In this document: in pieces, positions 1 through 64,000 of the stretch | How positions within the stretch are numbered: position 1 is the stretch's first letter | Layout: every line of letters starts with the position of its first letter | From: the human T2T-CHM13v2.0 reference genome, Homo sapiens | Strand: one strand, 5' to 3' | Length of the DNA: 64,000 bases | Assembly (NCBI RefSeq): GCF_009914755.1 | Contig: NC_060925.1 | Translations under genes and position numbers: made by a program | The notes under the pieces: model-generated | What the model was told of the DNA's origin: nothing | Databases searched by the model: none | The model's input: only the letters and a program-made list of their open reading frames with translations

Positions 1-53
1 CAGCCTCGGCCTCCCAAAGTGCCGGGATTAAAGGTGTGAGCTATAGCGCCTGG
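1..53 (-). mobile_element. Alu 5' end (truncated by window)
   Basis: cctcggcctcccaaagtgccgggatta... Confidence 0.85.
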
Positions 54-386
54 CTTTGTGCGCTATTGAATTGAAGAATTTTATGCTTAGCTTAACCTCC
101 AGCCTCAATCAGTTTTATCTCCTAAGATTTGCTTTAAAATGTACAAACAACTTTAAAAAAATCAGTTTTAAAAAATAGTTTAGATTGGAGCAACCACTTT
201 TTCTGTTTTGATTGCTGACTCTTCAATGAGGGAACATACTCTGTTGAAAGGGGTATTCATATATATGTTTAACTTTCCAGCACTGCTAACACTTCTTTGT
301 GTTTGGAGTACTGATCTGATTTAAATTGGTTACCTCTTCACCCCATCCATCTCCCAAAATCACACAGATAATACTTAGGTAGTTGA

Positions 387-692
<306 letters not shown>

Positions 693-1636
693 AGTTTCTC
701 TTTTAAGAGCTGAAAGGGAGTAGACCAAGCACAAAGACTGCTAATGAGTGTAAAACTTTTTGAATGGGTATGTTTGTATTTGGGACATTTTATTATTTTG
801 TATAATGGGGTATGCCTCACCCTAACCCCTTTTCACTGGCACAGATATTGGAGAGTTATTGGCTAAAGGGAGGAACTCTTGGAGTTCTTTCATAATGTTT
901 TTAAGGAAAACAAAATCTGCATTCCCTTGAAAGCAGACAGGTTTTTAAACTGCAGATCACCTACTAATCTGTCCTAGATTATATATCTTCAAGTCAGTGT
1001 ATTTACCTGTATATGGAAATGAACTTTAGAGATAGTTCAATTTTTAAAGTATATCAATACCTGAAACCAAGATTTTGGATACTCATCCTATGGTATAGTG
1101 AGTGGATAGGGACCCAGAAGAGGAATGACAGAGAGGGACCCGGGATATCGGAGTTCTAGCGGCAAGTTCTGTCACTAATGTGTTTTGTGGCTTTGAGCAA
1201 GATTCCTAACCTTTCTATTTTTATTTCCTTATCTGTTAAATGAAGATTGTAATATCTGTTATATTTACCTTGAAGGATTGTTGGGAAACTAAAGTCATAT
1301 AACATGTAAAAAGACTTGGAAGTTTATAGCTTTGTACAAATATTATAATGTAAAAATAATGTCCCCTTTGTCTTTATGTTCTGTTGAAAACAATTTTAGG
1401 TGCATTCCCTTAATGGATCTGTATCACATAATATTTAACCTGATGATTTAATCCTGGTAAGACCATTAATATGTGTACAAATGCCATTGATCTTCTAAAT
1501 TTGATAATTACCCAACTTGATGGCTAAATTGTTATTTGTATTTATGTTTATGATGTGCTTTAATCTAAGGAAAATATCCTGTCAAACTTAAGTGGAGCTT
1601 TAGTAATCCTGGCTGTCTGGTATCTGGTTTCTGTAG

Positions 1637-1796
1637 GAGTTGATCTAGAGCAGTCAAGAAAAGAAGAAGAGCAGCAGATGTTGCAGGATGCCCGCCAGTG
1701 GCTCAACAGTGGGAAAATAGAGGATGTGAGGCAGGCTCGCTCAGGGGCTACAGCCCTTCATGTGGCTGCTGCCAAGGGCTACTCTGAAGTCCTCAG
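1637..1796 (+). CDS. PPP1R12B: PPP1R12B (MYPT2) coding exon (~exon 4), ankyrin repeat region
   Basis: ctgtag|GAGTT...CCTCAG|gtat; 160 nt; encodes GVDLEQSRKEEEQQMLQDARQWLNSGKIEDVRQARSGATALHVAAAKGYSEVLR (MYPT-family ankyrin motif). Confidence 0.96.
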
Positions 1797-3110
1797 GTAT
1801 TGTCCATTTACATCAATCAGGAGTGGTTCACTGGGAGAAGATGGAATAGGTTTTGGAAGCAGAGGCTGAATTAGATTTTCCGCTATGACGTGTTTCCTTT
1901 TTTGTTGGTTTCCTCTCTGATTGTGCAGTCTTTTCTCACATTTTGCTGGTATTCATCCATGGATTGTCTCCCTCCCTCCTACCATTCCTCTAGCTTCTCA
2001 CTAACATGTATGATGTGAAACAGAGTTGAGGTACATGGTCCTAGGAGGGGACTTCTTCCAGTTCTCTGATTTGTCATTAATATCCCTGCAACGACCTCTT
2101 CTTGTGACCTGTAATACTTGTGATCATTTGTTCCGTTTTGACTTATATAATTTCTTTTGTGTCATTAGATTAATTATATAGATCTTGAGTATGCGATGTC
2201 CAGCTGGCACAGGATAGCCAAACTTATATGAGGGATTTGGACTCTACTACTCTGTCTGTTCCATTTTTCCTTACATCCATACATGCTTCTTGTAGCTCTT
2301 GGTACTTAATGTTCACAGGCTTTCCCAAATACATGGGTTGCCAAAGGCATTATATGTGCAGTTGTTAACTGGACTCTTCCAGTATTTCATATTTCACCTA
2401 ATGCAGGGTTTTTAATAGGTATAGCAGTGTTTTGGTGCTCCATTTCTGCCTGATAGCGCTATCCATAAGGGCCCCAATGTGGTTTGGGTCTTCAGGAGTC
2501 AAATCTTTTCTCTTCCATGCATACAAGTTAAATTATAGCTTTATAGTTAGCAAAAAATTGGAGATATGTGGGTATATGGTAAATATAGTGTCCTAGAAAG
2601 ACCAACCAGAAGGCTAGTTGGGAAAATACCCTGAAGAGAATTGAGTCTTCATTTTATTTTATTTTTTTAAACTTTATCTTTATTGTTGACACTATTACAG
2701 ATAGATAGAATGACCACAGCCTATTAGAGTCTTCATTTTATATGTTACTTCTTCCCTGCACTGGAAAATGGAAAATGTACCTTTAACAGAGTTATGTGAT
2801 TTGGCTAATTGAATTATGCTTTGGTTAATCTTAGGTACATACGTTTCCGTATACTCCCCTTGTATGGTGTAAAATGGATATGCCTAGGAAATATCTTATG
2901 ACTTTTTTGAGAGGATTGGTAAAGGTCATCTATGATTGGTACGCAAAGTAGTTAACTATGAAACCCAAACTGTGCCTTAGAGGGCAGAAGTAATCATAAG
3001 ACCCCTGTGGTTCAGGGCCAAAATCTGAAATATCAATTAGGTAATAGTGTATTTGCCAGAAAATTGTAATATACAGAAGATATATGTCTTGTTTTGGGTT
3101 TTCTTTTTAG

Positions 3111-3255
3111 ACTTTTAATTCAGGCTGGCTATGAACTCAATGTTCAGGATTATGATGGCTGGACTCCCCTCCATGCTGCTGCACACTGGGGAGTGAAGGA
3201 GGCTTGCTCCATCCTGGCAGAAGCACTTTGTGACATGGATATTCGAAATAAACTG
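3111..3255 (+). CDS. PPP1R12B: PPP1R12B coding exon (~exon 5), ankyrin repeat
   Basis: tttttag|ACTT...AAACTG|gttagt; 145 nt; LLIQAGYELNVQDYDGWTPLHAAAHWGVKEACSILAEALCDMDIRNKL; phase matches previous exon. Confidence 0.97.
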
Positions 3256-3709
3256 GTTAGTGAGCCTGAACCTCTAAAAGAACAACGAGATTGGTGGCTG
3301 GGTCTCTAGAATAAAAGGCTTAACATCTCTTTTCAATGGCAGTCTGACTGTTGTGAAATATACATCACTGGTAGCTATAATGTTACCCTCCACCACCCTG
3401 CCTCTGGCCCTATTAACACAGAGTTATGTTTGTTATTTAAAATAAAACTCCGTGGACCTTCTGATTGTATTTATGTTCAAGCCTCTAAAACAGGAAAAAA
3501 ATATATTTGTTCTTGGCAAAAAATGAGCTTTGAGGAGCCTAATGTTATTGTCTGTGGTGAGGTATGAAAGATTTTATTGTTGCTGTATTCATGTGAGTCA
3601 TTAAAATGTTATAATGACAAAGATCCTTGAGTTTGGCTGAAAATAGTGTTATTCGGTCTCACTTCAAACAACTTAGAAGCTCTGGAACTCCTATCCCTAT
3701 GTCTACTGA

Positions 3710-4019
<310 letters not shown>

Positions 4020-4042
4020 TGATTTTATTTTAATTAAACTAA

Positions 4043-4339
4043 TTTTTTTTTTTTTTAATGGTAGAGATGGGGGGTCTCACTGGTTTCCCAGCTGGTCTCA
4101 AGCTCCTGGGCTCAAGTGATTCCCCAGCCTTGCCACTTGTAATCCCAAACTCTGTGTTTAAAGGATTTGGTGTTTCTCGTTATGTGTCCTCTGTGATAGA
4201 TGAAGGTATTATCATAATGTATGGTAGACTAGTTAGGGAAGCAGTTATTATTGGAATTAAAGGCAAAAAGTGAATATTGAATAATACTGAGTAATCCCAA
4301 ATTGTTGGGATTACAGGTGTGAGCCACTGTGCCCAGCCC
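4043..4339 (-). mobile_element. Alu left monomer (FLAM/AluJ) containing a 138-bp inserted local duplication
   Basis: Alu sequence 4043-4137 resumes at ~4295 (cccaaattgttgggattacaggtgtgagccac). Confidence 0.8.
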
Positions 4340-4925
4340 ATATATGTACTGATTTTCTAGTAGTGCAGAGATATGGCCTTTTAATTAGTAGATATTCTTA
4401 TCTGTGTCACATCTCTCCTGAACCCAGGTTTCATTCTCAGACTGTGGGTCAGGGTTCTTAATTATGCTGATGCTTCCTAAAAGAATTAACTTTCTTGTCA
4501 GTCCTCCCCTCACTTAAAGGAAGATGATTCCTGTGATTTAATCTTTATTAAACATGTGCCCTGAACCTCCCTCTGAAGTTTTGAAGAGCCCTTTATGGAA
4601 TTTATCATAGCAATTAAGACCATTTTAGAACAGATACAAGTAGGGATTTCACTTGATTATTTGCCAGGTGGCAGTAAGGATTAGAAATGGTGTGATTTCT
4701 GCAGTACTGTTGTACAAACTCTATATTTAAAGGATTTGGTGTTTCTTGTTATGTGTCCTGTGTGATAGATGAAGGTGTTATCATAATGTATGGTAGATTA
4801 GTTTGAAAAGCAGCTATTATTGGAGTCAAAGGCAAAAAGTGACTTTTGAATAGTTCCCTACTAATAAAGTCACGTAATTGCTGCTTCTGTTTTCTATCAG
4901 TCATGGTGCTCCTTTTCTCTGCCAG

Positions 4926-5000
4926 GGCCAGACACCATTTGATGTGGCTGATGAGGGTCTCGTGGAGCATTTGGAGTTGCTCCAGAAGAAGCAGAATGTG
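4926..5000 (+). CDS. PPP1R12B: PPP1R12B coding exon (~exon 6)
   Basis: ctgccag|GGCCAG...AATGTG|gtgagt; 75 nt; GQTPFDVADEGLVEHLELLQKKQNV. Confidence 0.95.
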
Positions 5001-6802
5001 GTGAGTTTCTGATTGGTGCTTTCAAAAGTTTTCTAATAGTTTGCAGTTCACACCAAGTATCTCAATCACTTGTTTCAGTTGTGTCTGCTGAGAGTTGAAA
5101 TGGACATATCTGCATTCCAGAGATGTTAATTGTTCACTTCAGGAACTATAAACAGTCTGTTAGAAGAATATATCCCAGAAACCATTATTGTTCAGGTTTT
5201 TTGCTCATTATAAGATAGCCTTCAAGAAGCTGAAAGTTAAAAACAGCCACAAAAAACTAATAATTACCCTTGAGTTCTAGAAAATGAATGTGATATGTTC
5301 AAATCAGATGTTTTTCCAAATAGAAAGTACCAGAGTGGAGGATACCTCATAGCTTTTCTTTTTCTTATTGACTAAAAGACTATCTTTATTTAAGCACATT
5401 TATTACAGAGAAGAATATATTTCTTAAAAAATAAGTAAATACACATAATACTAAAACTGTCATTTCATATAGGAGAGTATTTGGTCAGTGATTCATACTT
5501 ACTCCAGTTTTATGAAACATCTAGAATTCAGTCCTCCTTTCTCTGCTCCTCATTTTGAATCTTTTATTGTTTGGTCATGCATGTCTTTGGCTTAATTAGT
5601 GCTATACAGGAGAACTACATAAGTACGGTATTTTTGTTCAGACTGCAGAATGGAAAACCCACCCCATATACAGATGAAGAGTGAATAAGCCATATTTTTT
5701 ACTCATAAAGCAGATGAATAATTTGAGTGGGGAGAATAAAGATCAATGACATTAGGGTGGGACATTAGGGGCCAAAAAAATCAATGACTTTTTTTGTTTT
5801 TGTTTCTTTTGCACGTGCTGTCACTCAGGTAATGTAAACTAAAGTTTAGGACAAATGTGGAAAACAGCAGTTCTGAATCAAAGAACTATATAGCTCAATG
5901 ATGGGACAGATCAACCATACCTAATCTCTGTTGTGTTCAGCATTATGTCTGGTATGGTAAAGTGAAGATTCTGGTTATTTTAAGGCTCAGTGGAAAAGTC
6001 ACATACATAAAACTCATACAAACACAACTTAAAGTTCATTTTGTTCTCTTTGTTGAGCAGTCAGGATCACTGAAACTAGGATTTTCAAATGCAGTGTCAA
6101 TGCTGTTATTTAGCAGCAACAGCCTTCCTGATTATAAGTTGTATACTTTGCAGAGTTAGGTTCTTTTAATTTTAAAAACTTTTACTGAAATAAGTTTAGA
6201 CTCACATGGAAGTTGCAAAAATAGAGAGTTCCTGTGTATTCTGTACCTAGCATGGTAAGGTTTTTGAACATCAATAGTATTATTCATGAAATAATATTTC
6301 TACACCAGTGGGAATAGTACTTATCTTTGCCCTCTGCATAACTTTGAGTTCCAGGAATATGAATACATTTTGTCTAGAGCATGCATCTAAATAGCAGACC
6401 ATTTTCCCTAAGGGCTTATTTCCCATTCGGTACCTGTGTTTTCTTTAGAAATATTGCCAACTTATTTCAGTATATGAATCATAAAGAATTCTTTCAGGTT
6501 CCTTTTGGCTTTTTATCCTTCAGAATCTAGACTTTTTTTTTTTGAAGATTGGGTTTGGATATTTGATAGGAGCAGTTTTATTGAAGTTCTTAACACCATG
6601 GCTTTTCTCTTCTACCTTGGATGAATTCTGTCATCTAAGGAGACCCAACTGATATGTTTCTCTTTTTCTCGGGTTCCCCACTACCTCTTTGGTGTTGGTC
6701 CTATTTTCTTCAGAATGACAGTACCATTTTGGTTCTCAATACTGCTGATTTTTCACCAATAGTCAACTTCTTCCCTTTTCTCTCTGTTTTCTCCATTTCC
6801 AG

Positions 6803-6882
6803 CTTCGAAGTGAAAAGGAGACACGGAATAAACTCATTGAGTCAGATCTGAACAGCAAGATTCAGAGTGGGTTCTTTAAGAA
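6803..6882 (+). CDS. PPP1R12B: PPP1R12B coding exon (~exon 7)
   Basis: tttccag|CTTCGA...TAAGAA|gtaaga; 80 nt; LRSEKETRNKLIESDLNSKIQSGFFK(N). Confidence 0.93.
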
Positions 6883-7551
6883 GTAAGACATTTAGGCTTG
6901 AGTAATGGGATGAGCTTTGCTCTGTGTCAGTGACATACTTAACTTCAGAATTTATAAAGTGAAGAAACTCTGTGTTTGTATTTAGCCGAGTGATCTATAA
7001 ACTTGTGGGAAACTTGTGGGAAACTTTGTGGGACAAGAGAGTGGCATTGATATGTGAGGGAGACACTAAGGATGGTTGACTGTGTTTTAAACTTCAGAAT
7101 TAATTGAGACTGTGTGCAGCATTTTAAAATCCTGGCTTAGGCGCTCTTAGTCTCAACTTTTGCCTCTACTTACTGTAAGTTTCATGAACTCAGAGACAAT
7201 GTCTATTTTGTTTATGACTATACCAGTGCCTAGCATGATTCCTGGCATGTAATAAGTACTCAGTAAACATTTGTTAAATGATTTTTTTGAATATTTACCC
7301 ACTGTCATCAAAATTCATAGTTCTTCTTTTTTCTGTGTGTTAAGCAGGCCAGATTTCCTTGAGCCATACTCTGTCGTCAAATACTAAATCTTAGTCTGCA
7401 AAAATGAAGGGTTTGGAAGAACACACAGATGTAAAGAAGAATTTGAATATGTTTCTGTTATTGCTTCCACATATAGGTTTATAGACTTGTTCCCTTTATT
7501 ATACCTGATTATCATTTCTGAATTATACTCAAGTTGTCATCTTTAATTTAG

Positions 7552-7691
7552 CAAAGAGAAGATGCTCTATGAGGAGGAGACACCTAAGTCCCAAGAAATG
7601 GAGGAAGAAAATAAAGAATCTAGTAGCTCCAGCTCAGAGGAGGAGGAAGGTGAAGATGAAGCTTCTGAGTCAGAAACTGAGAAGGAGGCAG
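7552..7691 (+). CDS. PPP1R12B: PPP1R12B coding exon (~exon 8), acidic Ser/Glu tract
   Basis: aatttag|CAAAG...GGCAG|gtaatg; 140 nt; KEKMLYEEETPKSQEMEEENKESSSSSSEEEEGEDEASESETEKEA. Confidence 0.95.
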
Positions 7692-7929
7692 GTAATGCAA
7701 AGATGTTCATAGTGAAGATCCTCTATCTCCATAGTGTAAGAAGATTACTCCTTGTCAGAGAGCTAGCCAGGCCTCACAGGACTCCAAAAAGAGCTTGAAG
7801 TTTAGTTTTCAAGGATAAGATATCAAATTGCCAGTGACCACCTGATATAAAAACTGTGAGCTATGTTAGACTATATCTACCAATTCCTGTGTAGCCATAT
7901 GATAAGGTGCACAAAGAATTCTTAGGTGA

Positions 7930-8045
7930 ATGCTGGGTACGGTGCCTTAGCACTTTGGGAGGCCAAGTGCGGTGGCTTGCTTTAAGTTCAAGACAGCTTG
8001 GGCAACATAGCAAGACCCTGTCTCTACAAAAAAATTTAAAAAGAA
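7930..8045 (+). mobile_element. Alu left monomer fragment
   Basis: agcactttgggaggccaag...caagaccctgtctctacaaaa. Confidence 0.75.
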
Positions 8046-8242
8046 AAGGTAATAATTCTTATGTGAGGAATCCAACTCTCCTTACTCCAGGTTGGTAAAT
8101 GGCATAGAGACCAAATTCCAAAATGTCGGTATGCTGAGAGGCAGAGAAGATGAGATCTTGCAGAAGCTCTTAGGGTCAAACCAACTGGTGAATACTTGCA
8201 TTTAATTCTCAGGTTTGTCTGATTTCCTAAACAGAATCCTAA

Positions 8243-8638
<396 letters not shown>

Positions 8639-10727
8639 CTAGAGCTTCTTAAGTTTATTGTTTGACAAGACAGGAACCCCAACAGTGAGAGTGAGATGTT
8701 GAACATGGTCAGACCAACAAGCTATAAAATAATCCACAGGTTTTGATTTATAGTCAGGCAAACACTGAGAAAAGAATAGTGTACCTAAGCCCCATTTTCA
8801 CTGCCATATTATCCCTCCAAACTGGAGTCCATGATGAGATGAAATGTTTCTGCTAGAGGGGAAAGGGTCACACATTAAGTTTACAATGGAGTCTGTGTTT
8901 TCCTCTGAACTCTGCCATGGCTGGCCTACCTATAATGAAGATATTTAACTTACTCTGTTGTCTGGCCACCAGCTCCTGATGAGGTCTGGCTTTGCTGATA
9001 TGATTTCTCTCCATGATGGGAGAATACTACCCTTCTTCATGTCTCAGTCTCTGAGGCTCACTGAATGTCAGTCACCAAAAGGAAGTTAGAGAACCATCAG
9101 TTCTATAGAGAAGAAAGGCACCAGCTAAGTTTACAGTATAGGAGATGACCTTTTATTCATTGAGACTTGAACTTCTATTATTAATCATGCACAGTATGCT
9201 CCGGAAATGGTATTGTAGTACCTGTCAGAATTTATAAATGTTCATCTTTTTGATATTTGATTATTTATTGAGTACTTACATGTTCTAGGCTTCAAATATT
9301 TGCAACAAGTATCTGAACTTGCTCTATTCTAGATCACTTTTGTTAGTTGCCAAGGTATGAGAAAAATTGGAGGGATCTGCCTGAACTATGGTCATTGCTT
9401 TGTGATTTGTACCCTTGCGTCAGATCTCTTGTTCTCTGTAGCCAGGTCTTCACATTGCTATTGGCATAAACACCCACAGTACCCTTTTGATTATGCTACA
9501 CCTCTGTTTAAACCTATGACCACCTCCCTCACTCTATCTTTGCCTACAGAGTAAATAAACCCCAAGCTCCATAGTCTGGCCTTCAGGACTTTTCATAATC
9601 TAGCTCTAGCTGACCTTTCCAATGCTGTACATAGATAAGGACATATTTTGGCCAAACTGGACTGCTTAATTTCCTCAAACCTGCCCTGAGCTTTCCTGCT
9701 TCTGAACATTTGTACCATTTAAGCCGAAATTCATTTCAGGCCATCAATGCTCATTGAGTGATTTCTGTAGAAAACTATAGGATCTAGCAGGTTGAAAAAG
9801 TCTTTCTTTAGGTTTTTCTAATATAGGAAGCTGAAAGGAAATGGGCCACCTCACTGTTCTTCTACCCCACGACTGTTCTCTGTTTATGTCCCTCTAGCAC
9901 TGCCTACTTAACTCTGCTGTAGCACTCATCATTTTGGCTGGGAACTCTGGGTTTATTATTGAACTCCCAGGTCTCAGCTCAATGCCTGGTACATAACAGG
10001 CATTCACATTCATTAAATGTTTTTTGTTGAATATATCCAGTCAGGGAATAGAAAGGTGTATACATGAATAAACTACATGTCACATGAGAGATATAAGTGT
10101 AGTCAATAGGATTCACTAGTAAGACACACTGTATCTAGTTCAGGGAATTACAATAAAACTTTACATTTGTATAGTGCTTTTTACTTTGCACCACACTTAA
10201 ACATTTTTCTTTAATCCTCACAACCATACTCTGAGGTATGTATTATTATCACTACTTTTTAGAATGGGAAATTGACACTGTAGGAGGTTAGGTGAATTAG
10301 GTTTCATAGCTGGCAAGTGGTGTGCCTAAGATCTGGACTTTGATCTGGGACTCCCCAGAGTAGTAGTAGGGACCCAGTGGAAATTATCTGCATAAGAAGT
10401 GAAAGGTAAAACTGTAGAAAAGGATGAGATCCCCAAAGGACAGATTATAGATGGATTTTATATATGATATAATAATGTGGAGATAGTTTTCAGTTTTTAT
10501 CTGAAAGTTGGAGTTGGAGCCTACCAAGATGGGAATAACATTGAGTTTATTTTTTTCTGCCAACAGTTGCAAGAGTTTACAAGTTGTTAGTTTATATCCA
10601 AGCATTACAGGGCCTTAATAATCTGTTTTGATAATGGGCAAATCTTTTCTATTAGCAGAAAAGGACATAGACACAAAGATAAGATTTTTATACTAGTACT
10701 TGTTAATTCTCTTGTCTTAAATAACAG

Positions 10728-10840
10728 ATAAAAAGCCAGAAGCCTTTGTCAATCATTCCAACTCTGAAAGCAAGAGTAGTATCACAGAGCAGATACCAGC
10801 ACCAGCTCAAAATACCTTCTCTGCCTCTTCTGCTAGGAGG
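10728..10840 (+). CDS. PPP1R12B: PPP1R12B coding exon (~exon 9)
   Basis: ataacag|ATAAAA...AGGAGG|gtgagt; 113 nt; (D)KKPEAFVNHSNSESKSSITEQIPAPAQNTFSASSARR; phases 1 to 0 join the flanking exons. Confidence 0.92.
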
Positions 10841-10949
10841 GTGAGTACTTTTTACTTAATTTGGGAATTAGATTTCACCCTACTGCAGTAGCACACATCT
10901 AGAAAGGCCTTAAAGGTACATTCTTGCAAAATAATAAAAATACATTTTT

Positions 10950-11324
10950 CCTGTCATAATCTGCTCCCATAACAAAAAACACAGGCTGGGTGGCTTAAAC
11001 AACAGACATTTATTTCTCACAGTTCTGGAGGCTGGGAAGTCTCAGATCAAGGTACCAGCCAGTTCAGTTCCTGGTGAGGGCCCTCTTTCTTGACGTGAAT
11101 ATAACCACCTTCTCGCCATGTCCTAACATGGCAGAGAGAAGGAGCTCTGGTGTCTCTTTCTCTTCTTATAAGGTAACCAGCCCTATCAGATTAGGGCCCC
11201 ACCCTATTAACCTCATTTAACCTTCATCACTCCTCACAGACCCTTATCTCCAAATATAGTCACATTGGGAATTAGTGCTTCAATATATGAATTTTTGGAG
11301 GACACAAACATTCAACCCATAACA
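10950..11324 (-). mobile_element. MLT1A/B-type MaLR solo LTR
   Basis: ggctgggtggcttaaacaacagacatttatttctcacagttctggaggctgggaagtc...gacacaaacattcaacccataaca. Confidence 0.8.
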
Positions 11325-12048
11325 TTGCCCCCCAAAATCTATAAGATTATTACCAAACAAATTTGGCTACCATGTGTTAAGATAACATAAGATAGAGTAG
11401 TCTGAGACCAAAGAGATTTTGTCATTTGCCTATTTTCTTTGTATCTGAAGTTAAGATGCCTACATGTAAAGTGTGGACTGGGCTAGAAGATATCTAGCAT
11501 CCAGCATTCATTGTTTTGGTGATTATTCTCCTTTTTCTATTTCTCCTTTAAGACTTTCATGAGTAAAGTCTTTATATCTTATGATGAGTAAAGGGCAGAG
11601 GTAGAAATAACTTGTTGAAATACCAGAGGCCCCTCCTTCTGTAACTTTGTGCAGGCCTCTGAGAATCTGTAGGCTTCTAGTCAGTGAGAGTGAGTTGAAT
11701 GATGACCCTGCTCTACAAAGTATAAAAGTCATTTTGAGGTTAAGAATTGATTTGAGTTCTTTGGAATGAAGCTGTTGAAAAAGCTCTGTGGTTATATAGG
11801 TATGAACTTAATGATCTTCTTAGCACTTCATGAATTGGAAAGATGGGCTTGTGGTATTCTTGTGGAAATGAGAGAACAAAGGCCTGGCTACTTATTTATC
11901 CCTAGAAGCATCATCGTGAATAATTAAAGAGGCTTTGAATAAATGTAATTCTCACTCATATTCAGTCATTTAGGTGTACCTCATATACTGCCACTGCTTC
12001 TAAGGATGCGTAGACTTCCTACTTTTTTCAATAGAAAAATACTAAATT

Positions 12049-12376
12049 AGACAGGGTGCAGTGGCTCACACCTATAATCTCAGCACTTTGGGAGGCCAAG
12101 GTGGGCAAATCACTTGAGCCCAGGAGTTTGAGACTAGCTTGGGCAACATCGGAAAACCCCATCTTTACAAACAATAAAAACATTAGCCAGGCATGGTGGC
12201 ACACACCTGTAGTCCCAGTGACTTGGGACTGGGAGGCCGAGGTGGGAGGATCACTTGAGCCCAGGAGGTCAAGGCTGTAGTGAGCTGTGATTGCACCATT
12301 GCACTCCAGCCTGGGCAACAGAGTGAGACCGTGTCTCAAAAACAACAACAACAACAACAACAACAACACACACACA
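12049..12376 (+). mobile_element. AluJ with (CAA)n/(CA)n tail
   Basis: Full dimer with AluJ diagnostic cacttgagcccagg. Confidence 0.92.
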
Positions 12377-13120
12377 TTCTACTTTGCTAAAATGATGCTG
12401 GGGAAGGCATTTTCCCCCTTAGAATCAGAGTAGCTTGTAAAAAGCTGACATTATTGAACCCCTAAAGCTGGAAGGGGTACGTAAATGTGTACATTCAGAT
12501 GACTGATGAAAAGAGAAAATCTATATGTGAGTTGGAGATGAGTGATTTAATATTTTTATTTATTTTCGCTGTATCAGGCAGTAAAGGTAGCCTGATATTG
12601 GAAGAAAGGCTTAAGTCTTCTTGAAAAGGTCCTGGACCTCAGGAAGGGTCTGTTGGCTTGTGTTCCAGAGACTAGCTGTACCCCAAACTGGTCCTTGGCC
12701 TAATGCTGGTCTATGATGTTTCCCTAGTTTATGGCAAAATGAGATAATTAAGGACAATGTAAGCTTTCCATAAAGCTTTCTTTTCTGATATTAAAATTTC
12801 ATTTTTAACAAAATTGTGGTAATGATGAGTTGTTCAAAAAGAAAACATCTTTCAGAATGTTGTTTTCTTTTGTCAAAATTATATTTAAAAGATAAAAAGA
12901 TAGCAACCCTTTGACCTCTAGTTTTTTTTTTGTTTTTTTTTGTTGTTGTTGTTTTTGCTGGTCAGTGAAATCTAAAGCTCTCTAAACTGCTACTCTAGAT
13001 CAAATAAATTTTCTTGAAATTAGCAGTTAGAATTTGAGTGGAGTGGCGTCTAGAATTTTTATCAGTGTTAAATCACTGTATCATAGTACCTTAAAATGTG
13101 TTTATAAATTAGCTCATTCC

Positions 13121-13425
13121 TGGCAGGGCATGGGTTCATGCCTGTAATCACAGCACTTTGGGAGGCTGAGATGCGAGGATTGCTCGAGTTTAGGACTTTG
13201 AGACCAGCCTGGGCAACATAGGGAGACCTTGTCTCTACTAAAATTTAGAGAAAATTAACTGGGCATGGTGGTACATGCTGATAGTCCCAGCTACTCGGTG
13301 GGCTGAGGGGGAGGATTGCTTGGGCGCAGGAGGTCAAGGATGCAGTGAACTCTGATTAGGCCACTGCACTCCAGCCTCGGTGATAAGAGTGAGACCCTAC
13401 TTCAAAAAAATAAAAATAAAAGATA
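13121..13425 (+). mobile_element. AluJ
   Basis: Full diverged dimer with A tail. Confidence 0.88.
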
Positions 13426-13892
13426 AATTAGCTGGTCTCATTTTTTCCAGTCTCCACATATTATAAGGAGGGATTAAGCTCATTACCGTCATTTTACAGG
13501 TGAGCATGTTGAGACCTAGAGAAGTAAAGTATCTTATATTCAGTTCCACGGTGAGTTAGAAGAAGGTATATTACTAGAATACAATCTCCTGGTGTTCCAG
13601 GTCATTATTAATTGCACAGAGATAGCAAATTTCTCAGAACAACCCTGTCAGGTAGGAGCACTGTGTGAAGAATCCGAGGCTATTTTTGGCTTAGGAAGAA
13701 AGAGCCTGGAGAGGTTATTAGCTTTTGCTGGGTGAGGGAGGGAACATGGGCAGAAAGACTGCCATGTATTTGTTCTTCTTAGCTACCTTATGTTGCCTCG
13801 CTGAACTTAGTTAAGTGTGGAAAAGGCAAATAGGCTGAGAAAGAATCATCAGAGCCTTTATTTTTCATTTCTTTTATTTGCTTCTCTCATAG

Positions 13893-14096
13893 TTCTCTTC
13901 TGGCCTTTTTAACAAGCCAGAAGAGCCCAAAGATGAATCTCCTTCTTCATGGAGATTGGGACTGAGAAAAACTGGCAGCCACAACATGCTGAGTGAGGTG
14001 GCCAATTCCAGGGAACCTATAAGGGACCGAGGCTCTTCCATCTATCGCTCCTCTTCAAGCCCTCGGATTTCTGCTCTACTGGACAACAAAGATAAG
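13893..14096 (+). CDS. PPP1R12B: PPP1R12B coding exon (~exon 10)
   Basis: ctcatag|TTCTCT...GATAAG|gtgcag; 204 nt; FSSGLFNKPEEPKDESPSSWRLGLRKTGSHNML...IYRSSSSPRISALLDNKDK; LRKTGS and RSSSSP resemble the MYPT1 S445 and S472/S473 phospho-motifs. Confidence 0.96.
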
Positions 14097-14384
14097 GTGC
14101 AGTTTGGGAGGGTATGGGGGAATTCCAAGGCAGTTTTTTTTTTCCATGAAAATTCAATCTTAGGAACAAATGAAAATATTTTCTAGTCCTTAAGTTGATT
14201 TTGGAAATGCAAAGTCTTTAAAGAGAGAGAGGCACACTGATAGTTTATTCAAGTAGCTATTTGCTTGCTATTGTTTGCTTGACCAAAAAAGAAAATAAAA
14301 AAGCTTTAAAAATAGCTTTTCCTTTTGGTTTGTTCAATCTTCCTTGCCCCCTTACCTAAAGCAAAAAATGGATCAGCAACATAA

Positions 14385-16030
<1,646 letters not shown>

Positions 16031-16777
16031 TTCAGTATGGCCTAAGAGGTTCTCTGGGCTTTGAGTCCAAATTAAGCTCAGGCAAATTAGTACTTAGAAA
16101 AAAAAAATTTTTAACTTGTCATTCTTTCATTAATATGGAAAATGTGGTTAGGCTAACTTCACACATAGTTTGTGTATTCATTCAAGATTAGTAAATTTTT
16201 ATTTTCTTCACTTTTTAGTTCCAGATTTTATAGGACTCTCTTTGTGCTTTTCTCTGGGGTCACATCTTCCTTGTAATCACAGTCCTCTTGCTTTATATCT
16301 CTGGAGACTACTGAAAGAGATGAGGCATATTGGTTGAATTAACTCTGCAGCATACTATTGTACATATTCCTAAGGAAGCTGTATTTCAAGGAAAAGATGT
16401 ACTGGGGACTATTGGGGACTACATAAATCTTATTTCATCAAGAATATTAGAGTGGAGCTTTCTGTTTGTGTCTTCAAAGGCTTTCCTCCTCTCTTGACAG
16501 AGGTGCTGCTTTGCATAATTTGTGCTGCTGTTTTCTTTATTTACTCATCCTGACTTTCCCATGAGAATTATTTCCCTTCATACTGTTTTTTAATGGAAGA
16601 AAGTTAGGAATAAGCTTTTGAAAGCTAACCTTTTGTAAATACCACTCAAAATAGAATTAGTGTTGGATCCAGAAATAAGATGATATAGGTATATTAAGTT
16701 CTGCTTTTTTACTCAAAATGTTTTATGCTGTGCCAGTATTGTACCTTTCTTGTGCTTTACTTGTTTTTATTTTACAG

Positions 16778-16860
16778 GAGAGAGAAAACAAAAGCTATAT
16801 TAGTTCACTAGCACCCCGGAAGCTCAACAGCACAAGTGATATTGAAGAAAAGGAGAACAG
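16778..16860 (+). CDS. PPP1R12B: PPP1R12B coding exon (~exon 11)
   Basis: tttacag|GAGAGA...AACAG|gtaatc; 83 nt; ERENKSYISSLAPRKLNSTSDIEEKENR (MYPT-conserved STSDIEEKENR). Confidence 0.96.
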
Positions 16861-17329
16861 GTAATCCTAAAACCAGCCAAAAGATGGTCCTCATCCTCTT
16901 AGGTCTACTGGACATAGTCATCTCCTGGGCATTACTCTTCTGCATTTTTCCCTCAGGTGTCCTTACCACATTATGAATTGTTTATTCCTTCTGCTTAGAA
17001 CACCTCTCAACTCTTATATCCTTGCTTTGCTGGTTCTTTATTTTTCAAATTCTAACTCCAGGTTAGACATTACCTTCTTTAGGAAGTCTTCCCTGATTTT
17101 TCCACACATGCATTAGTTTTATTCTACCAGCAGGCTCTGTAAAGGTAGGGTCTGAGTCTGTCTGGTTTCTTAAGGACCCCTAGTTCCTAGCACAGTGCCT
17201 AACACATAGTAAACACTAAAATAATGTTATTTAATTAAATTGACCAACTTCTAATTTGTCAGAAGGTAAAATTAAAGTCTTCCTAATTAGTTAAAATAAA
17301 TATAGGGATTTTGAAGTATTGCTGCATCT

Positions 17330-17662
17330 CAGGGCAAATGTGATCTCAAACCTTAGCCAGCGGTATTGGCATTACCCGGGTACATTTTATTTTTATTAAA
17401 AATAATTTTCTTTAATAGAAGCAGGGTTTTGCTATGTTTCCCAGGATGGTCTCAAACTCCAGACCTCGAGTGGTCCTCCTGACTTGCCCTCCCAAAGTGC
17501 TGGGATTGTAGGTGTGAGCCACTGCTCCTGGCCTGGGTGCATGTTAGGACTCCAGAATCTCAGGCCCTACTCCAGATCTACTGAATTAGAATCTGCATTC
17601 TAACGAAATTCCCTAGGTGATTCAAATATTAATACACATTAAAGTTTGAGAAGGATTGTTCT
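17330..17662. mobile_element. MER5A interrupted by an Alu monomer
   Basis: cagaatctcaggccctactccagatctactgaattagaatctgcatt...aaagtttgagaag. Confidence 0.55.
17387..17535 (-). mobile_element. Alu monomer (FLAM-like)
   Basis: Left-arm sequence only. Confidence 0.75.
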
Positions 17663-17913
17663 AGAGAACCTTGTGAAGCATGGAAACCCATAGGTTTTGC
17701 AACAAAGACCCTGAGTTATCAATTGTGGATCAAAAATCCTAGTACAGCACTTTCCTGGATACCTTTTCATTTATAATGCTAAAGAGGCTTCCAGCAAGAC
17801 TTCTTTCCCTTTCCCCTTCTGTAGTAACTTTTTTTCTCGGTAACAGACTTCTTCATCTTCCCCCATCATTTCCTTATCTGCTTAACTTAAAAGCCACGTG
17901 CTACTAAGACTGA

Positions 17914-18219
<306 letters not shown>

Positions 18220-18518
18220 TGCAAAGCACTTTTTAAGTGAGGATCAAAAGTGACTTCTTATTACAAAAGGGTTAGAGACCTTTGACATGAGGAATTTGGT
18301 ACCTGTTGAAATTAATTGGTTCAAAGTTGATAAAAGAAAGCAGGCAGTAATACTTCTCTTCTGTACAGAAAACTGGTATATAAAACAGAATAACCTGAAG
18401 AATGTGTCTATTAGCCATGTTATAGTTTGCCTGTCTGGCTCTTCTCTCTCTGCATTGTATCATGGACAAAAACTGGTGGTAGGAATCAGTGTTTTGTTTT
18501 CCTTTCATGCTTCTACAG

Positions 18519-18644
18519 AGAATCAGCTGTTAATCTAGTGAGGAGTGGCTCCTATACCCGGCAGCTATGGAGGGATGAAGCAAAAGGAAATGAAATCCCA
18601 CAGACAATTGCTCCCTCCACCTATGTATCAACTTACTTGAAAAG
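18519..18644 (+). CDS. PPP1R12B: PPP1R12B coding exon (~exon 12)
   Basis: ttctacag|AGAATC...GAAAAG|gtacca; 126 nt, phase 2-2; ESAVNLVRSGSYTRQLWRDEAKGNEIPQTIAPSTYVSTYLK. Confidence 0.93.
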
Positions 18645-21117
18645 GTACCAGGCTCAAAGGGGGTGGGAGATGTTTCTTTCACTCTAGCCATGGGAAATGG
18701 GTAATGATTGTATGCCTTTTTATGTCCAATTAACACCGCAGAAATGAATCAAAATGAATTACTTTCAGGTTTCTTAGAATTAACATCTTGAATAATTTAA
18801 AATTTATTATCTTAATAATTGAATTAAAGTAAGCTAATTTCAGATTCTCACTACAGATCTGGCTTTATACTTTATCCTCTCCATCCTATTAAAACTTTCA
18901 ATCAGAAGTGGCTTTCAGTAATCTCTGGGCAAGACTGAATTTAAGTTATCCTTGTCCAGTAGCTGGTTCTCCTTATCTGAAACAGAGTAGTTCTCATCCC
19001 ATGTGCTATTTTTGGGGGGAGGAAGGGAGGGACACTATAAAGTGGTGGGGGGTGGGAAATGGGGACAGTTTTCTATTGCATTAAAGAAGTTTCATACTGA
19101 AGCCTGTTAATTTAGGGACTTGAGTTGTTTTTTTTCTTATGACTTTAATGGCCCTCAGATCCATCAAGATGTGAAACTCGCAAGTTTGGTGCAGAGAAGG
19201 TACATGGGTTTCCTTCTTTTCTCATCTGTATTCCCTTTTCTGCAATTATTTTCTTTGCCACATACTAGCCAGCAAACCAGGCACCTTTGCCAGAGCCATT
19301 AAGCTACAAAAATACTTAATATTTTAATTTGAACTCTGCTGCTAATGTGGAAGAATCTGTTTTTTATTGCTTACTTTGAATTCTTTCTTCACTTCCACTG
19401 TCTTCTCACACCATAGCCTTCATCATTAGGTTTTTTAGATGATTGGTTGGCTACCTTAGAAACAGGCCCTGGCCTAGACTAGATGAACACATTAACTCTT
19501 TGGAATCAACACTTATTTCCACTTGACAGAAAGACTTGTCAACTAGTTATTGTTGAAACATGGGAAATAGCTAGAAAACAAACAGTCACTGTTGCCTTTT
19601 AATGTTCTTCAGTTCTGTAGATACATTCTATAAGAAAGGGCTCAACTTTGGAAGTATGAAAGTTTGATGATCTCACTGATGCTTTATTACACAAAAGAGG
19701 TGTTTCTTGCTTTATGAGGCTATCACCTATTTGTCTTAATGGCTAAGGCCTTGGTCTTCCTGGATGCATTATTATTCATTATAGTTGAATCCAAGATCAA
19801 GAAAACTTTTCTAAGAAAACAATGTTCTAGATCAAGGGAAGGGAGAAAGCTGCCATTTAATTTCCAGGCATGGAGTTATTCTGTGGCGAGGTTGTTGATT
19901 TTTGTGATCCAAATAATCAGCAAATGGGTTGAGAGGCATTTGGTTTGATAGATGTAGTTTGGCAAAGTTACGGTGAACAGTGAAGGGACAGGCTGCCTCT
20001 ATTTAGGATCAAAAGCATGCTTAATGATATGAGCACTTTTTGAGGAAAAGATGTACAACTTGCTTCATATCTTGGATTTCCAAAGCTTTTCTCCTGTAAC
20101 CCTAAAGCATTTTTTGATTTTATAAAAACCTCTTATGGTCTTTTTAAAAGGAAAGAATCATATGCCATCACCATTTAAAAGAGCAAGTGTAAGGAGAAAT
20201 TTGTCATTTCCCAGCTATGCCAAACCTTCATATACATTCCATTTTCATCTTTGAAAATGAGAATGAGAGTTCATCTCTTGTGTATAGGCAGAAATTCCTT
20301 TCATATGGCCCATATTAAAATACCTCTTTTCCAAGGAAGGCTTTATAGCTTTTTTTGGTTATCTGCTCAAGTGTCTCATTTCTATTATAGTCAAGAAGTA
20401 TTTTTGAAATTTGAACCCAAATAATTTTTTCCTGCAATTGAGATGGTTCTTACCTGTCTTCAATCAAAACAAATACAAGTTGCCCTTTATTGCTCATACA
20501 GTATTACTTTCTAGACTTAAAACTAAATCCTCCCAGAGACAATTTTGCTTTAGGCTGAATAACTGCAGTTCTCAAAGTCATTTTTTTTCACAGAGCTTCT
20601 TTACTCTTTCCACTTTTAAATTTTAAATCTCTGCTCCACAACCTCTCCAAATTCTCTGGTCTTACTTTTGCTTTTGCAGTGCTAATTCTGTATCAGGTAG
20701 ACATTTGGGGTTGCATGATTATTTGCCTTGGGTTTGTTGGGAATTACTTTTTTCTAATAAAATTATCCTTTTTCCTATTATTCACTTTCTTAGCCTCTCC
20801 TCTTATCATATATTCTACTTTCCTGCTTTCCCTCATTCAGTATCATCTCTCTTCCTCCACGTTCCTTCACTCTTTTGGATGATTGACCAAAAAGACCATC
20901 CTTCAAAGAGTGATGATTCCTTCATTCTTTTGGATGATTGCCTGCTTGCTGCCAGTGACTCAGCTCTAGCTGGAGTTGATCACTTCACTTCCCAGTTGTC
21001 ATACCCTTTCTTTGGTCTATATTCATTTCAAGTGCACAATCTGGGTGGGAAGGTGGTGCTGGGAAATGGTGGGTGAGCAGCATGTCCTGAAGAAAGTGAC
21101 TGTGTGCTGTTTTGCAG

Positions 21118-21300
21118 TGCTTCATTTGGTAGAAGTAGTGACCCCACAAGTCCCTACATTTCAGCCAATCGCAATTCATCTCCTGCTACCTCACCCATTA
21201 CCATTGGTTCATCTACCTCTCGGGGCAGCCAGTGGCAACCTGCCTCTTCTTGCCCTGCACCAATCAGTGCAAACACTACTGCATCTGTACATCATGGCAG
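21118..21300 (+). CDS. PPP1R12B: PPP1R12B alternatively spliced in-frame cassette exon (central insert-like)
   Basis: ttttgcag|TGCTTC...GGCAG|gtaagg; 183 nt, phase 2-2, open frame SASFGRSSDPTSPYISANRNSSPATSPITIGSSTSRGSQWQPASSCPAPISANTTASVHHGR. Confidence 0.82.
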
Positions 21301-22244
21301 GTAAGGCTTCTTGAAGCCATTTGAGTTGCATTCATCAAAGTTAATGGCTCTGAAAACACATATGAAATTTGAACCAAAGAGACTTTATCACTATAAAAAC
21401 AAGTTAGAACTCCTGAGAAAATGTCTGAATTTAATGAAGATGCTTTTGCTTTGACTTGTATTAACCAGTCAACAGTTGCATATTGAATAATCAAAGGGTA
21501 TGTATAATTGTACTTGGTGTTTGGACATCAGCTTAATGTGACTGATTTCATCCCTCAACAACCTAACCAGTTGTGATTACAATTTAAGGATCATACTATT
21601 GTGGTAAATTAAATATTGAAAACATTTTCATATTTTACTTCTATTAATTTTCCAGTAATTATAATAGGAATCTCTTGTATTTAGTCTTTTAAATGACATG
21701 CAAACCCAAATCAGAAAGAAAGCTAACTCATTTTCCAAAAGCCTATGATAACCTTCTGAAAACTCCCAGCCAATGAGAGTATTTTGCTGGAAACATTGTG
21801 AGAAGGGACAGATTTGTGTTTGTCTAAACTGTGTTGTGGGGGCAGTATCTTCTTGGTTTCTAGTTCATCTAAGGGATAGCATGGTAGAATGTTACTGTGA
21901 AAGTACATTAGGACTTTAGCTGTAGTTTTAACTGTGGCTTTTAATCCTTTATGTGTGCTGGCAAAGGGTCTCTTTTTTTTGGGTCTGTGTCTACAACTGA
22001 TAAAGAAAATGAAAAAAATCTTAATGATAGTGTTGTTGCAGGAACACCAGTGATGGTGCTTGATTGATATTTGTCAGTTTACTAGATTTCTTTCCCTAAA
22101 ATAAGCGGTAATCATTAATTCAGCCAGGAGGGAAGGGTTTATGATGGATTATTAATAATAATACTGTATAATTATAGGTAAATTTATTAGGTCCTTATAA
22201 TAATCCAGTTGCATAGACATGTTAACTATTATCACCATAGCTGA

Positions 22245-22644
<400 letters not shown>

Positions 22645-22789
22645 GTATTACTATATTTTACATATATAATATTATATATTATATAATAATACTATATTGC
22701 TATTACTATAACTATTAAGAGCTGCAACTGAGAGAAAATAATTACAGCTGCCATTTGTTGGACCCCATTATGTGACAGGCATTTGGTTG

Positions 22790-23280
22790 GCTATTATACT
22801 GGGATTTAGTTTGCTCATATGTAACGATAAATCTAAATAGTAGTGGCTTAAATAAGGTAAAGGTTTTTTTTTTTTTCTTGCACTTAAGAAAGTCCAGAAA
22901 TATGCAGAGCTGGCTTAGTAGCTCCACAGTCATTAAAGGATCCAGGTTCTTTCGCTCCACAGTTCTTGCATCATGGCTGCCATTTCCATGGGTTGCCTGA
23001 TGGTCCAGAATAACTGCTGAAGCTATAGCTATCATGGCTGTACTCTAGGGAAGAAGGAAGAGGAAAGAAGGAAGCAGACAAAGAAAAAATGCTTCTGAAC
23101 TGAGAATTTTCCCAGAAGTACTAGTTGTCTGCATATGTCTCATTGGATACCTCTAGTGGCCAGGAGACTTTGAGAAGTGTGGACTTTTAACTAGGTATAT
23201 TGCTGCCCTCAATGATATAGGGATTCAGTTCATAAAGAAGAAAGGGACAATGGATATGGGTTAGACAACTAGCTGTCTCA
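22790..23280. mobile_element. Old MLT1 (J/K-like) LTR
   Basis: agtagtggcttaaataagg...aagggacaatggatatgggttagacaactagc pattern. Confidence 0.55.
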
Positions 23281-25074
23281 TGCATACATATATCATCTAT
23301 TCTCTTATAATGAGCCCCCTATTATATGAAGTATTATTTTATAGACGAGGAAACTCAGACCAAATGGTTAATCATCTGCCCAAGGTCACACAGCTAGTGA
23401 GGGCCTGAGATAGGATTTGAACTCAGATTTGTACATTTCAAAGCTCTTACCTATTTTGTCACTGTTTGTATCTGCTGAGTTTATATTTTATTCTGGGTAC
23501 TATTTTAGGTGTCCTGCAGACATTATTTTATTTAATCATTAGAAGAACCCTGTATTTTAAGGTGCCACTATCTCTATTTTATCAATGAAGAAGAGATCAG
23601 AGAGTCTACATTTAAGCAAATGTTGTGTTTCCAAAGCCCATATTTATCCTACTCCATTGCATATCCTCTGATCTCTGCTCTAGGGCTGTTCTTATTCTAA
23701 CAATCTACTTGTAAAATTACACTGCATTTCAAAATAATAGTAAAAGTCCTATTATGTAATTTAATAAAATAAAATCCTTGGCATTTCAAAAGCATAAGAA
23801 ATTACAGTGAGACCAAAACATGTTAGTAACCTAAAAAGAACTTCAGGTAAGGTTTGGTTAAGTGTAATTTTTTATAGCTGTGTGTCTAGCTAATTTTATT
23901 AGTACTTCCTATAGATTCGTATCTTGTAAGTCTGAGGAATTTTTTGCCTTTTCTTTTTTTGTTAAAAAAGACTATAAAATTTCACCTTTTTTCTTAGTCA
24001 TTAATTGCTTCTGGAGAAGTAGCATGTGTTTTTTTAGATATTACATGTATCTTTTAAAATATTCTGCCTTTATGTTTGTATCTAGGTACCATATTTATAT
24101 TTTTATGTTTTTATTATTTTTTTTCAAGCTTGTAATTTGATTATTTGGAAGTAAGCTTAGAGCTACCCGTGAACATTTCTGCTAATAATTGTGAGTAGGT
24201 GAAAAAAATAGATTTTTAATATTTGTGCTTTTCATTGCTTTCTCCATCTCTGTATCAGTTTTGGACCTCTGTTACCCCAGCAACAGCTGTGACATCACAA
24301 ATGATAGCTTTTTGGGTGGAGAGCCAATGGTTGCTCCCAACTCTTCGATAAGAAACAAAGGTCTTGTTTTCATGTAAATGAGTTTAATTATACAGCTTGC
24401 TGTTGAAAAGTCTGTGGTTAAGGATACTTATAGAATCCGGTTTGGTTTTTGTTTCAATTTCTCACTTTTGCAGTTATGAATATAGACAATTAGGCATTTG
24501 GTTAAATGGGAAGAGAGAGCAGTTGCTGAATTAGGTGAGGGAGAACTAAGCATACTGAGACTGTAGAGTATCAGTTGTCTCTGGATAATCCAAGAAGATG
24601 GTCATCAAATCTAGGCTGAGGACTACCACAAAGACTCCCACTGCCAAGAATTAAGGAACAGGTGGAGACTAATATTGTAAGTGACTTTAATGTCTTTTTC
24701 TTGTGTAGAGAGGCCATGTCTCCGTGTGCATGTGCAGAGACCAGGTGCTACTGGGGTGTCATTTAAAACACTCTTGCATATGTCACTATCTTGCCTTGTG
24801 CCATAGCTAATGATTTTTGTTAAAACAAAATCTCAGGCACACACATACACATACAAGTCTCATAAAATGTGACTCCTCAGGCAAAGGATGTCAGACTAAA
24901 CATGTAATTATACTATTCCAAGCTGTAAGAGCTCAAAATTAAGAAACCAACAAACAAAATCAGAGCGAGATTTCCTAGATGAACCACTCTTTAATCCTTC
25001 TGTCTCTGTGCCAGTGCTTTGTTGTATAGCATGCCTAACCATTTCCTTTCTGCTTGTATCTTTTTAAATTTCAG

Positions 25075-25257
25075 GACTCCTCACAAATCCCAGGCCGACA
25101 CAACAGCAGAGAAAACAGCAGACAATGTCTCTTCTAGCACCCCGCTCTGTGTGATCACCAATCGCCCTCTTCCTAGCACTGCCAATGGGGTTACAGCTAC
25201 TCCTGTGCTCTCCATTACTGGAACAGATTCCTCTGTGGAAGCCAGGGAGAAGAGGAG
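25075..25257 (+). CDS. PPP1R12B: PPP1R12B coding exon (~exon 13)
   Basis: atttcag|GACTCC...GAGGAG|gtatgt; 183 nt, phase 2-2; TPHKSQADTTAEKTADNVSSSTPLCVITNRPLPSTANGVTATPVLSITGTDSSVEAREKRR. Confidence 0.95.
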
Positions 25258-25311
25258 GTATGTTGAGTTACTGATTTCATTTGTGGGGCTCTGCTTTGAG
25301 GTAGACGATAA

Positions 25312-25661
<350 letters not shown>

Positions 25662-25745
25662 TGAAAATATATCTTTATATTATTGTTCTGTATTTTGTCT
25701 CTGAGCAGTCAGTTTTTGGTGACTCAATTATTTATGATTATTTAG

Positions 25746-26070
<325 letters not shown>

Positions 26071-27219
26071 TGTCGTTATGGATTTAAGCATATCTTTTTT
26101 CTGTTTGTCTTGTGATAGAGACAATTGTTAGGCATTATTTCACCATTTTGTAATGGAGAACCTGTGAAGCACAGAGAAGGATCTTTTGTTTTGTTATGGA
26201 TAGTCTACGTTGACTTCTCTGGCAGCAAAGAAAGGAAACAGTATGACACAAGGCTCAAAGAAATAGAACTAGGATATAAACTTTTGATTAATTTGAGAAG
26301 AATACCAGAAAAAGAAATGAATAATATGTGATGATATGGTAGAAGAATAGTGACTAGATATTCTGTAATTTCTTTAGAGAGAAGTTATGAGAGAATATTG
26401 TGAATTGACATAGAAGAGATTTAAGGTAGAAGCTAAGAAAAACTTTTTGATTGCCAGCATTAAGAGAAACATTAGAAAATGTGACCGAGCAAGAATGGGT
26501 CATTTTCTCCTACTTGAGGAAGTATTAAAAATAGAATGTACTGCATTTGGGAGTTTCAAATGTACTTAAAGACTAAGGCTATAATTATCCCTTGTTAAGA
26601 TTAGACCAGGTGAAATCTTATCAAAATTTAGATTTCAGTTTGACTTCATATTATTTTGAATATCCAAAGGAAGGAGCTTTTATATTTGTGTGTATTAAGA
26701 GATTGTCTTTTCTCCAATGTATGTTCTTGGCACCTTTGTCAAAAATGAGTTCACTGTAGATGTATGGATTTATTTCTGAGTTCTCTACTCTGTTCCACTG
26801 GTCTATATGTCTGTTTTTATGTCAGCACTATGCTATTTTGGTTATAATAGCTTTGTGGTATCATCTGAAGTCAGGTAATGTTATTCCAGTTTTGTTCTTT
26901 TTGCTTAGGGTGGCTTTGCTATTCTGGGTCTTTTGTAGTTCCATATGAATTTTAGGATTATTTTTTCTATTTCTGTCAAGAATAGCATTGGTATTTTGAT
27001 AGGGATTGTATTGAATCTGTAGATTGCTTTGGGTAGTATGGACGTTTTAACAATATTGATTCTTCCAGTCCATGAATATGGAATATCTTTCCTTTATTTG
27101 TGTGCTGTTTAATTTCTTACACCAGTGTTTTATAGTTTTCATTGTAAAGATCTTTTAGTTATTTGATTAATTCCTAGGTATTTTATTTTATTTGTAACTA
27201 CTGTAAATGGGTTTACTTT

Positions 27220-28697
27220 TTTTTTTTAATAGTAGTATGATTTATTTATTTTTTATTTTTTATTTATTTATTTTTTATTGATCATTCTTGGGTGTTTCTC
27301 GCAGAGGGGGATTTGGCAGGGTCATAGGACAATAGTGGAGGGAAGGTCAGCAGATAAACAAGTGAACAAAGGTCTCTGGTTTTCCTAGGCAGAGGACCCT
27401 GCAGCCTTCCACAGTGTTTGTGTCCCTGGGTACTTGAGATTAGGGAGTGGTGATGACTCTTAACGAGCATGCTGCCTTCAAGCATCTGTTTAACAAAGCA
27501 CATCTTGCACCGCCCTTAATCCATTTAACCCTGAGTGGACACAGCACATGTTTCAGAGAGCACAGGGTTGGGGGTAAGGTCATAGATCAACAGGATCCCA
27601 AGGCAGAAGAATTTTTCTTAGTACAGAACAAAATGAAAAGTCTCCCATGTCTACTTCTTTCTACACAGACACGGCAACCATCCGATTTCTCAATCTTTTC
27701 CCCACCTTTCCCCCTTTTCTATTCCACAAAACCGCCATTGTCATCATGGCCCGTTCTCAGTGAGCTGTTGGGTACACCTCCCAGACGGGGTGGTGGCCGG
27801 GCAGAGGGGCTCCTCACTTCCCAGTAGGGGCGGCCGGGCAGAGGTGCCCCCGACCTCCCGGACGGGGCGGCTGGCAGGGTGGGGGCTGACCCCCCACCTC
27901 CCTCCCGGACGGGGCAGCTGGCCTGGTGGGGGCTGACCCCCACCTCCCTTCCGGACGGGGTGGCTGCTGGGTGGAGACGCTCCTCACTTCCCAGACGGGG
28001 TGGCTGCCGGGTGGAGGGGCTCCTCACTTCTCAGACGGGGCGGCTGCTGGGCGGAGGGGCTCCTCACTTCTCAGACAGGGCGGCCGGGCAGAGACGCTCC
28101 TCACCTACCAGATGGGGTCGCGGCCGGGCAGAGGCGCTCCTCACATCCCAGACGGGGCAGCGGGGCAGAGGCGCTCCCCACATCTCAGACGATGGGCAGC
28201 TGGGCAGAGACGCTCCTCACTTTCCAGACGGGGTGGCGGCCGGGCAGAGGCTGCAATCTCGGCACTTTGGGAGGCCAAGGCAGGCAGCTGGGAGGTGGAG
28301 GTTGTAGCGAGCCGAGATCACGCCACTGCACTCCAGCCTGGGCACCATTGAGCACTGAGTGAACGAGACTCCATCTGCAATCCCGGCACCTCGGGAGGCC
28401 AAGGCTGGCGGATCACTCGCGGTTAGGAGCTGGAGACCAGCCTGGCCAACACAGCGAAACCCCGTCTCCACCAAAAAAATACGAAAACCAGTCAGGCGTG
28501 GCGGCGTGCGCCTGCAATCACAGGCACTTGGCAGGCTGAGGCAGGAGAATCAGGCAGGGAGGTTGCAGTGAGCCGAGATGGCAGCAGTACAGTCCAGCTT
28601 CGGCTTGGCATCAGAGGGAGACCGTTTAAAGAGGGAGAGGGAGACCGTGGGGAGACGGGAGAGGAGGAGGGGGAGGGGGAGAGGGAGAGGGAGAAGG
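27220..28697 (-). mobile_element. SVA retrotransposon (SVA_C/D-like), full structure with short VNTR
   Basis: On +: A-rich tail complement, SINE-R (atcattcttgggtgtttctcgcagagg), GC-rich VNTR, Alu-like region, (AGAGGG)n hexamer; TSD GGGTTTACTTT at 27209-27219 and 28698-28708. Confidence 0.95.
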
Positions 28698-28909
28698 GGG
28701 TTTACTTTCTTGATTTCTTTTTCAGATTGTTCACTGTTGGCAAATAAAAGTGCTAGTGACTTTTGTATGTTGATTTTGAATTCTGCAACTTTATTGAATT
28801 TTTCAGTTCTAATAGTTTTTTTGGTGGAGTCTTTAGGTTTTTCCAAATATAAGATTATCTATCTGCAAACTTCTTCCTTTCCAATTTGTATGTCATGTAT
28901 TACTTTCTC

Positions 28910-29052
28910 TCTCTCTCTCTTTTTTTTTTTTTAAATAGAGATGGGGTCTCACTGTGTTGTCCAAGCTGGTCTCAAACTCCTGGGGTCAAGCCATTTTCCC
29001 ACCTCTGCCTTCCGAAATGCTAAGATTACAGGCGTGAGCCACTGTGCCTGAC
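28910..29052 (-). mobile_element. Alu monomer inside L1
   Basis: Left-arm sequence with poly-T. Confidence 0.8.
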
Positions 29053-30691
29053 CTATTGCTTTCTCTTGTCCGATTGCTCTAGGTAGGACTTCCAGCACTA
29101 TATTGAATAACAGTGGTTGAAAGTGGACATCCTTGTCTTGTTTCAGATCTTAGAGGAAAGGCTTTCAGTTTTTCGCCATTCAGTATGATAATAGCTGTGG
29201 GTTTGTCATATATGGCTTTTAGTGTGTTGAAGTATGTTCCTTCTGTACCCAGTTTTTTGAGGGTTTTTATCATGAAAGGATGTTGAATTTTATCAAATGC
29301 TATTTCAGCATCAATTGAAATGATCATAGTGTTTTTATCTTTCATTCTGTCAATATGATATATCACATTGATTGACTTGTGTATCTTTGAACCATCCTTG
29401 CATCCCTGGGATAAATCCCACTTGGTCATGATGAATTATCTTTTTAATGTGTTGTTGAACTTGGTTTGCTAGTATTGGCCTGTAGTTTTCTTTTTTTGAT
29501 GTGTCTTTGTCTGATTTGGTATCAAGGTAATGTTGGCCTCATCAGATAAGTTTGGAAGTATTCCTTCCTTTTCTGTTTTTCAGAATAGTTTGAGTAAGAT
29601 TGGTATTAATTCTTCTTTAAGTGTTTGGTAAAATTCAGCAGTGAAGCCATCAGGTCCCACGTGAGTATGTATGTATGTGTAGTAAGTATAAAAGATACAA
29701 TACAAATTAAACAAGATGCAAGATACAATACAAATCGAACTTTTTATGTTTGCTTATTGTAAGGACAGGTCTAATATGTCTATTATAAAGACACTTTTTT
29801 TTTTTTTATAAAGACACATTTTGAGAAGGAAGGGAGATGTTGAGTTGGAAAATAGTGTTTTTCTTCTTCTTTTCTTTCCTGTCCTTTCTTTTTTCTTTTT
29901 TTCATTTCTTTACATAAAATGGAAGGAAACTAATTTCTGGGCTAACAGGTTTCAGAGCCAATAACTGTCTTTTCAAAATTGGTCTCCAGCCAAGGAAATA
30001 GTAATAAATCAATGTTGAATAGTAAATGCTTCTATACTTAATAGCTCAAATGTAATTTAGATACTATTAGTTTCACCTAGAAACTAAATGCAAAAGTAAT
30101 CTCTAGCTGACAAAAACTCTCTTTAAAAAATCTTTCTGAGCTGAAAGAAGTAAAATGAGTTAAATTCATCATTAAGAGCATGATCCCAGAAAGGATGGGG
30201 GAAATCAGGTAGTTTATAAAACTGCATTATTAAATACCTTGTTGCATGAACTGTTATTTGGAGAAACTTAGTTTTACTGCCTTCTGGAAATGTTGTAACC
30301 TACAATCAATAAGATAGTACCTGTAACAGAGACCAGATATATGAATCAAAGGGTTAAATCAAAATATTAGTGAATTATGAGTTGAATGTGGTACATCAAG
30401 TACAGGTCAAAATAAGTGCATTTTAGGAATGGCACAAGATAAGTAAGTAGGGAGATGTTAGATGTAGACTGGTTGGACTCATTCACTGGATATGTTCTAG
30501 CATTCATTCATCTTCAAAATACTTACTGAATATTTTAAAGTACCTGTTGCCAGGTGCTATGAGAAGCCCAGGTGATACATCAGTGAACCAGACAAATATG
30601 ATGTGAGCCCTTGTGAAACAAATATGCTAGTGAAAAAGAAAAATGTAAATAATTATATTTGTGTAATATAAAGAAGTAGTATGAGTTGTTA

Positions 30692-31020
<329 letters not shown>

Positions 31021-31299
31021 GATTTCCCTTCTCCTGGAGGATGAAAGAAGGCTCTCATGAGGGTGTGATACTGCTCAACCTGAGATCTGCTGGTTAAGTA
31101 ACAGCTAAGTGAAGAGAAGGGAGTGGGCATTGCAAACAAAAGATCTGGCAATTGAAAAGATACTGAGGTGGAAAGGTACTTGATCTTTTGGAGAAACAGA
31201 GAAGGCATTGTGACTAAGAGTAAAGAATGAGGGAGAGAGGTCTAGGATGAAGCTTGAGGAGTAGGTAGGAGCTATATACATATATATATATATATAGAG

Positions 31300-31837
31300 A
31301 GAGAATTCACATACCATACAATTCACTCATTTAAGGTGTACAATGCAGTGGTTTTTAGTATATTCACAGATATGTGGAGCCATCATCACAGTAAATTACA
31401 GAACATTTTCATCATCTTAGAGAGAAATCCTGTACCCTGTAGCTATCCCCCACAATCTCCTTATTCCCCCTAGGCCTAAGCAACCACTGATCTACTTTTT
31501 GTCTATAGATTTGCTTATTTTGGACATTTTATATAAATGGAATAAAAATACAATCTTTTGTGCCTGACTTCTTTTACTTAATATAATGTTTTCAAGGTTC
31601 ATCCATATGATAGCATGTATCAGTACTTTATTCCTTTACATGGGTGAATAATATTCCATCATATAGATAATGCCACATTTTGTTTGTCCATTCATAAGTC
31701 AATGGACACTTGAGTTGTTTCCACCTTTTAGTTATTATGAATAATGTTACCACAAGCATTTGTGTAGAAGTTTTCGTGTGGACATCTGGTTTGATTTCTC
31801 TTGATTATATACCTAGGAGTAGAATTTCTGGGTCATA
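31300..31837 (-). mobile_element. L1MB-like 3' end
   Basis: Typical L1MB 3'UTR phrases (aattcacataccatacaattcactcatttaaggtgtacaat; atatacctaggagtagaatttctgggtcatatg). Confidence 0.75.
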
Positions 31838-32004
31838 TGCCACTAGAAGATTTTAAGCAAAAAGTACCATGACGTGACCTATAGTTTTTAAAGTTCTGAC
31901 TTTTAAACTCTGGCTGCAGTTTTACATATGAATTGGATGAGGAAAAATACACAAGAATGGGTGTGAGATGACCAGTAAGGAAACCACTGCAGAAGAAAGG
32001 CTCA

Positions 32005-32475
<471 letters not shown>

Positions 32476-33243
32476 TCATAGTTGAATTCAGAAGAATAAT
32501 AGGGAACTCTCAGATGACAAAAGTGAAGAGTACTCAAAAGCCAGAGTAGTTTGAGTGACCCAGGGTTGGTGTCAGACCTATATGTAGACCATAAGGTCTG
32601 GACACTCAGATTTTAATGCCGTGTGTGTAGAACGCATGGCTGTGGACCTACTAAGGCTGCAAGTTGTAACTAAGAAACTATATCAAGCTAGAAATCTCAA
32701 AGGGTTCATGAAAAGGGTACTTTGCCCATAGCTCAAAGGAGTGGCAAGGAAGGAAATCTATACAAGCGTCAGGGTAGGGCAGATGACTCACTTGTGAGAA
32801 ATTTTCACTATTCGTATAGTTTAGAAATCCCAAAAGTCAAGGATTTAATACAGAAACTGTGTCTGTACTCTTGAAACTCTGGGGCCCTGGCACAAGTAAA
32901 TTCAAAACCACCTTGAAGGAACACATCTGCAATCCAGAGTAAAAGACTGTAAACTGTAAAAACAGTTTCAACCAAAGATGAATTCACATAAAACATAAAC
33001 ACTGAAGGTCACCATGAGGGAAGAGTTCTATGACAAACTCATAGATGCAGACTAACATGTAATAAAAGTTTTAAATGCAGAAAGAAACCTCAAACTATTA
33101 TTGGAATAGGTAACAAGAATTACAGTTGACCAGCTGTATTGAAGATAGACACACGTATAGGAACAGTTTGGTAAATGAATCAGGAATGGTTTTTAAAGTA
33201 TAAGATTTTGCAAAATAGTATTATCTATATAGAATCTTGTTTA

Positions 33244-33714
<471 letters not shown>

Positions 33715-36700
33715 TCAAATATTATTGTACAATTGTTAAATGCTGTGGTAAAGATATGTATAGATTGCTATGAGAGCATAGAGGAGGGGAATCTAAATTA
33801 GATTGAATAGGGTGACAAGGAAGGCCTACCAGAGGAGGTAACTGGAGTTGAATTTTGAAAGGCAACTTTAAGTTAACTATAAGTAGTAATAGGAGGATGG
33901 TATTTGAGAGGAAACATGAGAAATTCAAGAAACAAACAAGTTCAGAATGCCTGAAGCTGGGAGAAGGTGAGGCCAGGCTAGCATATCTGAAAGTGTCTTT
34001 TGTGGAAACAGATTTAGATGAAGGAAAAAAAAAAAAGTATTCTGTGGCTAAATGAATTTGGGAACAATGGATTAAACAAAATTAAATAGGATCACTCAAA
34101 AGCCTTCTTAGGGTCATTCCTCTCTGGGGAATGGGGAGAGTGGGACATGGGAGTGGTTAGGGAATTTGCAGCATTTTCCAAATTTCTGAGTCCATCTAGT
34201 AGTTTTGTTTTTCAAAGAAACCCAAGACTGGTATTCCACTGGAGAAACTTTGGAAATTGTCAAGCTAGAGAGGTAGGCAGGAACCAAATCATGTAGATTT
34301 TTGTCTGTACTATGCTAAGAAATTTGAATTTCTAGTCTCAAAGCTATGGAATACAATTGAGGGATTTCCAGCAGGGGAATGACTTGATCAAATAAAACAT
34401 ATCATTTAAGCCTTTACAGAATTAAAGCCATTTAGTTTCTCTGGCTAGACAAGCATAAACTGAAAGAAAAAAAAATCAGATGTTTTGAAAACAGCTAAAT
34501 TTTCCTTCTGAAAGAGCATGCTGGATGCTAATTCTACTCTTGAAGCTGCAGCTTTCTCTGTAATCAGCTCATTGTGGAAGCATTTTGACTCCTACTGGGA
34601 AACCTTGATAAAAGCCTGAAGCCTGTGTTCACAGGTCCAATTTCAAACAATTAGTGAGCATTGGGATAAATGGGGCTTTAAAACTGGCCACAGCAAGACC
34701 AAAGTAGTAGAAGGTTCTCTCTCAGAAATAATCTCCATTTGCAGTGTAATTAAAGCACTTCAGTTGGGGAGTGGGTTTTACCATTAAATTGCACAGCTGG
34801 CTCTCCTTTTCTGAGAATGTTTTATCTTAAGAGGGGATAAGTGGGTATGTGCATACCAATTGGCCAATGATCAGTCTCAGCTTTACACCCTTGTGCTAAC
34901 AGTTCTTTACTCAGTTTAACTACAGATATGTTGCTAAATGAGCAAAGCTAGATATAAAAGAATACATTATGATGCCAAATAGTAATAAACATGGAAATGT
35001 TAATATTGGATTTTTGGGTGTATTATGGATACTTTTTATTTTTATTTTTTCTGTATTTTCCAAAGTTCCAGAATGATAAAGGATTACTGTTATTATGGGG
35101 CAGAGGGAGCAGGAGGGCATGAAGGAATATTAATTATAGGGACAACAGTCTTTCTTATAATGTAAGTCTGTGAAGAAGGCTGTGATCGTTGAAGAGTAAA
35201 TATAATAGAGATTCAAGGTTTGCAGGATTCTAGATAATTTATGGTTTTGCATACACAGTACAGAACTTGTAAAACAGTTTATTCCTTTTTGAGAAGGGCA
35301 TAATCTTGGATTTGTGAAGTTCCTTTTTTTCCCCCCTGAAAAGCTCAAGTGTGCTTGAATGTATTCTCTTTATAAGATGGAAAGGAATAGAACAATATGC
35401 TCCCTATTTTACAAATGGGAATGCTGAGGCCCTAAGAGCATAGAGTCATTTGCTTAATATGACACTCTGAGTCAGAGGCACAGTAGAGACCATCACCTAG
35501 GCCTTCTTTTCCTCCTCATTGAATTCACTGACCATTTCTTCTATTGAATTTAAGTATTATCCATTCAGAATAAAGGTTTTGACTCAGGGGCCAGTCCACA
35601 GCTCAGAATGCAACAGTCTCTATCTTTAGGGCTTTCTGATAACTGCCATTCAGTCTTTGGATTGCTTGTGAGAACTATAGAAACCAACAAGGTCATCTGA
35701 TTATAAAGGGACTGATTTGACAGGACAGAAATGGCAAGTGGCAAGCTGTTGGCAGATAGCTCTGCAGAAATACCAGGGCCAGGCAGCAGCTGTCACAATA
35801 GGGTAGTGGTTGGGTTCATTTTCCAAAGCTCCAAGTTTTCCTTAGCAACAAAATGTAAACAATTCCCATTGCTAATATTAGAGTCTAATAGTGTCTGACT
35901 TTGATTCTTTTGTTTTTCCTTTAGCTTTTTCTCTCTCACCCAACCCTGAATTTTACCTCTTTTTTAATTGTGCTCTTTCTTTTCTTTGTAGAAATGGTTA
36001 AAAATAGTTTTTCTCCACAATAAGCTAAAATTGTCTTTCCCAAATAGCTCACATTACATATGACTCTGCTTTGCTTGGTCAAGATACAGTGAGTACTGGC
36101 TGAGTCATATATACCACACTTATGGACCTTCTTCAGTCCCTTGGGGTCTTTATAAGCTAGGTAGTTATACCTACTAATGTGAAGCTGTCAGCAGATTAAT
36201 TTGGCATCATCTTTGGAATGTTCAAAATTTAAACCAAGAATTTAAACTCTGAGTTATGGTTTTTAAAAGTCATTTGATTTGTTCCCCTGTGTCCAAGCTA
36301 AAGACTGGCAGTTGTCAATTCAAAAAGGTACTCAAAGAGGTTCCACAAACGACTCCAATCTTTCTCCAGTTTTGTTCTAAAGTGATTAGTTATCTAAAAG
36401 TCTGCGGCCATGCTGCCATTACCAAGTTTTTTCTCTACTGATAGAAATAAGCTCTCTCTTCCTAAGTATGAATATTGAACAAGAAGAGAGTGAAACATAT
36501 GTAGCAGTGGGTACATTTTCTACTATATTACAATTCTGGAGGTCTCTGGATTGCTTATAGAATTAGGATTATGCTGTGGGACTCTGAACAATTCTGGAAT
36601 AGAAAGAAAAAAGGTGATTCTTTTAGTGCTTTGGCCCTAATCCTTAGGTAGCAAAATGACAAGAGGCTTCACCAGGCTGAATATGCCTTACAAACAAACT

Positions 36701-36869
36701 GCTTTCAGTGTCATATGGCACCTCTATGTAATTTTTTTTCAGAATATGTCTCTTTGAAATAATAGTGATGATATGTTGCTGCCTGAGAGATGAGGCTACC
36801 CCTAGATAACTGTGAATGGCTAGACTTAGTGGGAAATGCACAGGATTGATTTAAGAGTTCCAGTTCAAA

Positions 36870-37003
36870 TGGGGCATGGTGGCTGACACCTGTAATCCCA
36901 GCTACTTGAGAGGCTGAGGCAGAAGGATCACTTGATGCCAGGAGCTCAAGACCAGCCTGGGCAATATAGTGAGATCCCCATCTCTTTAAAAAAAAAAAAA
37001 AAA
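36870..37003 (+). mobile_element. Alu monomer
   Basis: Single arm with A tail. Confidence 0.8.
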
Positions 37004-37979
37004 GAATAGTCCAGTTCGGCCTTTTATATGTGTGATTTTGGTTAAATAAATCAAGTTCCGTTTCTGACTCTTTCCTCATATGTAAAAAAGGGATAATGCT
37101 TACCTTGTTTGCATGTATTTGAGGATTAGAAATAATTTACGAGTAACCTAGATTTTCCCAAATCTATCTCATGGAGCTATTGTGAGGATCAAATGAGACA
37201 GACTATGTGAAAGTGTTTTGCAAACTACAAAACAATTTAGAGATATATATGACAATTATTTATGTCATTACCAGTGAAATGCTTTTTTGACTTTCATTAA
37301 GATCCATTCCTAGCTTTTCCAGAGCTAATACATTTGGAAATAAGATCCACCCTAAAATGCTAAATATTAATACCATTTTAGATTTTAGGGATGTTTAATT
37401 TTTAAACCCTACATGCTATAGGGATTCCATATCTCAAGTTTAGGAGACTTAATTTTTAAATTTAAGCTCACTTGTCCTGCCTCTGATGTCCTTACCAATT
37501 ATTTATAATGTTATACATTATTTTCTGCAGCCCTAAGGGAAAATCTCCATTGTGGTGACAAAGTAAGTGGCAGCCATACACAGGTACCTTCTTATGCCTT
37601 TTCTCCCCTCACCAAGCAGTGTCCAGGAATCTAAGCATTTGAACATTTATATGAGGCAAGAGCTAGTGAGCTGAATGTGATAATGGTAGCAGTTGACCCT
37701 TGCAGGAAAGTTTGAGCCTGGGCCTCCTATCCCAGTGATATTCTTTATGCTAAAAATATTAGTAATTCCCTCCCACAGATTCCTTTCCTGCCTAAGTGAG
37801 GTCAATTTCTGTTGTTTTGCAAACAAGTACACTCAATACTATGCAGTAGTGGATATTTTTGATACTAAGGTGAGCATGTTTTAAAATCGGTTATAGTGAC
37901 GATTGCATAAATCTGAATATACTAAAAATCTTTAAATGGTACACCTAATGGGCATGTGAATTATGTCTCAATAAAGCTG

Positions 37980-38891
37980 TTTAAAAATAACATTAGTACT
38001 GTTAATCTCCACCAAACAGTTCTGGGAAGGGAGGCCTAGATGGTGTCTACTAAGAGTTAAAGCAATGAGATTTAGAGCCTTGAATAAAAGAGTCTATTTT
38101 CTTTTTTCCGTATTTCTGTTGCTAAACACGGCTGTTGCCAACACCATCTCACTTCATTTTCCAGAGATAAGGGCATTTGTCATGCGTTTCTCAGCCCACC
38201 ACTTAACAGTTCAGGAGTGGAAGCTTAAAGTGTTTCCCCCTCCCCCTCAGGACACGTGCATTTAGAAGAAAGGACAAGAATCCATTTCCTTATGTAGCAG
38301 AACCTCTGATAGTTCTATCCCAGTTCCCAGCCACTTCAGAGTGAAGACAGTCACCCAACACCTGCTACTAAAAGCCCTTATCAGCCATGTTTTTGCGGTT
38401 AATCTCCTTCTGATAAAGTGGTTCATTTTTCAGAGCTGTGAATATTGGTGACATGTAGGAGGGACCAAAATTTTCAGCCCTCATTCAACCCTCCCTTGTT
38501 TTTTATCAGTTGATTTTCCCATGTTAGAAAAGGACAGTTGCTGGTACAATCTCATAAAATGGGCTCCAGTGTTTAGAGAAGGACAGTCAGAGGAGTGGCC
38601 ACCTGTTTGTTGAAAATTGGGCTTCTGGGAAAGTTGCTGCACAAGTGTGTGGCAAGGTGTGTCTGAGGTAGCTTGACCTGCTTTCACCTGGAATGATTTG
38701 ATCTGGCAATAGAGTTCCTTGCCATTCCTGGTTTTATGGAAATCAGAGGCACAGGAAGTTGATCTGGGTGTTCTGGGGAATTGAGACAAGCCTCTGCCAT
38801 AGTTTGTTAGTACTCTGTGTTTGGAGGCTAACTCCAGTGTGCTGAGTTGAGACATCAGCAAGTGCTGGGCCTGGAATGTCAGAAGCAGCAG
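37980..38891 (+). promoter_or_regulatory. PPP1R12B: Candidate cardiac intronic promoter and first exon (small-subunit HS-M21-type transcript)
   Basis: No recognisable repeat; GATA sites at 38165, 38378, 38411, 38503; NKX2-5 CCACTTAA 38199 and CCACTTCA 38331; T-box AACACCT ~38357 and AGGTGTG 38655; MEF2-like TTAAAAATAA 37981; donor CAG|gtaaaa at 38891/38892. Confidence 0.55.
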
Positions 38892-41800
38892 GTAAAATTT
38901 CTTTGTTTGATAGCTTTAATGTCCTAGATGCATGTTTCTTTGGGAAACTGGCTTGGTTGCATACTTTGATTTGGTGGTATGGTTGGGGAAGTGGGAGAAG
39001 GCAAGTGGTAAGAATAAGATATAACCAGTTTGGAACTTCTCTAGTGTTTCTTCACATTACTAATGAATTTAAACATGTGCACTGACTTATAAACATCAGA
39101 CCCAAAAGATTAGAGTAGCAGAGGACAATTAAGAGTTTCAAGAAGTAGAAACATGCTTCTCTTTTAAAGAAGAAACTGGAATTGGCACTGTTATTCTTAA
39201 GTTGGATAGTAAGACACAGGTGATGGTTTATTATTCTTTATATCTTTTTTGTTTGCCTTAAATATTATATATGTTTTAAATAAGTAAAACAGAAAAAAGT
39301 ATTGTTGGATATTTAGGGCAATTACAGAAAGAAGCTCATTTACATAGGTGAAGGGGCAGATTGCAACTTGAGTTGGCCTTTGAAATTATAAAATGAAGAG
39401 ACTAGTTCAATCAGGTATGGGTAAAAGTTATTTACTTACTACACACTCTACAATCAGATTGAATATTAATGGAAGTTAATGTTTTTCCATGTGTATAAGA
39501 TGAGAAGTTTCCTAGTTGATCTTGTTCAGAGGACCAATTTCTGGACAGAATACAAACACATGCTGAATCAGGCAATATAGAAAATCCTGCTGATCGTTAG
39601 TCATTTTAGTTCTGTAGAGAGAGCACTCACCAAACTCTGAATTCAGCCTACCCAGGACTATACTTTTCTCTCTATTTTTCTTATCCCTTTCTCTCAACTC
39701 TTCTTCCTGGTAATTGCGTCACTTTACTCAGGTAGAAAGATTAGGCCTATTTCCTGTACATTTTACTTTCATGACCCTCTTCCTTTGTCCATGCGTGACC
39801 TTCTTTCTAGAATAGTTTTTTCTCACCTTCTTTGCTTAACAAAATTGTATTCATACTGTAAGAACTCCTGCAAATTAAAACCCACTACTGACTACCCTGC
39901 TACACCTGAGCCCCAGGCTAAAACTAGTATTCTGTCTTCAGTGTTCTTTTTTTGTAACACTGTCTTAGGATTGGTTTACTAATTAATTAAATGGTATGTT
40001 GTTGCTTTTCATTACTACATTCTGAGCTTCTTTAGGGTGCTTTTAATTGGGTTTTCTTCACAGAGCCTAATACATAGTAGATGATGGGTAAATGTTTATT
40101 GAATAAAATTATTTCTCAAATGAAAATAAGCCCATGTGTAGTGATCTTCTATGCCCATAAGATGGCAGCAGAAGAATGTCTATTGATCTACTTGAGTGTG
40201 AAGCTAGCAAAGACCGTTTTGTGTTTGGATGAGTTCGCAGATGAGCCTTTCTATCCCATTCCATTTAAGTGTTTTAATATAGGGAATGCAGATTTTTTTT
40301 GGCACATGAAGGCCCTTTGTGCACTTTCACCCTGGCACTTCTTCACACAAGAGCGACAGGTACAAGGTATAAAGCTCCCTGGATTGCAAGAGAGGATACC
40401 TAGTTTACTCTCCAGCTAAGCCCACAATTTATGCCTTCTCAGGCAAGCCATTTAACTTCTCTTGTTCAGTTTCTTACTCAGCTAATTGGTGGAGTTAGGA
40501 GATCTATAGGGAATATTAGATTATAAAATAATAGCATTCTAAGTCATCAGTGACTGCCTTAGTTGTGTGCTCAATATTGTGTTAAAAACTGTATGATAAA
40601 AAAGGGACATGCCCAAGTGCTCTCATGATCCAAGACATCAAATGTACACATAGTAAGGCATGAGTGTATATTAAGGAATAATATGTCCTTGAGAGCAAAA
40701 TTGTGTTTAGGTAGGTATATTAAGAGTTCAGAGAAGATGAATGGTATAGGATGGAGTAGTCAGAAGGGGCTTCGTGGAGCCAGAGGAGATTGAGTTGGCC
40801 TTTAAGTATATGAAAGGTTTAAATGCTGTAAGAGAATTAATGTTTTTGAAAACTTACTATAAGCCAAGTACCCTGCTAGATGCATTTAATCTTTGTAACT
40901 TTGTCAGATAAGTAATATTCTTTTCTTAATTCACGTAAGAGAATGCATTGAGGCTCAGCTAGGTTAAGGAATCTGTCCACAGTCACAGAATTTGTAATGA
41001 AAAGCCAGAATTCAAAACGAGGTATTTTGGACTTTGAGGCCCATGCTTGCTCTTCTACACCTCCAAGAAAATGTGTCCAAGGGGTCAGTCTTCACTGGAT
41101 ATTTGTATACCATGAGCTTGGCAATATAAGCACAATGGTTAGAATCTCTTGATATTTATTTGAAGGGAAAGTAGAACTTCTAGGAAATGAGTCTTTGTAT
41201 AGGGAAATATCACTTCTGAAAGTGAAGCAAATTGAAAACTTGCTAGCCTCTCTGAAATCTAGATGGGAAATAGGGTTTTTTTGTTTTTATTTTTGATTTG
41301 AGAACCAAATGAGAGGTTGTCTTATGGGTCATCTGGCTGTCCAGGGTTGGCTGAGGTTGCTGAATATAAGAAGCTTATCTTTGGGAGAGTTCCAGAGCCT
41401 TGGGCAGGCATATTTCTATTTTAAGAAGTATTTTTAAAAATGGAATTGGCTGACAGCAATTACCTGAAGGCTTGTTTCTGATTCTTCTTTAAACAGTGAT
41501 TTTTCTTCCTCTTCCTCAGAGTCTCTTAAATAATACTGGATAGTATACTGACCTAGCTTTTAAACTTATTTTTTCTAAGGAAATCTAGTCTTCTAACCTG
41601 ATAAAGGGAACTAGAGTATGATTCACAGTCCTTGCGCACTTGTGCTGAAAATGGCTCATTAATCATTGACGTGTAAATAAAATATAGTAATAGCTCAAGA
41701 ATCCTTTGAGAACTAAATTTCTTTATAATGAAACTGACAGTGTTTAATAGAACACTTAGCATACAAAATTCATAAACATTGGGAAGCAAAACTGCAAGTT

Positions 41801-43011
41801 TAGCTCTATCTATTACAAAAATACACCTGCACAATGATTTTATTTGTCCTTGACAGTTGTTTATTTTTCCTGTCGTAATAGGATTCACCTTTGTCCCTGC
41901 ACTGCTCTCTAGGGTTACCATGTCTCACTCTTCCCTTCACTGTTAGTCTTGAAACAGTCTTCCAATTTCACTTTATCCATTTCCTGGCCTTCTATTCATT
42001 GTTCAACATATTGAAATAGAAATTCTGCCCCACCCCCCAATCCAGTGAATTTTTTCTGGCAAAGGGCCCTGTAAACTTCCTAATTACTAAATTCCTTAGT
42101 CACTTCATCTTTTACCTTGAATCCTGGCAGTAATTTATAATGTTGACTATTGCCTTCCTAAATTTTTATTCTACCATAACCTCTCTGATATTATTCTTTC
42201 CTGGCTCACTTCTACCTTTTCTGATTGCTCCTTCTTTGTGTTCTTTTTAGCCCTTTTTTTTTTCTGTAAACACCTTAGGCATTGTTCCTTAGGCTTCCTT
42301 CTTTTCTCTCCTTAGGACTCTCCCTAGCTGACCTCATCCATTCTGATTGCTGCAGCTAGCACTCAGATCTCTCTCTCCAGCTCAAACTTCTTTGCAGAAG
42401 TTCATTGTACTACATGTAAAGGACTTACTTAGGACAGTGCCTAACTTCATGTAGGCACTCCATAACAATAGCCATTTCTGGCTGTTACTTTATCTCCTTA
42501 TTTCTTATTTCCTTTATTTATCTATTTAAAGTATTGTTATAGGCATGTATTTCTGTAAGAATTCTCAAGTCCTCTTTAGAAAGAGGGAATAAGCCAACAG
42601 GTAAACCAAATCTTTCTTTCCTCTAGCCTTAAAAAGGCAAGAGAAAGTCTTTGTTCTCACTTTTTTTTTTAGAAATCTCTGCTAATTGTCTTACATGTCA
42701 CCCAACTGAGAACTTGGAAATCAAACTAGAAGGCTTTTCATTCTTTACTTCTCATATTTAGTCTGTCACCAAGTCTTGTCTGTCATTCTCCTTAAGAATC
42801 CTTCAATTCCATCTTCTCCTCTCTTTCTGTTAACTCAGGCCCTCCTAACTGGGCCTTCCTCTCCCCTGCCCCACCCACCATTCCACCATCTACAGTGCAG
42901 CATTAGTGATCTTTCTTATATGCAAATCTCATCCAATCACTGACTCCTGCTTAAAATCTGAGAATGGTCCTGCAAGCAATGCTGTCCTCCCTTGTTTTGT
43001 AGGATGTCTCT

Positions 43012-44290
<1,279 letters not shown>

Positions 44291-44465
44291 TCATCCCCTT
44301 GCAACATTTTATTCCTGATACTCCTCAGATTTCCTCTCCAGAGCTATCTCTTTGTGGCAATTTTTGTCTTAAATTTTAATTATCAGTACTTAATATGTCC
44401 AGCTCCCTTACAAGATCTTGCTTCAGAACAGAGCATTTGGAATAGGTAAAGAAGGGTAAAGTGGT

Positions 44466-44737
44466 GGCTGGGCACGGTGGCTCATGCCTGTAATCCCAGC
44501 ACTTTGGGAGGCTGAGGCGGGCGGATCACCTGAGGTCAGGAGTTCAAGACCAGCCTGGCCAACATGGTGAAATCCTGTCTCTACTAAAATACAAAAAATT
44601 AGCCAGGCATGGTGGCGCTTGCCTGTAGTCCTAGCTACTTGAGAGGCTGAGTCATTTGAAACCAGGAAGCAGAGGTTGCAGTGACCACTGCACTCCAGCC
44701 TGGGTGACAGAGCAAGATTCTGTCTCAAAAAAAAGAA
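44466..44737 (+). mobile_element. AluSx
   Basis: Dimer with small right-arm deletions. Confidence 0.9.
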
Positions 44738-45177
44738 AGGGAAGGTAAAATGGGAAACTGGTTGAATAGAATGAACAAAATGAGCACATGAACCAGTACA
44801 CTATTGACCAAACTTTAAAAATGGTAAATAAATATGTAGGGAATTAGGGTCAACTCTAAAACAAAACTGAATAGCTCAGATTCTGAATTTCATCCATAAC
44901 CTTAATTCAGTTCAATAATTGTTTTAGAGTACCTAATAAAGGGTAGGCACAATGCTAAATTTTAATGATGTAATGATAAAGTGTAGTCCCTACCTTCCTA
45001 GAACTTCGAGAATGGTGGTTAGTTGTGGGTAGAATAGCACTTTTTTTTGTTATAATCTACAGTTTAGTATAGTGGCCAACATCTGACTTAATGAGCTAAG
45101 GCAGTTGTTGGTTTACATATTACTTTCTAGTGTGAGAAAATGTCAATGTGTTTCTTCAACAGTGAGTTTTAAAAATA

Positions 45178-45285
45178 ACTATTGGGTACTAGGCTTAGTA
45201 CCTGGGTGATGAAATAATCTGTACAACAAACTCTGTGACATGAGTTTACCTATATAAATAAATAAAAAATAGAAGTTAAAAAAAA
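45178..45285 (+). mobile_element. Short old L1PA 3'-end fragment
   Basis: ctattgggtactaggcttagtacctgggtgatgaaataatctgtacaacaaac followed by an A-rich tail. Confidence 0.7.
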
Positions 45286-46405
45286 TTTTCCTTATGCTAG
45301 GACTGGGGTGACTACCAAGTAGCATGAGTGAGTTTTGGAGGGTGACAGAATTGTTCTGTATCTTGATTACAGTGACGGTTATGAGACTTTATGCATTTGT
45401 CAAAATTCGAACTCACAGACCTATTTGCTAAAAAGGGCAAATTTTACCATATGTAAACTTACCTCAGGAAACCTGACTCAAAAAAGAAAAAAAAATATGC
45501 CACCGAGTCTTAGAGGAATTTGATTCATCTGCAAAGTAGGGTAATTGGAAATTGAAAATAATGGACTTATTTTAGAGGCTTTCTCTGAAGATAAATCTAA
45601 TTTAGGTCTTTTAGGGAGTTCTTTCTTTCTAGATCCTTTCCTTCATAATCTGAGCTAATGGAAAGTTCAGAAATCCCTGAAATTGCTAGCCAAATTTTGT
45701 GTATACGTAAGTGCTTTTTTAGGGGTAGGAGATTACATTTCTTATCTGATTGTTAAAGATGGGTTAGATTTCAATAAAGGTTAAGAACCGCAGGTTTAAG
45801 AGCTTTTCTGCTTCCCCAGATACCCCCTTTTTCCCCATTGGAGGCCATCCTAGTGATTACAGGAGCTGGAGACCGATTTCTAGGAGTTGGTGAGAGTAGA
45901 CGAGTCTGTGAATCTACTGGTCGTAATACAGAGAGTCCACCTATGCTAACACAGTTCTTTTCCTGATTGCCTACTTACGCAAGCTAGAACTCCTTTTTCT
46001 ACCACTTCTGACCTCTATTCTCTCTCTGCCCCCTATGGCGGACCAATTTTTTTCTGGCATATTTAGCTTCCTTTAGTATTTAGCATATACTGAGGAGTAC
46101 CTGTGCTTTCTATATCACTATGAACTATGGTAATAAAAAAAAGTGTGAAATACAAATACATCTCTTTTATGTATATCTTACTGTTTGGAACAGTCCTTTA
46201 AATATGAATGATCATTTTTCAAAGTTAAAAGTTTCTAACCTTAACTTTTAAAAAGTTTACAAAATTTCCCACAGTAACTGTATTTTAAATAGAAAATAAA
46301 AATTGCCCGTATTCTCACCATCAGCAGTATCACTGCTAACATCTTTATATATTTTATTTATTTTGAGATCATGCTATATATGGTTTTTTCTTTTAAAAGA
46401 TTATT

Positions 46406-46714
46406 GGCCAGGTGCAGTGGCTTATGCCTATAATACTAGCACTTTGGGAGGCAGAGGTGGGACGATCACTTGCACTCAGGAGTTCAAGACAAGCCTAGGC
46501 AACATAGTGAGACCTCATCTCTACAGAGAATTATAAAGAAAAAAAAATTTTAGCCAGGCCTGGGAGCCTGTGCCTGTAATCCCAGCTACTCAAGTGGCTG
46601 ATGTGGGAGGATCACTTGAGCCCAGGAGGTCGAGGCTGTAGTGAGCTATGATCATGCCAGCTGTACTCCAGCCTGGGTGGCAGAGCAAGACCTCATCTCA
46701 AAAAAAAAAAAAAA
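46406..46714 (+). mobile_element. AluJ
   Basis: Full dimer. Confidence 0.9.
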
Positions 46715-47590
46715 ATGAAAACAAAAAGTTACCAAATATCACAAACACCCAATCTCTCCATCTTCTGGTCTGATCAAATCCCAATATTTTGCCATATTTG
46801 CTTCAGTTATTAAGAATAAAATATAGCTAAGCTCCTGTGTATCTCTCCTCAGTCTCATCTCTTGACTCTCTGCCTAAAATTAATCACTATCCTGAATTTG
46901 CTATTTATCATTCTCAAATTTTTATCACTATTATTTTTCATTTGCATACTTATATAATTCTTTCACATGTTTTAATACTTTATATAAATGGTATAACCTG
47001 CACACATCATTCTGAAACTTGCTCTTGTCACTTAGCATTCTGTTTGTTCATTCTAAATGTTTATTTTAGTCCATTGTACAATTATACCACAGTTTGTTTT
47101 TGTTTTTTTCCTGTGCTGATGGACATTTAGGTATTTAGGTCTTTTTTTTTTTTCTTCCCCTAATACTAATGATGCTGCTGTTTACATTCTTGTTCATGTT
47201 TCTTACACAAACGTGCAAGAGTTTCTCAACAGTATTTATTTCCAAATGGAATTTCCGGGTCTATAGGGTAAGTGCATCTTCACTGGACACTGCCTGATTG
47301 CTCTCCTCTTTACTCTCACCAGCAATGTACGTGAGTTTCTCATTCTTTTCAACTAGGTTAGACTTAAAATGTTTTTTTTTTTTTTTTTGCTGCTACTGCT
47401 TTTTTGGTAATCTAAGGAAGATGAAATCATTTCTCATTTTAATTTGCATTTTTTTTATTACTAGTGAAACAACATTTTCTCTTATGTTTATATGCTTTTC
47501 TGGTTTCCTTTTTTGTGAATTCCTGATTATGTATTTTGTTGATTTTGTTGTTGTCATTAGGTTGGTTCTTTTTTAAAAAATGGGTAAAAG

Positions 47591-47987
<397 letters not shown>

Positions 47988-48553
47988 TTACATATATATA
48001 GTACTTTTTAGTTTGTCTTTTAATGTCTATATTTTATCATATGAACGTTCTTTATTTAACCATTCCCCTTATTGTTTGATATATAGGTTATTTCCATATA
48101 CATTTTGTGTGTTTAGTTTCTTGAGCTGTCTTGTTAAAAAAAATGAGTGGTGGTGCTGAATTTGTCTTGGTCTAGTCTACTTTGTTGTAAATGATAAATA
48201 TTTGAGACAGTTGGCCAGGTCCAGCTGGTATAGCTGATGTATGTGAAATAAAGCAGCACTCACTGGCCTTGTTGGTGCTTGAATCTGCCATTCTTACCAT
48301 CGGTAACACTTGTTCTGACCAGTGAACTAACTGTAGAGTGACCTATGTAAGTAAAAACATTGTCATTGTGAAAGTGGCTTTGGCACTTGAGGCTGGCATG
48401 TTTTTAATGGAACAAATGTTCAGATGGAAAAGAATTCAAGATGATATAGTAGTTATCTAAGATAGGTCACAGAAACACCAGACTCACACTTTCTCTAAAG
48501 CAAAAGGACTTCTCTGAGCCATAGCTTGGTGATAAATAACTTAGTGTCTAGAG

Positions 48554-48800
48554 CAGGGATCAGCAAATGTTTTCTGCAAAGGACCAGGTAGTAAATATTT
48601 TAGACTTTTCAAGCCACATGGTTTCTGTTGCAACTGCTCCCTTCTGCTGGTGTAGCACAGCAAGCAGTAGTCACACAGCCTTGCCTATTCATTTATGTGT
48701 TGTCTGTGACTGCTTTGGTCTCACAACAGAGCTGTTGAGTAGGCCTGCAAAACCTGAAAGATTTACTGTTTGGCCCTTTACAGACAAAATTTGCTGACTT
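48554..48800. mobile_element. MER58B-like DNA transposon
   Basis: cagggatcagcaaa...tttgctgac terminal inverted repeats. Confidence 0.7.
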
Positions 48801-49416
48801 CAGCCCCTGCAAACTCAGCACTCTTGACATTTGGGGCCAGTTAATTATAGGTCTAGATTTAAGAAATGCTTAGTTTGGCTGAGGGAAATTCTTTCTTAAA
48901 AAATTCTTAATGGAATTGTAGCTTTGATTCGTTGCTTAAACATCAGCTCTGATCTCAGTGTCAAATTAGAGAGGCCAAAAATGACACATGAGCATTTGAA
49001 TGCAGTTGTCCTAAACTATGAAATCAGATCATATTTTGATATGTGACACATGTTAGATCTAGAAATCTTCCTGATCTGTAGCTAGCTTATCAAATTGAGT
49101 GGTATGTACACTCTTTCTCTATCTAGGTTTAACCCATTTATAGCAGATATGAAATTTGTTCCTGCATTTCTGTGTGTCAGGTGTTCCTTTTTTATCTGTC
49201 TCTTCACAGCTGTTGGCATTTGCTAGCTGGCTATGCCTGAGCCTCAAGTGAGGCAGTATTTACAGCTCAGTTGGATGGATGCAGCAGCTAGGGTAGCTCA
49301 AGGGCAGATGAAATAGGATCCAGAATGAGAATGCTGCATCTCTCTTTGCTCTGTCTTCTTTCACATGAGGAAGAATTTCTCTCTTTCACCTCCCTGTCAA
49401 ATGAGAAGTAGTATTG

Positions 49417-49746
49417 ATTGGTTTGGTACAGTGTATAAAACATGCATCTAATGGAATGTTATTTTGGGAACTATTAGCAGCATTGGCTCTGCCGAGGCCC
49501 AAGATTTTGCCTTCTTTCCCTTTTCTCCTCCCCTTCCTTCTCCTCCTCCTTAGTAGCAGCTCCTTAGCAAATTGCAAGCTTTGCCTCTGGCTTGCTGTAT
49601 AGCAGTGGCAGTGCAAGCCTTTTCCAGTTTCCAAGGGAGACCGGGTGCTGAGACTGCAGTCTTTCCCAGCAGCCACTTACCTTTCTTGCTATTCATTTCC
49701 ACGCATCTCTTGACCTTCGTTCTGCTATGCAGGCCTGCTCGAGGAG
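49417..49746 (+). promoter_or_regulatory. PPP1R12B: Candidate TATA promoter and alternative coding first exon (MQACSRR)
   Basis: ATTGG 49417; TATAAAA 49434; ATG-free leader 49459-49726; ATG 49727; donor GAG|gtaaca in phase 2. Confidence 0.45.
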
Positions 49747-50086
49747 GTAACAGCCTGTTTTCTTGGAGCGCTCTTTGTCAAAGGGGGCAGAGGGAAAGTA
49801 GGGTGGTACAGGGAAAGGTGTACAGAGACAGCAGAGTATAAATGCTGCAGTTGGGAAAAAGTAGCTCTAAAGTGTGCTGTATCTGTGGGCTTGTTCCTAT
49901 TTGCTATATCTATAGAACTGTTTTAAAGGTGGGAACCCCAGCATTATATCGTACTACTTAAAGTACCACATATAAAAATGTAAGATTACTGTAATACTGC
50001 CTCCAGGAAGCATAGGAGAAAAATGAGAACTTTGAGAAGAAAATGGAATCAATTGCTTTTAAACTTAGCTGACTAACAAATTGCAT

Positions 50087-50372
50087 TTTTTTTTTTTTTG
50101 AGACAGAGTCCCACTCTTGTCGCCCAGGTTGGAGTGCAGTGGTGCGATCTCACTGCAACCTCTGCCTTCCAGGTTCAAGTGATTCTCATGCCTCAGCCTC
50201 CCCGGTAGCTAGGATTACAGGTGTAGGCCACTATGCAATTTTTTCTGTTTTTAGTAGAGACATGGTTTCACTGTGTTGGCCAGAATGATCTCAAACTCCT
50301 GGCCTCGGGTAATCTGCCCGCCTCGGCCTTCTAAAATGCTGGAATTATAGGCATGAGCCACCGCGCCCAGCC
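50087..50372 (-). mobile_element. AluS
   Basis: Dimer; TSD acaaattgcatt. Confidence 0.9.
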
Positions 50373-50491
50373 ACAAATTGCATTCTTGATGAAATTTTGT
50401 TAAGTTTATGTTTTATGAGTTGGATCTGGTTTTCAGGTTTGAGGAGAGGGCTTGATAATATTGTCTTTTAATTGGATTCTCGGGACTTCTA

Positions 50492-50680
50492 GAGCTGTGG
50501 TGTGCAGTATGGTAATCAGTAGCCATGTGTGGCTACTCAAATTTAAATAATTAAAATTAAATTTAAAATTTAGTTCCTCTTTTAACTGCTCAGTGACCAC
50601 ATGTGACTAGTGGCAACCATATTGGGCTGTGCAGGTATACAACATTTCCATTATTACACAAAGTTCTGTTGGTCAGTACT
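50492..50680. mobile_element. MER3/MER33-like DNA transposon
   Basis: agccatgtgtggctac...aacatttccattattacacaaagttctgttgg. Confidence 0.6.
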
Positions 50681-51712
50681 AAAGAAAGTAACCTATGAAA
50701 TATAAGAAATGTAGTATTTGGCCAGACTGAGAATAGACATTTAGTGAGGAGACTTAGAGGCCGTTTGTTCAGAATCAGTATAAATTTGGATTCACCATGG
50801 TTTAAAGCTAAATGGGATCTTTAAAATTTTAGATTTACCCCTTTGTTTTACAGATGAAGAAAACTAGAGTTCCAAGAGATTAAGTGATTCTCTTAAGACC
50901 AAACAAGTAATTAATGGCAGAGCTAAAATTAGAACCCAGGTGCCTGTTCTTTCTATTGTACCATAGTATTAGCCTCCCGTTCCCAATTAGGAACAGCAAG
51001 GAAAATTTGAACTAAAATTTACCTCATAGGGTCCTAGCAACTGTAGAGTCAACTGCATCCTCCAAAGAAGAATTTATCCCTAATATTTTTAATGTTTATA
51101 GTTTGTTCATGGCAGTCTTATAGCATGTTGACGGAAATTTCTAGAAATGTAAAAATCATACTTTCCCAAGAATGGAGTGTTGATTATGACAGACTTTTGG
51201 GAAATGTCAGGGGATGCTAGGAGAAGTTTAATGCAGGACATTGTTATCCATTAGTTCCCGATATTGCAGGATTTGCTAGAAGAAATGTCTTGCTACATAA
51301 ATCTACATAGCTAGAAATACCATGGTACTGAGTGGAGGAAACAGTGTTCATTGTGGTGCAATATAAGAAAAGCTGTACCTGAAGCAGGAGAACATGGTTA
51401 AAATCCCTTTAGGTATATAACGTTGTTACTTGGGTGTTTTAGCATCTCCTTAGGCCTTTATTGACTCATCCGTAAAATAGGAATACATTTTTTGTGTCTA
51501 CCTGAAGTCTTAGAATTAGATCAAATGACATCTTGAATTCATAAAGTCTGTAGGCATAGGTCTGTGATTCCCGTGATCCCCCTAAGTCTGTCCCCCTGCC
51601 CCGGCCCCCAGTAGCTATCCATATGTACTTCCAGGTTGATATTAAAGAAGGTTTTTTTGGGATCTCTGAAGAACTTTTGTCGATGTAATCTTATGTTAAT
51701 ACACAGGACATT

Positions 51713-52016
51713 GACTGGGCATCGTGGCTCATGCCTGTAATCCTAGCACTTTGAGAGGCTGAGCCGGGCAGATCACCTGAGGTTAGGAGTTCGAGACCAG
51801 TCTCGCCAACATGGTGAAACTCCATCTTCTCTATTAAAAAATGCAAAAACTAGCTGAGTGTGGTGGCATGCGCCTGTAGTCCCAGCTACTAGGGAGGCTG
51901 AGGCGGGAGGATTGCTTGAACCCAGGAGGCAGAGGTTGCATTGAGCCTGAGATTGTGCCACTGCACTCCAGCTTGGGCAACAGAGTGAGACTCTGTCTCA
52001 AAAAAAAAAAAAAAAA
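51713..52016 (+). mobile_element. AluS
   Basis: Full dimer. Confidence 0.9.
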
Positions 52017-52167
52017 GATATAGTTCAATGAATAATAAACTATCTTATAAGACCATTAGATATTCTGTAATTAATGACCACAGCATCCTCAGTGGTCAGT
52101 ATTAGATATATACTATAAGATATTTATATAGTGTGTCTTTAATTATGTTTTTATATATTATAAGCTA

Positions 52168-52527
<360 letters not shown>

Positions 52528-53356
52528 CTATAAAAGCTATATACTCAACTTAGTTCCTTTCCTGTTTGGAGTGAACATGTTTAAATACCATTCTCTCCTC
52601 AACAGATTTGAGGTATAGGACTCTAAAGCTACTTCAAAACCCAATTTCCCATTGGATTCCAGACAAAATTTATTTTGTTATCATTCTAGAGAAAGCAGCG
52701 TTGTTCTCTCCTTGGAAATTATGATTATTTCTTTTTTCATTCTTCTACTTGGAGTAGTTTTATTTTACTTAGGTAACCCTATGAACCTTCATGGAGAATA
52801 TTTCAAGGGAATTAAGTCCTCTTCCAAATGAGTTAGCCATACCTGGTAAAAATAATTAAGGGGAACTCTTTGATTAAGATGTGATGAATATTGTAGCACA
52901 CCTATCCTTTCTTTATTTTCCAAATTATTACTGATGAGCTTTTAATATGACAATGAAAATAATGTAGTAGTAAGAGTGTTGGTCGTGATGATAGTAGTTC
53001 TGGTCATGGTAGTAGCAGCAAACGTGTGCCAGGTTCTATTCTAAGTGCCTTACATGGGTTTGCATTTAATCTTCACAACTCTATTAATATATCTGTATAT
53101 ATCTGTTACAACTGCTCATATCTTCATTGTATAAGAAACTCGGGTATAGAGTGCTTAAATAATTTATCCACAATCACCTACCAAGTAAGCTGAGAAGCCA
53201 TGGTACAAACCCAGGCAGTATGATTTTTATGCCAGGGTACTTTATCACTACACTATACCTGTCAAAAGACAGTTTAGGTCTTTTATTATTATTTATTGTG
53301 ACTTTTAAAATATTCACTGGTGATTTGCTGGATGTTTTGCACAACTTCCTTTTTAT

Positions 53357-53475
53357 TTTTCTTTTCTTTTCTTTTTTATTTGAAACAGGCTCTCACTCTG
53401 TCACCCTGGGCTAGAGTGCAGTGGTGCAATCATGGCTCACTGCAGCCTTGACTTCCTGGGCTCAAGCAATTCTCC
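53357..53475 (-). mobile_element. Alu right-arm fragment
   Basis: T-rich tail plus 3' part of AluJ. Confidence 0.78.
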
Positions 53476-53940
53476 CAAAACAACTTCTTGAGGCAGAATT
53501 TGTCCATTTATAGTGTGTGAAGGGGCAGTATAAACTTTAGTGACAAAGTACAAAGTGTATCTTTGAAGTCATGCTTAATTCTCTGTAATCAATTATTTGA
53601 ATGCCACTGATGGTGTAATCTCAATATCATACCAAATACAAAGAAAAATTCTTCCTGCCCTCTAGGAAACATAGTAGATAGAGATGGTAATAGGAGGACT
53701 TTGGCATCTGAATTCCTTCTCATGCTACTAAACTGTGAGTGTTAGCCTGGTTTTTTCCGGATGCCAGAAGGCGAGGGGATAGATGAGAAGCCATGGCTTC
53801 CATTATTTTTATTTCTGTTTTGTGAGACTGTATCTGTCTTCTTTGCATAGCAATGAAGAATCCTGTAGCATTCAGATTCATGGATGGCTGCAATGCTTCT
53901 CAGAAAAATCAAGGAGTGTGGAGTGAGGGCTTGCTCTACA

Positions 53941-54112
53941 TAGGGGTCAGCAATATTTTTATATAAAGGTTCAGATAGTGATTATTTTGGCCTTTGCAGG
54001 CCATGTTGTCTCTGTTGCAGTTACTAAACTCTGCTCTGTGATTCCAATAAAACTTTATTTACAAAAATGTTGCAGGCCAGATTTGGCCCAAGATCATAGT
54101 TTGCTGACCAGC
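53941..54112. mobile_element. MER58A-like DNA transposon
   Basis: taggggtcagcaa...tttgctgacc terminal inverted repeats. Confidence 0.7.
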
Positions 54113-55039
54113 TGGTCTAGATTTTAGAAAGTGTTACAGAAGGACTTAGTCTCTACTGAAAACGTAGTATGTTCTCAACGCAGCTATAAGTTAGGCACAT
54201 TACTTCTGTAATCTTTGGAATGCCCATCTGAGATAAAGAAAAATGAATGAAAATGTTCCTTCAAAAACATTTACAGTTCAAGTACTAGAATTTATGGGTT
54301 TTGTTTTTATATATTTTTTCTTAAATAGTAAAACTCTCATATATTGACACAGGTTACAGAATAATATGTGTGATATTCATAGTATATAGTTTTTATAGTT
54401 TTATAGTTTATAAAAAACTATATATAGTTTGTATAGTATATATTTACATACAATCTGGACTTATATGCAGTAAAATAAAAATGAGATTATCTCCATGTGG
54501 TGGAATTTTAGTTGATTTTTGTTTTCATATTTTTGTCTGTTTTTTCCCCTGGGGAAAAAAAGCAGTGTGATTTCACATGTGTGATTTCAGATATTTAAGA
54601 TTCCAAGTCAGGTAAAATATTCCTGATCTTACCTACCAGGTTTTTATGAGCTCTGTTTCTCTCATTCAAAAAAACTCTCTAGAGTAGGCAGTAGGATAAG
54701 GGAGCCCTTTTTCTTTCACTGTGCCTTCTGTCCTGTATGCAAAGAAGAGATAAAGATCAAGAATTCAGTATAATAGTGATACTGTATGTTTTGCAGGTAG
54801 AAATAACACGTGAGTAGGTTTGCTGGTAATCTAGACAGAAATTCATGGGAAGTTAGTTCTCACCAATTCCAGTATCTGGACTACAGCTTTAGTTTTGGGA
54901 CTTAATTTTTTTAGTTCACTCAGAGGCGAGGAATATATTAAGGAAATATGCAAACCTACCAAACTATAGCATATTGACACACGTATTGGAATTCCAATTT
55001 ACTAATTTACCTTGAGGGAAAAAATATGAGTATTAAAAA

Positions 55040-56225
55040 CATTGCCTGGTTGGGGACTTCTGCTTCAGTCTGTGGCATATTTTGTTTATGTAAAATCTTC
55101 CACTGAGAATAACTAGAAAAAACTGGATAAATATAAGAAAAAAGTTTTTGAAGGTACTTGAGAGTTACAAAGCAAGTGAGAACTTGAGGGATCAAGATCC
55201 TGGAGAGAAGGAAACCTTAAAAGGGTAAACCCAACATTTGGCTCTACTTTTCCCCTTGAGGTATTTGCTGATTAGTAAAGCAGTGGCTATGAGCCTGAGA
55301 AACTGAACAAGATTTTCGTAGTCTCATGGGACTCAGGGAATGATTGGAGTTCAGAAAGAGAGCCTAGCGGATACCCCAGACTTTGATTTAGAACCACTGA
55401 AGGGCTACATTCTAAGGGCTTACCAGAAATAGACCAGCCCTTGAAAAGACTGAAGCCTAGCTTCCAATCAGCTCAGTCTCAAAGTGGATTAAGGTACTTT
55501 GCCTTAGTCTCCTGGTTCTTAAAATGTGGTCCCCAGACCAGCAGTGTCATCTGAACTAATTAGAAATGCAGATTATCAAACCCCTACACCAGACCTGCTG
55601 AATCAGGACCTCTGGTGGTGTGGTACTCAGAAATTTGTATTGCATAAGCCCTCAAAGTGGTTCTGATACAAGTGAAAGTTTAAGAACCACTTCCTTAGCC
55701 TAACTGCCAGGGGGAAAAAATATCCTCTCTGAAGGGTAGCAACAACAATCATGAGTTATCACTCACTACATTTTTTTATTAAATATGCCTGATGTTATTT
55801 TAAAAATTAGCATACATACCAAGAAATAAGAGTTACCAAAAGACCAAAAGAAAAAATAGACAATAGGAACAAGTCCAGATACTGATATTATCAGACATGG
55901 ACTTTAAAATAATTGTGATTAATATGTTCCAGGAAGTAGATAAGAAGTAGAGATTTTCACCAGAGAACTGCAGTCTGTTAAAAACAATCAAGTGGAAATT
56001 CTAGAAACAAAAAATCACTGAAATCAAGAAACTCAGTTGGTGAGTTTGCAGTAGTAGACCAGCTAAAGAAATGATTAGTGAACTGAAAGATTGGACAGTA
56101 GAAAATATCCAGAATGAAGCACAGAGAGATAAAAGGCTGGAAAATGCAGAAAAAGCATGATAAATCAGTAGAACATGGCCAGTAAGGTCTAACATAAATG
56201 ATTGGAGTCCCAAGAGAAGACAGAA
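55040..56225 (+). mobile_element. Ancient L1M 5'/ORF1 fragment interrupted by MER5A
   Basis: ORF1-like A-rich coiled-coil sequence (gaaatgattagtgaactgaaagattggacagtagaaaatatccagaatgaagcacagagag). Confidence 0.6.
55513..55692. mobile_element. MER5A DNA transposon
   Basis: tggttcttaaaatgtggtccccagaccagcag...aagtttaagaaccact. Confidence 0.75.
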
Positions 56226-56229
56226 GCTA

Positions 56230-57364
56230 GCTTCATTTTTCACAGAACACCGCTTTTACTTCAAAGCATTACTGATGGTCAAACAATGGGTATTCACACC
56301 TGAGTAATTTGGCAGACATTTTCTTGAAAATAAAGTCAACCCATTGAGTATTTGTTGCCAATTAAAAATTTATACTTTCAAGCAGAAATTAGAATTTTAG
56401 AAAACTTATATGCTACCGTGAGTAATATTATTGACAGCTTCCCAATACTTAAAGACTGTTCTAAGATCAAAGGTGATATTAAATAATTTATTTTTACTAT
56501 TATTATATAATGTAGTATGTCAATATTGGGAAGATCTGCTTAATGCAGCAATATTTTACAAATGCACCAATATTTTACAAATGACTAATGAAGATATGTT
56601 ACAAAATCATGCATGACTAAGAAGATTCTTTGAAAGTACAAGATAGACCAAAGGATTTCAATGTAACAGAATATGAAAAATCTATTAATATGTTTTAGAG
56701 CAGTGTTCCCCAACCTTTTTGGCACCAGGGACTGGTTTCATGGAAGACAATTTTTCCACAGACTGGTGGGGGCATGGGGTGTTGGGGGCAGTGATGGTTT
56801 TGGGTAAAACTGTTCTGCAGATCATCAGGCATTAGTTAGATTCTCATAAGGCATGCACAACCTAGATTCCTGGCATGGGCAGCTCACAATAGGGTTCACG
56901 TCCCTATGAGAATCTAATGCCGTGGCTGATCTGACAGAGGGCAGAGCTCAGGCATCAATGCTCACTTGCTCACCTCCTGCTGTACAGCGTGGTTCCTAAC
57001 ACGCCACAGATCAGTACTGGTCTGCAGCCCGGGGGTTGGGGACCCCTGTTTTAGAGTACACATTGTAACTAACCACCACTTGTGTTGGTGTAGCATCAAA
57101 GAAAAATATCTCCCGATTATCTGAGAAAGCTATCACAATACTCCTCGCTTTTCCAACTATGTATTTGTGCAAGACTAGATAGTCTTTATATATTTTAACC
57201 AAAACAATATATTGACTGCATAAACAGATAAGAGGATCCCACTGTCTTCTATTAAGCCAACATTAAAGAAATTTATGAAAATGTAAAACAATGCCACTCT
57301 TCTAATTTTTTGTTTTGGAAGATATAGTTTTTTTAATAAAAAAAATATTGATGTTAAAATGTAT
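56230..57364. mobile_element. Charlie1-like DNA transposon hosting MER1B and the L1MA; resumes ~61990-62148
   Basis: Charlie1-type phrases (ttggcagacattttcttgaaa, ttgacagcttcccaatacttaaagact); terminal tttgagaaccactg at ~62130-62143. Confidence 0.65.
56701..57048. mobile_element. MER1B (hAT-Charlie) DNA transposon
   Basis: Termini cagtgttccccaacc / ggggttggggacccctg; 8-bp TSD TTTTAGAG at 56693-56700 and 57049-57056. Confidence 0.88.
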
Positions 57365-59074
57365 TAGGGCTATTATTTTCTTTTTATTTTAAAATTTATT
57401 TGACACATTACATATTTATGGAGGTACAGTTTGATGTTTTGATGCATATCTGTGTTGTATAATGATCTAATCAGAGTAGTTAGTATATTCATCATCCATG
57501 CATTTATCATTTCCTTGTGGTAAGAACATTCAAAAGCATCTCTTTTACCTATTTTGTAATATACAATATTTTGCTTTTAACCATAGTCACCTTACTCTGC
57601 AATAGAACATCAGAATTTATTCCCCCTGTCTAATTATAACTTTGAACCATAAACCAACCTCTCCCCATCCTTCTCTCACCTCTTCCCTCCCCAGTCTCTG
57701 GTAACCACTGTTCTACTCTCTGATTTTATGATATCAACTCCCCCCACCTTTTTTTAGATTGCACATATTAGTGAGATCATGCAGTATTTTTTTTTTCTGT
57801 GTCTGGCTTATTTCACTTAACCTGATATCCTCCAGGTTCATCTGTGTTGTTGCAAATGACAAGATTTTATTCTTTTTTTTTAATGGATGGATACTGTTCC
57901 ATTCTGGATATACACATTTTCTTTACCCATTCTTCCATTTTTGAGGACTCAGTTTCATATTTTTGTTAACGTAAATAGTGCTGCCATAAACACGGTAAGG
58001 CAGATAACTCTTCAATATACTAATTTCCTTTCCTTTGGATGTGTACACAGTAGTGGGATTGCTGAATCATATGGTAGTTCTATTTTTACGTTTTAAAGGA
58101 ACCTCCATACTGTTTTCCACAATGGCTGTACTAGCTTACAGTCCCACCAACTTGTGTAAGTGTTCCCCTTTTCTTCACATCCCTGCCAAAACTGGTTTTC
58201 TTTTGTCTTTTTGATAATGGTCATTCTAAGTGGTGTGAAATGGTACCTATTGTGGTTTTGATTTTCATTTCCCTGATGGTTTGTGATGTTGACCATTTTT
58301 TCATATACTCATTAGCCATTTGTATGACTTCTTTTGAGAAGTAAATGTCTGTTAAGGTCTTTTGCCCATTTTTAAAATCAGGTTTTTGTTTTTTTGTTTT
58401 GTTTGCTGCTAAGTTCCTTATATATTCTGGATATTAACTCCTTGTCAGATGTATAGTTTGCAAATTTTCTTTCCCATCCTTTAGGTTGTCTGTTTACTCT
58501 GTTTAATAGTTTCCTTTGCTATGCAAAAGCTTTTTAGTTTGTTGCAATCTCATTTGTCCATTTTTGCTTTTGTTTCCTATGCTTTTGAAGTCTTATTTAA
58601 AATATCCTAGCTTAGCCCCATGTCATGAAGCATTTCTCCTATGTTATCTTCTAGGTAGTTCCATAGTTTTGGGTTTCCATGTTAAGTCTCTAATCTACTT
58701 TGAATTGATTCTTGTATGTGGTGAGAGGTAGGGATTTACTCTCATTCTTCTGCATGTGGATGTCCCACTTTCCCAGCAGCATTTATTGAAGAAACAGTTT
58801 CTCCCCTAATGTGTGTTCTTGGCACCTTTGTCAAAAATCAGTTGGCTTTAGGTGTGTCAATTTATTTCTGGGCTTTCTATTCTGTTCCATTGGTCTACGT
58901 GTCTGTTTTTATGCCAGTACCATTCTGTTTTTGTTATTATACATTTGTAGTATATTTTTAAGTTATGTAGTGTGATGCTTCCAGCTTTCCACTCAGAATT
59001 GCTTTGGCTATTCATTTTTTTTTTCTGGTTTCCTATGAATTTTAGGATTTTGTTTTATTTCTATGAAGAACACC

Positions 59075-59151
59075 TTTTTTTTTTTTTTTTTTTTTGACAT
59101 GGAGTCTTGCTCTGTCGCCCAGGCCAGAATGCAGTAGGCGCAATCTTGGCT
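59075..59151 (-). mobile_element. Alu 3'-end fragment
   Basis: Poly-T then gacatggagtcttgctctgtcgcccagg...tcttggct, abruptly joined to the gag fragment. Confidence 0.8.
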
Positions 59152-59153
59152 AA

Positions 59154-59258
59154 GATATTAACAAGAAATTACAAAAGATAGAGAACTGGAAAGATAAACC
59201 TATGGAAGAGCTTCTAAGAGAAGCCCAAAAAGTATATGTAAAAAGAGAGAAAGACTGA
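59154..59258 (+). mobile_element. Gammaretrovirus-like gag (capsid C-terminal) fragment
   Basis: Translates to DINKKLQKIENWKDKPMEELLREAQKVYVKREKD*, like the DI.KKLQ.LE...LL.EA.KVY..RE motif of class I ERV Gag. Confidence 0.7.
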
Positions 59259-59289
59259 CAGAGGGAACAGAGGAAGTCTGTGCCCAAAA

Positions 59290-59519
59290 TCCCAGTGAGT
59301 AGTTTGGTGGGAACGACGGTTACAGAACAGGTGACTCAGGATGACTCAGGTCAGAGCAGGTGATAGAGGCTAGGAGGGGGTTGTTTACTGAAGCTAGAGG
59401 CAAGAGGGTGAAGAGAACCAGGAAGTTAAGCTTTAAAATGGAGAATAGAGAATAAGAGAGCTGAATATACTGGCATACTGATTCTTTGAAGAGAAACTTG
59501 GAGTTCACTACATTTAACA
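59290..59519 (-). mobile_element. LTR10 (HERV-I/HERVIP10) LTR 5' fragment
   Basis: Reverse strand begins TGTTAAATGTAGTGAACTCCAAGTTTCTCTTCAAAGAATCAG; tandem AP-1 TGACTCA at 59332 and 59342. Confidence 0.75.
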
Positions 59520-61640
59520 CCTACTGTTATAGTATTGCAGTCTATCTCTCCCTTTACCTCTAATAATATTTGCTTTATATATCTGGGCGCTCTGGTCTTG
59601 GATGGATGGATGTATTTATAGTTTTTATATCCTCTTGCTTAATTGTACCCTTTATCAATGTCTGATGACCTTCTTTGTCTTCTTTTACAGTTTTTGACTT
59701 AAAGTCTGTTTTATCTGACATGGTTACTCCTGCTCACTTGGTTTCCATTTGCATGGAATATCTTTTTCCCTCCCTTTACTTTTATTCTATGTTTGTCTTT
59801 AATGGTTAGGTGAGTCTGTTTTAGTCAGTATATAGTTGGGTCTTGTTTTTAATCCGTTCAGCCACTCTATATCTTTTAATTGGATAATTTAATCCATTTA
59901 TATTTAAGGCTATTATTGATAAAGAAGGTCTTACTCCTGCTATTTTGTAAATTTTTTTTTCTGGTGGTTTTATAGATCCTTCGTTCCTTTCTTCCTCTTT
60001 TATTTACTTCTGTGGTTTGGTGGTTTTCTGTAGTGCTGAGCTTTGTTTCCTTCCTCTTTCTTGTTTGTGCCTCTGCAGTAATTTCTTTCTTTCTTTGTGG
60101 CTACCATGGGGCTAACATTAAAAGTCTTATAATAGAATGTTTTAAGCTGATAGCAACTTAACTTTGGTTGCATTAAAATACTCTAGACTTCTCTCTTTTG
60201 TTTCTGTAATTTACTTTTTTACCTGTGATTGTATTCCTTAGCTACTAATTGTAAGTGTCACGGGTTTTGACCATTTTGACTTTAAACCTTCGTACTAGAG
60301 GACTGAGAGACTTACATAGCACCATTAAATCACTGGGCTAGTCTGAATTTGATTTATGAATTTACCTCTATTGGTGAGTTTTATACTTTTACATCTTTTC
60401 ATGAAAATAATTATAATCTTTTATTTCCAGTTATACCATTCTCTTAAGTATTTCTTGTAAGGCTAGTCTAGTGGTGATGGGTTTTTCTCAGCTTTTGCTT
60501 GTCTGGGAAGGTCTTTATTTTTCCTTCATTGGTGGTTGATAGCTCTGCTGGATATAGTATTCTTGGCTGACAGGTTCATTTTTTTCCCCCAAACACTTTG
60601 AATATATCATCTCATTCTCTCCTGGCCTACAGGATTTCTCCTGAGAAATCCAGGGGTACAGGGCTGCTGCTTGACCAACTATCAGGCCAAGCATGGGTAC
60701 AGCAGGGCCACACAACCCTGCAGTGGTCTGTCTTTGGGGCAGGGCTGCTGCTAGACTGGCTGTCAGGCACAGTGGTGTGTGGCCACAGCAGGGCTGGGTG
60801 GTTCTGCAGCGGTCTGAGGGATGGAACCACGGTAGAACTGGTTGTTGGGCTGGATGTGGGTGTGCATAGGTTCAGCTGGCCAGCTAGCTGTGCAGTGCAG
60901 GTATGTACCGGTGAGGGGACTGGCCAGCAGTTAGGCAGTTTCCCCCCTGTGCAGCTTTGGCTGTTCCTGGGGTTGGGAGGGTAGTGTGCCACATGGGTTC
61001 AAGAGCAGAGGTCTCAGTTGTTGCATCTGGCTAGGCTTCAGGCAGCTAGGATTGTAGTGCTACAGGTGCCTGTGTGAACATGGTAGAGTGATGGCAGGGC
61101 TACAGGAATGGAGAAAGTCCATTCCTGTACTGGACTACAGGGAAGGGCACATTCTAGTAGTAGGTTCAGTTTCAAGATGGTGCTGAGTAGCAGCAGCTTA
61201 GGATGTGAGGGTGGGGGGCAGGGGGTGCTCAAGGTGAGCTCCTACTCTAGGCAAAGTTAACTGTATGAACTCTACTCTCCAAACTGGATTCAGGGCCTGT
61301 GAGGACAGAGGGACTCTCCTATAGCAAGAATTTCTGGCATTTGTGGTAGCAATGGGGATCACTGGTGATCTCCAGCTTACGTTTTTCCCTTAAGAAGCCC
61401 CCTCTGGCTCCAGGCTGATCCTGGTAGGGAAGACAGTGTGGCAGAAGCAGAATACCTTGCTCCCCTCTCTATGGTGCTGCCCTGGACTTTTGTCTTCCAC
61501 AGGGATTTTGCTGTTCCCCTAGTGCTCTCCCGAGTACTTCTTTGGTCATTTTAATTGAAATATCGTTGTTTATTCATTGTTTTGGTCCCTTTTTGTGGAG
61601 AGGATGGGCTTTAGGTAACTCAATTTGGCCATCCTGCTGA

Positions 61641-61979
<339 letters not shown>

Positions 61980-62149
61980 GCTATTATTTTTAAATAAATT
62001 AATAAATACATTTTTTAATTTTTAAATTTTAATTTCTAGTAAGATAAATATTAAACCCCATATAAACAAAAGCTCTCTGGGGTTCTCAATAATTTTAAAA
62101 AATATTAAAGGATCTTGAGACCAAAACAATTTGAGAACCACTGCTCTAG

Positions 62150-63360
62150 ATATTAAAATAACAAATATATTCTAAGGGTATTGTTAACAACTTGATGCCA
62201 CTAAATGTGATAATATAGACAAAATAGAAAATTTCTTAAAAAACAATTACCAAAACAGAAAATTTGAATAAGCCTAACTCTATTAAAGAAATGAACCCTT
62301 TATTTAAAACTTTCCCATAGGGGCTGGGCACAGTGGCTCACGCCTATAAACCAGCACTCTGGGAAGTCGAGGTGGGAGGATTGCTTGAGCTCAGGAGTTC
62401 AAGATCAGCCTAGGCAACATAGCGAGACCTCATCTCTACTAAAAATAAAAAAAAGTTAGCAGGGCGTAGTGGCGTGCACCTGTAGTCCCAGCTACTTGCA
62501 AAGGCTGAGGCGGGAAAATCGCCTGAGTCCAGGAAATCAAGGCTACAGTCAGCTGTGATCACGCCACTGTACTCCAGCATGGGCAACGAAGTAAGACTCA
62601 AAAATAAAAAACAAAACCTTCCCACAAGGAACACTGTAAACCCAGATGACTTGATTGGTGAACTCTTCCAATCATTTAAGGAGGAAATAACCCAAATCTT
62701 ACACAAATTCTTACAGAAATAGACATGTAGAGAACACTCGCAATTCATATAACCTTAATTCACAAAGCTGACCAGCATATTACAAGAAGGGAAAATTATA
62801 AGCCAATTTCTTTCATGAATGTGGTAGGAATTCTAAACTAAATAATAGTGAATATGTTTAAAAATCTATATAAAAAGATGGTACATCTTGACCAAGTTGA
62901 GCTTGTCCCAAGAATTCAGTGTTGCTTTATCATTCAAAAATTATTCAATGTAATTCACCTTCCTGACAGAAAAAAGGAGAAAAGCAATCATCTCAATATA
63001 TGGGGAAGAATAGCATGTGATAAAGTTCAACATACACTAATGATTAAAAAACAACAACGAGAAACTCTCTTAGCCTATTTTCTATAGGAACAGAAGGGAA
63101 TTGCTTTAATTTGATGAGTGGTATCTGCATAAATCTTACAACAAACATTACACTTAATGAAAAAATGCTGAAAGCATTCTCTTTGATGGTAGGATTACAG
63201 AGAATGAAAACTTACTATCATCACTGCTTTTCAGCATGTCCTAGAGATTCCTAGCCAAAGCATTAAGTCAAGAAAAGAAATAAAAATTGGAAGGATAGGA
63301 AAGAAGAAATAAAATTCTCATTTTACAGATGACATGATTCTGTGTGAACAGTAATACATT
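62150..63360 (+). mobile_element. Ancient L1M ORF2 fragment containing an Alu
   Basis: Degenerate RT-region peptides (HLDQVELVPRIQCCFIIQK, ACDKVQHTLMIK) and A-rich composition. Confidence 0.7.
62322..62617 (+). mobile_element. AluJ
   Basis: Full dimer. Confidence 0.9.
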
Positions 63361-63364
63361 TACA

Positions 63365-64000
63365 AACACAATAGTCCCGTTATCCATGGAAGATACATTT
63401 CTTTTTTTTTTTTCTTTTTTTTTGAGACCTAGTTTCACTCTTGTCACCCAGGCTGGAGTGCAGTGGTGCATTCTCAGCTTACTGCAACCTTGGCCTCCAA
63501 GTTAAAGTGATTCTCTTGTCTCAGCCTCCTGAGTAGCTGGGATTACAGGTGCCCACCAGCACATCTGGCTAATTTTTGTATTTTTAGTAGAGACAGGGTT
63601 CCAGCATGTTGGTCAGGTTGGTCTCCTACTCCTGACCTCAGGTGATCCTCCCACCATGGCCTCCCAAAGTGCTGGGATTATAGGCGTGACCCACCACACA
63701 ATACCTTTCAAGACTTCCAGTGGATGACTGAACCTACAGATAGTACAGAACCCTATATAAATACTATTTTTTCCTATAAATACATATCTACACTGAAGTT
63801 TAATTTATAATTAGGCACAGTAAGAGATTAACAATAATACTAATAATTAATAATAAAATAGAACAGTTATAACAAAATGCCAGCATCACTACTCTTGCAC
63901 TTTGGGGCCATTATTAAGTAGAATAAGGATTACTTGAACATAAACACCGTGATATCACAACAGTGCATGATTTGCATCTCAGGAGGGACAGAATGGAACA
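63365..64000. mobile_element. MER44/Tigger7-like DNA transposon interrupted by an Alu
   Basis: agtcccgttatccatgg start; aagtttaatttataattaggcacagtaagagattaacaataat; gcatcactactcttgcactttggggccattattaag. Confidence 0.75.
63402..63700 (-). mobile_element. AluS
   Basis: Full dimer inside MER44. Confidence 0.9.

What the first reader, a model, noticed from the sequence alone, without database searches (positions are those of the whole stretch)
49417..49752. Hidden alternative first exon encoding MQACSRR in the exact phase of the next MYPT2 exon
Seen: in unique sequence deep in the big intron there is a reverse CCAAT (49417), TATAAAA (49434-49440), a ~268-nt ATG-free leader (49459-49726), and then gctATG CAG GCC TGC TCG AGG AG|gtaaca. 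The exon ends in phase 2 with the same AGG AG| (RR) ending as exon ~13. Known: the next MYPT exon begins SYLTPVRDEE and leads to the ROCK-inhibitory Thr site and leucine zipper. Inference: splicing would give an N-terminally truncated MYPT2 (MQACSRRSYLTPV...) without the PP1c-binding motif and ankyrins but with the inhibitory phosphosite. It would be longer than the known M20/M21 small subunits and could act as a kinase decoy or trans-inhibitor.
Basis: partly seen in the sequence, partly recalled or inferred. Interest (0 to 1): 0.8.

Follow-up and report, generated by a model that had tools for sequence, protein, structure and literature searches.

The report
Conserved hidden first exon of MYPT2
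A seven-codon start exon deep inside the human PPP1R12B (MYPT2) gene matches one annotated in fish, turtles, foxes and cats, so it probably begins a short MYPT2 protein that keeps the inhibitory phosphorylation site but cannot hold the phosphatase.

Summary

The motifs alone are not above chance:
- The intron part in the window holds 23 ATG-to-phase-2-donor mini-ORFs.
- TATA, then first ATG, then donor occurs about 0.5-2 times per strand and phase per window.

Cross-species evidence carries the case. Of 277 PPP1R12 protein representatives fetched, 46 carry a seven-residue M-Q-A-[C/F]-x-x-R directly before SYLTPVRDEE, 42 of them at residue 1. They come from fox, cat, sea turtles, gecko, coelacanth, bichir, sturgeon, gar, eels, salmonids and percomorphs. 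Human MQACSRR fits this pattern. The matching DNA pattern occurs once in the window (0 of 100 shuffles). It occurs 53 times in the 3.1-Gb genome, and three of those are this exon and its two C24 copies.

The finding is therefore the human orthologue of a vertebrate-conserved alternative first coding exon. It is absent from the RefSeq table supplied with the finding. The predicted product is 372 aa, with no ankyrin repeats, and keeps Thr646 and the C-terminal PKG-interaction domain.

Use in humans and the decoy or trans-inhibitor role were not tested. "Unique sequence" is wrong: two 98% copies lie on C24.

The parts
49415..49423 (+). Inverted CCAAT box (ATTGG at 49417-49421) in the context TGATTGGTT
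   Evidence: Read. Fits YSATTGGYY and is the only such match in 49000-49500. ATTGG alone occurs 64 times on the + strand of the window, so it is weak evidence by itself.
49434..49440 (+). TATAAAA, candidate TATA box
   Evidence: It is one of 17 TATAAAA on the + strand. Its function was not tested.
49459..49465 (+). Initiator-like TTATTTT (YYANWYY), with the A at 49461, 27 nt after the first T of the TATA box; candidate transcription start
   Evidence: Pattern scan (6 matches in 49000-49500). The start site is inferred, not shown.
49459..49726 (+). 268-nt leader without ATG, putative 5' UTR. It holds a 43-nt polypyrimidine tract at 49509-49551.
   Evidence: 9th longest of 1150 ATG-free runs on the + strand. 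The polypyrimidine tract is followed by AGs and so also looks like an acceptor. Two fish models that extend upstream of the MQAC start (P0260, P0227) have Ser/Leu/Pro-rich N-terminal extensions. I read these as translated C/T-rich leaders; that is my inference.
49727..49746 (+). Coding part of the alternative first exon: ATG CAG GCC TGC TCG AGG AG = MQACSR plus two bases of an Arg codon (phase 2)
   Evidence: Fits M-Q-A-[C/F]-x-x-R, found before SYLTPVRDEE in 46 of 277 fetched proteins. The DNA pattern matches once in the window with 0 of 100 shuffles matching, and 53 times in the whole genome.
49747..49752 (+). 5' splice donor GTAACA (GAG|GTAACA)
   Evidence: Score 2.01 with a simple weight matrix whose frequencies are recalled. 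5 of the 13 annotated donors scored in this window score lower. The +5 base is C, not G, so it is a moderate or weak site.
25075..25257 (+). Constitutive exon 13, ending AGG AG| in phase 2. This is the exon that the alternative first exon replaces upstream of exon 14.
   Evidence: and the annotation table supplied with the finding.
38508..38891 (+). Annotated alternative first exon in the same intron, most likely that of the heart-specific M21 promoter, 10.9 kb upstream of the finding
   Evidence: The annotation table lists it as an exon of other transcripts. A non-CpG-island, heart-specific downstream promoter is listed 114,035 bp from the CpG-island promoter (PMC2923625, supplementary file 6), which maps to about window 38,850. 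Its last ATG (38875) is in phase 1, out of frame with exon 14.

Best explanation
Window 49727-49746 is the coding part of a vertebrate-conserved alternative first exon of PPP1R12B (MYPT2). It lies in intron 13, 10.9 kb downstream of the known heart (M21) first exon and 14.6 kb upstream of exon 14.

Proposed mechanism:
- Transcription starts at a TATA-type, non-CpG-island promoter, near 49461 (inferred).
- A leader of about 266 nt without upstream ATGs leads to the ATG at 49727.
- The donor at 49746|49747 joins in phase 2 to exon 14.

The product would be a 372-aa protein: seven N-terminal residues, then residues 618-982 of MYPT2.
- It lacks the ankyrin repeats (shown) and the N-terminal PP1c-binding motif. 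The location of that motif is taken from the literature.
- It keeps the inhibitory Thr646 segment, all of the M21 sequence, and the C-terminal PKG-interaction and coiled-coil domain.

Shown here: the sequence features, the phase, the orthology to annotated short isoforms in other vertebrates, and the domain content.

Inferred: that the exon is used in humans, the start site, and the function. The function I think most likely is a C-terminal scaffold that binds the MYPT C-terminal region as M20/M21 do. Once Thr646 is phosphorylated by ROCK-type kinases, it would present that segment to PP1c in trans, lowering myosin phosphatase activity or competing for the kinase.
For: (1) All motifs and the phase are confirmed.

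(2) 46 of 277 fetched PPP1R12 representatives carry M-[Q/E]-[A/V/D]-[C/F/I]-x-x-R directly before the exon-14 motif, 42 of them at residue 1. Examples:
- fox P0124 and cat P0127, MQACARR
- sea turtles P0143 MQACVRR and P0144 MQACIRR
- gecko P0214 MEVCIKR
- coelacanth P0225 MQACVRR
- bichir P0251, sturgeon P0167, paddlefish, gar P0231
- eels, salmonids, and many percomorphs with MQAFVPR
The middle residues differ between species, so each is read from its own genome. The source names indicate several annotation pipelines.

(3) The pattern ATGCARGCNTKYNNNNNNMGGT matches once in the window, with 0 of 100 shuffles matching. It matches 53 times in 3.1 Gb on both strands, and 3 of these are this exon and its two C24 copies. 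About 3e-4 matches are expected by chance on the + strand of this intron.

(4) The short isoforms of fox, turtle and eel carry only PF15898. Human full-length MYPT2 has PF15898 plus five ankyrin families.

(5) Fox P0124 is identical to human residues 618-982 at 317 of 365 positions.

(6) The human leader is free of ATG for 268 nt, in the top 9 of 1150 runs. That is what an intact 5' UTR should look like.

(7) The donor score is higher than 5 of the 13 annotated donors scored in the window.

(8) PPP1R12B is already known to use internal promoters for M21 and M20 (review PMC13755552, passages; PMC2923625 supplementary file 6).
Against: - The RefSeq table supplied with the finding (24 transcripts) has no exon here.
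- None of the 277 fetched proteins is a human, primate or rodent protein with this N-terminus. Only two mammalian clusters have it: fox with 11 members and cat with 4.
- 13 of 39 representatives with a short N-terminus before exon 14 use other starts. Examples are beaver MWNGRTSR, degu MGLLGKQLYR, pig MNAGLWKAAAQVCGR, sheep MQESR, lungfish and turkey.
- As bare motifs the constellation is at chance level. 23 ATG-to-phase-2-donor mini-ORFs lie in 25258-64000, and this one has the weakest donor of the 23 by construction. TATAAA, then first ATG, then donor occurs 12 times over six strand-by-phase combinations; with TATAAAA it occurs 3 times.
- The donor has C at +5.
- There is no CpG island (observed/expected 0.16).
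- Against the C24 copies the 336 bases have 6 differences. 11.6% of 1650 equal-sized windows are as identical or more so, so there is no sign of extra constraint.
- Intactness of 20 coding bases in the human lineage could be inherited without current use. My rough estimate for that is about 5-10%, not computed.
- No expression data could be consulted.
Confidence: 0.7

Rival explanations
1. Evolutionary relic. The exon is orthologous to the conserved vertebrate first exon, but its promoter is no longer used in humans and perhaps in most placental mammals. The intact reading frame is inherited, not maintained.
For: No such exon among the 24 RefSeq transcripts in the table supplied with the finding. 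No primate or rodent protein with this N-terminus among the 277 fetched. Several mammals have other short N-termini instead. The donor lacks G at +5. There is no excess identity to the C24 copies.
Against: The ATG, all conserved residues (M, Q, A, C and the final R), the phase and the GT are intact. The 268-nt leader is still free of ATG, in the top 9 of 1150 runs; neutral sequence would tend to lose this. TATA and an initiator-like motif sit at a workable spacing. Carnivore annotations carry the isoform.
Confidence: 0.2
2. Internal cassette exon rather than first exon. Transcripts from the upstream M21 promoter (exon 38508-38891) or from the main promoter would splice into the acceptor-like site after the polypyrimidine tract (AG at 49552-49553) and out at 49746. 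In M21-promoter transcripts the ATG at 49727 would then open the MYPT2 frame. Between exons 13 and 14 the 193-nt exon would shift the frame and act as a poison exon.
For: The 19 bases upstream of 49554 are 100% pyrimidine, followed by TAG|T, and the exon would be 193 nt long. Inclusion after exon 13 runs into a stop.
Against: 12 donors in this intron part have an acceptor-like site 50-250 nt upstream, so such pseudoexons are common. Exon 38508-38891 carries several ATGs ahead of it. 42 of 46 models start translation at the MQAC methionine. Two fish models that extend upstream (P0260, P0227) continue with Ser/Leu/Pro-rich residues, which suggests contiguous leader rather than a splice junction (my inference).
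Confidence: 0.08
3. Chance constellation of low-information motifs in an AT-rich intron, with no relation to any real exon.
For: The motif-level counts are all at chance level: 17 TATAAAA on the + strand, 23 ATG-to-phase-2-donor mini-ORFs in the intron part, and 3-12 TATA-ATG-donor constellations over six strand-by-phase combinations.
Against: The seven codons match a conserved vertebrate N-terminus of exactly this length and phase, directly upstream of the same exon. The pattern matches once in the window with 0 of 100 shuffles. About 3e-4 are expected in this intron, from 50 unrelated matches in the whole genome.
Confidence: 0.02

Closest known systems
Predicted short PPP1R12B isoforms of other vertebrates, such as fox isoform X7 (P0124, 388 aa), Geoffroy's cat X9 (P0127), flatback turtle X8 (P0143), loggerhead X11 (P0144), sterlet X2 (P0167) and rainbow trout X5 (P0250)
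   Same: A seven-residue N-terminus M-Q-A-[C/F]-x-x-R joined directly to SYLTPVRDEE. Only the PRKG1_interact domain is present. The segment RQTRRSTQGVTL containing the inhibitory threonine is retained.
   Different: These are computed models in other species. The human counterpart has Ser at position 5, which none of the retrieved models has. It is absent from the supplied human RefSeq table.
hHS-M21 / M21 small subunits of myosin phosphatase (208 and 224 aa), made from an internal PPP1R12B promoter
   Same: Products of the same gene from an internal, non-CpG-island promoter in the same intron (review passages). They share the C-terminal sequence.
   Different: M21 translation starts at Met775 of MYPT2, so it lacks residues 618-774, including Thr646. 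Its first exon (38508-38891) is non-coding with respect to the MYPT2 frame. The present isoform contains all of M21 plus 157 more MYPT2 residues.
sm-M20 (186 aa; the review names NP_001184060.1 as human M20)
   Same: A C-terminal product of PPP1R12B from an alternative promoter (review PMC13755552).
   Different: M20 has its own 34-residue N-terminus and joins MYPT2 at residue 831 (P0063). Its promoter must lie further downstream, outside this window.
CPI-17 (PPP1R14A) and phosphorylated C-terminal MYPT1 fragments used experimentally
   Same: A functional analogy only: a phospho-threonine segment that occupies the PP1c active site and inhibits myosin phosphatase. The autoinhibition model for Thr696 and Thr853 is described in the review. 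Inhibition in trans by a thiophosphorylated MYPT1 fragment is recalled from Khromov et al. 2009; only its title was seen, in a reference list.
   Different: There is no sequence relation to CPI-17. Trans-inhibition by a natural MYPT2 short isoform has not been tested.

Membership tests
MQAC-type alternative first coding exon of vertebrate PPP1R12B | Exactly seven residues M-Q-A-[C/F]-x-x-R | tested here: met
   Human MQACSRR against 46 models. Position 5 varies (A, V, I, L, Q) and so does position 6 (R, P, T, S, K, A).
MQAC-type alternative first coding exon of vertebrate PPP1R12B | Ends in phase 2 at a GT donor, with the last Arg codon split | tested here: met
   AGG AG|GTAACA. The pattern with MG|GT matches here only in the window.
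MQAC-type alternative first coding exon of vertebrate PPP1R12B | Lies in the intron directly upstream of the exon that begins SYLTPVRDEE, on the coding strand | tested here: met
   Exon 14 starts at window 64331. No annotated exon lies between 49752 and 64000 in the supplied table.
MQAC-type alternative first coding exon of vertebrate PPP1R12B | Transcribed and spliced to exon 14 in the organism | not testable with these tools
   No human CAGE or RNA-seq data were available. The supplied RefSeq table has no such exon. No paper contains the string MQACSRR.
MQAC-type alternative first coding exon of vertebrate PPP1R12B | Orthologous position and DNA-level conservation in other genomes | not testable with these tools
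   No vertebrate genome other than the window's own was available. Only protein models could be compared.
C-terminal (small-subunit-like) products of PPP1R12B | Carries the PRKG1_interact / coiled-coil C-terminus and lacks ankyrin repeats | tested here: met
   Tested on orthologous short isoforms and on human full-length MYPT2. P0124, P0143 and P0190 have PF15898 only. P0115 has the ankyrin families at the N-terminus and PF15898 at 881-982. For the human short form this follows from the exon structure.
Phosphorylation-dependent inhibitors of myosin phosphatase (CPI-17-like in function) | A phosphorylated threonine segment inhibits PP1c or myosin phosphatase in trans | not tested
   The segment RQTRRSTQGVTL is retained in all short isoforms seen. 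No assay or structure prediction was run.

The most novel reading that the evidence does not exclude
Vertebrate muscle, and perhaps brain, makes a MYPT2 C-terminal isoform of about 42 kDa from its own promoter. The isoform would act as a built-in, ROCK-switched regulator of myosin phosphatase. It docks on the MYPT C-terminal coiled coil like M20/M21. When phosphorylated at the Thr646 equivalent (residue 36 of the short form), it inserts that segment into PP1c in trans. One gene would then encode both the phosphatase targeting subunit and its CPI-17-like inhibitor. The human gene keeps this product, although it is missing from the reference annotation.
Probability: 0.25. Interest if true: 0.75.

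Novelty: new member of a known kind. Interest (0 to 1): 0.6.

Why it matters
Myosin phosphatase sets the calcium sensitivity of smooth and cardiac muscle. Its small subunits (M20/M21) come from internal promoters of PPP1R12B, and their role is still called largely unknown (review PMC13755552).

A third product from an internal promoter would give the field a natural candidate for regulation in trans. It is conserved from ray-finned fish to mammals and, unlike M20/M21, it retains the inhibitory Thr646 segment. Until now that kind of regulation has been studied only with artificial fragments (as I recall; the source paper was not read here).

For annotation, it marks a conserved coding first exon that is missing from the supplied human RefSeq table. 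Variants in 49434-49752 would currently be classed as deep-intronic.

Tried and rejected
- **Motif statistics.** The ATG-free run, TATA counts, donor scoring and composite constellations showed that the motifs alone are at chance level. I held the chance reading until and then dropped it.
- **Constraint from the C24 paralogues.** Not informative: 6 differences in 336 bases, and 11.6% of windows are as similar or more so.
- **Extent of the duplication from 20-kb genome queries.** The results were swamped by interspersed repeats. I replaced them by fetching C24 DNA directly.
- **Paralogous exon in PPP1R12A or PPP1R12C.** No match to the exact pattern near C12 79.77 Mb or C19 58.18 Mb. A diverged copy is not excluded.
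- **Muscle transcription-factor motifs in 49000-49500.** No MEF2 or CArG site. One inverted M-CAT at 49453 and three inverted GATA sites. This is too weak to use.
- **Literature.** Ten full-text searches found no description of this isoform. 'MQACSRR' and 'PPP1R12BP1' each returned 0 papers. Arimura 2001, Shichi 2010, Khromov 2009 and Khasnis 2014 are not held, so what I say of them is recalled or taken from reference lists.
- **Exon 14 as a protein query.** At 31 aa it was below the 40-aa minimum. I used a longer C-terminal exon instead.

Full report
**Observation.**
- An inverted CCAAT (ATTGG) lies at 49417-49421.
- TATAAAA lies at 49434-49440.
- No ATG occurs from 49459 to 49726.
- ATG CAG GCC TGC TCG AGG AG|GTAACA lies at 49727-49752.

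Exon 13 ends AAG AGG AG|gtatgt at 25257. I located exon 14 in the window's own assembly with a pattern back-translated from the motif quoted in the finding. It starts at window 64331, just outside the window, with G TCC TAT CTG ACT CCT GTA, and ends CAA|gtgagt at 64421. Splicing 49746 to 64331 would therefore read MQACSR-R-SYLTPVRDEE in frame, as claimed.

**Motif statistics.** I first asked whether the constellation exceeds chance. As bare motifs it does not.
- The 268-nt ATG-free run is the 9th longest of 1150 on the + strand. TATAAAA occurs 17 times on the + strand and 23 on the - strand. ATTGG occurs 64 and 41 times.
- I scored donors with a simple weight matrix whose frequencies I recalled from the literature. 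98 of 2173 GT sites in 25258-64000 score at least as high as this donor (2.01).
- 23 of those 98 are preceded by an in-frame ATG with no stop, in phase 2. The candidate is the weakest of the 23 by construction.
- Counting TATA box, then first ATG, then open frame to a donor in a fixed phase gave 12 cases over six strand-by-phase combinations for TATAAA, and 3 for TATAAAA.
- There is no CpG island (observed/expected 0.16 for 49000-50200).
- On the other side, 5 of the 13 annotated donors scored in this window score below 2.01. The donor is therefore within the working range of this gene.

**The sequence is not unique.**
- A search of the assembly found two 98%-identical copies on contig C24, at 27,117,650-985 and 25,498,222-557 on the minus strand. 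C24 is 62,460,029 bases and is the 24th contig, presumably chromosome Y.
- Fetching 40 kb around one copy showed that at least window 30001-64000 is duplicated there, at 96.7% identity over 33,649 aligned bases.
- The candidate has 6 differences in 336 bases. 11.6% of 1650 equal-sized windows are as similar or more so. The annotated exon 38508-38891 is 96.1% identical. This comparison says nothing about constraint.
- ATG, donor and TATA are identical in both C24 copies.

**The known internal promoter lies elsewhere.**
- A survey of alternative promoters lists a CpG-island upstream promoter of PPP1R12B and a non-CpG-island, heart-specific downstream promoter 114,035 bp away (PMC2923625: one passage of the main text; supplementary file 6; files 4 and 5 could not be searched).
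- Counted from the gene start at -75187, this falls at about window 38,850, inside the annotated alternative exon 38508-38891 and not at 49.4 kb.
- The last ATG of that exon (38875) ends in phase 1 and would hit a stop three codons into exon 14.
- This agrees with M21 proteins (208 and 224 aa) starting at Met775 of the 982-aa protein. No in-frame Met lies between residues 618 and 775. The 186-aa small subunit has its own 34 residues and joins at residue 831.

**The decisive evidence is cross-species.** The large protein database holds eukaryotic models.
- I searched it with a C-terminal exon (1239 hits, best 120 listed).
- I searched with residues 617-982 of human MYPT2 against shorter proteins (1379 hits among 8000 scored candidates, best 120 listed).
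- I searched with residues 1-160 of the fox short isoform (185 hits among 553 candidates, best 120 listed).
- Together these gave 277 distinct representatives.
- 46 of the 277 carry a seven-residue M-[Q/E]-[A/V/D]-[C/F/I]-x-x-R directly before the exon-14 motif, 42 of them at residue 1.
- The forms are MQACLPR 13, MQAFVPR 12, MQACITR 4, MQAFAPR 3, MQACARR 2, MQACVRR 2, MQAFVSR 2, MQACLSR 2, and one each of MQACIRR, MEVCIKR, MQACVTR, MQDFAPR, MQAIVAR and MQACQPR.
- The species include red fox and Geoffroy's cat (MQACARR), two sea turtles, a gecko, the coelacanth, bichir, sterlet, paddlefish, gar, arapaima, eels, salmonids, a mormyrid and many percomorphs.
- The variable middle positions show that each model is read from its own genome. 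The source names indicate more than one annotation pipeline.
- These proteins are about 320-390 aa long. The three I scanned have only PF15898 (PRKG1_interact), whereas human full-length MYPT2 also has five ankyrin families.
- Human MQACSRR has every conserved residue, the same length and the same phase.

**Significance of the match.** The DNA pattern for this consensus with a split Arg codon and GT (ATGCARGCNTKYNNNNNNMGGT) matches once in the window, here, with 0 of 100 shuffles giving any match. It matches 53 times in the 3.1-Gb assembly on both strands. Three of those are this exon and its two C24 copies. The other 50 give an expectation of about 3e-4 for the + strand of the 39-kb intron. 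No match falls in PPP1R12A (C12 near 79.77 Mb) or PPP1R12C (C19 near 58.18 Mb), so the exon is specific to PPP1R12B as far as an exact pattern can tell.

**What this leaves open.**
- Nothing here shows that the exon is used in humans. The supplied RefSeq table (24 transcripts) lacks it.
- No human, primate or rodent protein among the 277 has this N-terminus.
- 13 of 39 representatives with a short N-terminus before exon 14 use other starts.
- Among mammals only two clusters have it: fox with 11 members and cat with 4.
- The exon could therefore be a relic in our lineage. Against that stand the intact ATG, frame and GT, the TATA box with an initiator-like TTATTTT 27 nt downstream, and the leader that has stayed free of ATG for 268 nt. 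I put current use in humans at roughly two in three.
- A third reading is an internal cassette exon that uses the perfect polypyrimidine tract and AG at 49552-49553, giving a 193-nt frame-shifting exon. It cannot be excluded, but such pseudoexons are common here: 12 donors have an acceptor-like site upstream. Two fish models that extend upstream of the MQAC start (P0260, P0227) continue with Ser/Leu/Pro-rich residues. I read these as translated C/T-rich leaders, like the human tract at 49509-49551, which would suggest contiguous leader; this is my inference.

**Mechanism.**
- The predicted human product has 372 residues: seven, then residues 618-982.
- It lacks the ankyrin repeats. It also lacks the N-terminal PP1c-binding motif, which sits just N-terminal to the repeats according to the review (passage).
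- It keeps RQTRRSTQGVTL with Thr646, which becomes residue 36 of the short form. Thr646 is named as the Rho-kinase site in the abstract of PMC3546068 (search listing).
- It also keeps all of the M21 sequence and the C-terminal PKG-interaction and coiled-coil domain.
- The review states that M20 binds the C-terminal region of MYPT1, that heart M20 variants raise Thr696 phosphorylation and calcium sensitivity, and that one model of inhibition has the phosphorylated segments occupy the PP1c catalytic core (passages).
- From this I infer that the short isoform docks on MYPT like M20/M21 and, once phosphorylated, offers its Thr646 segment to PP1c in trans or competes for the kinase.
- That thiophosphorylated MYPT1 fragments inhibit the holoenzyme in trans is my recollection of Khromov et al. 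2009. Only its title was seen.
- None of this was tested here.

**Novelty.** The isoform exists as computed models in other species. No full-text search found it described: ten searches were run, including the string MQACSRR, which returned 0 papers. The library lacks most subscription papers. I could not check GENCODE or UniProt human entries other than through the protein database. I rate it a new member of a known kind, namely internal-promoter C-terminal products of PPP1R12B, and of real interest to the myosin-phosphatase field and to human annotation.

Noticed in passing
window 30001-64000; C24:27,103,369-27,137,650 and a second copy near C24:25,498,222: At least 34 kb of PPP1R12B intron 13, including the annotated M21 first exon and the exon studied here, is duplicated twice on contig C24 (presumably chromosome Y) at 96.7% identity, on the minus strand. 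The alignment runs off both ends of what I fetched. I recall pseudogenes named PPP1R12BP1 and PPP1R12BP2 in this region, but no call confirms the name (0 papers).
   Followed up: partly
window 47597-47947 (RPS27P8): The ribosomal-protein S27 pseudogene is missing from the C24 copy. The two flanking alignments overlap by 11 bases on C24 (27,119,445-455), as expected for a target-site duplication. The retrocopy therefore entered chromosome 1 after the duplication.
   Followed up: partly
window near 43807-43820 and 39860-39877; C24:27,123,223-523 and 27,127,481-781: The C24 copy has two insertions of about 300 bp relative to the window. Each has a short overlap of window coordinates at the junction. 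They look like later repeat insertions on C24, but I did not read them.
   Followed up: no
window 38616-38640, inside exon 38508-38891: The annotated M21 first exon encodes IGLLGKLL in one frame. Minke-whale and degu short isoforms begin with closely similar residues (QQIGLLGKLLHR and MGLLGKQLYR) before SYLTPV. In some mammals this exon therefore seems to be used with another donor as a coding first exon.
   Followed up: partly
window 49509-49567: A 43-nt pure polypyrimidine tract is followed by four AG dinucleotides within 16 nt, which gives a very strong acceptor-like site inside the putative 5' leader. It may be a conserved C/T-rich leader element, because two fish models extended upstream have Ser/Leu/Pro-rich N-terminal extensions (the link is my inference).
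   Followed up: partly
proteins P0057 (470 aa, 35 members, 100% identical to human over the matched part) and P0136: Another alternative N-terminus, MKLASLVQR, is joined either to SASFGRSS... or directly to SYLTPV in different models. The peptide is not encoded as one piece anywhere in the window, so its exon lies outside the window or is split.
   Followed up: no
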